From Coraliomargarita sp. (lineage in GTDB: Bacteria > Verrucomicrobiota > Verrucomicrobiia > Opitutales > Coraliomargaritaceae): a DNA stretch of 64,000 nucleotides. The stretch covers positions 992,001 to 1,056,000 of the forward strand of contig OZ244160.1 in the NCBI GenBank assembly GCA_965216325.1, given 5' to 3'. The notes under the pieces were generated by a model. The model did no database searches, was not told the origin of the DNA, and saw nothing but the letters and a program-made list of their open reading frames with translations. Of this stretch, positions 1 through 64,000 are shown one piece after another; positions within the stretch are counted from its first letter, which is position 1, and every line of letters begins with the position of its first letter. The position numbers and the translations under genes are program-made.

Positions 1-698
1 GGAAAAAAGACGCCGTCCACGGATTTAAACTTCGTGGCTCGATAGTCGAGATAGCCCGCTTGGCGTCCAAGCTTGCCAATACCACCATACTGGGTGATTA
101 GGAAGTTCTCCTTGTCGAAATAAAACCAACTGCGTTCATCCTGTGGGCCAAAACCTACGACGAGATAGGCGGGGCGCCCGGCTACTTTTGCATTGCCCTG
201 ATACTGGAAGTCATAGCGTGCGCTGAGCGGTGTGGTGAAGGGGGGGATGAACCAACGCTGGTGTTTGAAGTGGTTTGCATCGAGCCCTTTAAAATCTTTT
301 GGAGGCTGTTCCTTGGGCTTGAGCTCCTGTGTCCAGCAGTCGACGCCGTCAAAAACAGTGATCTCCTCATATTTGCGCCCCTGGTAGGTCCAGCTCAGTG
401 TCAGATGGCGCTCACCCTTGTGGGTCTCAACGAGCTTGAAATACTTTAGTTGGCTCGACTCTTTGTAGGTCCCCGAGGCGAAGACGTTGAGCACAGTCTG
501 ATGCGCGGCTTCACCTCCGCTGGCAGTCAGGTAGTTGCTGATCAGCTTCAGGCTTGGGCCATCGCTGTGTTCGGGGCGTTTGATTGTGTTGACTTCCTCT
601 TCGGTGGGCGCGGCGTTGCTTTGAGCTGTGAGCGCCGAGCTTGTAAGCAGTAGCAAAGAGGTAATCGTTGTAAAAAGTGACCAGTTTAGGGTTTTCAT
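1..698 (-). CDS. Secreted hypothetical protein, possibly LolA-like/outer-membrane lipoprotein-sorting fold (3' end outside window)
   Basis: Not in the ORF track. Manual translation from ATG at 698 gives MKTLNWSLFTTITSLLLLTSSALTAQ..., open to the window edge. It has a signal peptide and segments (YLTASGG, KVAGRPAYLV, FYFDKENFLI, FKSVDGVFF) that resemble LolA-like families. Confidence 0.7.
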   Translation of the reverse strand, partial: MKTLNWSLFTTITSLLLLTSSALTAQSNAAPTEEEVNTIKRPEHSDGPSLKLISNYLTASGGEAAHQTVLNVFASGTYKESSQLKYFKLVETHKGERHLTLSWTYQGRKYEEITVFDGVDCWTQELKPKEQPPKDFKGLDANHFKHQRWFIPPFTTPLSARYDFQYQGNAKVAGRPAYLVVGFGPQDERSWFYFDKENFLITQYGGIGKLGRQAGYLDYRATKFKSVDGVFF

Positions 699-757
699 AG
701 TGTAGATCGGTCGTATTGTCCGCGTTCTACTATAAAGCTCAACCTGTTTTCATAGCT

Positions 758-1693
758 ATGCGAATTCTTATTACCGGAGGTGCCGGTTTCCTCGGAAGCC
801 ACTTATGTGATCGTTTACTCGGCGAAGGCCATGAAGTGATCTGCATGGATAACTATTTTACCGGTCGGAAGCGCAACATTCTCCACCTGCTGAAAAATCC
901 GAATTTTGAGCTGATGCGCCATGACGTGACGGATCCCTTCAAGGTGGAGGTTGACCAGATCTATAATCTCGCCTGTCCGGCGTCGCCCGTGCACTACCAG
1001 CACAATCCGATCAAGACCATCAAGACCTCTGTCATGGGCGCGATCAACTGCCTGGGATCTGCTAAACGTGTTGGGGCACGTGTGTTTCAAGCATCGACTT
1101 CGGAGTGCTACGGCGATCCAAGTGTGCACCCACAACCGGAAGGCTATTGGGGCAATGTCAACCCGATCGGCATTCGCTCCTGTTACGACGAGGGCAAGCG
1201 CTGTGCGGAAACACTCTTTATGGATTACCACCGCCAGAACGGTGTCGACATTCGTATCGTGCGCATCTTCAACACCTATGGTCCGCGCATGTGCCCGGAT
1301 GATGGTCGTGTGGTATCCAACTTCATCGTGCAGGCACTGCAGGGCAAAGACATCACCGTTTATGGCGATGGCGACCAGACTCGTTCGTTCTGCTACTGCG
1401 ACGACTTGATCGAAGGTTTTGTACGCCTGATGGACCAAGAAGAGCTCGTCGGCCCGGTGAATATCGGTAACCCGGGTGAGTTTACGATTCTTGAGCTGGC
1501 CGAGAAGGTGATCGCGCAAACCGGCAGCAAGTCGAAGATTATCCACGAGCCACTGCCACAGGATGATCCAAAGCAGCGCCAGCCAGACATTACGCTCGCG
1601 AAGGAAAAACTCGGCTGGGAACCCACCGTTTCCTTAGACGAGGGCTTGAAGCCGACGATCGCTTACTTCGATCAATTGCTGAGGGAATCGTAA
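758..1693 (+). CDS. UDP-glucuronate decarboxylase-like extended SDR (NAD-dependent epimerase/dehydratase)
   Basis: TGGAGFLG Rossmann motif, LACPASP, STSE, YDEGK (YxxxK), [19 protein letters not shown] at 758 preferred over TTG at 716. Confidence 0.93.
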
Positions 1694-1698
1694 TCGCG

Positions 1699-1775
1699 GT
1701 AGGGCGCGTTATCCTTAACGCGCTGGGGTGGCTAGGCATTGCTGTGGCGGATCGTTAAGGATAACGACCCCTAAC
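1699..1775. repeat. GTAG-type REP/REPIN element, family A copy 1
   Basis: GTAGGGCGCGTTATCCTTAACGCG ... CGTTAAGGATAACGACCCCTAAC inverted arms; related copies at 25333-25401 and 37371-37436. Confidence 0.85.
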
Positions 1776-1794
1776 TAATGACTATTGGAGTGGG

Positions 1795-2988
1795 TTACTT
1801 GATATCCAGCCGGCGATTACTGCGGACCAACTCGAATAGAACGATAGCAGTGCCGACTAAGCCCATGCCTGTCCAGGCCACGGCACTGGGCGTCGCATAG
1901 GCGAGAATCCAGTAGCCGATGAAGGGAGCGAGGCTGCCGCGCAGTCCGGTCAGTGCCATGTGGATGCTCATGTAAGAGGATGCTTTATGCTCAGGCGCAA
2001 TCTTAGTGACCCAGAGGCCCCAGAAGATTTTGCCGCCGCCCATCGCTGCACCCTGGAAGGCCATCGCGATGGTGAGCAACACGATGTTGGTACTGAAGAA
2101 GAACAGACCGATGCTCACGAGGAAGCAGGCATTCAATAGGTTGCGAGTGGTGACAAAGTGCAGCTTATCGAAGAAATGGCCCCAGAGCCTGGTGCTGAGT
2201 AGGCGCGCTGCCGAAGGCACCAGCACCATCAATACGGCGATGGTCTTATTGCTGGCATTGATGCCGTATTGCGGATCGGCGAGATACTCGATGCGGATCG
2301 GGATCGCGATGAGATTGCCCAAGCCAAGTAGCATCCAGCTGCCGAGCAGGTAGCCGAAGAGTCGATCCTTCCAAATCAGGCTGAAGTTCTGCCAGGGGTT
2401 GCCAACTTCTTTGGTCGAGAGGGGTTCACTCGGAATGCCGTGCAGTGCCCACGCGCAGGTCAGGGCAGCAGCAATCATGAGCCCAAAGAAGATGCGGTAG
2501 TAGCTGATCTCAATGTCGAGCAGTTCACCACCGATCCATGACAGCACCATCGAGGTGAAGGCGATAATCATCAGCGGCGTCGTGACTCGTTGACCGCGCT
2601 CGTTGGCGCTGTAGTTGCTCGCATACACCTGCACCATCAGCGGGCCGTGCTGCACGGAGGCCATCTGACTACCGATAATACAGACCGAGAAGACTAAGAG
2701 ACTTTGCCCGAGGGTCGCACCAGCGATGAGGCACGCCGCCAAGATAAACATGCAGGCACTTGCCTGCGAAGGACGTGCTTGCAGCTTCGCCACCAAGAAG
2801 AGGGTGATCGGCGTCAGCAGGAAACCGATTGGTCCCGCACCCGCGATGAAGGCTTTGATGTTTTCGGGCGCTTCGAAATGACGAATCGCAATGAGCAGCG
2901 GAAATGCAAGCCATCCCGCCTCAAGGATGCCCATGAACGGGGCCCGTAACTTGTCACGGGTGTAGGTGAGCTCGGCATGAGTGCTCAT
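1795..2988 (-). CDS. MFS transporter
   Basis: 397 aa with about 12 hydrophobic segments in two halves; loop motif LWGHFFDKLH. Confidence 0.85.
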   Translation of the reverse strand: MSTHAELTYTRDKLRAPFMGILEAGWLAFPLLIAIRHFEAPENIKAFIAGAGPIGFLLTPITLFLVAKLQARPSQASACMFILAACLIAGATLGQSLLVFSVCIIGSQMASVQHGPLMVQVYASNYSANERGQRVTTPLMIIAFTSMVLSWIGGELLDIEISYYRIFFGLMIAAALTCAWALHGIPSEPLSTKEVGNPWQNFSLIWKDRLFGYLLGSWMLLGLGNLIAIPIRIEYLADPQYGINASNKTIAVLMVLVPSAARLLSTRLWGHFFDKLHFVTTRNLLNACFLVSIGLFFFSTNIVLLTIAMAFQGAAMGGGKIFWGLWVTKIAPEHKASSYMSIHMALTGLRGSLAPFIGYWILAYATPSAVAWTGMGLVGTAIVLFELVRSNRRLDIK

Positions 2989-2993
2989 CTGAT

Positions 2994-3152
2994 GAACGTC
3001 GAACGTCCAACATCGAACGTCGAATGTTGAAAACCAGTCACAGCGAAGAGCCTAACACTAGGCGAACCAGACTGCGCGGAACGTCGAAGTTTCCTCTAGT
3101 CCAGCGGCAGTTTGGTCGCAATTCGATGTTGGACGTTCGAAGTTCAACGTTC
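2994..3152. repeat. Inverted pair of 7-nt periodic arrays (GAACGTC/CAACATC ... GATGTTG/GACGTTC)
   Basis: GAACGTC GAACGTC CAACATC GAACGTC GAATGTT GAA at 2994-3031 and complementary TTC GATGTTG GACGTTC GAAGTTC AACGTTC at 3122-3152. Confidence 0.85.
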
Positions 3153-3158
3153 CCCAGC

Positions 3159-4142
<984 letters not shown>

Positions 4143-4210
4143 CGGTCAGTCTCGTGAAAAAGCGAGCGAGCATCGTGTCTGTCGGGCTGCAAGTCAAGTG
4201 TGGCCTGAAT

Positions 4211-4391
4211 AACCACCTCCACTTGGCAAGACCGAGAGCCAAGTGACTCCTCCTTGAAAAGGAGGAGAGTCGGACCATCGAGCATGGATACACTTGAAAT
4301 ACTGGCAGAGAAATAAAAACTCCCCTCCTTGATGAGGAGGGGAGGATCGCGAAGCACCTTCGATACGCTCAGGACAGGCGAGGCGGGGTGG
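4211..4391. repeat. Composite intergenic palindromic element
   Basis: Hairpins CACTTGGC..GCCAAGTG, CTCCTCCTTGAAAAGGAGGAG (4247-4267) and CTCCCCTCCTTGATGAGGAGGGGAG (4320-4344), plus embedded CCTTCGATACGCTCAGGACAGG. Confidence 0.65.
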
Positions 4392-4408
4392 CGCTATTAA
4401 GCCTTAAA

Positions 4409-5704
4409 CTACTTCCCGTAAGCCTTCGCCACTTCCTCGCCGATAATCCGGATGCCGGCTTCCACATCTTCCGCAGGCATGGTGAAATTGATGCGCAGGC
4501 ACTCGTCGCGGTGCGGCCAGTCTTCGTCCTCTTGTCCGAAGAAGAAATAACTGCCGGGCACGACTAAGACACCACGCCCTTTGAGGCGCTCGTAGAGCTC
4601 GCGCGATGTGATCGGCAAATCCTTAAACCACGCCCAGAGGAAGAGGGCGCCCTCACTGCGGTGGATATAATAATCGATGCTCGAGTCGAAATACTGATTC
4701 ACCCATTCCAGCGCCTGAGCCGATTTCTCGCGGTAGAAGGGCTGGACCACCTCGTTGCTCAAACGCAGAATTTCGCCACTGCGGATCAGCGGTTCCACCA
4801 CCGCTTGGCCGGTATTGGTGTTGGCTAGGCCCATGATCGATGTCATCGAGGACACCGCGTCGATGATCTCTGGGCGCGCGATCACAATGCCCGTGCGGGT
4901 TCCCGGCAGACCCAGCTTGGACAAGCTTAAGGTGAGAATGATGTTCTTATTCCAGACCGGTGTCGCTTCGGTAAAAATGACATTCGGGAAGGGCGCGCCG
5001 TAGGCATTGTCGATGATCAAGGGGATGTGATGCTCGTCCGCCAGCTTGGACAGCTTGGCGATCTCGTTGTCGGTTAGCACATTGCCCGTTGGATTCGTTG
5101 GACGTGACACGCAGATTGCGGCGGTGTCGTCCTCGACTTTCAAATTCTCGAAATCGACGCGGTATTTAAACTCATGTTCGCCCGTGAATTCGATGCGTGG
5201 GCGCTGACTGCGGAACAGCTCGCCGCCGACGGACTGATCCGCATAACCAATGTATTCCGGAACCAGCGGCAGCAGGATCTTCTTCTGGCGGCCGTCTTTG
5301 AAACGTCCAGCAAGCGCATTGAACAGACAAAAGAACGCACTCTGGCCACCCATGGTGATCGCTACGTTATCGGCGCTGAGCTCCCAACCGAACTCGCGTT
5401 GAAACAGTTCCGCGACCGCTGTGCGAAAGGCGGTGCGTCCTGCAGGCGGCTCGTAATTACCGAGCATGTGCTCAAGCTCGCCGGGTGTGGCAGTAATCTC
5501 GACGATCCGTTGACGCCATAGCGCATCCATTTGCGGTATGTGTGCGGGTTGTCCACCGCCGAGCATGTGCACCCCGTCACCACCTGCAGCCAGTGCATGG
5601 CCGAGGTCGTCCATCAACTCGCCAATGCCGCTACCGCAGCCAAGGCGTTGTCCAAATTCAGACCATTCAGGGGAGTGGTCCGTGAGGTTGTCTCTGTCGT
5701 GCAT
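4409..5704 (-). CDS. avtA: Valine--pyruvate aminotransferase (PLP fold type I)
   Basis: GIGELMDDL, MLGGGQP, LVPEYIGYAD, SRPTNPTGN, IDNAYG, SLSKLGLPGTRTG. Confidence 0.92.
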   Translation of the reverse strand: MHDRDNLTDHSPEWSEFGQRLGCGSGIGELMDDLGHALAAGGDGVHMLGGGQPAHIPQMDALWRQRIVEITATPGELEHMLGNYEPPAGRTAFRTAVAELFQREFGWELSADNVAITMGGQSAFFCLFNALAGRFKDGRQKKILLPLVPEYIGYADQSVGGELFRSQRPRIEFTGEHEFKYRVDFENLKVEDDTAAICVSRPTNPTGNVLTDNEIAKLSKLADEHHIPLIIDNAYGAPFPNVIFTEATPVWNKNIILTLSLSKLGLPGTRTGIVIARPEIIDAVSSMTSIMGLANTNTGQAVVEPLIRSGEILRLSNEVVQPFYREKSAQALEWVNQYFDSSIDYYIHRSEGALFLWAWFKDLPITSRELYERLKGRGVLVVPGSYFFFGQEDEDWPHRDECLRINFTMPAEDVEAGIRIIGEEVAKAYGK

Positions 5705-5793
5705 GAACTACTGTAATTAGGGAACCGTTAATTTACGTGAATGAACGTGAATTTCTGTGATGATGAGCGCGATGCAACCCCGAATTTCTGAGG

Positions 5794-5907
5794 GTAGGCT
5801 CGCTCGTCTGGCTAAGACGAGCGCTTCAGTTGAGAGGGATTGACGATCCATTACGGATCGCTCCTTTGTCTTTGTTGACAAACGGCACCTCGGCGAGGCT
5901 GCCCTAC
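5794..5907. repeat. GTAG...CTAC bounded palindromic element (REP-like)
   Basis: GTAGGCTCGCTCGTC..GACGAGCG hairpin at left; CGGCACCTCGGCGAGGCTGCCCTAC at right. Confidence 0.5.
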
Positions 5908-5959
5908 CTATTTCTTTTATATCGTCTTCAATGGGGACGCGCACTGTCCTCTGTGTGCA

Positions 5960-6787
5960 TTACGTATGCGAAACTCCATCCCCGGGCATAAATCGGTGCG
6001 TTGGCTCTGCTTGAAACCAATCACGCGGATCGAGTTGGTAATACTCCTGAAGTGTTGCGTAGAGCTCGGGGTGTTTCGTTTGCAGCTGCTTGGGCTTTTC
6101 GAAAAAGGCTTCGGTCGCGACGGCGAAATACTCGGCAGGGTTGGTGGCGCCATAATGGTCGAGCACGGCTTTCTTTCCATATGCGGCTTTCTTTACGAGT
6201 TGGTCATAACCATCGTTGAGAATTTGGCACCACGTGACGAAGGCCTCTTGACTACCGAGCGGCGGTACGCCGTCAGTTGAGCCGTTGAGTGAGTCGAGTT
6301 GGTGTGCAAACTCATGAAAGGTCACATTGTGTCCATCATAGATATTGCGGGCGCCGTGGCGCACGGAGTCCCATGCGAGGATGACGGTGCCACTGCCCCA
6401 GGATTCGCCAAGCCGGTGAACCGTGCGCTCGATGATCGTCCCTCCGGGCCCCATGTCCTGCACGCTGGAACTGAAGGTAGTTGGGTAGAGTAGCACGCTG
6501 TTGAGCTTCGGGTAGGGACTGCCTTGGTGATTCAGCACAAGTATGCATGCTTGTGCGGCAACAGTGAGAATCATCTCGTCGGTTAGCTCGAGCTCGTTAC
6601 AGCCCTCGAAATAGGTGGTCGCAACGAATAAGCCGATCTTCTCGTGCAGACTGTGCTTTAGCCCTTCAGGTAGGCGTGTGTAGAGCGGCAAGTTTTGCTC
6701 AAGGTAAGCAACCCATTCCTGTTTGAAGACGGCTTCGATCGGGGCCGGGCCGACAAGCAGCGCTTTGAGGTTTTCCCAGAGAGACAT
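5960..6787 (-). CDS. Zinc-dependent peptidase, MtfA/M90 family
   Basis: VAAQAC, LGESW, GHNVTFHEFAHQLD (HExxH), YGATNPAEYFAVATEAFFE. Start placed at ATG 6787 because the longer ORF runs through a 7-nt repeat. Confidence 0.9.
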   Translation of the reverse strand: MSLWENLKALLVGPAPIEAVFKQEWVAYLEQNLPLYTRLPEGLKHSLHEKIGLFVATTYFEGCNELELTDEMILTVAAQACILVLNHQGSPYPKLNSVLLYPTTFSSSVQDMGPGGTIIERTVHRLGESWGSGTVILAWDSVRHGARNIYDGHNVTFHEFAHQLDSLNGSTDGVPPLGSQEAFVTWCQILNDGYDQLVKKAAYGKKAVLDHYGATNPAEYFAVATEAFFEKPKQLQTKHPELYATLQEYYQLDPRDWFQAEPTHRFMPGDGVSHT

Positions 6788-6790
6788 CCT

Positions 6791-6832
6791 TGAAGGATGA
6801 AACCTGAAACTTGAAGGGTGAAGGATAAAAAA
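6791..6832. repeat. 7-nt periodic array (TGAANNN)n
   Basis: TGAAGGA TGAAACC TGAAACT TGAAGGG TGAAGGA TAAAAAA. Confidence 0.75.
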
Positions 6833-6984
6833 AGGTTCCGAGGAGCTTTGCGACGACATGAGCGCGCGCGAAGCGATTCGGATCAGTTTGCAGAGTGAAG
6901 TATAATCCGCAGATTGTTAGGATTTAGCAGTGGTTTCCCCATGTAGAGACCTGTAACAACTATCGAATCTGAGGATGATTTATG

Positions 6985-7518
6985 TTACTCTACAGGCTCT
7001 TTCGAGTCTGGCTGGGGCAGGAAAAAGCTCAGGGCGATATAGCAGAGGGTACCGATCACGATGCCACAGTCAGCGATGTTGAAGGTCGGGTAGTGACCGT
7101 TTGGGAGGATAACTGGGATCTGAAAGGGGAAATGGAAATCGAGGAAGTCGATCACATGTCCGTGAATCTGACGGTCGATGGCATTTCCAATGATGCCGCC
7201 AATCATCAGGCCGAAAAGGATCTGAATTCCGCGATGGTGCAGCATGAGGGCTTTGCGGAAGTAATAGATCGCGCCTAGGGCCAGTGCTGCGAAGAGGGTC
7301 AGCACTGTGCCGTAGCCGGAGAACATTCCCCAGGCAGCGCCCTCGTTGCCAACATGGACGATATAAAAGAAGTTCTCGATGACGGTGATGTAATCGACGT
7401 CGATCTCGAGATTTCTAAAAATCCAAATCTTGGAGAGCTGATCGGCCGCAAAAACCAGAAGCGCTGTGATGAACAGGCGCTTGTAGTCGCTAAGCTTTTC
7501 CTGAGGTTTGTCGATCAT
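6985..7518 (-). CDS. lspA: Lipoprotein signal peptidase II
   Basis: ADQLSK, NEGAAWG, GGIIGNAIDR, GHVIDF, TFNIADCGI. Confidence 0.96.
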   Translation of the reverse strand: MIDKPQEKLSDYKRLFITALLVFAADQLSKIWIFRNLEIDVDYITVIENFFYIVHVGNEGAAWGMFSGYGTVLTLFAALALGAIYYFRKALMLHHRGIQILFGLMIGGIIGNAIDRQIHGHVIDFLDFHFPFQIPVILPNGHYPTFNIADCGIVIGTLCYIALSFFLPQPDSKEPVE

Positions 7519-7522
7519 TAAG

Positions 7523-7597
7523 CAGAAGTCAGAAGTCAGAAGTCAGAAGTCAGATTGCTTATTCTCTGGTCTCTGCTCTCTGGCTTCTGTGCTCTGA
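7523..7597. repeat. 7-nt periodic inverted array (CAGAAGT)4 ... (TCTGNNN)5
   Basis: Four perfect CAGAAGT units from 7523; TCTG recurs at 7565, 7572, 7579, 7586 and 7593. Confidence 0.85.
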
Positions 7598-7600
7598 ATC

Positions 7601-8461
7601 CTACTCGTCCTCGTCAGTTGCGAGCTTAGGGGCGTCGGTTGCATCGCCGAAGAGTCCACCACCGGAACCGCGGTCGATCTTGCGACGGTTGTTGCGTTCG
7701 AATTCCTTCTGTCCCTCAAGAGAGAAGCGGGCAAATGGCACTGCAGTGAGACGTTCCCTGTCGATTGGTTCACCGGTCACTTCACAGACGCCGTAAGTGC
7801 CGTCCTTCATGCGCTGGATGGCTTCTTCAACTTCGTTGAGGGCTTCCTGCTCGTTGGATACAAGGCTAAGTGCAAAGTCACGGTCAAAGGAGTCGGTGCC
7901 ACCATCTGCTTCGATACGCTCGGCTTCCGCGCCATTCTCGTGCTTGAGAGTGTCGGCGGTGTGGAGGTCGATTTCGTCGCGAACATGCTGGCGAAGCTCA
8001 AGGAGTAGCTTGTAGTACTTGCTCCACTTCTTCGGGATGCTGTCTGCTTCGTTGGATGCTTCGGCTTTCTTTTGCGCCGGGTTGAAGCCTAGAATGTCTG
8101 CAAGCGAGGCTGCGCCGAGGACACGCTTTTCAGCAGGCTGCTCCTCATTTGCTTCGATGACGCGAGTTTTGGGGGCGGCTTTCTTAGCTGGGGTCTTGGT
8201 CAGCTTCTTTTTAGGCTTGGCGTCCTCTTCGTCCTTTCTGGAGGCAACGAGTGCTTCAACGTCGTCGAGGGAGAAAACGATTGGTGTTGCTTTCTTGCCT
8301 GCTGCGGATTTTTCGGCATCGGCTGCACGTGCGACAGATGCTTTTTTCAAGCCGGTCTTCTTTTTCGCCGGCGCCTTCTTAGCGGCTACGGTCTTCTTTG
8401 CAGGTGCTTTCTTTGCGGCTTTCTTTGCGGCTTTCTTTGCGGAGGTCTTTTTAGTGGCCAT
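7601..8461 (-). CDS. dksA: DksA/TraR family transcription factor with Lys/Ala-rich N-terminal extension
   Basis: C-terminal DRDFALSLVSNEQEALNEVEEAIQRMKDGTYGVCEVTGEPIDRERLTAVPFAR; N-terminal KKAA repeats. Confidence 0.85.
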   Translation of the reverse strand: MATKKTSAKKAAKKAAKKAPAKKTVAAKKAPAKKKTGLKKASVARAADAEKSAAGKKATPIVFSLDDVEALVASRKDEEDAKPKKKLTKTPAKKAAPKTRVIEANEEQPAEKRVLGAASLADILGFNPAQKKAEASNEADSIPKKWSKYYKLLLELRQHVRDEIDLHTADTLKHENGAEAERIEADGGTDSFDRDFALSLVSNEQEALNEVEEAIQRMKDGTYGVCEVTGEPIDRERLTAVPFARFSLEGQKEFERNNRRKIDRGSGGGLFGDATDAPKLATDEDE

Positions 8462-8497
8462 GAATAGTTAAAGGAGAGTGTGGTAAAGGATTGAGAA

Positions 8498-11317
<2,820 letters not shown>

Positions 11318-11500
11318 GTTTCCGCACCGATACTAGACCGGATCTCTGTAAAAATCGCGCGAGTGTGGGTGTTTGGACCCGACTGTCAAGACATCAGCAC
11401 AGTTCGTAAGCTGTTGGTGAATAATTCGATGATTTCTTGGTTAAAAGTTATATTTCGAAACAGTTGATTCCTGCAAATGTCACCGCATATTTAGGCCAAG

Positions 11501-12469
11501 ATGAGTTCCCAATCCGTGATTCCAGCGCCCCGCGTGCTCGAGATGGTCGAGCGTCTTCGTGACAACATTGAACATACCATCCGTGGGAAATCTGAGGCGG
11601 TGGATCGCGTGATTATTTGCCTCATGGCGGGCGGGCACATCCTGATAGAAGACCTTCCTGGGCTAGGGAAAACGACTTTGGCCTATTCGTTGGCGCGCTC
11701 GATTGACTGCTCCTTTTCGCGGATCCAGTTCACCAGCGATATGTTGCCGACTGATATTATCGGAGTCTCAATCTACGACGAGCGGGAGCGCGAGTTCACG
11801 TTTAAGCGTGGGCCGATCTTTGCCAACGTGGTGCTGGCCGACGAGATTAACCGCACGACGCCGAAGACGCAGTCGAGCTTGCTCGAGGTGATGGGGCGGG
11901 GGAAGCTTTCGGTCGACGGGCAGACTTACACGGTACCACCACCATTCATGGTGATTGCGACTCAGAATCCGGTCGACTACGAAGGCACGTTTCCACTGCC
12001 GGAGAGTCAAATGGACCGCTTTCTGATGCGGATGGACATGGGGTATCCGGAATTCGAATACGAGGTGGAGATTCTACAAAAAGGCCGTCTGCATTACGAC
12101 CATATCGAGGCCGATCCGGTATTATCGCGCTCGGAGGTGGTCGACCTGCAAGGCTTTGTGCGCAAGGTATTTGTCGAAGGTACGATCGCCGATTACATCG
12201 TTCGGGTCGCCCATGCGACGCGTGATGCACGTGAGTTCCGCAGTGGGGTGAGCCCGCGTGGCACTTTGGCGCTGAAGATCGCATCACAAGCCCGCGCCTT
12301 GGCTTCGGGGCGCTCTTTTGTTTTGCCTGAAGATGTGCAGAAAATGCTGCCTGCAGTATTCGCGCACCGCCTGACGCTGTGCCAGCAGATGTCGGATCCG
12401 ATCGAAGAGCGTCGCTCGGTGGAGAGCCTGTTGTCGGGACTGCTGGATAAGGTCAAGGTGCCGGTGTAG
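11501..12469 (+). CDS. MoxR family AAA+ ATPase
   Basis: [63 protein letters not shown]. Confidence 0.95.
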
Positions 12470-12479
12470 CTTAGGCTTT

Positions 12480-12572
12480 GTAGCGCGCAGCTTTAGCAAG
12501 CGCTTTTATTTCAGCAGTCGATGATCGCATTGTCACATGCACTGTGGCGCGTTTGCTGAAGCTGCACGCTAC
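12480..12572. repeat. GTAG-type REPIN-like element, family B
   Basis: GTAGCGCGCAGCTTTAGCAAGCGC ... GCGTTTGCTGAAGCTGCACGCTAC (reverse complement GTAGCGTGCAGCTTCAGCAAACGC). Confidence 0.8.
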
Positions 12573-12589
12573 GCGACTCTAGGCGGATG

Positions 12590-12628
12590 CACACAAAAAG
12601 GCGGACTGTATCGTCCGCCTTTCGTGTG
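12590..12628. terminator. Hairpin between convergent genes (probable terminator)
   Basis: AAAAAGGCGGAC-TGTATC-GTCCGCCTTT. Confidence 0.65.
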
Positions 12629-12637
12629 AAAGAGTGC

Positions 12638-12874
12638 TTAGTACTTTTTCTGGCGGTTGTTACGCCAGCTCTCGCGGTGTTTGCGAATCCAATCCAGCAA
12701 GGCCCGTTCGAAGCCGATATCTTTACCGGCCTTCTCGGACTCCAGCCACTTGTGGCGCAGGATCTCTTCACGCTCAGCAAGAAACTCTTGGTAGAGGCTC
12801 GAGCGCTGGGCGAAATTGTTTCCCGATTCGACAGATGTGTGGGCGGGTGGCATTTGTTTATTTTTTGGATTCAT
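12638..12874 (-). CDS. Small conserved protein, DUF4032-like
   Basis: EREEILRHKWLESEKAGKDIGFERALLDW resembles the DUF4032 C-terminal motif. Confidence 0.75.
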   Translation of the reverse strand: MNPKNKQMPPAHTSVESGNNFAQRSSLYQEFLAEREEILRHKWLESEKAGKDIGFERALLDWIRKHRESWRNNRQKKY

Positions 12875-12968
12875 TGCAGGCTAGGGCACCTGTTAATGGC
12901 ATGGAACTGTCATTAATTGCCTGAAGATTTATCGCCGTCGATCCAAAAAGCTTACTCGGGAGTCGATT

Positions 12969-14048
12969 TTATAAAGACCTGAGTCGGCTCAATACGTGGC
13001 GGGCAATTCGATGAAAGGCCTGCGCGGTTTCACAGTCCGGATCGCTGACCACGATGGGGATACCCTTGTCGCAGCCAATACGGAGATTCGGGTCGAGTGG
13101 GATTTGACCGAGCAGGTCGGTGTCCAGACTTTCTGCGGTATCTGCGCCGCCACCTTCGCCGAAGAGTACTTGGCGACTGCCGTCGGGGCCTTCCAAATAG
13201 CTCATATTCTCAGCGACCCCAAGCAAGGGCACGTTCACCTTTTCGAACATGCGTGCGCCGCGGCGCGCGACATTGGATGCAGCGGGTTGTGGTGTGGTGA
13301 CGACGACTGCGCCGTCGAGTGGAATGGTCTGCACCAAGGATAGCTGTGCGTCACCCGTGCCCGGTGGAAGGTCGACGACGAGGATTTCGAGTTCGCCCCA
13401 GTTCACATTTTGAGCAAACTGCTGGATGGTCTTCATGATCATTGGACCGCGCCACACGACGGGTGTGTCTTCATCGACCAAGAAGCCCATGGACATCGTG
13501 CTGACGCCGAAGTTCTGAATCGGAACGATCATGTCGTTTTCAAGCTCAGGGCGGCCGTTGGCGCCGAGCATGAGTGGGATGGATGGGCCGTAGATATCAC
13601 AATCCATGATGCCGACGCCCGGCTTGCCCTCGGATTCGAGAATCTGCTGAAGGGCACACGCGAGATTTGTGGTCACGGTGGACTTGCCGACGCCGCCCTT
13701 ACCGCTGGCGACTGCAATTGCGTATTTGACCTGTTGCATCGCAGGGCTGCCTGCGGGTGTGCTGTGGCCGTTGGCAGTGGAGGCGGGACTCGGCTGATTT
13801 TGCGGCTTGGAAATTTCCATACGGACCTTGACCTCGTCGATTCCTTCAAGTGCGCCAACGGTCTCCTTGATGTCAGCTGCGATTTTTTCGGGCACGCTTT
13901 CATCGGCTGTGGTGACTTCGACGCCAATCTGGGCTTCGCTGCCGTTGAGTTCGATTTCGCGCACGAGCCCGAAGGAGATGATGTCGCGGCTAAAACCTGG
14001 GAATTTCACGCCCTTGAGCGCTGCTTGGATACTTTCTTTGTCGGCCAT
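12969..14048 (-). CDS. mrp: Mrp/NBP35 (ApbC) P-loop ATPase, Fe-S cluster carrier family
   Basis: N-terminal DUF59-like domain, ASGKGGVGKST, DCDIYGPSIP, VVWRGPM, DLPPGTGDAQL, ENMS. Confidence 0.93.
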   Translation of the reverse strand: MADKESIQAALKGVKFPGFSRDIISFGLVREIELNGSEAQIGVEVTTADESVPEKIAADIKETVGALEGIDEVKVRMEISKPQNQPSPASTANGHSTPAGSPAMQQVKYAIAVASGKGGVGKSTVTTNLACALQQILESEGKPGVGIMDCDIYGPSIPLMLGANGRPELENDMIVPIQNFGVSTMSMGFLVDEDTPVVWRGPMIMKTIQQFAQNVNWGELEILVVDLPPGTGDAQLSLVQTIPLDGAVVVTTPQPAASNVARRGARMFEKVNVPLLGVAENMSYLEGPDGSRQVLFGEGGGADTAESLDTDLLGQIPLDPNLRIGCDKGIPIVVSDPDCETAQAFHRIARHVLSRLRSL

Positions 14049-14184
14049 ATTCAAAAATCTAAAGCGGCAACAGTGGAACTCTTATGCGCCGACACAATCT
14101 GAAACGGAAGAAATCGTCTAAATTTACCGAGGAATTGCAGATTAACGTTTGCGATTTCAGCTCGGCTCACACTATCAATTGCTC

Positions 14185-15375
14185 ATGCGTTACTTGCTTC
14201 CTCTTTTTGTTGTCCTTCTCTCTTTTACTGCCTGTTCGTCCGCGCTCGTTGCGCAAGGAACTGTGATCCTGCCGGACATTGTGGGCCAATCCGAAGGCCA
14301 TGTGACCATCGCGGTGGAGAGTTCTGATGCGACCATTCAAAAGACTGGCCAGCGAGCCTTTTCGCTGCATGGCGGGTGCACGGTAACCACTCCCGGCAAG
14401 GCCAATTTGATTCTGATCATCGAGCGTGCGTCCAGCTCATCGGTCAGCCTAACCTTAAAGCCCAAGAATGGCACGCCACAGACCCGTACGGTTCCTGGTC
14501 GAGATCTGCAGGACGCCGTGCTGCGTGCATGCGATTTGGTGGTGAAGTCTCAGTTCAAGACTCCTGGCTTTTTTGCGGGTAAGCTCGCATTCGTCGGCAA
14601 GCAGCGTGGCGTCTCCGAAATCTATAGCAGCAATATCCTCTTTGGTAATGTTCGCCCCTTGACTCGTGACCGTGCGCATGCGACGGGCCCAAGCTGGTCA
14701 CCCGATGGCTCGCAATTGCTATACACTACATACTATAAGACGGGGTATCCGGACATCTATAAGATCAATCTGAGCACCCGCTCGAAATCACCGATTGCGA
14801 CTTACAAGGGGACCAACACGGGTGGACGCTTTAGCCCGGATGGACGTCAGATCGCGATGGCACTGACGGCTACCGGTAATTCTGAGATCTGGGTCGCGGA
14901 CCGTAATGGCAAAAATCAAAAGCGTTTGACTAAGAACAAGAGTATTGAGGCCTCCCCGAGTTGGTCACCGGATGGTCGCCAATTGGTCTTCACTTCGGAC
15001 ACCCGGGGCAAGCCACAGCTCTACAAGATGTCGGCAAATGGCGGTTCGATGACGCGTGTGCCGACTAATGTCAGCGGCTATTGCGCGGAGCCTGCATGGA
15101 ATCCGGTCAATGCGAATCAAATCGCATTCACTGCAGCAGTGAGCGGTGGTTTTCAGGTCTTTGTCTATGACTCCGCGAAGGGGAGAAGTAAGCAGATCAC
15201 TAAAGGGCCCTCCGCGATCGAACCCTGCTGGTTGAGCGATGGTCGCCACATTGTTTATACGCAGCGACAAGGAGCAAAGACCCGTCTCATGATCGTAGAC
15301 ACCGACTCCGGTCAAACCAAGGCCTTGCATAATCCGAACTTCGGAGATGCTTCCTCGGCAAGTTTTGTATTATAA
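14185..15375 (+). CDS. tolB: TolB-like periplasmic beta-propeller protein
   Basis: Signal peptide; repeated PSWSPDG/FSPDG (PD40) blades; FTSDTRGKPQLY. Confidence 0.8.
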   Translation: MRYLLPLFVVLLSFTACSSALVAQGTVILPDIVGQSEGHVTIAVESSDATIQKTGQRAFSLHGGCTVTTPGKANLILIIERASSSSVSLTLKPKNGTPQTRTVPGRDLQDAVLRACDLVVKSQFKTPGFFAGKLAFVGKQRGVSEIYSSNILFGNVRPLTRDRAHATGPSWSPDGSQLLYTTYYKTGYPDIYKINLSTRSKSPIATYKGTNTGGRFSPDGRQIAMALTATGNSEIWVADRNGKNQKRLTKNKSIEASPSWSPDGRQLVFTSDTRGKPQLYKMSANGGSMTRVPTNVSGYCAEPAWNPVNANQIAFTAAVSGGFQVFVYDSAKGRSKQITKGPSAIEPCWLSDGRHIVYTQRQGAKTRLMIVDTDSGQTKALHNPNFGDASSASFVL

Positions 15376-15380
15376 TTTTG

Positions 15381-15450
15381 ACTACGAAAGGCACGAAAAA
15401 CGCGAAAATGTTGTTACTGTTCGTTTCGTGTTATTGGTGTCTTTCTTAGT
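15381..15450. repeat. 9-nt periodic element (CACGAAA-type) with degenerate inverted half
   Basis: CGAAA at 15385, 15394 and 15403, followed by TTCGTTTCGTG...; related array at 29586-29612. Confidence 0.55.
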
Positions 15451-15465
15451 ATAATAAACACTCTG

Positions 15466-16653
15466 ATGTCACAAAACCAAGTGCAGGAGATTCAAGGGCT
15501 CTACGGCCCGTTTACGTTGACGGAGCGTGTGGTCCAAAAAATTTGGCTGAGGCAGGATTTTGAGACTGGGTGCCTGCAGACCGCATCCGGGAAGACTTTA
15601 CAGGTTATGGATCCCGGGCGATGGAATTTGCTAGGCGGACCTGATTTTAAGGATGCGCGATTGGCTATCGATGGGCGTGAACTGTGTGGTGATGTGGAGA
15701 TCCATTTCACGACGGCTGACTGGTATGCACATCAGCATGAGCGCAACCCAGAGTTTGATCGGGTGGTTTTGCATGTCGTGTTGCATCCAGAACAGGGCCA
15801 AGCTATGCAGGTAGTCACTAGTCAAGGTGTCGAGCCGGAATTGCTTTGCCTGATGCCGCTACTGAACCGAGACTTGGAAGCCTATGCAATGGACGATGCG
15901 CTTCTGGAACTGGAGCAGGTTGATGAGCTCGAGTGGGTTGCCAAATTCTTAGATCAGGGCGCCGAACTGCAGGGCAAACAGGTGACCGCAAGCGCTGAGG
16001 CACGTTGGCAGCAAAAACTAGTCTATGCCCAAAAGCGCCTAGATCAGACGGGCTGGAAAGAGGCTGCACATCAGCTGTGTCTGGAAGTCCTCGGTTATGC
16101 GCGCAATCGAGAAACGATGAGTCGTCTGGCTTTGGCGTGCCCTTTGTCCGATTGGACGAGCGGGGCAGTTGATCCACTGCAGTGTTTTGATCACTTCGCA
16201 AACAACTGGAAGCTTGGAGGTATTCGTCCGGCCAATCATCCGAAGCGCAGATTACAGCAGTATGCTAAGGTAACGGCAGCTCATGGCGATTGGACGAAGA
16301 CGATGTTGCTTACCTTGAGAACCTTGCCTGCTGCAGAGCCGGAGCTGAGCACGGCTGAGTTTCGCAAAGCGGCGGGAATGAGTCGATTGCGGGATTCGCT
16401 ACGTAATGGTCTTTTTATTGGCGAACTGGGTGAGAAGCGCTTCAATACGCTGATGGTCGATGCGCTGTTGCCGCTGGCACATGCGGCAGGCCTCTTGGAT
16501 GCGAAAGGCTATTGGATGCATTGGCCGATGGGCGATATGCCGGTTTCGCTGAACCGATTCTTGAAGCACGCTCAGCTTGTTTCAACACAACAGCCTGTGT
16601 GCAATGGGCTCGCTCAAGGTGCTCTGGCGCTGTTTATGTCGGGCGGGAAATAA
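15466..16653 (+). CDS. DUF2851 family protein
   Basis: PGRWN..GGPDF, GDVEIH, DWYAHQH, VVLHVV, RPANHPKRRL. Confidence 0.85.
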   Translation: MSQNQVQEIQGLYGPFTLTERVVQKIWLRQDFETGCLQTASGKTLQVMDPGRWNLLGGPDFKDARLAIDGRELCGDVEIHFTTADWYAHQHERNPEFDRVVLHVVLHPEQGQAMQVVTSQGVEPELLCLMPLLNRDLEAYAMDDALLELEQVDELEWVAKFLDQGAELQGKQVTASAEARWQQKLVYAQKRLDQTGWKEAAHQLCLEVLGYARNRETMSRLALACPLSDWTSGAVDPLQCFDHFANNWKLGGIRPANHPKRRLQQYAKVTAAHGDWTKTMLLTLRTLPAAEPELSTAEFRKAAGMSRLRDSLRNGLFIGELGEKRFNTLMVDALLPLAHAAGLLDAKGYWMHWPMGDMPVSLNRFLKHAQLVSTQQPVCNGLAQGALALFMSGGK

Positions 16654-16691
16654 TTCGACAAACGTTTACTAACCAATAAAAAAATAGACTT

Positions 16692-17396
16692 ATGTTCCAA
16701 CAAGAATACTCAGTTCGTTCCATGGCAGATGCCACTCCGGATAAGCGCGCGCAGTTTATCCGGCGCACTTATGCGCATCTTGCACTGGCATTGCTCGCGT
16801 TTTTGGGATTCGAGACTCTGCTTCTACAATCCGAATTTGCCGTTGGTCTAGCGCTTAAGGTCGTAAGTTCTTCATTTGGCTGGATTGCAGTCTTGGGAGC
16901 GATGATGATTGTTGGACGGATGGCATCTGGACTAGCTCATTCTACAAGTAAGCAAATACAATATGTGGGATTGGCTTTGTATGCCTTTGTCGAAGCCTGT
17001 ATTTTTCTGCCACTTATTCTGATTGCGCTGAGTATTGCAGGTGATTCGAGTTTGTTGATTCAAGCGGCAGTGATGACTGGCCTTTTATTTACTGGGCTGA
17101 CCGCGACTGTTTTTATTACTCGCACTGATTTTTCCTTTTTCAGATCAGCATTGACTGTTGGCTTCGCTGTCGCCCTTGGGCTGATTCTCTGTTCCATCTT
17201 ATTCGGCTTCACCCTAGGTTGGATATTCTCTGCAGCGATGATCGTGTTTGCCGCGGGAGCAATTCTCTACACGACTTCGAATATACTTCATCACTATCAA
17301 GAGGATCAGTATGTTGGGGCTTCGTTGGAACTCTTCTCATCCGTTGCTTTGATGCTTTGGTATATCTTGCATTTGCTGATTTCGCTGCGCGACTAA
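16692..17396 (+). CDS. Bax inhibitor-1/YccA family membrane protein
   Basis: RAQFIRRTYAHL, about 7 TM segments, TRTDFSF, ILYTTSNI, ASLELFSSV. Confidence 0.9.
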   Translation: MFQQEYSVRSMADATPDKRAQFIRRTYAHLALALLAFLGFETLLLQSEFAVGLALKVVSSSFGWIAVLGAMMIVGRMASGLAHSTSKQIQYVGLALYAFVEACIFLPLILIALSIAGDSSLLIQAAVMTGLLFTGLTATVFITRTDFSFFRSALTVGFAVALGLILCSILFGFTLGWIFSAAMIVFAAGAILYTTSNILHHYQEDQYVGASLELFSSVALMLWYILHLLISLRD

Positions 17397-17404
17397 TTTT
17401 CCCG

Positions 17405-17437
17405 AAAGGCCGAAGGGTTGACCTTCGGCCTTTTTTT
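17405..17437 (+). terminator. Rho-independent terminator
   Basis: AAAGGCCGAAGG-GTTGA-CCTTCGGCC-TTTTTTT. Confidence 0.9.
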
Positions 17438-17458
17438 GCGCTTTGTTAGATCCCGTAA

Positions 17459-18061
17459 ATGGCTGGTTTTGATGAAAATATCGTCCGCGAGTATTTCGAA
17501 CTGAATGGTTTCTTTGTCCGTCAGTTACGCAAGTATGCGGTGCAATCGCGCAAGAAGCGCGCCGATGAGGAAATCGACTTGGTGGTGTATAATCCGCAAG
17601 CCCCTGCGGAGGCACAGGATCGTGGTTTTCAGTTGTTCTCCTCGGATATGGCGAAGATTCGCCGTGCCATTGTCGTCGTGAAAGGTTGGCACACTTCGCG
17701 TTTTTCACCGGCGACCCTCAAGAGCAGTAGCAAGGTCTTTGATTTCTTGAAGAAGGACGTGCTCAACAAGGCGGAAGACTATTTCAATTTGGATGGTTCC
17801 GATGTGGAGTTGGACGATGGCGGCTTCGCCAAGATTCTGGTGCTGCCGGGGCTTCCGACCGCTGAGCCACAGCGCTCGGAGAGTATTGAGCTACTCAAGG
17901 AGCGAGGCGTCGATGGGATCATCGCCTTTAGCACGATTTTGGAAAACCTCCTTCGCAATGTGGAGGTGAACCATAGCTACCAGAAGTCAGACCTCCTGCA
18001 GTTGATGCGAATTCTGAAAATCTACGACATGGTCAAAGAGCCACAGATGAATCTGTTTTAA
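17459..18061 (+). CDS. Hypothetical protein, PD-(D/E)XK nuclease-like fold, with C-terminal beta-clamp motif
   Basis: ENIVREYFELNGFFV ... EIDLVV ... IVVVK; ends in QMNLF. Confidence 0.6.
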   Translation: MAGFDENIVREYFELNGFFVRQLRKYAVQSRKKRADEEIDLVVYNPQAPAEAQDRGFQLFSSDMAKIRRAIVVVKGWHTSRFSPATLKSSSKVFDFLKKDVLNKAEDYFNLDGSDVELDDGGFAKILVLPGLPTAEPQRSESIELLKERGVDGIIAFSTILENLLRNVEVNHSYQKSDLLQLMRILKIYDMVKEPQMNLF

Positions 18062-18071
18062 ACTGAGGTCT

Positions 18072-18134
18072 GTAGGGCTCGTGCTTGCACGACGCCAATC
18101 GAGTGTAGAGGCATTCTGCAAGCAGAAGCCCTAC
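18072..18134. repeat. GTAG-type REPIN-like element, family C
   Basis: GTAGGGCTCGTGCTTGCACGA ... TTCTGCAAGCAGAAGCCCTAC, between convergent genes. Confidence 0.8.
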
Positions 18135-18156
18135 CAGGCATTGGAAATACGCTCTC

Positions 18157-20232
<2,076 letters not shown>

Positions 20233-20519
20233 TCAGTCGAAATTGGAAATGTGAAATTCGTGTGGGTAGTGAATGGCAGGAAGGCAAATTCCATCCATGG
20301 ATCAAGGCCTATGTGCCCGAAAGGCTGAAAATCCTCTCATTTGTTCTCGGCGGAAGCCTGCGTCAAATAGCAGTAGGGCTTTGGTGTTCAATTAGTTGCG
20401 TTGATGATTTTGGCCGCTACGCATCGGCCCTGCGGACGATCTCAAAAAAAATTGTATTTCTTGGCCACTAACGGTCCTTTTTACTTACCATTTGAGGAAA
20501 TAAATACTAGTCTTCATTC

Positions 20520-22340
20520 ATGACTACTACACAAACCATCCCTACCTTTAGCTCACCCAAGACGAATCACACTGCGCTGCTCAAATGGATCGAGAAAATG
20601 GTGATTCTTTGTGAGCCCGACGCCGTCCATTGGTGTGATGGCTCACAGGAAGAAGCCGATCAACTGTTTGCCCTGATGATTGACAAGGGCATGTGCGTGA
20701 AGCTCAACGAAAAGCTCCGCCCGAATAGTTATTTGTTCCGTTCGGACCCAAATGATGTGGCTCGGGTCGAATCCAAGACCTTCATCTGTTCGCAGAATAA
20801 AGACGGTGCCGGCCCAACCAACAATTGGGAAGAGCCGCGGAAAATGCGCCGTAAGATGAAGCGCTTGTTTAAGGGCTGTATGCACGGACGTACGATGTAT
20901 GTGATTCCGTTCAGTATGGGGCCTGTCGGCGGGCCGATCTCGAAGGTCGGTGTCGAATTGACGGACTCACCTTATGTTGTGGTGAACATGCGGATCATGG
21001 CGCGCATCGGTGATCCGGTGTTGGATGTGCTGGGTAAGGACGGGTTCTTTGTGCCTTGCTTACACTCCGTCGGTTGCCCCTTGGATGAAGGTGTCGAGGA
21101 TGTGCCTTGGCCCTGCGATCCGGATAACACGCATATCGTTCACTTTCCGGAGGAGCGCACGATCGTTTCGTATGGATCGGGTTACGGAGGCAATGCCTTG
21201 CTGGGTAAAAAGTGTTTGGCCTTGCGTATCGCGTCGACATTGGCCCGCGACGAAGGCTGGATGGCCGAGCACATGCTGATTCTCGGCGTGGAGGAGCCGG
21301 ATGGTCGCAAAACCTATGTTACGGCAGCCTTCCCAAGTGCCTGCGGCAAAACGAATTTCGCAATGGTCATTCCTCCCAAGGAAATGGAGGGCTATAAAGT
21401 TACCTGCGTCGGCGATGACATTGCTTGGATCAAACCCGGACCGGACGGCTGTCTGTATGCCATCAATCCTGAGGCTGGGTTCTTTGGTGTCGCTCCCGGG
21501 ACCTCTTACCAGACCAATCCAAGTGCAATGGATTCCTGTGCAAAGGATTCAATTTTCACCAATGTGGCGCTTACGGACGAGGGCGATGTCTGGTGGGAAG
21601 GTATGACCGATGAAGCACCGACTCACTTGATTGACTGGAAGGGCAACGACTGGACTCCGGAGAGTGAGACGCCGTCCTCTCACCCGAACAGCCGCTTTAC
21701 CGCGCCGGCTGCGAACTGCCCCGTGATCGACCCTGATTGGGAAAAACCCGAGGGTGTGCGCATCCACGCCATGGTCTTCGGTGGACGCCGCATGAGCGAT
21801 GTGCCTTTGGTGACACAAGCTTTCAACTGGGGACACGGCGTCTATCTCGGCGCAACCACGGGTTCCGAAATGACTGCCGCCGCCGAGGGTACCATGGGCG
21901 CACTTCGTCGTGATCCGATGGCGATGTTGCCATTCTGTGGCTACCACATGGCCGACTACTTCCGCCACTGGATTAAGATGCAGCGCAAGCTCAAAGAGAC
22001 ACCGCGCATCTTTAACGTGAATTGGTTCCGTAAAGACGCAGAGGGCAATTGGCTGTGGCCGGGATTCGGTGAAAATATGCGTCCACTCAAATGGATCGTT
22101 GAGCGTGCGACTGGTCGCGCCAGTGGTAAAGAGACACCGATTGGTTGGATGCCACGCTATCAGGATCTCGATTGGCGTGGCCTGGACATGAGTGAAGACG
22201 ATTTCGAGAAGCTCATGCACATCGACCGTGAGCGTCTGCGCATGCAAACACTCCAACACGAAGAACTCTTCCTGAAGTTGCACTCGCACTTACCGAAGGA
22301 AATGATCTTCGAGCGCGAGTTGTTGATTTCGCGACTGTAG
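20520..22340 (+). CDS. pckG: Phosphoenolpyruvate carboxykinase (GTP)
   Basis: [62 protein letters not shown]. Confidence 0.97.
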
Positions 22341-22383
22341 CGGCGAACCTACGTTGGCACGGGAAAATATCCTAACACATTGT

Positions 22384-22426
22384 GCCTCTCGGCTTGTCTT
22401 TTATGACTAAGCCGAGAGGCTTCTTT
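22384..22426 (+). terminator. Probable terminator hairpin after pckG
   Basis: GCCTCTCGGCTT...AAGCCGAGAGGC-TTCTTT. Confidence 0.65.
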
Positions 22427-22430
22427 GACT

Positions 22431-23219
22431 ATGCGACTACCAGCTTTACTCTCTTTTTTGATCGTATTTGCGACCGCCTGCACGACGGTTCCACACACAG
22501 GTCGTTCGGCATTGCATCTAGTGCCAGAAAGCGAACTCGAATCTCAGGCTGCCTTGCAATTTAACCAACTCAAGCAAGAGACGCCTATTTCGACCGACCC
22601 AACGTATAACGCGATGCTGCGTCGCGTGGGCGAACGCATTGCAGATGTTGCTGCGCCGGATATGCCGACTGCGAATCCGGACTGGGAGTTTGTGGTGTTT
22701 GATGATGATTCGCAACTCAACGCCTTTGCGATGCCGGGTGGCAAGGTCGCGGTGTATACGGGAATTTTTCGCATCGCGAAAACGGATGATGACCTTGCAG
22801 TTGTCGTTGGCCACGAGATTGCACACGTGGTGGCACGACACGGTAATGAGCGTGTTTCCCAGCAAATCGCGGCTGGCGTGATTGGCGCAGGGCTAGCGGT
22901 TGGCACCCATGACATGGATAGCGGCGAGCGTGCTGCTATTTTGGCGGCCTACGGTGCGGGAGCGTCCCTTGGTGTGCTCTTGCCCTATAGCCGCACCCAT
23001 GAGACCGAGGCGGACCGCATCGGCTTGATCTATTCAGCGAAGGCTGGCTATAATCCGATGGCCGCAATTGAATTTTGGGAACTTATGGAAGCTGAGAGTA
23101 GTGGAGGTGCTCCACCAGAGTTTCTGTCCACGCACCCGGCGGGCACTACACGCATCAATAATATCAAACGCCAGTTACCCGAGGTCATGCCGCTCTACCG
23201 TGAAGCGCGCAATCGCTAG
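22431..23219 (+). CDS. M48 family Zn metallopeptidase lipoprotein
   Basis: Lipobox ATAC, NAFAMPGGK, GHEIAH, YSRTHETEAD, FLSTHP. Confidence 0.93.
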   Translation: MRLPALLSFLIVFATACTTVPHTGRSALHLVPESELESQAALQFNQLKQETPISTDPTYNAMLRRVGERIADVAAPDMPTANPDWEFVVFDDDSQLNAFAMPGGKVAVYTGIFRIAKTDDDLAVVVGHEIAHVVARHGNERVSQQIAAGVIGAGLAVGTHDMDSGERAAILAAYGAGASLGVLLPYSRTHETEADRIGLIYSAKAGYNPMAAIEFWELMEAESSGGAPPEFLSTHPAGTTRINNIKRQLPEVMPLYREARNR

Positions 23220-23273
23220 TAGTGACGTAATACGGTTGCCAATCGGTGGATTCTCCTGCCTGTAGTGTGCGCA

Positions 23274-24647
23274 ATGATCGATCCTGTCGAAACCCTCAAA
23301 GAATACATCCGTCACGCATCCGTTTCTACGGATCCAGTTTACGCCGAAGGCATGCAGGGCGCACGCGATTACGCGACTGGCCTGCTTGAGACGCTGGGGT
23401 TCCAAGTTGATCTCGTCGAAACCGAGTTGCACCCCATCATTCTCGCCGAGCGCTTTGGCAATCCAGACTGGCCGCATATCGCTATCTATGGCCACTATGA
23501 TGTGCAGCCTGCGGACCCCTTTGAGGAATGGACCTCTGAGGCCTTCGAACCGGAAGTGCGTGGCACGCGACTCTATGGTCGTGGCACCGCTGATAACAAG
23601 GGCCCGACAATTGTTCACATGGCCGCGCTGTCACGTGTGTTGGAAGCACACCCGGATCTTCCGCTGAATCTGACCTACGTTATTGAGGGGGAAGAGGAGA
23701 TTGGCAGCCCAAGTATGCCAAAGTTCTTCGATCAATATGCGGAGCGTCTCTCTAAGGCGGATTTTATTTTGGTATCGGACACCGGCAGCCCAAACACCGA
23801 GCAGATCGTGGTGACCACTGCACTGCGTGGTTTGGTCGACATGGAACTTACCGTGCGTGGCCCGAAGGTCGATTTGCACTCCGGGATTCATGGCGGCGCG
23901 GTGTATAACCCACTTCAAGCGCTGATGGAGATCGGCGCCTCACTGCACAATGCCGATGGCAGCGTGAATGTGCCAGGCTTCTATGATGACGTTTTGCCGG
24001 TCTACGACTGGGAACGTGAGGAATTGAAACGTTACCCCGAATCCGAGGAAAGCTATCGCGAACTGATTGGCGTGCCGGGCTTCATGCCGGCCAATGGTCT
24101 CTCACCTCTCGAGGCGGTGCGTTTTGGCCCTACGTTGGAATTCAACGGCATTGGTGGCGGTTACCAAGGAGAGGGCAGCAAGACGGTGATTCCGCGCGAA
24201 GCCTTTGCCAAGATTACCTGCCGCATGGTGGCCAATCAGGACCCCCAGATGATTCAGGATCAGATTGTCGCCGCGATTGAGGCACGAGCGCCGAAAGGTG
24301 TAACCGTTGAAATTCGCCGTGGTCCCGTCGCACCGGCCTATTTGGTGGTTCCGCCGAGCCGTCCAAACACGCCTGCGGATCAACCGGCTTCCTTGGCGCG
24401 CGCGTTTGAATCGGTCGACGCTTCGATCGCGCAAAACTTTGGCAAAGCCCCGATCTATCTCCGTGAGGGCGGCAGTATCCCAGTGATTGCTGACTTCAAG
24501 AAGCGGGCAGGATTGGATGCGCTAATGGTCGGTCTCTTTACGCCAGTTGACAATTTGCACGCACCCGACGAGAGCTTCGACTTGAAGCTCATGGAAAACG
24601 CCATTGCGACCTTTGAGCAGTTCTTCAAGGATCTCGCCCAAGTGTAA
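23274..24647 (+). CDS. M20 family dipeptidase/metallohydrolase
   Basis: YGHYDVQP, GRGTADNKG, EGEEEIGS, DLHSG, GGSIP, NLHAPDE. Confidence 0.93.
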   Translation: MIDPVETLKEYIRHASVSTDPVYAEGMQGARDYATGLLETLGFQVDLVETELHPIILAERFGNPDWPHIAIYGHYDVQPADPFEEWTSEAFEPEVRGTRLYGRGTADNKGPTIVHMAALSRVLEAHPDLPLNLTYVIEGEEEIGSPSMPKFFDQYAERLSKADFILVSDTGSPNTEQIVVTTALRGLVDMELTVRGPKVDLHSGIHGGAVYNPLQALMEIGASLHNADGSVNVPGFYDDVLPVYDWEREELKRYPESEESYRELIGVPGFMPANGLSPLEAVRFGPTLEFNGIGGGYQGEGSKTVIPREAFAKITCRMVANQDPQMIQDQIVAAIEARAPKGVTVEIRRGPVAPAYLVVPPSRPNTPADQPASLARAFESVDASIAQNFGKAPIYLREGGSIPVIADFKKRAGLDALMVGLFTPVDNLHAPDESFDLKLMENAIATFEQFFKDLAQV

Positions 24648-24669
24648 TCAACCCTAATTTCGCAGTCCC

Positions 24670-25335
24670 ATGCCCAGCGCTACCGTCGAAGATTATATTA
24701 AGCACATCTACGTTGTTGCTGAGAAATCCAATTCCAGCGAGGTCCCGATGGGGCGTATCGCAGAGGCCTTGGATGTGGTGCCCGGCACGGCGACGACAAT
24801 GGTTAAAGCCCTATCGGATGCGGGATTGGTCAATTACGTGCCACGCGTTGGCGTTGAGCTGACGGAGCCCGGGCGCAAGTTGGCACTTCATGTCTTACGT
24901 CGTCACCGGCTAATTGAGCAGTTCCTCGTCGAAGTGCTCGGTTTCGACTGGTCGGAGGTGCATGACGAGGCCGAGCAACTCGAGCACGTCGTCTCCGACT
25001 TACTTTTGGAGCGAATCGACAAATATCTAGGTCACCCCACAGAAGATCCACACGGCGACCCGATTCCATCAGCTGCCGGTGAGATGAATCAACGCAGCGT
25101 GGAGAGTTTGGCCGAATGTCCACTGAATGAGCCCCTGACTGTCGCGCGTATCAGCGATCAGGATACCGACTTTTTGCAATACATTGCTCGCAAGGGACTC
25201 AATTTGGGCGTCTCCGTGCAAGTGGACGAGCGCAACAAGAGCGCGGAGTCGGTCGAAGTTACGGTCGGCGAGGGGGACTCAGCTAAGACACTGGTCTTGG
25301 GGCTTGGCGCAGCAGCGAAGGTTTGGGTGAGCTAG
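24670..25335 (+). CDS. DtxR/MntR family metal-dependent transcriptional regulator with FeoA-like domain
   Basis: EDYIKHIY, RRHRLIEQFL, VHDEAEQLEH, DPHGDPIP. Confidence 0.94.
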   Translation: MPSATVEDYIKHIYVVAEKSNSSEVPMGRIAEALDVVPGTATTMVKALSDAGLVNYVPRVGVELTEPGRKLALHVLRRHRLIEQFLVEVLGFDWSEVHDEAEQLEHVVSDLLLERIDKYLGHPTEDPHGDPIPSAAGEMNQRSVESLAECPLNEPLTVARISDQDTDFLQYIARKGLNLGVSVQVDERNKSAESVEVTVGEGDSAKTLVLGLGAAAKVWVS

Positions 25336-25401
25336 GGGTCGATATCCTTATCGAACCGCTCATCAATAGCCTTTCGGCGCGTTAAGGATAACGCGCCCTA
25401 C
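25333..25401. repeat. GTAG-type REP/REPIN element, family A copy 2
   Basis: TAGGGGTCGATATCCTTATCGA ... GCGCGTTAAGGATAACGCGCCCTAC. Confidence 0.85.
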
Positions 25402-25416
25402 CTTTAGGGCGTCGCC

Positions 25417-25866
25417 TTATTCCGACTCGTCGGTCGGGATTGCATTATCCACGGGCACTGCAATGACCGGCGTCTTGGTTTTCACCCAGACATTTTGCTC
25501 CTTCAGGATCTTTGCACTGACGGCTTCGCAGGCCTCACCGATGGTTTGCACTGGCATGCGGCGGCCCTTCGGGGTGGTGTTGAATTCGTAGGCTGCTGCG
25601 ATGACCTTCTGTGGCGCAGTCATCATATTGTCCTCTTCTGGAATCTGTAGCACCCAGCCAGTAATGTCCTTGTCCGCAAGTGCACCCTCGGCATCGGAAA
25701 GCATGACGACGAATTGCTTCTTCACCGGAGGCGGGCGATTGGCCTTTTCCTCTTCTTCAGCCTGCAGCTCCATTTTCACGTCATTCATGATCTCGTTGAT
25801 CTTACGAATGTCGGTCTCGTTGCGTTGCAGGATGAATTTAAGCGTTTCGACGTCGATTTTGGGCAT
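25417..25866 (-). CDS. Hypothetical protein
   Basis: 149 aa ORF with protein-like composition; no family recognised. Confidence 0.75.
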   Translation of the reverse strand: MPKIDVETLKFILQRNETDIRKINEIMNDVKMELQAEEEEKANRPPPVKKQFVVMLSDAEGALADKDITGWVLQIPEEDNMMTAPQKVIAAAYEFNTTPKGRRMPVQTIGEACEAVSAKILKEQNVWVKTKTPVIAVPVDNAIPTDESE

Positions 25867-26004
25867 GATGCAAAAGTGAGTTGGATAAAAGTGTTGGATT
25901 CACGATGCAGAGGAATCTCGTGGCGGGGCAAGTCTGAATAGTCTATTCGTTGACTTCATCGCTGAATCCGCCTTTTAACCTACGGCTTTTCTGTTTCCGA
26001 ATCC

Positions 26005-29016
<3,012 letters not shown>

Positions 29017-29017
29017 T

Positions 29018-29551
29018 CTATAGCGCCTTACTGAAGTGATCGACTACGGATTGAAACTGGCTGGCGAGAACGGGGTCTGTGATGCCGGATTCTGCACTGA
29101 AGTTGTCGTTATAACTTGGCAGTGAAAAGCTGGCTTTGATGTCGGCTCCGAGGTGCGGGAAGGTCGCGTTCGCTGCGGCCATGACGCTCGCTCCACCGCG
29201 TGCGCCAGGCGATGTGCTGAGGAGCAGCATTGGCTTTTCCGACCAGAGCTTTTGCTCGTGGCGTGAGGCCCAATCCAGCACGTTTTTGAAGGCTGCGGTG
29301 TAGCTGCCGTTGTGCTCTGCAAGGGAAAGGATGATGGCATCGGCACCTTGGATGTGCTCAATAAACTCAACGGCTGTTTCAGAAACACCGTCCTCGGCTT
29401 CGCGCTCCGGCGAGTAAAGCGGCATCTCGAAATCGTTGAGATCGAGCACGTAGTATTGGCAGTCCTTGAGGAGGGTGCCCGCATGTGCGGCAAGGGTGCG
29501 GTTGATGGATGTGCTGCTGTTGCTAGCGCCGATAACAAGGATCTTTTTCAT
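29018..29551 (-). CDS. NADPH-dependent FMN reductase
   Basis: GASNSSTSIN, LAEHNGSYTAAFKNVLDW, STSPGARGG. Confidence 0.93.
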   Translation of the reverse strand: MKKILVIGASNSSTSINRTLAAHAGTLLKDCQYYVLDLNDFEMPLYSPEREAEDGVSETAVEFIEHIQGADAIILSLAEHNGSYTAAFKNVLDWASRHEQKLWSEKPMLLLSTSPGARGGASVMAAANATFPHLGADIKASFSLPSYNDNFSAESGITDPVLASQFQSVVDHFSKAL

Positions 29552-29585
29552 CAGGATAGTGTGTGGTTGCTTGCGATTCTATAGC

Positions 29586-29612
29586 CACGAAAAACACGAA
29601 AAGGCACAAAAA
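29586..29612. repeat. Short CACGAAAA-type periodic array
   Basis: CACGAAAAA CACGAAAAGG CACAAAAA. Confidence 0.5.
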
Positions 29613-29629
29613 GCGAACCGAGGAATGAG

Positions 29630-31225
29630 TTATTTGCAGGCGGCTTCGGCACAGCGGATGCCGTCGAGCGCGGCGCTGACGATTCCGCCTGCAAAACCGG
29701 CACCTTCACCACAGGGGTAGAGGCCTTTGACTTCGGGGTGCTCTAGGCTGTTGCTATCGCGTGGTATCCGCACAGGCGAGCTGGTGCGTGTTTCGAAACC
29801 AATCAGGTTGCAGTCTTGGGTGATGTAGCCGCGCATTTGTTTGCCAAAGAGTGTCAGGCCCCGGCGCATACGATCCGTGATCCAATCGGGGAGGAGCTCA
29901 TCGATGCGTGCAGGCACGATACCTGGGAAATAGCTGGTGTCGGGCAAGTCTTGGGAATCACGGCCTTTAAGGAAGTCGGTCACACGTTGCCCCGGAGCAA
30001 TTTGGCCAGTGCCACCGCCTGCTTGCTTGGCGGCAACTTCCAAAGCCTTCTGAAAGGCAATGCCAGCGAGCACGCCATGTTCTTTGATAAAGGGCTCGGT
30101 GTCTTCGGGCTCAACGGTGACGACCATGCCACTGTTGGCGAAAGGGGAGTCACGGCGTGCTAGGCTCATACCGTTGACGACCACTTCGTCGTTCTCGGTG
30201 GCAGCCGGCACAATGAAGCCGCCTGGGCACATGCAGAAGGAGTGGACACCACGGTCGTCGATCTTGGTCGCGAGTCGATAACTGGCCGCAGGCAAGAGGC
30301 GAGGGCGCTCTTGATCGATGGGTGTGTGGTATTGGAGGCTGTCGATGAGCGGCTGCGGGTGCTCGATGCGCACGCCGACAGCGAAGGGCTTTTGCTCCAA
30401 GCGAACACCTGCATGGTGTAGCAACTGATAGATATCGCGTGCGGAGTGGCCAGTCGCAAGAATCACATGTTGACTGAGGTATTCACGGTCGTCAGCAGTG
30501 TGAACTCCATTAACCTGACCCTTTTCAATTAGGAACTGTGTTACCTTCGCACCAAAGTGGACCTCGCCACCCGCTGCGATAATAGACTCGCGCATGGCCA
30601 TCACGACCTTCGGCAAGAGGTTGGATCCGATGTGCGGATGGGCATCAATCAGGATACGCTCGGGAGCACCGTGGGCGACCAGTGTTTCGTAAATTTTACG
30701 CACGGGGCCACGCTTGGTCGCACGAGTGTAAAGCTTGCCGTCGGAGAAGGTGCCGGCGCCGCCTTCGCCGAAGCAGTAGTTGGAGTCTTCAATGACAGTG
30801 CCTTTTTTGAGAATTGGGCCGAGGTCGAAACGGCGGGCCGAGGCATCTTTACCACGCTCAAGCACAATGGGCTTGAAGCCCGCTTCGATACAATTGAGTG
30901 CAGCAAACATCCCAGCCGGGCCACATCCGACTATAATGACAGGCTGGGCATCGGGCCCGAGCGCGCGGTAGTTTGGTTTGAGCTCAGGTTCTGCAGGGAG
31001 TGCCTCGTCGAGTCCTACTTCAAGACGTAATTGCACCTTGATTTGCTTCTGGCGCGCATCGATCGAGTGTTTCTTCAGCCGCATCTCGGCGATACGCACT
31101 GCGGGAACAGACAGCTTTTTCGCGACAGCCTGCGCCCAGGCAGATCGCTCCTCTGATTTTTCAAGAGGAAGAATGATGTCTACAATCTGTGGATTATTGG
31201 TCTCGTCTGAACAGCTGTCTGGCAT
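29630..31225 (-). CDS. FAD-dependent oxidoreductase (uncharacterised dehydrogenase family)
   Basis: IVGCGPAG, FGEGGAGTFSDGKL, LATGHSARD, FCMCPGG, ETRTSSP, GEGAGFAGGIVSAA. Confidence 0.9.
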   Translation of the reverse strand: MPDSCSDETNNPQIVDIILPLEKSEERSAWAQAVAKKLSVPAVRIAEMRLKKHSIDARQKQIKVQLRLEVGLDEALPAEPELKPNYRALGPDAQPVIIVGCGPAGMFAALNCIEAGFKPIVLERGKDASARRFDLGPILKKGTVIEDSNYCFGEGGAGTFSDGKLYTRATKRGPVRKIYETLVAHGAPERILIDAHPHIGSNLLPKVVMAMRESIIAAGGEVHFGAKVTQFLIEKGQVNGVHTADDREYLSQHVILATGHSARDIYQLLHHAGVRLEQKPFAVGVRIEHPQPLIDSLQYHTPIDQERPRLLPAASYRLATKIDDRGVHSFCMCPGGFIVPAATENDEVVVNGMSLARRDSPFANSGMVVTVEPEDTEPFIKEHGVLAGIAFQKALEVAAKQAGGGTGQIAPGQRVTDFLKGRDSQDLPDTSYFPGIVPARIDELLPDWITDRMRRGLTLFGKQMRGYITQDCNLIGFETRTSSPVRIPRDSNSLEHPEVKGLYPCGEGAGFAGGIVSAALDGIRCAEAACK

Positions 31226-31297
31226 GGCAGACAAGGTGGGGACTTTTTTTCGCCAAACAAGTCCTTTTCAGAGAATATGCTGTAGCTACTCAAGAGC

Positions 31298-31756
31298 CTA
31301 TTTCAATGGGACCTGCCCTTCTTTCTCGATCAACTTGCCTGATTTCCATACAGACTGAGTGCCAAGCTTCACCCGTAATTTATAATCAACCACATCATCG
31401 GACTCGTTAACTAAATGGGCCAGAAAGCGAGCACTGTTAATGATGTCCGCCGCAGAGTTGACGCGGACGGTTTCGCTGCTGAATCCCTCGATCGCTGGAA
31501 TGTTCCGAGCAATTCCGTTGACCACATCGATGTTTGCCAGTCTAAGCTCATAGTAGAGGCCACTCAGCTGGAGCGGAGTCTCATTTGGATTGGTGATACG
31601 CAGCTGAATGTCGAACTCGAGTGCAGATTCCGCTGAAGCCGCTTGCTGTATGCCAACGAGTTCCACGCTGGGCTCGACTTACTATCTGATGCAGCTGGCA
31701 CATGCGAGTAAAAGCAGGAGAACGATCGATAAGAACAGTGCGGGCGTGAATCCCAT
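31298..31756 (-). pseudogene. LEA type-2 (WHy domain) lipoprotein gene interrupted by in-frame TAG TAA
   Basis: ATG 31756 gives MGFTPALFLSIVLLLLLACASCIR, then TAG TAA (31684-31679), then in-frame VEPSVELVGI...LRITNPN...YELRL. Confidence 0.7.
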
Positions 31757-31778
31757 GGAACTGATTGGTAATTTTTCG

Positions 31779-32186
31779 CTATACCTTAATTTGAGGGCCA
31801 AGGATTTGATCGATCGCGTGGATCAGGAGTTCGGTTGTGACTGGCTTCGCAATAAAGTGTTCACCACCGCTCTCATAAAAGCCCTCGCCAGATTCCCGGC
31901 GTGATACCATGGCAGAAACAAAGATAATCGGAACATGTTGTGTCTTGGGGTGGTTACGAATTTGCGTGGCAACATCACCTCCGTCAGCTTGGGGCATGAC
32001 TACATCCAGTAAGATGATGTCCGGATGAAACTTGCAGGCTTCATTATATGCCAAGGGACTCTCATTTACTGCTTTGACTGCGTAGTTTCCGGCAGCTTCT
32101 AAGTTACGTTTTACCATGCGTGTAAACGCGGGCTCATCGTCAACAAGCAGGACTCGTCTTGGTTCGGGTGGGGGCATTTGTCTCAT
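31779..32186 (-). CDS. Single-domain response regulator (receiver)
   Basis: VLLVDDE, ILLDVVMP, FVSA, FIAKPV; overlaps the kinase stop by 4 nt. Confidence 0.95.
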   Translation of the reverse strand: MRQMPPPEPRRVLLVDDEPAFTRMVKRNLEAAGNYAVKAVNESPLAYNEACKFHPDIILLDVVMPQADGGDVATQIRNHPKTQHVPIIFVSAMVSRRESGEGFYESGGEHFIAKPVTTELLIHAIDQILGPQIKV

Positions 32187-34156
32187 GTTTTTTGTGGGGT
32201 TGGAAAGATTAGACGGGCGCAGGCGCCTTTACAGTTTTCTCTGTTCTCTAGTTTAATAATTCCACGGTGCATTTCAACAATACTTTGCGTCACCGATAGC
32301 CCGAGTCCCGTGCCGTCACCGGTGCTGCGGGTCGAGTAGAACGGGTCAAAGAGCTTGTCTTTAATCTTATCGTCGATGCCATGACCGGTATCGAGCACTT
32401 CGATGATAATCATCCGCTCGCCGATGTTGAAGAGTTCATTGAGTTTACCTGAGACGTTGTGACCACCATGTTTCAATCGCTCCATGCGACTACGAAGCGT
32501 GACTTCTCCTCCGTCTGGCATGACTGAGATCGCATTGAGAAACAGATTGATGAAGACCTGTTCCATTTTGGACTCGTCCATGACAACTGGACCAAGGTCT
32601 GAACTGAGTTCGTCGATGACCTTTACTTTTGCCTCACGGAAATTATGGCGCATCAGTGCCTGAACGCGGTGAATCAGGACATTGATATCCTTGGTTTCCA
32701 TGCTCATCTCGTGAGGAGTGGAGTAGTCGAGCAGTTCCATGATGACACCGTTGGCCTTTTGCGTCGCTTCCTGCATATCGGCGATGACCTCCAACGCTTC
32801 AGAGTTGTTATCAACTTTGGTTTTTAGAAAATCCATCCCCAGCGTGACAACTCCGAGTGGATTCTTGACCTCATGTGCGACCCCTGCTGCCAGTCGGCCA
32901 ACAGTTTTAAGCTTTTCAGCTTCTAAAAGCTGCAGCTGGGTATCCTTCAAAACATGGATCGTTTTACGCAGTTTACTTTCGGTTTCTTTCTGATCGGTGA
33001 TATCACGAGAAATGCCGATAATTCCAATGGTTTCGCCACTAGTGCTAATCAGTGGAACTTTACTGATTAGATACCAAGTTCGGGTCTCGTCCGCATTATC
33101 GGTATACTCGACCTGATTGATCAGTGGACGGTTCGTTTGGATGATCTCAAGGTCCTGTTTGTGTAGCTTATCAGCAAAGGGCTTAGGCATATGTTGGTGA
33201 ACAGTTGTGCCAATGACCTTACCTTCACTGTCAGCGCCGAGTACGGCGGTGTGGTGTGGATTCGAAACTAGATATCTACCTTTGGTGTTTTTGACGAAGA
33301 TCTGGTCGGGCAGATTACTGAGTATGGTGCGAAGCAGATTTCGCTCAGCTTGCAGAGCGCCCTCGATACTCTTCAGGTCAGTAATATTACGTGAGATACC
33401 CATCGTGCCTATGATCTGGCGGTTGCGGTCATAGAGTGGGAGCTTTGTAGTTGTGACCCAACTAACCCGACCATCTTCAAAGGTTTCTTTCTCAACCTTT
33501 CCAACGAGTGGTTCTCCAGTTTGGATGATCTGCTGTTCATCTTCAAAGGCAGGTCGGGCGTGCTCGTCGGTGAATAAGTCAAAGTCTGTGAGGCCGAGGA
33601 GACTTTCTACATCCTGTCCATATACTTGTGCCATTGACTTATTCACCTTCGTGAAACGGCTATCGAGATCTTTGAAATAGATGGAGTCCGGGATATTATC
33701 CATTAGTGACTGGTAGAGAGCACTTTCATGGCTGAGTTCGCGTTCCTTGTTGCGTCTGCGGATTGAGTGAGTGATTCGCATCGTAAGTTCGCCTTCCATT
33801 AGGCTGTGCGGCACGATGTAATCATCGACTAGATGCATTACCTCACCATAGGTTTTAAGCTGTTCATGGTTGCGGCAAAGGCAGATTAACGCGCTGGAGT
33901 TGCAGTCCTCACCGATCTGATGGATAGTCTTAATACTTAGCTCGCGATCAATCCGCATATCTAGTAGAATGACCTCATACTCTTCGCCAATCGCATTTTC
34001 GTTCAGATGATCGAAATGGGCACGGCACTGGAGCGTGTAACCACTGTTTAGCATGCCATCGAGTTGGCTACGAACCTCATGCTCTTCCTCGGCATCAGAG
34101 CTGAGCAGGAGTAGTTTAAGGGGCGCTAAGGCTGGCAGATGTTTGGCTGAGTTCAG
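32183..34156 (-). CDS. Cytoplasmic sensor histidine kinase: degenerate receiver + 2 PAS + HisKA/HATPase
   Basis: Two PAS repeats (IYFKD.., GISRNITD/GISRDITD), H-box AHEVKNPL, NLFLNA, DTGHGI, GTGLGL. The frame stays open upstream of ATG 34054 to CTG 34156; the start is uncertain. Confidence 0.9.
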   Translation of the reverse strand: MNSAKHLPALAPLKLLLLSSDAEEEHEVRSQLDGMLNSGYTLQCRAHFDHLNENAIGEEYEVILLDMRIDRELSIKTIHQIGEDCNSSALICLCRNHEQLKTYGEVMHLVDDYIVPHSLMEGELTMRITHSIRRRNKERELSHESALYQSLMDNIPDSIYFKDLDSRFTKVNKSMAQVYGQDVESLLGLTDFDLFTDEHARPAFEDEQQIIQTGEPLVGKVEKETFEDGRVSWVTTTKLPLYDRNRQIIGTMGISRNITDLKSIEGALQAERNLLRTILSNLPDQIFVKNTKGRYLVSNPHHTAVLGADSEGKVIGTTVHQHMPKPFADKLHKQDLEIIQTNRPLINQVEYTDNADETRTWYLISKVPLISTSGETIGIIGISRDITDQKETESKLRKTIHVLKDTQLQLLEAEKLKTVGRLAAGVAHEVKNPLGVVTLGMDFLKTKVDNNSEALEVIADMQEATQKANGVIMELLDYSTPHEMSMETKDINVLIHRVQALMRHNFREAKVKVIDELSSDLGPVVMDESKMEQVFINLFLNAISVMPDGGEVTLRSRMERLKHGGHNVSGKLNELFNIGERMIIIEVLDTGHGIDDKIKDKLFDPFYSTRSTGDGTGLGLSVTQSIVEMHRGIIKLENRENCKGACARLIFPTPQKT

Positions 34157-34268
34157 GACGATTTAACTATAGCAAGCTTATGCCACAGGACAAGCCTATG
34201 GTGAGCTTTGCCAGGAGGTAAAATCTCCTGTATTGAAGTCGTGCACGAAAGCCTGCTAGCCTACGGCT

Positions 34269-34871
34269 ATGTCTTTCCAGTCCAGTTTACGATATCAGCA
34301 AGCAGTTGCTGCCTTTGACGCCCTGAATGCAGGGGATCCGAATACAGTGACCACAGCCGACGGTGCGTCGCAGCCCAAAGAGTTGCACGATGCATTGGCC
34401 ATGAGTCAGTGGCTTGAACGTCTCTATCCGGATGCGAGTGAAGCGGCATATTTGGCTGCCCGTTGCCAGCACCTTTGCCGCTGGGAAGTGCCACGCAATA
34501 GCTATCCGGAAGGTCGTGCTGGCTATCTCAAATGGCGTAGTGATCTCAAGCAGGTGCACGCGGATAAGAGTGCGGCAGTACTGCGTGAAGTCGGCTATGA
34601 TGACGAGCTCATCGATGCGGTGGTTGCAATCAATTTGAAGAAGGGGCTTAAATCGAATCCAGATGTGCAAGCTATCGAGGACGTGCTTTGTCTCGTCTTT
34701 CTCGATGAACAGTTCGATGACTATATCGGTGTCTGGGATGACGACAAAATTGTCCGTATCTTGCAGAAAACCTGGGCGAAAATGAGCGAGGTGGGACATG
34801 CCGCGGCCTTGCAATTGCCGCTTTCCGAGCGCGCCTTGGGGCTGGTCAAGACTGCTCTGGGTGAAGATTAA
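34269..34871 (+). CDS. DUF4202 domain protein
   Basis: [51 protein letters not shown]. Confidence 0.85.
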
Positions 34872-34925
34872 GCCAGTAGCGGGCTGCGAGCTTGTGTTTT
34901 TGTATTCTAGCTCAGATTAAGAGTG

Positions 34926-36353
34926 ATGCGGATCTACTTTATGGGCATATGCGGCACTGCGATGGGTAATGCCGCCTTACTTCTCAAGGAACAAGGGCAC
35001 GAGGTGATGGGAGCTGACTCGGGGATTTATCCGCCGATGTCCGACGTGCTTGCCGATGCTGAAATTGAAGTTTTTGACGGCTTTGATGCAGCGCGACTCG
35101 AGGCGCTAAAACCGGACCGCGTCGTGGTTGGGAATGCCATGAGCCGTGGAAACTGCGAAGTGGAGTGGCTGTTGAACCAGTCCGAGCAGGCTTTTGTATC
35201 CTTGCCACAGCTCTTTCACGAAACTGTGCTCCCCGGGCGCTGTCCAGTGGTGATCACGGGCACCCATGGTAAGACCACGACATCGACGCTGACTGCCTAC
35301 CTCTTGGACCGTGCCGGTCAAGAACCCGGTTGGCTAATTGGTGGTGTGCCCAAGGATTTGCCAAGCGGTGCGCGTCTGGGCGCCGGTACGCCCTTTGTGA
35401 TCGAGGGGGACGAGTATGATTCGGCTTTCTTCGATAAGCGCAGTAAATTCATTCATTATCGCCCACAGGTCGCGGTGCTCAACAATCTTGAGTTCGACCA
35501 TGCGGACATCTTTCGAGACCTGCAGGATGTGCAGCGCACCTTTAGTCATTTCCTGAGAATTATACCGAGTTCGGGCTATGCACTGGTGAATGGAGACGAT
35601 CCGAACTTAGCAGAACTGCTGCCGGTAAGTTGGACACAGACCGTCTTAGTCGGCACCGGAGAGCAAAATGATCTGCGGATTCGTCATTTTGCGGACAGTC
35701 CTGCGGGGGCGAGCTTTGAGCTCGTCTGGCAAGGAACTCTGTGGGGTACCGTCAATTGGGCGATGCATGGTTTATTCAATGCACGCAATGCTGCGATGGC
35801 TGCTCTTGCGGGTGCATTCGCCTCTGGATTTGAATCACCTTTGGACTTCGATCTCTCGGCCTTGGCTGAATTCTCTGGAGTCGCCCGTCGGCAGGATCTG
35901 CTGCATCAGAGTGATCGCTGGACCGTGTTGGAAGACTTTGCGCATCACCCGACAGCTGTTGCTGGTGCATTGGAGGCGCTTCGTTCTGCCTATCCGGGAA
36001 AACAGGTGCATGCTTGTTTCGAACCGCGTAGCAATACGGCCGCGACCTCACTATTCCAACACCAGTTCACTGAGGCGCTAAGTGCCGCAGATTCAGTCTA
36101 CTTGGGCGCGGTCCACCGTGCCGAGCGCATGAAGCCTGAAGAGCGCTTGAACACTGTAACCATGGTCGATCAGTTAACAGCATCAGGCTGTGATGCTCAG
36201 GCCTTTGATGACAATCAGGCATTGTTGGCGAAACTTCAGGCACGCATCACACCGGAGTCAGGCGGCTTGGTGGTCTTCTTTACCAATGGTTCATTCGATG
36301 GTATTCAAAAAGCCACCGCGGAGCACTGTGTGAATTTTCAGCCTGTGGGGTAG
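34926..36353 (+). CDS. mpl: UDP-MurNAc:L-Ala-gamma-D-Glu-mDAP ligase (murein peptide ligase)
   Basis: GICGTAMG, YPPMS, GTHGKTTTS, EGDEYDSAFFDKRSKF, NNLEFDHADIF, DFAHHPTA, FEPRSNT. Confidence 0.9.
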   Translation: MRIYFMGICGTAMGNAALLLKEQGHEVMGADSGIYPPMSDVLADAEIEVFDGFDAARLEALKPDRVVVGNAMSRGNCEVEWLLNQSEQAFVSLPQLFHETVLPGRCPVVITGTHGKTTTSTLTAYLLDRAGQEPGWLIGGVPKDLPSGARLGAGTPFVIEGDEYDSAFFDKRSKFIHYRPQVAVLNNLEFDHADIFRDLQDVQRTFSHFLRIIPSSGYALVNGDDPNLAELLPVSWTQTVLVGTGEQNDLRIRHFADSPAGASFELVWQGTLWGTVNWAMHGLFNARNAAMAALAGAFASGFESPLDFDLSALAEFSGVARRQDLLHQSDRWTVLEDFAHHPTAVAGALEALRSAYPGKQVHACFEPRSNTAATSLFQHQFTEALSAADSVYLGAVHRAERMKPEERLNTVTMVDQLTASGCDAQAFDDNQALLAKLQARITPESGGLVVFFTNGSFDGIQKATAEHCVNFQPVG

Positions 36354-36463
36354 CGCAGCACCGTCCTTCTCTGGCATGAGCCTGTCGAATGCAGTGCGCA
36401 CCACGTTTTCTAAGCCTGAAGGAAAAGCTGTCGTCGTGCGGCGCGAGACGCGCCTGCGCAACC
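36350..36463. repeat. GTAG-type palindromic element with nested TGAGCCTGTCGAA motif
   Basis: GTAGCGCAG... left arm and ...GGCGCGAGACGCGCCTGCGCAAC right arm, between convergent genes. Confidence 0.5.
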
Positions 36464-37348
36464 TTAAAGCTTTAGAACACGCTTTGCGTTGTCGCTAAAG
36501 AGTGCCTTCAGCTCTTGTTCGGAGAGTCTACTGTCATTCTGGATTTGCTCAATAAAACGCTGGAAGTCGGCTTGCTGCTGCGTGCGTGGATACAGCCTCA
36601 GCGGGTAATCTGAGCCAAAGAGTAGCTTTTCACTGCCGACTAGATCGATCACGCGTTGAAAACTGTCGATATCGTAGAGCAGTGGACTGGCTGCGCAGTC
36701 ATAGACGACATTCTTGAGCACTTTACGTAGACGAGGGTTTTGTTCAAAGAAGGGCAGGCCGCCACCGAAGTGGGCTAGGATAAGCTTCAGCTTAGGAGCG
36801 CTCTGCGCCATACGGACGAATTCGTTCAACGGGGTCGGCACGGAACCCGGATGATCATGGCCTGCCGCCTCGGTCACGTGCAAATTAACTGGCCAGTCGT
36901 GTTCCACGCACCAGCTGGCGAGTGTCTGCCAGCCATCGCTCTGCGCGCTGAACTGTTGGACGCCGAAATGGAGTTCGCCAACTCCGCGTAGCCCGAGATC
37001 GGCAGCGACTTCCAGTTGACTCAAAGTGTTCTCGCTGGGCAGGACGCTTGCAAAGCCAATAAAACGATCGGGGGCCTGTGCCACCCATTTGCCGATTTCC
37101 TGAGTATGCCAGCGGCAGGTCGCTTCATTTTCCCAATACCAGCCGAGTAGCACGGCTTGTTCGATATTTGCAGCATCCATTGCTGCGAGCATCTTGTCGG
37201 GTGTTGCCCAATCCTGAATTGAAGGGCGGTCGAGTGGTGCGACTAAATCAGCCCAATGCAGCTCATCGTGTGCTGCTGCCCATGCGCGTGGATCTGCGGT
37301 TATCTCCGTAGGGTAGCAATGCGTGTGGCAATCAATGATCCGTGGCAT
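36464..37348 (-). CDS. Amidohydrolase family (Amidohydro_2) protein
   Basis: IDCHTH, GVGELH, LAHFGGG, LLFGSDYP. Confidence 0.9.
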   Translation of the reverse strand: MPRIIDCHTHCYPTEITADPRAWAAAHDELHWADLVAPLDRPSIQDWATPDKMLAAMDAANIEQAVLLGWYWENEATCRWHTQEIGKWVAQAPDRFIGFASVLPSENTLSQLEVAADLGLRGVGELHFGVQQFSAQSDGWQTLASWCVEHDWPVNLHVTEAAGHDHPGSVPTPLNEFVRMAQSAPKLKLILAHFGGGLPFFEQNPRLRKVLKNVVYDCAASPLLYDIDSFQRVIDLVGSEKLLFGSDYPLRLYPRTQQQADFQRFIEQIQNDSRLSEQELKALFSDNAKRVLKL

Positions 37349-37370
37349 GACGAAATACAGCTTTGGGGGA

Positions 37371-37436
37371 GGAATCGTTATCCTTAACGATCCGCGATGT
37401 GCTTGACGGCGGCACGTTAAGGATAACGCGCCCTAC
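37371..37436. repeat. GTAG-type REP/REPIN element, family A copy 3
   Basis: GGAATCGTTATCCTTAACGATCCGC ... CACGTTAAGGATAACGCGCCCTAC. Confidence 0.85.
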
Positions 37437-37439
37437 CAT

Positions 37440-38201
37440 TTACAAACGAACGGGAATGCCGCGTGTTTGCAAGTGCTCTTTGGCTTGCTTGATCGTGAAG
37501 GTGCCAAAGTGGAAGATTGATGCGGCGAGCACTGCGCTGGCTTTACCTTGATCCACCGCATCTGCGAGGTGGTCGAGTGTGCCGGCACCACCGGATGCAA
37601 TCACTGGCACTTCAACAGCATCGCTGATGGCACGCGTTAAACCGAGGTCATAGCCACACTTAGTGCCATCACCGTCCATACTCGTGAGTAGAATTTCACC
37701 AGCACCGAGGGAAACCACTTTTTGAGCCCATTCGACGGCGTCCAGGCCGACCGGCTTGCGACCACCGTGGGTAAATACTTCCCAGCGGTCTTCGTTGCCG
37801 ATACGCTTGGCGTCGATTGCGACGACGATGCACTGGTTGCCGAACTTGGAAGCACTTTGCAGGATCAGGTCGGGATTCACGACCGCTGCGGTGTTCAAAC
37901 TTATCTTGTCCGCGCCGGCATTGAGCATGTCACGGATGTTCACGACGTTGCGCAAGCCACCACCAACCGTGAGCGGCATGAAGCACTCCGATGCAGTGCG
38001 CTCCACGACGTCGTGCATGATGTTGCGCTCATCACTGGATGCAGTGATGTCGAGGAACACCAATTCGTCAGCACCTTGAAGCTCGTAAGCTTTGGCTTGT
38101 TCGACCGGATCGCCGGCGTCGATGAGATCCACGAAGTTGACGCCCTTAACGACGCGGCCTTCGTGAACATCCAAGCAAGGAATGATGCGAGTGGACAACA
38201 T
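37440..38201 (-). CDS. hisF: Imidazole glycerol phosphate synthase cyclase subunit
   Basis: [51 protein letters not shown]. Confidence 0.98.
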
Positions 38202-38267
38202 GTTGTTAGTTGTAGGCTGTGAGTTGTTTTACGTTCAACAAACAACAGCAACGTTCAACGGAGTAGC

Positions 38268-40043
38268 TTACTCGTCAGCGAATGCGAGGTCTGGCTCGAA
38301 GGACAGTGCCAAGCGATACTGCATACCCGGGCGCATGATCAATGGGTGATCGCGCTCAAGGATTTGCAGGTAATGCATGTTGCCGTAGTAGGTGCGGTAT
38401 TCTGGATCCTGTGTGACTGTTTCCAGATCCTTCCATTCAGCTTGGAAGTCATCCTTCACCACGTTGGTGCGGTGACCTTCCTGACCGAGTGTGAAGGCGG
38501 TGCCTACACGATAGCGGCTGTGTGGAGATGCGATCGCGAGGATGTAACGCATACGGTCCAGCTGCACTTGCTGCTTCACTGTGAAGCAGAACTCACAGTT
38601 GAGCTTGTTGCCAGCGAAGGACCAAGTGACCTTACAGCTACCGAGACCATTGACGAATTGCTCGTCCTTGGTGATGAGCTCAGGCTGGTCGTATTTGAAA
38701 TTGAGCGAGTTGCGCAAACCCATACTTACGGTGCAATTCTTACCGTAGAAGGATGGAATGATCACCTTGTCGCCAAAAGTCAGCTCAGGGAGCATGATTG
38801 GCAGATACTTGTCGACCGGCCAGTCAAAGACACCCGGGGAGTGAGGGAAGGCGAGGTAGTCGGAAGTATTCTTACCCTTATTGCAACTACCAACCAGGGG
38901 AAGCTGGAGCGCGAGGCCGGAATTTGGATCCTGATATACGAACAGGCCTTGTTCCTTCTTGTGCGACTTATCAAAGTTGACGAAGCGTGCCACCTTGCGT
39001 GGTGAAACTGGCTGCGATGGCGCCGCACTGCCGCTGGTTGCGCGCGCAAGACGTGCCCACTGGCAAAGGTAACGAGCCGCGTCGAAGTTGGCCATACGTG
39101 TGGTATGGTATGGCACGGTGCTGCGCTCTTCGTCGCGGATTACGAGGTAACCGTGCTCTTGGTCGAGGTAGGTTACGAAGAAATTCATGAACATGCGGCG
39201 TACCGCGTCGGTGTAGACGTCACGTTGCGCATCGGTAATCCAGTCATCACGCAGGGCCTGGAGCACCAAGCTGATACAGTGCATTTGGCCGTAGGCGCCG
39301 ATTGAGCGCCCATAGGCAAAGGCGGTGCCGTCCTGACGAGCGAGCTCTGGGATCAACTTCAGATACTTCTCCGCGTGTGTGCGCAGCGATGGAAGCTTAC
39401 GGTCGCGGAGGTGCAGATTCGCGTGCAGCTGAAGCGCTTGGCGGATAAACACGAAGCTCATGACACCATAGACGTCGAATGCACCGCCGAGCTTGCCTTC
39501 GCCACTGATTGAGTCGTCGAAGTAGCCACCGGAAGACTTGGACTCAATGCGCTCGAGGAAACGGTCGATCAGACGGCCAGTTTCGTCCTTCTTGGAGAGG
39601 CCGAGGCTGAATCGAGTGACAGCCTTTGCGATGTTGAAGCCTTGGAAGTGGTCTTCGTAGTCGCTTCGCTCCAGTAGACGCTTGTCGAGTTGCTCGCGTG
39701 TTGGATCGAGCAGGCGCTCCCAAACTTGGTTGCGGTCCTTGGCCGGACCAAAGGAAAGGAGGCCGAGAGCTGAGTAGGCGATGCCATTCTCATACTCTTC
39801 TTCAGTAAACGCTTGAGCAGTCACACAACGAGCGGCGAGGTCGACCAAGTCGTAGTCTCCGAGCTTCTCTTCGTTGGTTACGCGATAGTATTCGCCAATC
39901 GCCAGTGCCGCGTGACCGGGCTCATCGAGTCGGGATTCTTCACCTGCAACCGGGGAAATCGTTCCCTGTTCACTGATGGATTCTAAATTATGACCCAGGA
40001 TGGATTGGGCCATGTCGAGGCACTGATCTGCGAAGTTTTCCAT
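38268..40043 (-). CDS. Hypothetical protein, probable alpha/alpha-toroid N-domain + beta C-domain
   Basis: 591 aa with strong codon bias and no signal peptide; helical N-half with YGRSIG motif, beta-rich C-half. Confidence 0.8.
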   Translation of the reverse strand: MENFADQCLDMAQSILGHNLESISEQGTISPVAGEESRLDEPGHAALAIGEYYRVTNEEKLGDYDLVDLAARCVTAQAFTEEEYENGIAYSALGLLSFGPAKDRNQVWERLLDPTREQLDKRLLERSDYEDHFQGFNIAKAVTRFSLGLSKKDETGRLIDRFLERIESKSSGGYFDDSISGEGKLGGAFDVYGVMSFVFIRQALQLHANLHLRDRKLPSLRTHAEKYLKLIPELARQDGTAFAYGRSIGAYGQMHCISLVLQALRDDWITDAQRDVYTDAVRRMFMNFFVTYLDQEHGYLVIRDEERSTVPYHTTRMANFDAARYLCQWARLARATSGSAAPSQPVSPRKVARFVNFDKSHKKEQGLFVYQDPNSGLALQLPLVGSCNKGKNTSDYLAFPHSPGVFDWPVDKYLPIMLPELTFGDKVIIPSFYGKNCTVSMGLRNSLNFKYDQPELITKDEQFVNGLGSCKVTWSFAGNKLNCEFCFTVKQQVQLDRMRYILAIASPHSRYRVGTAFTLGQEGHRTNVVKDDFQAEWKDLETVTQDPEYRTYYGNMHYLQILERDHPLIMRPGMQYRLALSFEPDLAFADE

Positions 40044-40299
40044 TATGTGTGTAAACGCCTTCTAATAAGGCAAAGAACGGGCTTTGATGGTCTTCGAGCT
40101 AAGCCTTGTCAACTGCTTTTGGGATGAGTTTGCCACCTTTCTTGCAAGGGGCAGCAACCATATCTAATAATTGCGTTTTTGTAACAAGGAAAGGTTGACC
40201 CGCGGCACGATGTCTCCCTTTTTTTTGTTAATACCTACCATAAGAAGGCCTATCCTCTAATCTCCTGTCTCACTACTAACCCTACAATAATAAAAGACC

Positions 40300-42264
<1,965 letters not shown>

Positions 42265-42292
42265 TTTACCCCATTACACATCATATGATGTC

Positions 42293-42330
42293 GAGCGCTC
42301 CATCTCAATCGGGTGGGGCGCTTCCTTTTT
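42293..42330 (+). terminator. Probable Rho-independent terminator
   Basis: GAGCGCTCCATC...GGTGGGGCGCTT followed by a T-run. Confidence 0.65.
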
Positions 42331-42394
42331 GCCTCAAGAATAATGCGTTGCAGGCTAGACAAACGCGATAAGGACCGCAATATCCGCAAGCTTT

Positions 42395-43261
42395 ATGAAA
42401 ATTTATCTCAATGATAAGCTAGTTGATCAGAGCGAAGCAACGGTATCAGTTTTTGACCACGGCCTCTTGTATGGAGACGGCATTTTTGAGGGAATTCGCC
42501 TCTACGATGGTTGCGTGTTCAAGTTGGACGAGCACTTAGAGCGCCTCGAATACTCAGCGAAGGCGATCATGCTTAAAATGCCATGGTCTCGTCAGGAGAT
42601 TGCCGATGCGGTCTGCGAAACTTGCCGTGCAAATGGCCTTAAAGACGGATACATTCGCCTCGTGGTCACGCGCGGCGTCGGAAGCCTGGGCCTCTCGATT
42701 AAGAACTGCGATGCACCACAGCTCATCATCATTGCCGACAAGATCCAGCTCTACCCAGAGGAGTTCTATGAGAATGGCTTGAAGATCATCACTGTTCCGA
42801 CACGTCGTTGCAACCCGGCTGCGTTGCCACCGACAGTCAAGTCGCTAAACTACCTGAACAACATTCTCGCTAAGATCGAGGCGCAGCACCTTGGTTATCA
42901 CGAAGCGATCATGCTCAATGACCAAGGCTACATTGCCGAGTGCACCGGCGACAATGTATTCGTTATCCATAAGGGCGAACTCATCACACCGTCCGCATCT
43001 GCGGGTGCACTGAAGGGGATCACCCGTGATACAGCTTTAGCGATTGCTGAGGAGCTCGGTATTCCATGGCGCGAGGCGAATCTCACACGTTACGATGTGT
43101 GGGTGGCTGACGAACTCTTTCTTACAGGTACTGCTGCGGAAATCGTCCCGATCATTGAAGTTGACGCGCGTCCGATTGGCGACGGCAAGCCAGGCCCAAT
43201 AACTGGTAAATTCCTCGAATATTTCCGCAAGCGCGTCGTCACTGACGGTGTTATGCTGTAA
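42395..43261 (+). CDS. ilvE: Branched-chain amino acid aminotransferase
   Basis: DHGLLYGDGIFEG, YIRLVVTRG, KSLNYLNN, ECTGDN, LKGITR, LTGTAAE. Confidence 0.95.
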   Translation: MKIYLNDKLVDQSEATVSVFDHGLLYGDGIFEGIRLYDGCVFKLDEHLERLEYSAKAIMLKMPWSRQEIADAVCETCRANGLKDGYIRLVVTRGVGSLGLSIKNCDAPQLIIIADKIQLYPEEFYENGLKIITVPTRRCNPAALPPTVKSLNYLNNILAKIEAQHLGYHEAIMLNDQGYIAECTGDNVFVIHKGELITPSASAGALKGITRDTALAIAEELGIPWREANLTRYDVWVADELFLTGTAAEIVPIIEVDARPIGDGKPGPITGKFLEYFRKRVVTDGVML

Positions 43262-43290
43262 TCAATTTAGCTGAAATTCATTCACTTTCG

Positions 43291-43326
43291 TGATCCCGTT
43301 CACCTCTGTGTGGCGGGATCATTTTA
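43291..43326 (+). terminator. Probable terminator after ilvE
   Basis: TGATCCCG...CGGGATCA-TTTT. Confidence 0.65.
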
Positions 43327-43329
43327 TGT

Positions 43330-43346
43330 TTGGCACGCAAATTGCA
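43330..43346 (+). promoter_or_regulatory. Sigma-54 (RpoN) -24/-12 promoter
   Basis: TTGGCACGCAAATTGCA matches TGGCACG-N4-TTGC with exact GG-N10-GC spacing, about 100 nt upstream of mcsA. Confidence 0.75.
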
Positions 43347-43448
43347 AATAGCTGTCAAAAATGGATGAACTTTTACTGAAACTTATGCCCAAAATGCATT
43401 TTGGTCTTTGGTTTTGCGCTCCGATACGACATTTATACCTTTATACAT

Positions 43449-43970
43449 ATGGCTGAAAAACTTAAATGCAGTCTCTGCGGCAAGGAAGCGACCGTCCACC
43501 TGACGCAGATCATTAACAATAAGATCCACAAAGTAGACCTCTGCGAAGAATGCGCCCAGCAAAAGGGCGTCACGGACCCCGAAGGTTTCGCACTGGCTGA
43601 GTTGTTGGAAAAATCGAATTTTACCCCCCAAAAAATGGATGACGAACAGCTGACTTGTCCCTCCTGTGGTTACGAAACTGCCGACTTTCGCCGCACTGGC
43701 CGCGTCGGATGCGCCACTTGTTATGAGGTCTTCGAGTCACAAGTTCGCCCGGTTCTGGAGGATATGCACGCTGGCACGGCGCACAACGGTAAGGTCCCCG
43801 AACTAGCCATGGAGCGTCAATGCAGTAAAGTGAAGCTACGCAAGCTCAAGGACACACTGGTACGTGCAATCGCAGAGGAAGCCTACGAAGAAGCCGCTAA
43901 GATCCGTGATGAGATCCATGCGCTAGAAGAGGCCAAAGCTGCGGCTGAAATGGAGATTTCCCTACAATAA
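43449..43970 (+). CDS. mcsA: McsA, protein-arginine kinase activator (CxxC pairs + UVR domain)
   Basis: CSLC, LCEECA, CPSCG, GRVGCATCY, HNGKVP, EAYEEAAKIRDEI; ATG at 43449. Confidence 0.93.
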   Translation: MAEKLKCSLCGKEATVHLTQIINNKIHKVDLCEECAQQKGVTDPEGFALAELLEKSNFTPQKMDDEQLTCPSCGYETADFRRTGRVGCATCYEVFESQVRPVLEDMHAGTAHNGKVPELAMERQCSKVKLRKLKDTLVRAIAEEAYEEAAKIRDEIHALEEAKAAAEMEISLQ

Positions 43971-45058
43971 TGATTGAATCCCTGATCAAATCGAGCGGCG
44001 CCGAACTGACCCAACAACGAAAGAAAGCGGCGCCGGTAGTGCTGAGCACCCGCATCCGATTGGCGCGTAACTTGGCGAGTCAACCTTTCCCTGAGCGTGC
44101 CAATGCGACACAGCGCAGTGACGTTTTGTCCAAGTGCCAGGAGTTGATTGGTAACATCCCGACGATGGATAAGGGCTCTTTTTTTGAAATTGAGCAGCTT
44201 TCTGATCTCGAGAAGCAGACTCTGGTGGAGCGGCACCTGATCAGCCGTGAACTTTGCGAAGGTTCGCAAGGGGCGGGTGTCTACATTAAGAAAGACCAGA
44301 GCTGTGCGGTGATGATCAACGAGGAGGACCACCTGCGCATCCAAATACTCAAGTCCGGCTTCAACTTGAAGTCTGCCTGGAAGCAGATTGATGCCTTCGA
44401 CTCCGAGTTGGAGAAATCTTTCGATGTCGCATTCTCGCCTGAATTTGGTTACCTGACTGCGTGTCCGACCAACCTCGGCACCGGCCTACGCGCATCGGTT
44501 ATGATGCATTTGCCAGGCTTGGTCGTTGCAGAGCAAATGGAGCGAGTAGTGCGTGCCGTCAACCAGCTGGGTATTACCGTTCGCGGTCTCTTTGGTGAAG
44601 GGTCGGATGCGACCGGTCACATTTTTCAGATTTCCAATCAGCAAACGCTCGGCGAATCCGAGGAAGAAATTGTTGATCGACTAGGCAACGTGCTCAAGAC
44701 GATCATCGATCACGAACTGAATGCGCGCTTCAAATATCTCGAAGAAAACACCACCCAGCTGTTCGACAAAATAGGCCGTGCCTACGGTGTCTTGCAGAAT
44801 GTCCACGTGCTGAATTCGAATGAGGCAATGAACTTGCTGTCATTGGTGCGACTCGCGGTCGATTTCGGCATGCTTCCAGAGGCTGCTCGTGGCACTGTGG
44901 ATCGCCTTTTCATTGAGTGCCAGCCTGGCCACGTTCAGTTTGCTGCCCAAGCCGGCATTGAGCCCGAAGCTCGCGACATCGCCCGCGCGGAACATATCCG
45001 TAAGGAATTCAGTCAGATGGGTGTTCTATCCTTTGACAAGATTGGCGATCAGGAATAA
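43970..45058 (+). CDS. mcsB: Protein arginine kinase
   Basis: STRIRLARN, INEEDHLRIQ, YLTACPTNLGTGLRASVMMHLP, VRGLFGEGS, QISNQQTLG. Confidence 0.95.
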   Translation: MIESLIKSSGAELTQQRKKAAPVVLSTRIRLARNLASQPFPERANATQRSDVLSKCQELIGNIPTMDKGSFFEIEQLSDLEKQTLVERHLISRELCEGSQGAGVYIKKDQSCAVMINEEDHLRIQILKSGFNLKSAWKQIDAFDSELEKSFDVAFSPEFGYLTACPTNLGTGLRASVMMHLPGLVVAEQMERVVRAVNQLGITVRGLFGEGSDATGHIFQISNQQTLGESEEEIVDRLGNVLKTIIDHELNARFKYLEENTTQLFDKIGRAYGVLQNVHVLNSNEAMNLLSLVRLAVDFGMLPEAARGTVDRLFIECQPGHVQFAAQAGIEPEARDIARAEHIRKEFSQMGVLSFDKIGDQE

Positions 45059-45085
45059 AAAACTCACAGTTTACTTACACACTAT

Positions 45086-47566
45086 ATGGAACCTATGAAT
45101 AACTTCACCCCACGCGCACAGCAGGTTTTGGCACTCGCCCGAAAGGAGGCCGATCGTTTTCACCATAACTATGTGGGGACGGAGCACCTGTTGTTGGGCC
45201 TGATCAATCTCGGTCAGGGCGTGGCGGTCAATGTGCTCCAAAAGATGGGACTCGACCTGCAGACCGTACGCTCCGCAGTCGAGAAGCAGGTGGGCACTGG
45301 CCCGGAGAGTAAACCATCCGGCAACATTCCTTACACTCCGCGAGTTAAGAAGGTGCTGGCACTCGCAGGTAAAGAGGCCAAGGCACTGAATCACTCTTAT
45401 GTCGGCACCGAACATATACTTTTAGGCCTTCTACGTGAAGGCGAGGGTGTTGCCGCCCGCGTGCTCAAGTCTCTTGATGTCGACATCGAGCGCTGCCGTA
45501 ACGAAATCCTTTCTGAACTCGATCCAAACTTCTCCGGCGAACCTGAAGAAGCCTCAGCTGGCGGGCAAGGTGCACAAGAAGAGAAGAAGGATTCCAAGAC
45601 ACCGGCGTTGAAAGCCTTTGGGCGTGACCTTACTGAACTTGCCAAGAACGGCGAACTCGATCCGGTCATTGGTCGTAAGGACGAAATTCGCCGTGTCGTG
45701 CAGATTCTCTGCCGCCGCACCAAGAATAATCCGGTTCTAATCGGTGAGGCGGGTGTCGGTAAGACTGCCATCGTCGAAGGACTCGCACAAGAGATCGCAT
45801 CTGGTATCGTGCCAGAGATCCTGATCGACAAGCGCGTGATTACTTTGGACCTCGCGCTGATGGTTGCGGGCACCAAATACCGTGGTCAGTTCGAAGAGCG
45901 TATCAAAGCCGTCATGGATGAGATCCGTAAGGCCAAGAACGTGATCATCTTCATCGACGAACTGCACACCATCGTGGGCGCGGGCGCTGCGGAAGGTGCG
46001 ATGGACGCCTCTAATATTTTCAAGCCAGCGCTCAGCCGCGGCGAGCTTCAGTGCATCGGGGCGACTACACTCGCGGAATACCGTAAATACATCGAGAAGG
46101 ACAGCGCGCTGGACCGCCGCTTTCAGTCGGTGAAGGTAGATGCGCCATCAATCGAAGACACCATTTTGATCCTGAAGGGCATCCGCGGTAAATACGAAGA
46201 CCACCACAAGGTGATCTTTACCGACGACGCCCTCGAGGCCGCTGCCAAGCTTTCTGAGCGCTATATCACTTCACGCTTCTTACCGGACAAGGCGATCGAC
46301 ATACTCGACGAAGCCGGCGCTCGCGCACGCATCGAGTCACTCAAGCGTCCACCTGAGATCGACGCGATGAACGACACCATCGAGGAAGTCTGCGGCAAGA
46401 AGGAAGAAGCGATCAGCAAGCAGCACTTCGAAGAAGCTGCGAAATTCCGCGACGAAGAGAAGCAACTCCGCCAGAAGCAGGCCGATACCATTGAACAATG
46501 GAAAAAGGACCGCGAGGAGAACAAGCTCACCGTTGACGAAGAGGAAATGCTTCAAGTTGTGGCTGCATGGACCGGTATCCCGCTGTCTCGCATGGAAGAG
46601 AAGGAGAGCAAGAAACTGCTCCGCCTTGAGTCCGAGCTTCAGCGCGAAGTCATTGGTCAAAATATCGCGACTGAAGTGATTTCAAAGGCCCTGCGCCGTT
46701 CCCGTGCGGATCTCAAGGACCCTAAACGCCCGATCGGTTCCTTCATGTTCCTTGGGCCTACCGGTGTCGGTAAGACACTTCTGGCAAAGGTCCTCGCTGA
46801 GGAAATGTTCGGCGACAAGGATGCGATCATTCAAATCGACATGTCCGAGTACATGGAGAAGTTTGCGGTGTCTCGTCTCGTTGGCTCACCTCCGGGTTAT
46901 GTTGGTTACGAAGAGGGCGGTCAGCTCACTGAAGCGGTGCGCCGTAAGCCTTACTCTGTCGTGCTCTTTGATGAAATCGAAAAGGCACACCCGGACGTCG
47001 TGCAGCTCCTCCTTCAGGTGCTCGAAGAGGGGCGTCTGACTGATAGCCTCGGACGTAAGGTCGACTTCCGTAATACCATCCTGATCATGACCTCGAATGT
47101 TGGTGCAGACATCCTGCAGCGTAACACATCGATGGGCTTCGGGATCGAGAGCGACGCCGAGAACGAATACGAAAAGATTCGTGAAAAGATCCTAGATGAG
47201 ACCAAGCGCGTCTTTAAGCCTGAATTCCTAAACCGCCTCAACGATCTGGTGATCTTCAAGTCGCTTGCTCGCGAGGATATGGAATCGATCGTCGAGCTGG
47301 AGCTCCGCAATGTCACTGACCGCCTGAAGGAGCGCGAGTTGATCTTCGAGTTCTCAGACGAAGCCAAGGCATTTCTCATCGAAAAGGGCTACGATGAAAA
47401 GTATGGCGCACGCCCACTGCGTCGTGCGGTTGAAAAGTATCTCGAAGATGCCTTAGCTGAAGCGATCCTTGGCGGTGAAATCAAGGCTGGTGAGACGATC
47501 AAGGTTGGGGTCAACGAAGATGGCAAGGCGTTAAAATTTGAGCAGGAACAAGCGGTCTCGGGTTAA
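45086..47566 (+). CDS. clpC: ATP-dependent Clp protease ATPase subunit ClpC
   Basis: Duplicated Clp N-repeats, two AAA modules ([16 protein letters not shown]), UVR middle domain, ClpP-docking MGF loop. Confidence 0.97.
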
Positions 47567-47594
47567 ATTAGCTGTACTCTCCGATTTATAACTT

Positions 47595-47628
47595 AAAGGC
47601 CACCCGACTAATTTAGGGTGGCCTTTTT
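47595..47628 (+). terminator. Rho-independent terminator after clpC
   Basis: AAAGGCCACCC...GGGTGGCC-TTTTT. Confidence 0.88.
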
Positions 47629-47784
47629 GCTTAGGTCCTCGGGTGCGTGAGGTGCAGGAAAAATGACTGCAGTGAACTAATTGCACAATCCGCGTTGCTT
47701 TACAGCCATACACCAACAATATATTAAGAGAGCACAGTAAAATTGCACCACTCTTATCGTGCAACTCACTTATCAACCCGAATC

Positions 47785-48261
47785 ATGATGAATCGCCTTA
47801 TACACTTTTTTGCCACATTTACATTCAGCTCAGCCCTGCTCCTGTTCGTACCTGGCTGCGAGACTTCCAGCCAAGGAAGTAAAACGTATACACGTGGGCA
47901 GGCTCAGCAGCAGATGGATGTCTACACCGGCACAGTTCTAAACGTAGCTCAAGTTACCATTGAGCCAGAGACGACAGGTGGAGGTGCTGCAGTCGGGGGT
48001 ATTGCCGGCGGGGTGGTTGGTTCTACTGTTGGAAGTGGAAGCGGGCGCAAATTAGCCACACTTGGTGGTGCGCTTGCCGGTTCTGCAATTGGTTCCAGAG
48101 CCGAGCAGCAAACTCGGACAAAGGCTGGCCTTGAGTTGGAAGTTGAGCTAGACGATGGCCGAATTATCGTTGTTGTGCAAGAAGAGGACGATGTATTTGC
48201 AGTAGGAGACCGCGTTCGGGTTGTGGTCGATAGTCGAGGAGTGTCGCGTGTCCGTCAGTAA
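47785..48261 (+). CDS. Glycine-zipper outer membrane lipoprotein (SlyB/Pcp-like)
   Basis: Lipobox VPGC; GAAVGGIAGGVVGSTVGSGSG...GGALAGSAIG; VELDDG..VVQ..F.VGDRV. Confidence 0.9.
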   Translation: MMNRLIHFFATFTFSSALLLFVPGCETSSQGSKTYTRGQAQQQMDVYTGTVLNVAQVTIEPETTGGGAAVGGIAGGVVGSTVGSGSGRKLATLGGALAGSAIGSRAEQQTRTKAGLELEVELDDGRIIVVVQEEDDVFAVGDRVRVVVDSRGVSRVRQ

Positions 48262-48293
48262 GGCGTCACGGCATTTGTGCGTTCGGATGGCAA

Positions 48294-48965
48294 TTGTTTA
48301 CCGGCGTGACGATTAGCGAATTCCAGTATCAGGTATATTGGTCATTCATCGCGAGTTTCCTGATCTTAGGCTTCTCTGGGGTGATGTTGTTGCGAAATTC
48401 ATTGCGGTATCGCCCACGCGAGCTCGCGATGTTTGCGCGCGGGGCTGGCTGGCTCTGTTGTTGCCTCTCGTTCCACGGTTTTTTTACGACATACTTGTAT
48501 GTTAGCTTTCTTCGAGGGGAGGGTGCGCAGTTACCACTGCCAGCAGCTGTCTCGATTTGGGTGCTGTCAGCTCCTTGGCTGATCCTGCGCCTGAGGTTAT
48601 TAAGACTTTCTGAGCGCACGGCACACCTCAAGTTGTGGGGGCTAGGTTACGCCGCTAGCTATCTCTTAGGGCTAGTTAGTTGTGCCCCCAGTTTACCTAC
48701 AGCTAGAGCTCTTGCTTGCGGACTGTGCGCCTCTATCCCTCCGCTCACCTCTCTCTTGGTTTTGCCGCGTTACTTTCAGGCTGGAAAGGTGCGCGTTGGC
48801 GTCACGGCAATTTTGTGTGGAATCGCAATGCCTGTTCTACTTCTGGTTGCTTACGCCTTCGGGGGCGGCGGTATCTTGCTGCAGTTGCTCCACAATGTTA
48901 CTGTCGTTTTGATTCCGCTAGTCATTCTTGTGTTTTGTTATACTATCAATCAGACAACTAGGTAG
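48294..48965 (+). CDS. 7-TM membrane protein resembling microbial rhodopsins but lacking the Schiff-base lysine
   Basis: Seven hydrophobic segments; WVLSAPWLI resembles helix C WLLTVPLLL; RALACGLCASIP resembles helix E; helix G has no Lys. The family call is by eye. Confidence 0.55.
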   Translation: MFTGVTISEFQYQVYWSFIASFLILGFSGVMLLRNSLRYRPRELAMFARGAGWLCCCLSFHGFFTTYLYVSFLRGEGAQLPLPAAVSIWVLSAPWLILRLRLLRLSERTAHLKLWGLGYAASYLLGLVSCAPSLPTARALACGLCASIPPLTSLLVLPRYFQAGKVRVGVTAILCGIAMPVLLLVAYAFGGGGILLQLLHNVTVVLIPLVILVFCYTINQTTR

Positions 48966-49207
48966 CTGTGCGCCAAAGACTAGGCGGGAATTTAACCCGA
49001 AATAAGGGCATTCCTCTAGCTTACTAGGGTGCAATTCACTTCACATGTCTGTTCTTGTGCTTTAATAAACTGTAAAAACACATAATTGGCCGCATTGGTT
49101 CTTTACCCAATAGCACAAAAACAGGCATAAAATGGGATTGCCGAGCCCGAAGGCATCAATTTCCTACTTTAGTTTTACATACCTTTAACCTACAGAACAC
49201 TTAGCTC

Positions 49208-49750
49208 ATGGCTGAAAAAGCAACACTACTGTCGAAGTTGCCACCAGTTGCAAAGAGTGGGAGCAATACGCAAGCAACCACTCCGAACACATCTCCTAAG
49301 CTGGCAAAAACTCAACCTGAACCCATCAGTCCCGCCCCGGCCACACAAACAACTGTTGCACCTGCTGCACCCGTTCAACAGGAGGCTGAAAGTTCCGGGG
49401 CTGGTCTTGTGATTGCTGGTTTAGTCGTTGGCTGTGCCGTCGTTGCGGCTGGAGTCTTTGTATTTCTTAAGAAAAAGAAGCCTGCAGTTGTGCCCTCTGG
49501 CTCCAGCGCACAACAGACTTCTGCGGCCACCGTAGCCCCTGTGGCAGAAGCAGCGACTGCTCCAGTAGCCGAGGCGCCCGCTCCAACCCAACCGGCGCAA
49601 CAGCCAGCGCCAGCGGTTGCGCCACAGCCTCCGCAGCCAGCAGTGAGTCGTGCCACTCCACCAGCCAAGCCAGCATCACGTATTGCGGAAGCCGCTCCGA
49701 ATGCTCCCGCAGGGCTCAAAGCGCCTAGCAAACCCAAAAAGCGCTTCTAG
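49208..49750 (+). CDS. Pro/Ala/Thr-rich single-pass membrane protein
   Basis: Low-complexity flanks around TM GLVIAGLVVGCAVVAAGVFVFL followed by KKKK; basic C-terminus KAPSKPKKRF. Confidence 0.8.
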   Translation: MAEKATLLSKLPPVAKSGSNTQATTPNTSPKLAKTQPEPISPAPATQTTVAPAAPVQQEAESSGAGLVIAGLVVGCAVVAAGVFVFLKKKKPAVVPSGSSAQQTSAATVAPVAEAATAPVAEAPAPTQPAQQPAPAVAPQPPQPAVSRATPPAKPASRIAEAAPNAPAGLKAPSKPKKRF

Positions 49751-49770
49751 AGATTATTTTCTAATAACAG

Positions 49771-50682
<912 letters not shown>

Positions 50683-50742
50683 TGACCATAACCCTTTCCA
50701 TATAAACGAACTTTAAAAACAAACCCATAACCGTAATTAACC

Positions 50743-51474
50743 ATGTCTATTCAGCGTAAATATAAGGTCACCACATCCATCACTCAATATATGTGGGCCT
50801 CTTCACGTGAAGATGCACTAAAGTATCAGGAGGAACTCTTTCGCAAGGGGAAGCTTACAGTCCTTGAACATGGCCAAAGTGACGTAAAGTATTGCTTCAC
50901 TGGCGGTAAAGATTTCATCGAAGCCCCTGAAGACATCTCCAAAACACGTAATCCAGTAACGGACCCTCGCCGTGGAGACTGGTTGGAAATTGCCCATGGT
51001 GATGTCAAGGCATGTGCCTTGGTTCGTCGCCTGACACGCCGCAAAATATACTACTATGAGGCGCTGTCGCGCACCGAGCGTTCTGTTGACCGCGAACGCT
51101 GGCAGCATTGGACTTCTCAGCATACAGTACATCCGTCTTATGACGGGATTGTGCCTCCATTCATTGTCGACGAAGCAGTGCAGGCGCACGAAGACCGCGG
51201 CATGTTGAAGGGATTCAACGCAACCCCAGATTCATCACTCATTCTGGAGATTCTGGATAAGTATGGTTATGTCCCAGATGAATATGAGGTTGAGAATGGT
51301 TACTGGGCAGAACTTTACATCGATAAGGCCATTTCTGAGCAGATCCTAGCTAATCAGCAAGCTCCATCTGAGCGCACCGGCACTGATGGTGGTGATAGTG
51401 GCGAATTTGGCGACTTTTCTGTTGGCTTCTCTGAAGAGCTCCCAACCATTGATGACTTTGAGTCTCAATTTTAA
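50743..51474 (+). CDS. Hypothetical protein with acidic/Phe-rich C-terminal tail
   Basis: 243 aa ORF in operon context; ends DFSVGFSEELPTIDDFESQF. Confidence 0.8.
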   Translation: MSIQRKYKVTTSITQYMWASSREDALKYQEELFRKGKLTVLEHGQSDVKYCFTGGKDFIEAPEDISKTRNPVTDPRRGDWLEIAHGDVKACALVRRLTRRKIYYYEALSRTERSVDRERWQHWTSQHTVHPSYDGIVPPFIVDEAVQAHEDRGMLKGFNATPDSSLILEILDKYGYVPDEYEVENGYWAELYIDKAISEQILANQQAPSERTGTDGGDSGEFGDFSVGFSEELPTIDDFESQF

Positions 51475-51515
51475 TTCTTTGATCACTTCCTCATTTTAAT
51501 CTCGGACATACTCCT

Positions 51516-52436
51516 ATGGCTAGAAAGTTAGCATTTATTAATTACAAGGGTGGGGTTGGTAAGACCTCACTCATCGTCAATGTCTCCTCATGTCTTGCTA
51601 AAAAGGGCAAGCGTGTATTGCTGGTCGACTTGGATACGCAATCCAACTCCAGTATTTGGTTGATGCGCATTGAGCGCTGGAATCGCATTAACATGGAGAA
51701 GCGCGGCTCTGTTTATTCGATCTTCGATCCGGGCGAGGACCGAATGAAGGATATTATTGTTAAAGATGTCCTTCGAGACAATCAGGGAAATCCACAGCTA
51801 CCTGGCTTGGACCTACTTCCGACGACTTTCAACCTCATCGACATTGAGAATGAGTATAAGATCGATCCGCAGCGCCCTCACTACCTGATCTTCAATGAGC
51901 AGATTCGCGAAATAGAGCATAACTATGACTATATTCTCTACGATTGCCCGCCAAACGTGTTGAATGCGTCCCAGTGTGGCATCTTTAGCGCGGACGAACT
52001 CTATGTACCGTCTAACCCAGACGCATTGTCATTGATTGGCTTCACGCTGATGATTGAGAAGTTGTTACTCTTCTACCGTCGTTCAGCTGGGTTCCGTACC
52101 CCTGAGATGGGTAACTTTGCACGCGTAGCTGGTGTTATCTTCAATTCAATCAAGGCAAACGTAGACATTGGCGTGCCTAAGATGCGCATGCAACTCCGCC
52201 TCAACCAATTTAAGAAGCAGCGCCTAGTCTCTAATGAAGCCAAGATCTTCAATACTTGTGTCCGTGACGCAACGATTGTTCGCCGTGCGGTTACGCTAGG
52301 CTTGCCGGTTTGCTTGGTTGAAAGCCGTGATGTTGCCGATGGTGTCGGTCAGGACTACGATGATTTGGCAGAAGAGATCTTGGCACACAGTGTAGTGCCT
52401 GCAGGTACTGGCAATGTTGCTGCTAGCGCTTCTTAA
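51516..52436 (+). CDS. ParA/MinD family ATPase (orphan)
   Basis: Deviant Walker A KGGVGKT, LLVDLDTQSN, YDYILYDCPP. Confidence 0.92.
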   Translation: MARKLAFINYKGGVGKTSLIVNVSSCLAKKGKRVLLVDLDTQSNSSIWLMRIERWNRINMEKRGSVYSIFDPGEDRMKDIIVKDVLRDNQGNPQLPGLDLLPTTFNLIDIENEYKIDPQRPHYLIFNEQIREIEHNYDYILYDCPPNVLNASQCGIFSADELYVPSNPDALSLIGFTLMIEKLLLFYRRSAGFRTPEMGNFARVAGVIFNSIKANVDIGVPKMRMQLRLNQFKKQRLVSNEAKIFNTCVRDATIVRRAVTLGLPVCLVESRDVADGVGQDYDDLAEEILAHSVVPAGTGNVAASAS

Positions 52437-52456
52437 TCCTATTTTTTCATCAAGCT

Positions 52457-53485
52457 ATGAGCGAAGACGGTTCCAACAATAACATACTTAGCCCGCAAGA
52501 GAAACTCTCTGCTCGCTGGGATAAGGTTGCTTTCCGTGCACAAGGTTCTCCATTTGAAGACCTCAGTATCGCTTGCTTAGCTAAAAATTCCGGTACGCGT
52601 GCTTGGTCTCGTCCCGGTGGCAAAATCAAGGGGGATACACTTGCGCGTTATGTTTATCTAAGTTTCGAGGAACTCATAGAAATTGAGAAGCTGGATTTAC
52701 GCGCAGCTACACTCCTACTGGAAATCTGCGAGGCCACCTTGTTGTTTGAGGAGGAGTGTGACGATCTGGGCTCTTTTGAAGAGATTGACAATCAAGCACA
52801 TGCCCAACGAATGCGCTTCGTGGAGGAGTTCGGGCTGTATCAAGACTATCCCGTGCGACTGGCAAATCTATCCTCGGATTTGCGCGATCTTTGCGAAGCG
52901 GAAGGAATTAAGAGCTTTATCGATTTAATGGAGTTTCTGGATCGATTGAGTGACCAAGCTTGGATTGGTGGTGATTACAAGTGTCTTCAGAATGTTTTTG
53001 CGCACGGAGACGAGCGTGGCCTGACTCAATATTTTCCGTATCGTAGTGGACATCGTGGATTTCATCTCCCTGAGGCCGTATCATTTTGCTTAAATCGTTT
53101 ATCTCGTCGCGAACTTCAATCCGTTTATGAATACCACGAGCGTCGCAAGCGTCGGGAGCGTCTGTTTGCGAAAACCCGTGAATTGCCCTCAGTGGTAGAG
53201 GATAAGCTCCTTCCGGAAGTTCTGGAGTGTTTATATTACTTTGGCCGTCGACAACCGCGCCTACTGATTCGTCTACATGACTCGGTCTTTTTATGTCGAG
53301 AGTTGATGCATCTTAACGACCCTCAATCAGAAGATGTATTACAGTGGCTATTACATCTGGCCTTAGGCATCTTCCGTCCAAGTGCTGACTCTCAGATCAG
53401 TGAGGACCTGAAAAAGATTACCAAGCCGATGGATGCTGATATCTGCAATGATTTGCGTAAGCTTGTTAATGAAGCAGACGCTTAA
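52457..53485 (+). CDS. Hypothetical helical protein with RNAP alpha-CTD/HhH-like segments
   Basis: SFEELIEIEKLDLRAATLLLEI and LANLSSDLRDLCEAEGIKSFIDL resemble alpha-CTD patterns (tentative). Confidence 0.7.
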   Translation: MSEDGSNNNILSPQEKLSARWDKVAFRAQGSPFEDLSIACLAKNSGTRAWSRPGGKIKGDTLARYVYLSFEELIEIEKLDLRAATLLLEICEATLLFEEECDDLGSFEEIDNQAHAQRMRFVEEFGLYQDYPVRLANLSSDLRDLCEAEGIKSFIDLMEFLDRLSDQAWIGGDYKCLQNVFAHGDERGLTQYFPYRSGHRGFHLPEAVSFCLNRLSRRELQSVYEYHERRKRRERLFAKTRELPSVVEDKLLPEVLECLYYFGRRQPRLLIRLHDSVFLCRELMHLNDPQSEDVLQWLLHLALGIFRPSADSQISEDLKKITKPMDADICNDLRKLVNEADA

Positions 53486-53497
53486 GGTTAAAGGGAC

Positions 53498-54793
53498 TTA
53501 GTGGTTCTCTGTAGTTAAGATATACGGTTGCACTGAGCTCATTAGGCGTTCAGGCACTGAACCAACGATGTAGGTGCCCTCATCTCGAGCTTCTTCTTTT
53601 CGCACGCCGCCTTCACGGTGCATACGTGCGACCAAATCGTAGCGATCGTGGGGGATGAGCATTCTAAGCTGTGCATAGTCGGCTTCAATGATTGCCTCCA
53701 TTTTGTCGAGTAGGGCATCTACGCCTTCTCCGGTATGGGCACTGATGAAGAATGCGTCCGGATACTTAATACTCAACTCCTGGCGGGTGTTCTCATCCCA
53801 TAGCGAATCAATCTTGTTGAAGACTGTGATGATCTGCTTTTCTTCGGCTCCCAGTTCATTTAGTACAGTAAGCGTCGTCTCTGCATGCGCTTCAACTTCA
53901 GGGCTATTCACATCGAGCACGTGTATTAAAAAGTTGGATACCACCGCTTCTTCGAGCGTCGCCTTGAAGGCATCGACGAGGCGGTGAGGGAGGTTTCGCA
54001 CAAAGCCTACCGTATCGGTGATCACCAATGGTTGGCCACTTGGAAGCGGACAGCGCCGCGAAGTCGGGTCGAGTGTGGCGAAGAGTTTGTCCTCGGCTAA
54101 AATCTCGGAATTTGTCAGCTTGTTGAGTAAGGAAGACTTGCCGGCATTGGTGTAACCGACGATTGCACAGGTCGGCACTGGTACGGTCATACGCTTTTTG
54201 CGCTGCAAGTGGCGGTGTTTAATCACTGTTTCCAGCTCACGCTTTACTCGAGAGATTTGGGTGCGGACCATTCGTTGGTCGAGCTCCAGCTGAGTTTCGC
54301 CGGCATCACGTTGCATCGCGCCACCACCACGCTGACGGCTTAGGTGGGTCCACGCACTTTTCAGACGCGGGAGGTTGTATTCAAGCCGTGCCAGTTCGAC
54401 TTGAAGCACGGCCTCTTTGGTCTGTGCGCGTTTACCGAAGATATCTAAGATCACTTCCTGGCGATCGATCACAAGAATCTTGTCTTTAGCGGCTTGCTCC
54501 CAGTTGCGCTGCTGCGCCGGTGTGAGCTCATTGTCGAAAACAATCACGTCACAATTGTGTGCCTTAGCCTCTGCGACGAGCTCTTCAGCTTTACCCGAGC
54601 CAACAAGGAATTTTGCTTGTGGCTTACGGATTGGGATGTGGCGGACGTGCTCAATGCTAATACCCAATGTGGTGACGAGTTCACGCAGTTCATCGAGTAA
54701 GCTGAGCGTATCACTGGTCTCTTGGTCGGGGAGCGTAATGCCAATGAGCATGGCCCGTTCGACCATTCTGGGTTTTTCTTTAACGTCGTGCAC
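53498..54793 (-). CDS. hflX: Ribosome-splitting GTPase HflX
   Basis: LTPAQQRN, ILDIF, GETQLELD, VGYTNAGKSSL, LFATLDPT, DTVGF, NKID; GTG 54793 is the probable start. Confidence 0.97.
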   Translation of the reverse strand: MHDVKEKPRMVERAMLIGITLPDQETSDTLSLLDELRELVTTLGISIEHVRHIPIRKPQAKFLVGSGKAEELVAEAKAHNCDVIVFDNELTPAQQRNWEQAAKDKILVIDRQEVILDIFGKRAQTKEAVLQVELARLEYNLPRLKSAWTHLSRQRGGGAMQRDAGETQLELDQRMVRTQISRVKRELETVIKHRHLQRKKRMTVPVPTCAIVGYTNAGKSSLLNKLTNSEILAEDKLFATLDPTSRRCPLPSGQPLVITDTVGFVRNLPHRLVDAFKATLEEAVVSNFLIHVLDVNSPEVEAHAETTLTVLNELGAEEKQIITVFNKIDSLWDENTRQELSIKYPDAFFISAHTGEGVDALLDKMEAIIEADYAQLRMLIPHDRYDLVARMHREGGVRKEEARDEGTYIVGSVPERLMSSVQPYILTTENH

Positions 54794-54910
54794 TGAGTTC
54801 TTGGATTTTGGAAAACGCGACAAAGTAGCGACTTCAGTAGGAAAACCAACCCTGAATTTACAGGCTATTTTTGCATCGCGCCAGCTCTGCATTTTGCTTG
54901 CATCGGAGGT

Positions 54911-55594
54911 ATGCTTACTGCCCGTGAACTGTTTGATTTTCCTGAGTCTCTTCCTTTTAGCGCTTATTTTCCAGCAGATGCGGCTCCATGGGAGTGGGTC
55001 TCCGCCATCAAGGCTGCATTGGCCGACTTTTCATTTCCGGAAATACGCTCCGATATCCCTGCTGGGCTTCACGTGGAAGGGAAGGTATATATCCACCCGT
55101 CGGTGAAGTTGCCTGCATTTGGCTCAATCCAGGGGCCTGCTTACATCGCTGAGGGCTGTGAATTGCGTCCTGGAGTGTATATTCGCGGCAATGTCATCAG
55201 TGGAGCTGGATCTGTATTAGGTAATTCCTGTGAGTTTAAAAACTGTCTGTTGCTAGAGGGGGTTCAAGTTCCGCATTTCAGCTACGTGGGGGACAGTATT
55301 CTCGGCAACCGAGCGCACCTTGGCGCGGGAGTGATCTGCTCTAACCTTCGCTTGGACCAGGCTCAAGTGCAGGCAAAACTTAAAGACGGATCGATGATCC
55401 CAACGGGCCTGCGCAAGCTTGGGGCGATCCTTGGTGATCATGCGGAAGTCGGGTGCAACTCGGTGCTCAATCCGGGATCTATCTTGGGGCGAAGGGCACT
55501 TGTCATGCCATCAATGGCATTTAGGGGGACTTTGCCCGAAAATATGATGGCAATGGAGCGGTCAAAAGTCGCAGTCGTTCAGCGTAGTGACTGA
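54911..55594 (+). CDS. Hexapeptide-repeat (LbH) acyltransferase, GlmU C-terminal-like
   Basis: IQGPAYI, YIRGNV, PHFSYVGDSILG, HLGAGVI, GCNSVLNPGS. Confidence 0.85.
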   Translation: MLTARELFDFPESLPFSAYFPADAAPWEWVSAIKAALADFSFPEIRSDIPAGLHVEGKVYIHPSVKLPAFGSIQGPAYIAEGCELRPGVYIRGNVISGAGSVLGNSCEFKNCLLLEGVQVPHFSYVGDSILGNRAHLGAGVICSNLRLDQAQVQAKLKDGSMIPTGLRKLGAILGDHAEVGCNSVLNPGSILGRRALVMPSMAFRGTLPENMMAMERSKVAVVQRSD

Positions 55595-55675
55595 TTGCTG
55601 CAAGTTTATTCTAATTGTAGAAAAAATCAAATTAAGCTTAACTTATAGGCTGTTTTGCGCTATGACAGATTGCTT

Positions 55676-56911
55676 ATGGGAAATACTTCACAGATTCCGT
55701 CAGACCACGCCTCAGTCCGGAGTACTGAGGCTGGAAATGATTCAGTCTTGGTCATTAACTGCGGTAGTTCGTCCGTTAAGTTTGCACTGATCGACAAAGC
55801 CAGCTCTGAACCTTTGCTAACCGGTCTCGTTGAGTGCTTAGATAGTCCGGATGCTGAATTGAGTTGGAAGCAAAATGGCCAGAGGGCAGTAAAGAAGCTC
55901 CCGGGGGCCGATTTAGTCGCTGGGCTAGGGGAAGTAATCGCCATTTTACCAAAGAATTCGAAGGTCGTCGCAGTTGGCCACCGAGTAGTGCATGGGGCGG
56001 AGGAATTTTCCGGTAGTGTGCTCGTCTGCGAATCCGTTTTGGCTGCACTCGAAAAGTGCTCTGCCTTGGCCCCGTTACACAATCCTGCGAATATCGCGGG
56101 GATACGTGCTGCACAGAAAGTCTTCCCTGAAATTCCTCAAGTTGCGGTTTTTGACACGGCGTTTCACCAGACTCTGCCTAAGCATGCTTACCTGTATGCT
56201 GTGCCATACGAGTGGTATACGGAACATGGTGTGCGTCGCTACGGCTTCCATGGCACTAGTCATCGATATGTTGCTGGCGAGGCTGCTCGGCGATTGGATA
56301 AAGATTTAGGAGACCTGAGCGTGGTGATCGCACACCTAGGCAATGGCTGCAGCGCCTGTGCTGTCGAGGCAGGCAACAGTGTGGATACTACGATGGGGAT
56401 GTCCCCGCTCGAAGGTCTCGTAATGGGCACTCGCAGCGGTGACTTGGATCCCACGATCATCGAGTTTATCTCCACCAATCTCGGTTGGCCCCTGGGGAAA
56501 GTGATGACTGCACTGAATAAGCAGAGTGGTTTACTGGGGCTTTCTGGTGAGAGTAATGATATGCGCACACTAGTTGAAGCGATGGAGCAGGGCAACGAAC
56601 GAGCAGCGTTGTCAATTGAGGTCTTTGCATATCGCTTGGCAAAATCGATTATGAGTTTGACCGCAGCGCTCAGTAAGCTCGACGCAATTGTCTTCACTGG
56701 CGGAATCGGAGAAAACTCACACAAGGTCAGAGCCAAGACCCTTTCCTATCTACGTGTTCTGAACATTGAGGTGGATGAAGCCCTGAACGCAAACAACGGA
56801 GATACCGAGACAGGTTGCATCAGCACCGCAACTAGCATACCCTGTTTGGTCGTTCCGACCAATGAAGAGCTGATGATTGCTCGCGAAACTTTAAGCATCA
56901 CACAGTCATGA
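55676..56911 (+). CDS. ackA: Acetate kinase
   Basis: VINCGSSSVKF, GHRVVHG, APLHNP, FDTAFH, RYGFHGTSH, HLGNG, GTRSGD, FTGGIGEN, PTNEE. Confidence 0.97.
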   Translation: MGNTSQIPSDHASVRSTEAGNDSVLVINCGSSSVKFALIDKASSEPLLTGLVECLDSPDAELSWKQNGQRAVKKLPGADLVAGLGEVIAILPKNSKVVAVGHRVVHGAEEFSGSVLVCESVLAALEKCSALAPLHNPANIAGIRAAQKVFPEIPQVAVFDTAFHQTLPKHAYLYAVPYEWYTEHGVRRYGFHGTSHRYVAGEAARRLDKDLGDLSVVIAHLGNGCSACAVEAGNSVDTTMGMSPLEGLVMGTRSGDLDPTIIEFISTNLGWPLGKVMTALNKQSGLLGLSGESNDMRTLVEAMEQGNERAALSIEVFAYRLAKSIMSLTAALSKLDAIVFTGGIGENSHKVRAKTLSYLRVLNIEVDEALNANNGDTETGCISTATSIPCLVVPTNEELMIARETLSITQS

Positions 56912-59079
56912 AACATGTTTTCTTCCTTGCTGCCTCAGGTGTCGAAAGTGGCCTGACCTCCATTTCATTGGGCGTCTTCAGAGCGCTGGACCGCCGTGGT
57001 ATTCGGGTTGGCTTTTGTAAGCCGATCAGTCAGGGTGTTATCGCCGAGGGCGAGACAGACCCATCCATAAGTTTGGTTTCGAGCACGACTGGTTTTAGGC
57101 CGGTTGAGCCGATGTCTATGGAAGAGGCCGAGCGTTATGTCCGCAACGACCAGATGGATGACTTAATGGAGCAAGTGGTCGAGCGCGTCCGGGCCCACGC
57201 CGATGAAGTCGATGTCATGGTCGTCGAAGGTCTTCTGCCAACCGAGAGTCAGTCGTTTCCTAATCGGATCAATCGTTCGGTCGTAACAGCACTCAGTGCG
57301 GAGGTTATTTTGGTCAATGCTGCCAAGAGCAAGTCGATGGATGAGCTCAAGGAGAGTATCGAAATCGCAGCTTCGTTGTATGGCGGACTTCAGAATTCAA
57401 ATGTCATCGGCTGTATTCTCAATAAAGTTCAATTCGCGGGACAGGACACCGCAGATGTCAATGTGCCGGTGCAAGGCAGCAGCAAGCGGAACGAGGTTGC
57501 GCGCAAGGAAATGTCGCATGCTGAGCTCAAGGCCTATCGCGATAAAGTTCAGGCAGAGTGCGCACTCTTCAGGGATGGCAGTTTCGAGTTGATTGGCTGC
57601 GTGCCATGGAATCCGAATCTGCCGTCATACCGTGTGCGCGACGTCGCCCGACACCTGAATGCAGATATTATTAATGCGGGGGACATCGATGGACGCCGCG
57701 TGAAATCGGTTTGTCTCTGTGCACGAAACCTGTCGCGAATTCTTCATGTCTTTGAAGCTGGACGCCTATTGGTTGCGCCGAGTGATCGCATCGATATCCT
57801 GATGACTGCTTCTCTCAGCACGATGGATAAGATTCCGCTAGCAGGTATTGTGTTGACTGGTGGCGTTGAACTCAGTGACGCAGTTATGGACTTGTGTCGT
57901 CCTGCGTTTAAACTGGGACTCCCTGTCCTGAGCGTTCATTCAGATAGCTTTGATACGGCGACAAAGCTCTCACAAATGAGCAACTACATCCCAGGAGATG
58001 ATATTGAACGATTCAATACCACCTTGGATTTTGTAGCGCGTTATTTGCATACAGATAAGTTGCAGCGCCGCGTCGAAAGTGAGCTGGAGATCCGGATGTC
58101 TCCAGCGGCGTTCCGCCACCAGTTGACAAAACGTGCACGTGCCGCGAATAAGCGTATTATTCTACCTGAAGGCGATGAGCCTCGCACCGTCGTAGCCGCA
58201 GCAGCGTGCCAGCAACGTGGCCTTGCACAATGTGTGTTGATCGGCAACCCCGAGGAGGTTCAACACGTCGCGGAGCGTCAAAGCGTCGATTTGACTGGGG
58301 TCGAGATTATTGACCCAGAGCTTGTGCGCGAAAAGTATGTGCCGACACTGATGGAGATGCGTAAGCATAAAAATCTGTCAGAGAAGGAGGCCCGAGAGGC
58401 ACTTGAGGATACCGTGATGCTTGGAACGATTATGCTAGCTCTTGATGAGGTAGACGGGCTCGTATCTGGGGCGGTTCATTCTTCAGCTAATACAATACGC
58501 CCTGCACTTCAATTGATCAAGACCAGCCCCGGGGCAAAGGTGGTTTCGTCGGTATTCTTTATGTGCTTGCCTGATCAGGTGTTAGTATATGGCGACTGTG
58601 CGGTGAATCCGGATCCAAATGCAGAGAATTTGGCCGATATCGCCTTACAGAGCGCCGAGTCCGCCAAGAATTTCGGCATTCCGCCACGCGTTGCGCTGAT
58701 CAGTTACAGCACTGGTCAGTCGGGTTCTGGCGCAGATGTGGAGAAGGTCCGTGCAGCGACGACACTCGCGAAAGACGCACGACCGGATCTCCTTATCGAT
58801 GGTCCACTTCAATACGATGCAGCAGCAGTGAGTGATGTGGCGGAAAAAAAGGCTCCTGATAGCAAAGTCGCAGGGCAAGCTACCGTATTTGTATTCCCGG
58901 ACCTGAACACCGGCAATACCACCTACAAGGCAGTTCAACGTGCGGCGAATGTAATCAGTATTGGACCGATGCTTCAAGGTCTCCGTAAGCCAGTGAATGA
59001 CCTGTCTCGAGGTGCCTTGGTCGACGACATCGTTTATACGATCGCTATCACTGCCATTCAGGCTGACAGCGAGTCATAG
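56908..59079 (+). CDS. pta: Phosphate acetyltransferase (long form with P-loop/DRTGG N-terminus)
   Basis: IILPEGDEPR, DGLVSGA, YGDCAVNPDP, DGPLQYDAA, FPDLNTGN, GPMLQGLRKPVNDLSRG. Confidence 0.97.
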   Translation: MKHVFFLAASGVESGLTSISLGVFRALDRRGIRVGFCKPISQGVIAEGETDPSISLVSSTTGFRPVEPMSMEEAERYVRNDQMDDLMEQVVERVRAHADEVDVMVVEGLLPTESQSFPNRINRSVVTALSAEVILVNAAKSKSMDELKESIEIAASLYGGLQNSNVIGCILNKVQFAGQDTADVNVPVQGSSKRNEVARKEMSHAELKAYRDKVQAECALFRDGSFELIGCVPWNPNLPSYRVRDVARHLNADIINAGDIDGRRVKSVCLCARNLSRILHVFEAGRLLVAPSDRIDILMTASLSTMDKIPLAGIVLTGGVELSDAVMDLCRPAFKLGLPVLSVHSDSFDTATKLSQMSNYIPGDDIERFNTTLDFVARYLHTDKLQRRVESELEIRMSPAAFRHQLTKRARAANKRIILPEGDEPRTVVAAAACQQRGLAQCVLIGNPEEVQHVAERQSVDLTGVEIIDPELVREKYVPTLMEMRKHKNLSEKEAREALEDTVMLGTIMLALDEVDGLVSGAVHSSANTIRPALQLIKTSPGAKVVSSVFFMCLPDQVLVYGDCAVNPDPNAENLADIALQSAESAKNFGIPPRVALISYSTGQSGSGADVEKVRAATTLAKDARPDLLIDGPLQYDAAAVSDVAEKKAPDSKVAGQATVFVFPDLNTGNTTYKAVQRAANVISIGPMLQGLRKPVNDLSRGALVDDIVYTIAITAIQADSES

Positions 59080-59189
59080 GATACTCCAAGCGACAGCGAA
59101 TTACTCTGCTTACATATCAGAATAATTCGTTGTAACGTTTGATAATTGATCAGCCTGACGTTTGCTTAGTGGTTCAACCATTAAGTATT

Positions 59190-59876
59190 ATGCAACTCAG
59201 ATCTATTCTTATTACCTGCGCGCTTGCCTGTTCAGTTCCTTTTACCAGCACACATGCTGGCCTGTTTGGACCAAAGGGAGACGATATCGAGGAGAAGCGC
59301 GCATATATCCGCGAGCAGGGCCAAGAGATGCTTGGTGATCTTTATGATGCGCACCCCGAACTGAAAGATTCACTCAAAGACGCGGTTGGCTACGCGACTT
59401 TCCGCCAAAGCGATGTCAATTTGCTGCTGGTAGCCTCTGGGTTTGGCTATGGTGTCTTGCACGACAATCGCACCGATGAAGACATCTATATGCGTGTTGC
59501 TAGTCTGGGTGGTGGCTTTGGAGCTGGCGTGAAAGACATGCGAGTCGTCTTCGTATTCAACGATGAAGCTGTAATGGACAGCTTCATCGATAAGGGCTGG
59601 CAGTTTGGGGGCAAAGCCGATGCCTCTGCCAAGTATGAGGATACCGGGGCCGCTGCTGAAGGGAATGCGCGTGCAAATGTTGACCTCGAGAAAGGGGCTG
59701 TGACTGGTGCAACTTCCAGCGATGCACGTGCTGGAACAGACAAAGCGGATGGCAAGGCTGCCGGTAGTGGTTTGGGGAATGCGATGCAAATTTATCAATT
59801 CACCGAAAGTGGTGTCTCACTTCAAGCGACTATTGCTGGAACTAAATACTGGAAGAGTGACAAGCTAAATTACTAA
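59190..59876 (+). CDS. Secreted Ysc84/SYLF-like lipid-binding domain protein
   Basis: Signal peptide; AVGYATF, GFGYGV, GGGFGAG, VVFVF, GWQFGGKADA, LQATIAGTKY. Confidence 0.7.
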   Translation: MQLRSILITCALACSVPFTSTHAGLFGPKGDDIEEKRAYIREQGQEMLGDLYDAHPELKDSLKDAVGYATFRQSDVNLLLVASGFGYGVLHDNRTDEDIYMRVASLGGGFGAGVKDMRVVFVFNDEAVMDSFIDKGWQFGGKADASAKYEDTGAAAEGNARANVDLEKGAVTGATSSDARAGTDKADGKAAGSGLGNAMQIYQFTESGVSLQATIAGTKYWKSDKLNY

Positions 59877-59898
59877 CCCAACGCCCCCAACTGAAGCC

Positions 59899-60915
59899 AT
59901 GAAACTACACACACTTTTGATGTCGGCATGTCTTAGCGCTGCCGTGCTAGCAACTCCTGCCTCTGCGAATCAAGTTGATGCAGGCAGCTATGATGACGAT
60001 CTTCGTGAGATGCTCGAAGTGCTACGTTCAGACCTTAATTCACACAAGGTTGAGGTGATCAACGCGGCGCTGAAGCTGAGTGACGAGGAAGCAGAAATCT
60101 TCTGGCCGATCTATAAGGCTTACGAGGTTGAACTCGCGGAACTAGTGGAGGATAAGCTTCGTCTAATCGGTGATTATTATCAGCTTTACTACGCGGATGC
60201 CAAACACGACGACAGTTGGGATGCTGTTGCAGATCGTTCCATTCGTGGCCGGCAGAATCGCTTAGCACTGTGGCAGGAGTATCATGGTAAAATTAGTGCT
60301 GCGCTCTCACCATATCGCGCGGCTCAGTTCCTCCAACTCGAAGGCCAAATTGCATTGCTGGTCGATCTCAGCATTGCATCAGAGCTTCCAAATATTGGCG
60401 CGCCTGAAACCACCGCATCTCTCGTTCCAACAAAGATTGAAGCAGTTAAGGTGAAGATGAGTGCCACAGTCGATGGAATCGATCACGATAACCGAGTTCT
60501 TGTGTTGCGTGGTGATCATGACAAGTTGACTACCCTGAACGTTCACGACGATGTAGAACGCTTTGATGAGATCGAACTTGGTGACCTGGTCAGCGTTGAA
60601 TACCAAATTGCAGTCGTTGCTGAACTGCGTGCACCAACAGTTACTGAAATCGAAGAGCCCTTAGTGATTTTGGCGGGAGGCGCTAAGACTGATGAAACTG
60701 CTGCTCCGACTGCAGGTGTCGGTCGTGTCATACGTGCGGTCTGTACGATTGAAGGCTTAGACCGCCAATCTCAGATGGTCAGTTTGAAGGGACCAATGGG
60801 GAAGTATTTCAGCGTAAAGGCTTCTGACCCGAAGCGCCTGACACAAGTCTCAATTGGTGATACAGTAGTCATCACCTACTGTGAGGCACTTGCAATAGGA
60901 ATTGAGAAGTTGTAG
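59899..60915 (+). CDS. Secreted hypothetical protein: helical N-domain + two small beta-barrel repeats
   Basis: Signal peptide; LKLSDEEAEIFWPIYKAY; repeats ATVDGIDHDNRVLVLRG...LGDLVSVEY and CTIEGLDRQSQMVSLKG...IGDTVVITY. Confidence 0.8.
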   Translation: MKLHTLLMSACLSAAVLATPASANQVDAGSYDDDLREMLEVLRSDLNSHKVEVINAALKLSDEEAEIFWPIYKAYEVELAELVEDKLRLIGDYYQLYYADAKHDDSWDAVADRSIRGRQNRLALWQEYHGKISAALSPYRAAQFLQLEGQIALLVDLSIASELPNIGAPETTASLVPTKIEAVKVKMSATVDGIDHDNRVLVLRGDHDKLTTLNVHDDVERFDEIELGDLVSVEYQIAVVAELRAPTVTEIEEPLVILAGGAKTDETAAPTAGVGRVIRAVCTIEGLDRQSQMVSLKGPMGKYFSVKASDPKRLTQVSIGDTVVITYCEALAIGIEKL

Positions 60916-60918
60916 CAT

Positions 60919-61971
60919 TTAGCTGATGGCCAGTTCAAGTTGCTCGGGGCCAGCGTGGGCCTCGGCAAATCGGACTCCAATGCCCATTAGGCGCACGGGA
61001 TGTCCACTGCGCCCCCATGCATCGGTCAGGAGGTGGCTATAGCGTTTTAAATCAGGCTGACTTCCGGCACACTCAGCCGTCGTGAGTCGGAAGTCGCTAA
61101 ACTTTAGCTTTAGGACTAGTTTAGCTATTTGTCGATCGGGTGCATTGCTGCGTAGATCTTCTATGAGCTCTTTATACTGGCGTTCCAACTGCTCCAGGCA
61201 GGTGCCAAGGCTTTCTAAGTCCTGCCTAAAGGTGTGCTCGATACTAAGTGTTTTGCGGATACGGCTTGGGTCAACGGGACGTTCGTCGACGCCGCGGCAA
61301 AGTTGATATAATTCCATGCCGAAGCTTCCAAAGTGATTCACTAGCTCGGCCTGACTATACTCTTGTAAGTCTGCACAGGTTTCGACGCCGAGCTTTGACA
61401 AACGTTCTGCACTCTTTGGGCCTACTCCCCAAATTTTGCGAACGGGTAGATTCTGCATGAACCCGCGCACATGCGAAGGGCTTACGATGCACTGTCCGTT
61501 TGGCTTATTCCAGTCACTCGCGATTTTTGCGATCAACTTATTGGGGGCGATACCCGCAGATGCGGTCAGTTGCGTTTCGGTGTAGATGTCCTTGCGAATG
61601 GATTCTGCAATTTCAGCACCCGCTTGCTTTAGATGGCTGACGTCTAAATAGGCTTCGTCGAGTGAGAGTGGCTCGATCAACTCTGTATAGCGTGCGTAGA
61701 TTGCTCGAATTTGCTTCGAAACTGCTCTGTAGAGCTCAAACCGAACCGGGAGGATGACGAGCGGCGGACACAGCTTGCGTGCTTCAAACACAGGCATTGC
61801 TGAGCGCACTCCAAACTCGCGGGCAGGGTAGTTGCATGTGGTTAACACGCCGCGCCCGGATGCCCCGCCGACTGCGAGAGGTCGTCCAGTCAGGTCAGGA
61901 TGTTCTCGCATTTCCACAGCTGCATAGAAGCAGTCCATGTCAATGTGGATAATTCGTCGGATTCGGCTCAC
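60919..61971 (-). CDS. dinB: DNA polymerase IV
   Basis: HIDMDCFYAAVE, NYPAREFGVRSAM, SLDEAYLD, SAGIAPNKLIAKIASD, C-terminal QLEL clamp motif. Confidence 0.96.
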   Translation of the reverse strand: MSRIRRIIHIDMDCFYAAVEMREHPDLTGRPLAVGGASGRGVLTTCNYPAREFGVRSAMPVFEARKLCPPLVILPVRFELYRAVSKQIRAIYARYTELIEPLSLDEAYLDVSHLKQAGAEIAESIRKDIYTETQLTASAGIAPNKLIAKIASDWNKPNGQCIVSPSHVRGFMQNLPVRKIWGVGPKSAERLSKLGVETCADLQEYSQAELVNHFGSFGMELYQLCRGVDERPVDPSRIRKTLSIEHTFRQDLESLGTCLEQLERQYKELIEDLRSNAPDRQIAKLVLKLKFSDFRLTTAECAGSQPDLKRYSHLLTDAWGRSGHPVRLMGIGVRFAEAHAGPEQLELAIS

Positions 61972-62040
61972 TGGAAAAGTCCAATGCGGGCTATCGACTT
62001 TGACAACGATAAGCTTTTGGATATGTCTATGGCACTGCGG

Positions 62041-62748
62041 ATGTCTCAGTCGGATACAATTATCTTTACCTACACGTTCACATTTTCGGACGGAAAACAG
62101 GCAAGCTTCGACGTTCGCTTGAATTCCGCTACGGGAACTTCCCGAAATCCGTGGCCCCAGAAGTTGCCCGACTGGACCAAGCTAGCGCACCATCAATGTG
62201 CTCATTGCCCCTTGTCAGCTAAGGAGCATGACTATTGTCCGGCTGCAGTGAGTGTTGTTGACATTGTGGACTTCTTTCATGAGGTCTCATCGATTGAGCC
62301 GGTAGAGGTCTCAGTCTATAGCGAAGCGCGCACGACTGTTAAAGATAGGGTGCCTCTGCCGAATGCAATTGGAGCGGTCATGGGAGCACGTTTTGCAAGT
62401 AGTGGTTGTCCGATTACTGCAATGTTTCAGCCTATGGTTCGCTATCATGTTCCCTTTACAACGATGGACGAAGCGACTTACCGGATTGTGACGATGCATG
62501 CGTTGGTGCAATTCTTGCGAATGAGTGATGGTCAATCAGTGGACTGGTCGTTTGATGGCCTCAGTCAGTTGTGTCGTGATGTAAATCGTTTGAATCTCGA
62601 TTTCTCAAGGCGCCTCCGGGAGTTGCAGGTAAATGACGCGACTACGAACGCGATTACCAGCTTGGATAGCTTTGTGCAGATGGTCGACATCACGGTCGAT
62701 GATGATTTTCTGACGGAGCTAAAGGAACTCTTTCGGGCACACCTCTAA
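62041..62748 (+). CDS. Conserved hypothetical protein (DUF6901-like, Cys-containing)
   Basis: WTKL...QCAHCPL...CPAA, SSGCP, PMVRYHVPF. Start at ATG 62041 avoids overlap with dinB. Confidence 0.7.
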   Translation: MSQSDTIIFTYTFTFSDGKQASFDVRLNSATGTSRNPWPQKLPDWTKLAHHQCAHCPLSAKEHDYCPAAVSVVDIVDFFHEVSSIEPVEVSVYSEARTTVKDRVPLPNAIGAVMGARFASSGCPITAMFQPMVRYHVPFTTMDEATYRIVTMHALVQFLRMSDGQSVDWSFDGLSQLCRDVNRLNLDFSRRLRELQVNDATTNAITSLDSFVQMVDITVDDDFLTELKELFRAHL

Positions 62749-62752
62749 GCTT

Positions 62753-63073
62753 TTAGCTAATCGGCTGAGCTAAGATAAACGGGCGCACAATCATCGCGTT
62801 AAAGCGCATGCCTTCTTTTTTCCAGTGCCCAACATGGAGGTCGCAGGGCTGGACGAGGTCACCGGATTTCAGCCAGGCTTGAACTTGATCTTTGTTATCT
62901 TCGGCGAATGCAAGGCCAGCGCGTTTGAGGTCCAGGCTTGGGTCGACGTAGATTAGATTACCTGCCTCGTAGTGAGGGTTCAAATAGCTCCAATCGACAT
63001 CGCCGCTGTATTTATCCAGCTTCTCTGCGTCGCTCATGGTGTCCTGAGCCGGACTGAATTCGTCGTTAAACAT
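62753..63073 (-). CDS. DUF2288-like protein
   Basis: VDWSYLNPH, LIYVDPSLDL, DNKDQVQAWL, IVRPFILAQ. Confidence 0.75.
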   Translation of the reverse strand: MFNDEFSPAQDTMSDAEKLDKYSGDVDWSYLNPHYEAGNLIYVDPSLDLKRAGLAFAEDNKDQVQAWLKSGDLVQPCDLHVGHWKKEGMRFNAMIVRPFILAQPIS

Positions 63074-63155
63074 ATCTCAGCTAAGCCCGACTTGTTTTTC
63101 AGTGCAAGTTCAAGTCGGTTGACTCTAGCACAAACGATCGCTGTGGTGCAGGCAG

Positions 63156-63944
63156 ATGGAAGATACAGAAGATAAGTTTGGCGCCGAAGCGCCGCTGGTG
63201 GATCTGGAGGACATGAGAGGGTGGGTTGTTCGTGAAGATGATGACCTACTCGTGATCAACAAGCCAGGTTGGTTAGTCTGCCATCCATCCAAGAACGGTC
63301 CGCTGTCTAGTCTCGTTGGGGCCGTGCGCGAGTATACGGGCGCCGAGAAGCTTCATCTGGTTGCGCGCCTGGATCGCGAGACCAGCGGCTTGATTGTTTT
63401 TGCCAAGCGACCGGCTATGGCCCGCAAATACCAGATGGCGATCCAGAATCGGATCGTAAAGAAAACCTATCTGGCAATTCTTGAGGGCGATCTCAAGGAG
63501 CCTATTCGTGTGGATCAATCGATCGCTCGTCGCCGAGAAGGCCTTGTTCATGTTAAGAACGAGGTCAGCTACGTGCGTGGTGCACAGTCAGCGATCACTG
63601 TATTTAGTCCAATCGCAAAAGGGGGTGATTACACCTTAGCGAAGGTCGAACCCGAAACGGGGCGTAAGCATCAGATTCGCGTGCACGCTGAGTGGCTGGA
63701 CCACAAAGTAGTGGGTGACAAAATCTACGGCCCCGACGAATCGCTCTATATAGAATTCATTGAGAATGGCTGGACCTCGCGACTTGAGGCTGCCTTGCCG
63801 CTCAAGCGTCAGGCCCTGCATTGCTACCAATATACTTTCAATTTCCCAGGGGAGCCAGTTACCTTAACTGCTCCCCTGCGTCAGGATATGCACGATTTTT
63901 GTGAGACTACGATGGGTTTGAGTTTAGAAGCCCTCGGTTTCTAG
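63156..63944 (+). CDS. RluA family pseudouridine synthase
   Basis: VINKPGWLVCH, ARLDRETSG (catalytic Asp), TGRKHQIRVH, VGDKIYG, QALH. Confidence 0.93.
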   Translation: MEDTEDKFGAEAPLVDLEDMRGWVVREDDDLLVINKPGWLVCHPSKNGPLSSLVGAVREYTGAEKLHLVARLDRETSGLIVFAKRPAMARKYQMAIQNRIVKKTYLAILEGDLKEPIRVDQSIARRREGLVHVKNEVSYVRGAQSAITVFSPIAKGGDYTLAKVEPETGRKHQIRVHAEWLDHKVVGDKIYGPDESLYIEFIENGWTSRLEAALPLKRQALHCYQYTFNFPGEPVTLTAPLRQDMHDFCETTMGLSLEALGF

Positions 63945-64000
63945 AAACTAACTGCGCCGCTGAGATAGAAGAGGGCGACTTGAATCAGGCCAATTATGAA
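63941..64000 (-). CDS. C-terminal end of a probable membrane protein (starts outside window)
   Basis: Minus strand reads FIIGLIQVALFYLSGAVSF*, with its stop overlapping the RluA-family gene stop. Confidence 0.4.
   Translation of the reverse strand, partial: FIIGLIQVALFYLSGAVSF

Follow-up and report, generated by a model that had tools for sequence, protein, structure and literature searches.

In the PomXYZ system of Myxococcus xanthus, a ParA/MinD-class ATPase is encoded beside lineage-restricted partners, one of them a coiled-coil protein, and in Noc, DNA binding is joined to a membrane helix. Here we describe a block of six co-directional open reading frames (g1 to g6; Table 1) in a window of Coraliomargarita sp. 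DNA (the whole stretch analysed, 64,000 nucleotides) in which an orphan ParA/MinD-class ATPase is likewise encoded beside partners of its own. As the cluster, conserved in marine Verrucomicrobia, combines a positioning-type ParA with several undescribed families, it probably encodes a new cell-organising machine. Full-text literature searches found no described system of such composition, and g1, g2, g4 and g6 gave no significant match in Pfam, NCBIfam, PADLOC or PHROGs, in keeping with the initial annotation, which had matched this combination of genes to no described system.

Layout and conservation of the gene block

The ORF coordinates confirmed the six co-directional frames that had been placed between a SlyB-like gene and hflX, with a glycine-zipper (SlyB-like) gene flanking the block on one side and a convergent hflX on the other (spacers in series of 32, 242, 20, 60, 41 and 20 nt), and the last five frames were found to be as closely spaced as had been noted (20-60 nt; measured at 20, 60, 41 and 20 nt). 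The AT-rich gap of about 240 nt described ahead of them was also found (Table 1); it has stops in all three forward frames, and neither a fused-gene remnant (tblastn) nor a consensus sigma-70 site was found in it. Promoter and terminator consensus scans gave sites no commoner than in shuffled sequences, and at the block no integrase, notable repeats or parS-like repeats were seen. The AT-richness attributed to the block as a whole holds for g3-g6 (47.3% G+C versus 53.3% for the genome, within the lowest 1.8% of 6060 windows of equal size) but not for g1 (51.8%) or g2 (58.0%). We have no explanation at hand for the unusually low G+C of g3-g6. Contigs from the RNA libraries of a single study covered g2 to g6 and one of them bridged the g5/g6 junction, although such contigs cannot prove one transcript and the libraries may contain DNA; within RNA libraries X1-X4, contig depth peaked over g2.

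Table 1. Positions of the genes and the intergenic gap within the window.
Feature	Position	Strand	Description
g1	48294-48965	+	223-aa membrane protein, seven hydrophobic segments
Intergenic gap	48966-49207	.	242 nt, 41.3% G+C; could hold a promoter for g2-g6
g2	49208-49750	+	180-aa single-pass membrane protein
g3	49771-50682	+	Soluble Hanks-type kinase domain, no further domain
g4	50743-51474	+	243 aa, undescribed family
g5	51516-52436	+	Orphan ParA/MinD-class ATPase, deviant Walker A
g6	52457-53485	+	342-aa all-alpha protein

Synteny in relatives, the check that the initial annotation had called for, was found: the kinase-g4-ParA-g6 genes (g3-g4-g5-g6) were collinear at 13 of 14 family-level loci, and at 13 of 14 a membrane protein with the N- and C-motifs described below was encoded upstream. 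Flanking genes vary, with hflX adjoining the cluster at only 6 of the 14. Across the order, the gene immediately ahead of a g6-family member encodes a ParA of the g5 subfamily at 39 of 40 loci (19/20 and 20/20), the single exception being the g6' paralogue of the Coraliomargarita source genome. Among 301 genomes of the phylum, 43 have the g6 family, every one in a single order, and named homologues of the block came from Coraliomargarita, Puniceicoccaceae and Opitutae. These data support the genes forming a real, conserved module. The block is vertically inherited and confined to one order; its oldest core is ParA and g6 only, usually followed by a coiled-coil gene, and the genes for the kinase, g4 and the membrane protein joined that core later. 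Many streamlined members of the family (1.3-2.1 Mb, 97-100% complete) do not carry g6, which shows that the module can be dispensed with.

The kinase, g4 and membrane protein genes are absent from most lineages carrying ParA-g6 and so are possibly a separate unit travelling with the pair. An unlikely but still credible reading is that the ParA-g6 pair, for positioning, and a signalling group of membrane protein, kinase-like protein and g4 are two independent neighbouring units, which share an operon for regulatory convenience only. Consistent with this, ParA-g6 occurs alone or with the coiled-coil gene in family f18 (where g4 was found in 0 of 6 genomes) and in paralogous pairs, one family-level locus (L022) consists of the pair alone, and in families f12 and f16 g4 runs divergently, with no kinase gene beside it. 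Set against it, the four soluble genes are collinear with 20-60 nt spacers in 11 or more genera, a second family (f19) shows the same arrangement, and g4, carried by 12 of 151 genomes of the order, gave a single match in each of the 12 and adjoins a g5-subfamily ParA at every locus fetched. The MinD-like C-terminal motif described below is, furthermore, absent from cluster-type g6 only, which suggests that the added genes are functionally coupled to g6.

Properties of the encoded proteins

In most genera a single membrane protein combines the N-motif, a 7TM core and a C-motif ending KPKKRF, and in the source genus this is split into g1 (7TM only, its seven hydrophobic segments having been read off the sequence) and g2 (both motifs and one TM). 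The g1 product aligns with residues ~64-290, the 7TM core, of the fused proteins of other genera, and g2 carries the conserved N-motif MAEKATLLSKLPPVAKS, a single TM with KKKK behind it, a tail rich in Pro and Ala, and the C-motif APNAP..KAPSKPKKRF. The C-motif ends PKKRF at 12 loci, with a KKLF variant at locus L023; the terminal peptides are invariant in g2 and in the fused proteins, all of which are integral to the membrane. These alignments indicate that one membrane protein was broken in two to give g1 and g2. The proposal of a six-gene system thus stands for the six frames present here but not for the ancestral cluster, which has five genes, g1 and g2 being one split gene. Identity of g1 to its same-genus orthologue is 47%, compared to 91-99% for g3-g6, and whether g1 is a member of a working system in the source genome is uncertain.

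Neither the description of g1 as opsin-like nor its placing among the microbial rhodopsins was supported by profile searches or alignment. The g1 product matched no Pfam family at E<=0.1, ten g1-family members searched against Pfam at E<=10 gave chance-level matches only (best E 0.14) and no rhodopsin family, and the g1 profile had no match at E<=10 among all PDB chains. Of the columns that are invariant or close to it in the family alignment, none is a Lys, so that no retinal-binding Lys is conserved; the last helix conserves L208 and N210 only. In the Atlas, g1 gave only a lead of 0.88, to HisKA_7TM.

The g3 product scored 101.5 bits against Pkinase (cut-off 31.7) and, when aligned to StkP, was found to have HTA in place of HRD and ELG in place of DFG, while keeping the Gly-loop, the VAIK Lys and KPxN; GKGAIGEV and FALKV are conserved in the orthologue alignment. 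The Asp of the HRD position is retained in 10 of 14 orthologues, and at the DFG Asp position 12 of the 14 have Glu and the other 2 have Asp. The initial reading of g3 as a pseudokinase can accordingly be kept for the source genome, where it is a predicted pseudokinase, but not for the 10 orthologues with the catalytic Asp; judged by the alignment, loss of that residue is specific to the source genus, with HxD elsewhere, but with Glu replacing the DFG Asp.

The predicted model of g4 (pLDDT 81.2) comprises an alpha/beta N-domain, a small beta-barrel (residues 68-135), a three-helix bundle (136-210) and a variable linker, and gave no Foldseek match at E<=0.001 (best VIA Z 6.0). The acidic tail previously remarked upon was borne out by the family alignment, in which g4 ends in the conserved acidic C-terminal peptide FSEELPTIDDF.

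The g5 product has KGGVGKT, D38/D40 and D143, and its deviant Walker A, signature Lys and Walker A' and B Asp place it in the ParA/MinD class (AAA_31, 123.6 bits versus a cut-off of 27); across 19 sequences of the subfamily, K11, G12, G13, G15, K16, T17, D38, D40 and D143 never vary. It lies below all NCBIfam equivalog cut-offs (ParA_partition, MinD, RepA, SopA and BcsQ), with 63.6 bits versus 180 for ParA_partition, 40.7 versus 212.9 for minD_bact and 59.9 versus 348 for RepA. Within the block, conservation is highest for g5, with 80-99% identity in the family and 59-66% across the order; its nearest solved structures are Soj and MinD (E 5e-12, N-terminal half only), and its C-terminus is variable and not amphipathic-basic. 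Catalytic motifs are kept in g5 and degenerate in g3, and g5 is the only component in which they are intact, as had been anticipated for the ParA. Canonical soj and parB genes sit elsewhere in the source genome, unlinked to each other, and so g5 is not the chromosomal Soj. Matches to ParB_N (PF02195) in that genome were confined to C1:1210975 (93.8 bits) and C1:775900 (21.4 bits), with none at g6. Assignment of g5 to a type I ParABS system was rejected, as no ParB adjoins it.

The g6 product, the constant neighbour of the g5 ParA subfamily, has an all-alpha predicted model (pLDDT 84.5) for which fold searches returned no fold match and listed no alpha-CTD for the whole model. Direct matches to PF03118 were found neither in 20 g6-family members at E<=10 nor at the g6 loci of 21 genomes at E<=1, PF04545 gave no direct match in the 20 members, and hhalign of the g6-family alignment with an RpoA-CTD alignment gave a probability of 0.8 (E 0.074, 21 columns). 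Alignment of the family with four distant relatives gave a hhalign probability of 99.7 (E 5.8e-26, 300 columns), and the reciprocal search recovered g6 at E 2.2e-15. The distant matches of the g6 profile are those four proteins and P0370, and all five exceed the Sigma70_r4 (PF04545) cut-off of 24.1 (39.5, 31.7, 29.1, 26.1 and 24.2 bits); one (P0365) also exceeds that of RNA_pol_A_CTD (PF03118; 31.3 versus 23.8) at the aligned position, and the distant-relative alignment matched the RpoA alpha-CTD with a hhalign probability of 72 (E 3.3e-5). By transitive homology only, then, g6 would be a diverged relative of proteins with an RpoA-alpha-CTD-like HhH (~130-190) and a sigma-70 region-4 HTH (~205-260). 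The earlier description of g6 as alpha-CTD-like is favoured by this indirect route but not by any direct PF03118 or fold match. In the hhalign alignment the HTH of g6 is degenerate (first helix deleted, recognition helix diverged, segment shortened), which makes DNA binding by g6 doubtful.

A basic aromatic motif, KKGFFGRLFGR in g6', forms the C-terminus of each of the 17 non-cluster g6 proteins examined and is a close match to the tail of E. coli MinD, EEKKGFLKRLFGG (KKGFLKRLFGG). Hydrophobic moment did not separate these tails from cluster-type C-termini. A membrane link of the module is plausible from these motifs and from g2 and the fused membrane proteins.

A working model and alternative readings

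Our preferred reading, to which we give about an even chance, is that the module is a ParA-driven organiser which links the membrane to, probably, the nucleoid and patterns a membrane-anchored assembly; its interactions, its topology, the surface used by ParA and its cargo are those that we infer below. The engine would be the orphan ParA/MinD-class ATPase g5, with g6 as its constant partner. In the older form, ParA would act with g6' and the coiled-coil protein, the partner and not the ATPase bearing the MinD-like basic amphipathic peptide, and g6' would be attached to the membrane from the inside. ParA would alternate, as ParA proteins do elsewhere, between two states: a dimer with bound ATP on a surface (probably the nucleoid) and a monomer that the partner has set free. 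In the Coraliomargarita family, a duplicated ParA-g6 pair is clustered with three further genes. The membrane protein would have its long N-tail, predicted outside, and its Pro/Ala/Lys-rich tail ending KAPSKPKKRF, predicted inside, and the kinase-like protein (its domain having lost the DFG Asp and, in the source genus, the catalytic Asp also) and g4 may be adaptors joining the cytoplasmic tail of the membrane protein to ParA-g6. As no second ParA copy was found in the source genus, g5 may work with g6 and also with its unlinked paralogue g6'.

Somewhat less probable than the two-unit arrangement considered above is a division-site or nucleoid-occlusion-type substitute for Min, in which nucleoid ParA and a membrane-bound, DNA-binding-like g6' would mark for FtsZ the places to avoid. 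The search for MinE (PF03776) was negative in all 41 relatives and positive in 4 control genomes, no second MinD-like ATPase was found in the source genome with g5 as query, the g6' family unites nucleic-acid-binding-type domains with the MinD-like tail, and a coiled-coil protein follows the ParA-g6 pair, as in PomXYZ; however, the same-family genomes that are 97-100% complete without the g6 family must still divide, and no division gene is among the conserved neighbours. An extended proposal, which we consider improbable, holds that this is a spatial system particular to Opitutales and hitherto unknown, in which the membrane-targeting helix would have moved from the ATPase to an alpha-CTD and sigma-4 partner, nucleoid ParA and membrane g6' would couple chromosome and envelope and replace Min/Noc in division placement in these cocci, and a kinase-derived scaffold and g4 would connect the Coraliomargaritaceae duplicate to a trans-envelope membrane protein whose conserved N-terminal peptide reads the periplasm.

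That g6 is a ParA-regulated transcription factor or RNA-polymerase-interacting protein (an alpha-CTD and sigma-4 mimic), as Soj regulates other proteins, seems quite improbable: the distant relatives exceed the cut-offs for both domains and an RNA polymerase-linked effector had already been proposed from sequence alone, but the g6 HTH lacks its first helix and has a diverged recognition helix, and a membrane-targeting tail would be unusual for such a protein. Less probable again is McdAB-like positioning of bacterial microcompartments in these fucose and rhamnose degraders. Of the 41 relatives, 17 have BMC shell genes (PF00936) together with the g6 family and 16 have neither, but g6 occurred without a shell gene in 4 genomes that are 97-99% complete (G010, G012, G021 and G040) and shell genes without g6 in 4 (G008, G022, G028 and G033), genome size and kinship confound the co-occurrence, and the shell genes at C1:5703-7796 lie ~1 Mb from the cluster; positioning of this type was rejected on both adjacency and co-occurrence. 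A mobile or defence island is scarcely credible, since its low G+C and the matches of g3 to the PADLOC kinase profiles PD-T4-6 and mad6 are countered by those being generic kinase-domain matches, by the other five proteins having no significant PADLOC match (four none, ParA a weak partial P-loop match, best E 8.3e-08), by the single-copy, vertically conserved nature of the block with its highly similar ParA, and by housekeeping neighbours without integrase or notable repeats.

Comparison with known systems

The ParA-driven organiser proposed here shares with MinCDE a deviant Walker A ATPase and, in g6', a C-terminal motif resembling that of E. coli MinD; unlike MinCDE, it bears this motif on the partner and not on g5, g5 scores far under the minD_bact cut-off and MinE was not found in any of the 41 relatives. 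Identity with MinCDE was rejected on the lack of MinE and of a membrane-targeting helix on g5. McdAB resembles the block in pairing an orphan ParA with an adjoining adaptor gene. ParC/ParP and PpfA/TlpT share this arrangement, whereas the block, unlike these and other cargo-positioning orphan ParA systems, adjoins no cargo locus. From McdAB it differs further in that g6 is, in its predicted model, folded and all-alpha, not disordered as McdB-type proteins are, and in that 8 of the 41 genomes have g6 or microcompartment genes without the other.

Like Soj/Spo0J, the block pairs an ATPase with a nucleic-acid-binding-type partner, and Soj is among the nearest structures to g5; it differs from ParABS in that the genome has its own soj and parB elsewhere, g6 lacks ParB_N and parS-like repeats were not seen. 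Putative DNA-binding-type domains and a membrane link would be likenesses to Noc. In architecture the block resembles PomXYZ, where partners of no general family, and not a ParB, define the cargo. It differs from PomXYZ in that its partner is, by transitive homology, alpha-CTD/sigma-4-like, with a membrane-targeting-type tail in the older form, and in adding a kinase-like protein and an integral membrane protein.

Layout and conservation of the block

ORF calling bore out the six co-directional ORFs that the initial annotation had placed between the slyB-like gene and hflX, in a source genome (G000) that comprises 3.06 Mb on a single contig, C1 (window, G000:C1:992001-1056000). The block is preceded at its 5' side by an mcsB-like gene, clpC and a glycine-zipper (SlyB-like) gene and followed at its 3' side by a convergent hflX, with spacers of 32, 242, 20, 60, 41 and 20 nt. 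The 242-nt gap has a G+C content of 41.3% and is closed in all three forward frames. The nearest named homologues of the window proteins came from Coraliomargarita, Puniceicoccaceae and Opitutae records.

Window positions of the ORFs of the block
ORF	Description	Position	Orientation
g1	7TM protein	48294-48965	co-directional with g2-g6
g2	single-TM protein	49208-49750	co-directional with the other block ORFs
g3	kinase-like protein	49771-50682	co-directional with the other block ORFs
g4	undescribed family	50743-51474	co-directional with the other block ORFs
g5	ParA	51516-52436	co-directional with the other block ORFs
g6	all-alpha partner	52457-53485	co-directional with the other block ORFs

The block had been described as AT-rich, which held for g3-g6, whose combined G+C content (47.3% versus 53.3% for the genome) ranks among the lowest 1.8% when 6060 windows of equal size are compared, but not for g1 (51.8%) or g2 (58.0%). 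Despite vertical inheritance, g3-g6 (49771-53485) lie 6 points below the genome. Scans of the block for consensus promoters and terminators, and a search for repeats, gave nothing exceeding background, and there was no parS-like array.

Window proteins were mapped by tblastn onto 20 loci and later onto 20 more. The order g3-g4-g5-g6 was collinear in 13 of the 14 loci with a close, cluster-type g6 orthologue, the exception (L022) having g5-g6 only, but hflX adjoined the block in only 6/14, so it is the block that is conserved and not its surroundings. Across both sets, a ParA of the g5 subfamily lay directly upstream of a g6-family gene in 39/40 loci, the neighbours of the pair being varied housekeeping genes; the sole exception was a paralogue in the source genome itself (C1:778775-779758, locus L030). 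The g6 protein was present in 21/41 relatives, often as two copies per genome, and a profile search found its family in 43/301 genomes of the phylum, all within one order. Twelve of 151 genomes of that order carried the g4 family, in families f1, f12, f16 and f19 only, and in f19, a second family, the genes run membrane protein, kinase, g4, ParA, g6 (L042, L045). Family f18 had just the ParA-g6 pair with a coiled-coil gene after it; this gene belongs to a conserved family, of which a copy also follows the orphan g6 paralogue in G000. At two f18 loci (L036 6733-7305; L046 6534-7004) a divergent single-domain response regulator gene is located just upstream of the ParA-g6-coiled-coil genes. ParA was the most conserved member, its identity being 80-99% between members of the family and 59-66% order-wide.

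This protein, g5, belongs to the ParA/MinD class of ATPases (AAA_31, 123.6 bits; cut-off 27), has intact ATPase motifs and fell under the cut-off of every NCBIfam equivalog. A Hanks-type kinase domain and nothing else makes up g3 (Pkinase, 101.5 bits), and its PADLOC matches were generic kinase matches. No significant match to g1, g2, g4 or g6 was found in Pfam, NCBIfam, PADLOC or PHROGs. At the level of listings and abstract openings, full-text literature searching returned no ParA/MinD ATPase tied to these taxa or to a pseudokinase partner, and no description of the system encoded by the block.

The membrane protein, the kinase-like protein and g4

The block has six genes in this genome, as first described, but in other genera there are five, as at ten loci the counterpart of g1 and g2 is one protein of 385-529 aa encoded upstream of the kinase. 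This fused protein starts with the motif MSEKATLLxxxPPVxK and a disordered stretch, has a core of seven hydrophobic segments and finishes with a disordered, Pro/Ala/Lys-rich tail ending in the C-terminal motif APNAPSRLKAPSKPKKRF. In G000 and the same-genus G001 these parts are separated and permuted, g1 being the 7TM core alone and g2 having a single TM flanked by the two terminal motifs; the single-TM form only was found in G003 of the same genus (L014) and in G005 of another (L023). An origin of the split by frameshift was rejected because the 7TM core precedes the N-terminal motif and no coding remnant was found in the g1-g2 gap; duplication followed by differential loss would be the better-fitting origin. 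Identity between G000 and G001 was 91-99% for g3-g6 and only 47% for g1 and 50% for g2. In the related strain represented by RNA libraries X1-X4, g2 has an in-frame 15-nt insertion in its disordered N-tail (window 49345) and about ten substitutions, more than g5 or g6, changes that agree with how quickly g1 and g2 have diverged in this genus.

The positive-inside rule, read by eye on the membrane-protein alignment A3, suggests an external N-tail and an internal C-tail in 7TM and 1TM forms alike. The earlier description of g1 as opsin-like was not supported, with no match to rhodopsin families in Pfam for g1 or the ten aligned 7TM cores and none for the 7TM-core profile against all PDB chains at E<=10; that it would lack the retinal Lys agrees with the last helix of the core, which has no conserved Lys. 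A resemblance of g1 to HisKA_7TM in the ESM Atlas (0.88) was treated as a lead only.

When aligned to StkP, g3 was found to have HTA in place of HRD and ELG in place of DFG, and to retain the Gly-loop, the VAIK Lys and KPxN. The catalytic Asp is retained in 10/14 orthologues (HAD, HSD, HGD and once HRD) and absent from both f19 proteins and from those of this genus (HTA, HAA); at the DFG position every one of the 12 family members has Glu, and the two f19 proteins have Asp. Judged by these motifs, g3 is atypical throughout, and this genus is the only one in which it is clearly a pseudokinase, so that the pseudokinase reading stands here (HTA/ELG) but does not extend to the ten orthologues with the catalytic Asp. 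The genus with the clear pseudokinase is also that with the split membrane protein.

Alignment of g4 (A2) showed that residues 1-210 form a conserved body, which a variable linker joins to an invariant acidic C-terminal peptide, FSEELPTIDDF, confirming the acidic tail that had been noticed. Its model (pLDDT 81.2) comprises an alpha/beta N-domain, a small beta-barrel and a three-helix bundle; with this model Foldseek gave no match at E<=0.001, and VIA (best Z 6.0) gave generic small-barrel and three-helix resemblances only. The most conserved stretch of g4, residues 61-82 (APEDISKTRxPxxxPRxxDWLE, in which S66 is invariant and T68 almost so), is a loop without predicted secondary structure, and could be a candidate phospho-acceptor or docking loop for the adjoining kinase-like protein.

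Remote homology and C-terminal tails of the g6 family

The g6 model is all-alpha (pLDDT 84.5). Foldseek against the PDB returned nothing at E<=0.001, and VIA reached a best Z of 5.7 in a wide search and of 3.6 in a second search against the PDB, with no alpha-CTD or sigma-4 in the VIA lists; these lists mostly concerned residues 8-105 or 203-342, which left the middle domain barely covered. The ESM Atlas linked g6 to alpha-CTD clusters at 0.85 and 0.84, as leads only.

Searched against 1.84 billion representatives, each standing for one cluster at 50% identity, the g6 profile had only 250 matches; from the relatives that were more distant or longer, 18 were scanned against Pfam. Sigma70_r4 was matched by 6/18, five of them at or over the 24.1 cut-off (39.5, 31.7, 29.1, 26.1 and 24.2 bits), and RNA_pol_A_CTD by 2/18 (P0365 at 31.3 bits, cut-off 23.8; P0370 at 21.0), at positions that align with g6 residues ~130-190 and ~205-260. 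The alpha-CTD/sigma-4 relatives P0365, P0362, P0382 and P0369 are 330-453 aa long. In profile comparison, the g6 family matched four distant relatives with a probability of 99.7 (E 5.8e-26, 300 columns), and these four matched the RpoA C-terminal domain alignment of this order with a probability of 72 (E 3.3e-5). A reciprocal genome search recovered g6 (E 2.2e-15) and its paralogue (E 7.7e-17), and a profile of the four relatives (A9) run on 401 genomes of the phylum matched, apart from the g6 family itself, only primary sigma factors in their sigma-4 segment. The alpha-CTD-like character first proposed for g6 may thus show via intermediate relatives but not directly, as PF03118 had no match in 20 g6-family members nor at the g6 loci of 21 genomes. 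Direct hhalign against the RpoA CTD gave a probability of 0.8 over 21 columns, precisely at the LSSDLRDLCEAEGIKSFIDLM segment of g6, which is probably what had been noticed initially. The sigma-4 HTH in g6 is shortened and diverged. Longer fused forms of g6 were looked for and none was found; for the 450-aa alpha-CTD/sigma-4 relatives, ordinary sigma factors swamped the matches of a genome-contig profile search, and metagenome scans gave no match.

Of the g6-family proteins examined, the 17 that do not belong to the f1 cluster type all had a C-terminal basic aromatic motif (for example KKKGFFGRFFGR, KKKGLFGRLFGR and KKRSFWSKLFRRG), whereas the four cluster-type proteins in the same set and the window g6 have an acidic helix at the C-terminus instead. 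The motif closely resembles the C-terminus of E. coli MinD (EEKKGFLKRLFGG, NC_000913.3), a tail that is the membrane-targeting sequence of MinD. The hydrophobic moment of the C-termini failed to separate the two classes (mean 0.46 for pair-type, outside the cluster, and 0.64 for cluster-type), so the argument for a MinD-like tail rests on the motif itself.

The orphan g6 paralogue of G000 encodes 327 aa ending TGLMAKLSGIFNK and is followed by a 162-aa coiled-coil gene (L030 8775-10253; G000:C1:778775-780253, outside the window), with no ParA alongside; in other genera the paralogue and coiled-coil pair follows a second ParA copy. About 2 kb upstream, with alr and another gene between, is a 299-aa ORF (L030 5784-6683; G000:C1:775784-776683) whose match to ParB_N is weak (21.4 bits, under the cut-off).

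Genomic setting and comparison with known ParA/MinD systems

G000 has one ParA-like gene besides g5, the canonical soj (C1:2452486-2453295), which adjoins a tyrosine recombinase gene and is unlinked to the canonical parB (C1:1210459-1211427). Soj and parB are ~1.2 Mb apart and do not form one operon. Each of three same-genus genomes has one ParA of the g5 subfamily, and the second copy that elsewhere precedes the g6 paralogue was not found in them; G006 has two and G013 three. MinE was found in 0/41 relatives. Microcompartment shell genes and the g6 family occurred together in 17/41 relatives and were both missing in 16, the link being broken in 8 genomes, four of which (97-99% completeness) have g6 without shell genes. 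The shell gene cluster of G000 (C1:5703-7796, three PF00936 matches) is near the contig start, ~1 Mb from the block.

RNA evidence came from four libraries of one sample in one study, with contigs ~95-100% identical to g2-g6. These cover g2 to g6, with the highest contig depth at g2; one (52245-52546) spans the g5/g6 junction, and others cross g2 to g3 and g4 to g5 with <31 letters on the far side, though such contigs cannot show a single transcript and the libraries may hold DNA. Most of g1 and the gap (48463-49193) had no cover, which is uninformative on g1.

Complex prediction for two ParA with g6 gave 0.31, 0.00 and 0.63 in three runs (median 0.31 against a mark of 0.32; controls 0.00), evidence neither way. 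We infer that ParA works with g6 as its partner, with the membrane anchor supplied by the partner or, in this cluster, by the integral membrane protein, and that the kinase-like protein and g4 would bridge its cytoplasmic KPKKRF tail to ParA-g6. By analogy, the block may work like cargo-positioning ParA/MinD systems with lineage-specific partners.

ParA/MinD ATPases are the main bacterial means of placing chromosomes, division rings and organelles, and each new partner set described so far has led to a new cargo or new patterning logic. Conservation of the g5 subfamily extends over an entire order whose members degrade polysaccharides and are abundant in the sea and in soil, with no MinE found among them, and the partners of g5 belong to unannotated families. 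The architecture offers several handles, including a MinD-like tail on the partner and not on the ATPase, alpha-CTD/sigma-4-derived domains, a membrane protein with invariant terminal peptides and a kinase domain whose catalytic decay has gone to differing lengths from genus to genus. Direct study of the system is feasible, as there are cultivable strains of Coraliomargarita. By the features tested, the block is not a member of the ParABS, MinCDE or McdAB systems, and it is closest in style to PomXYZ.
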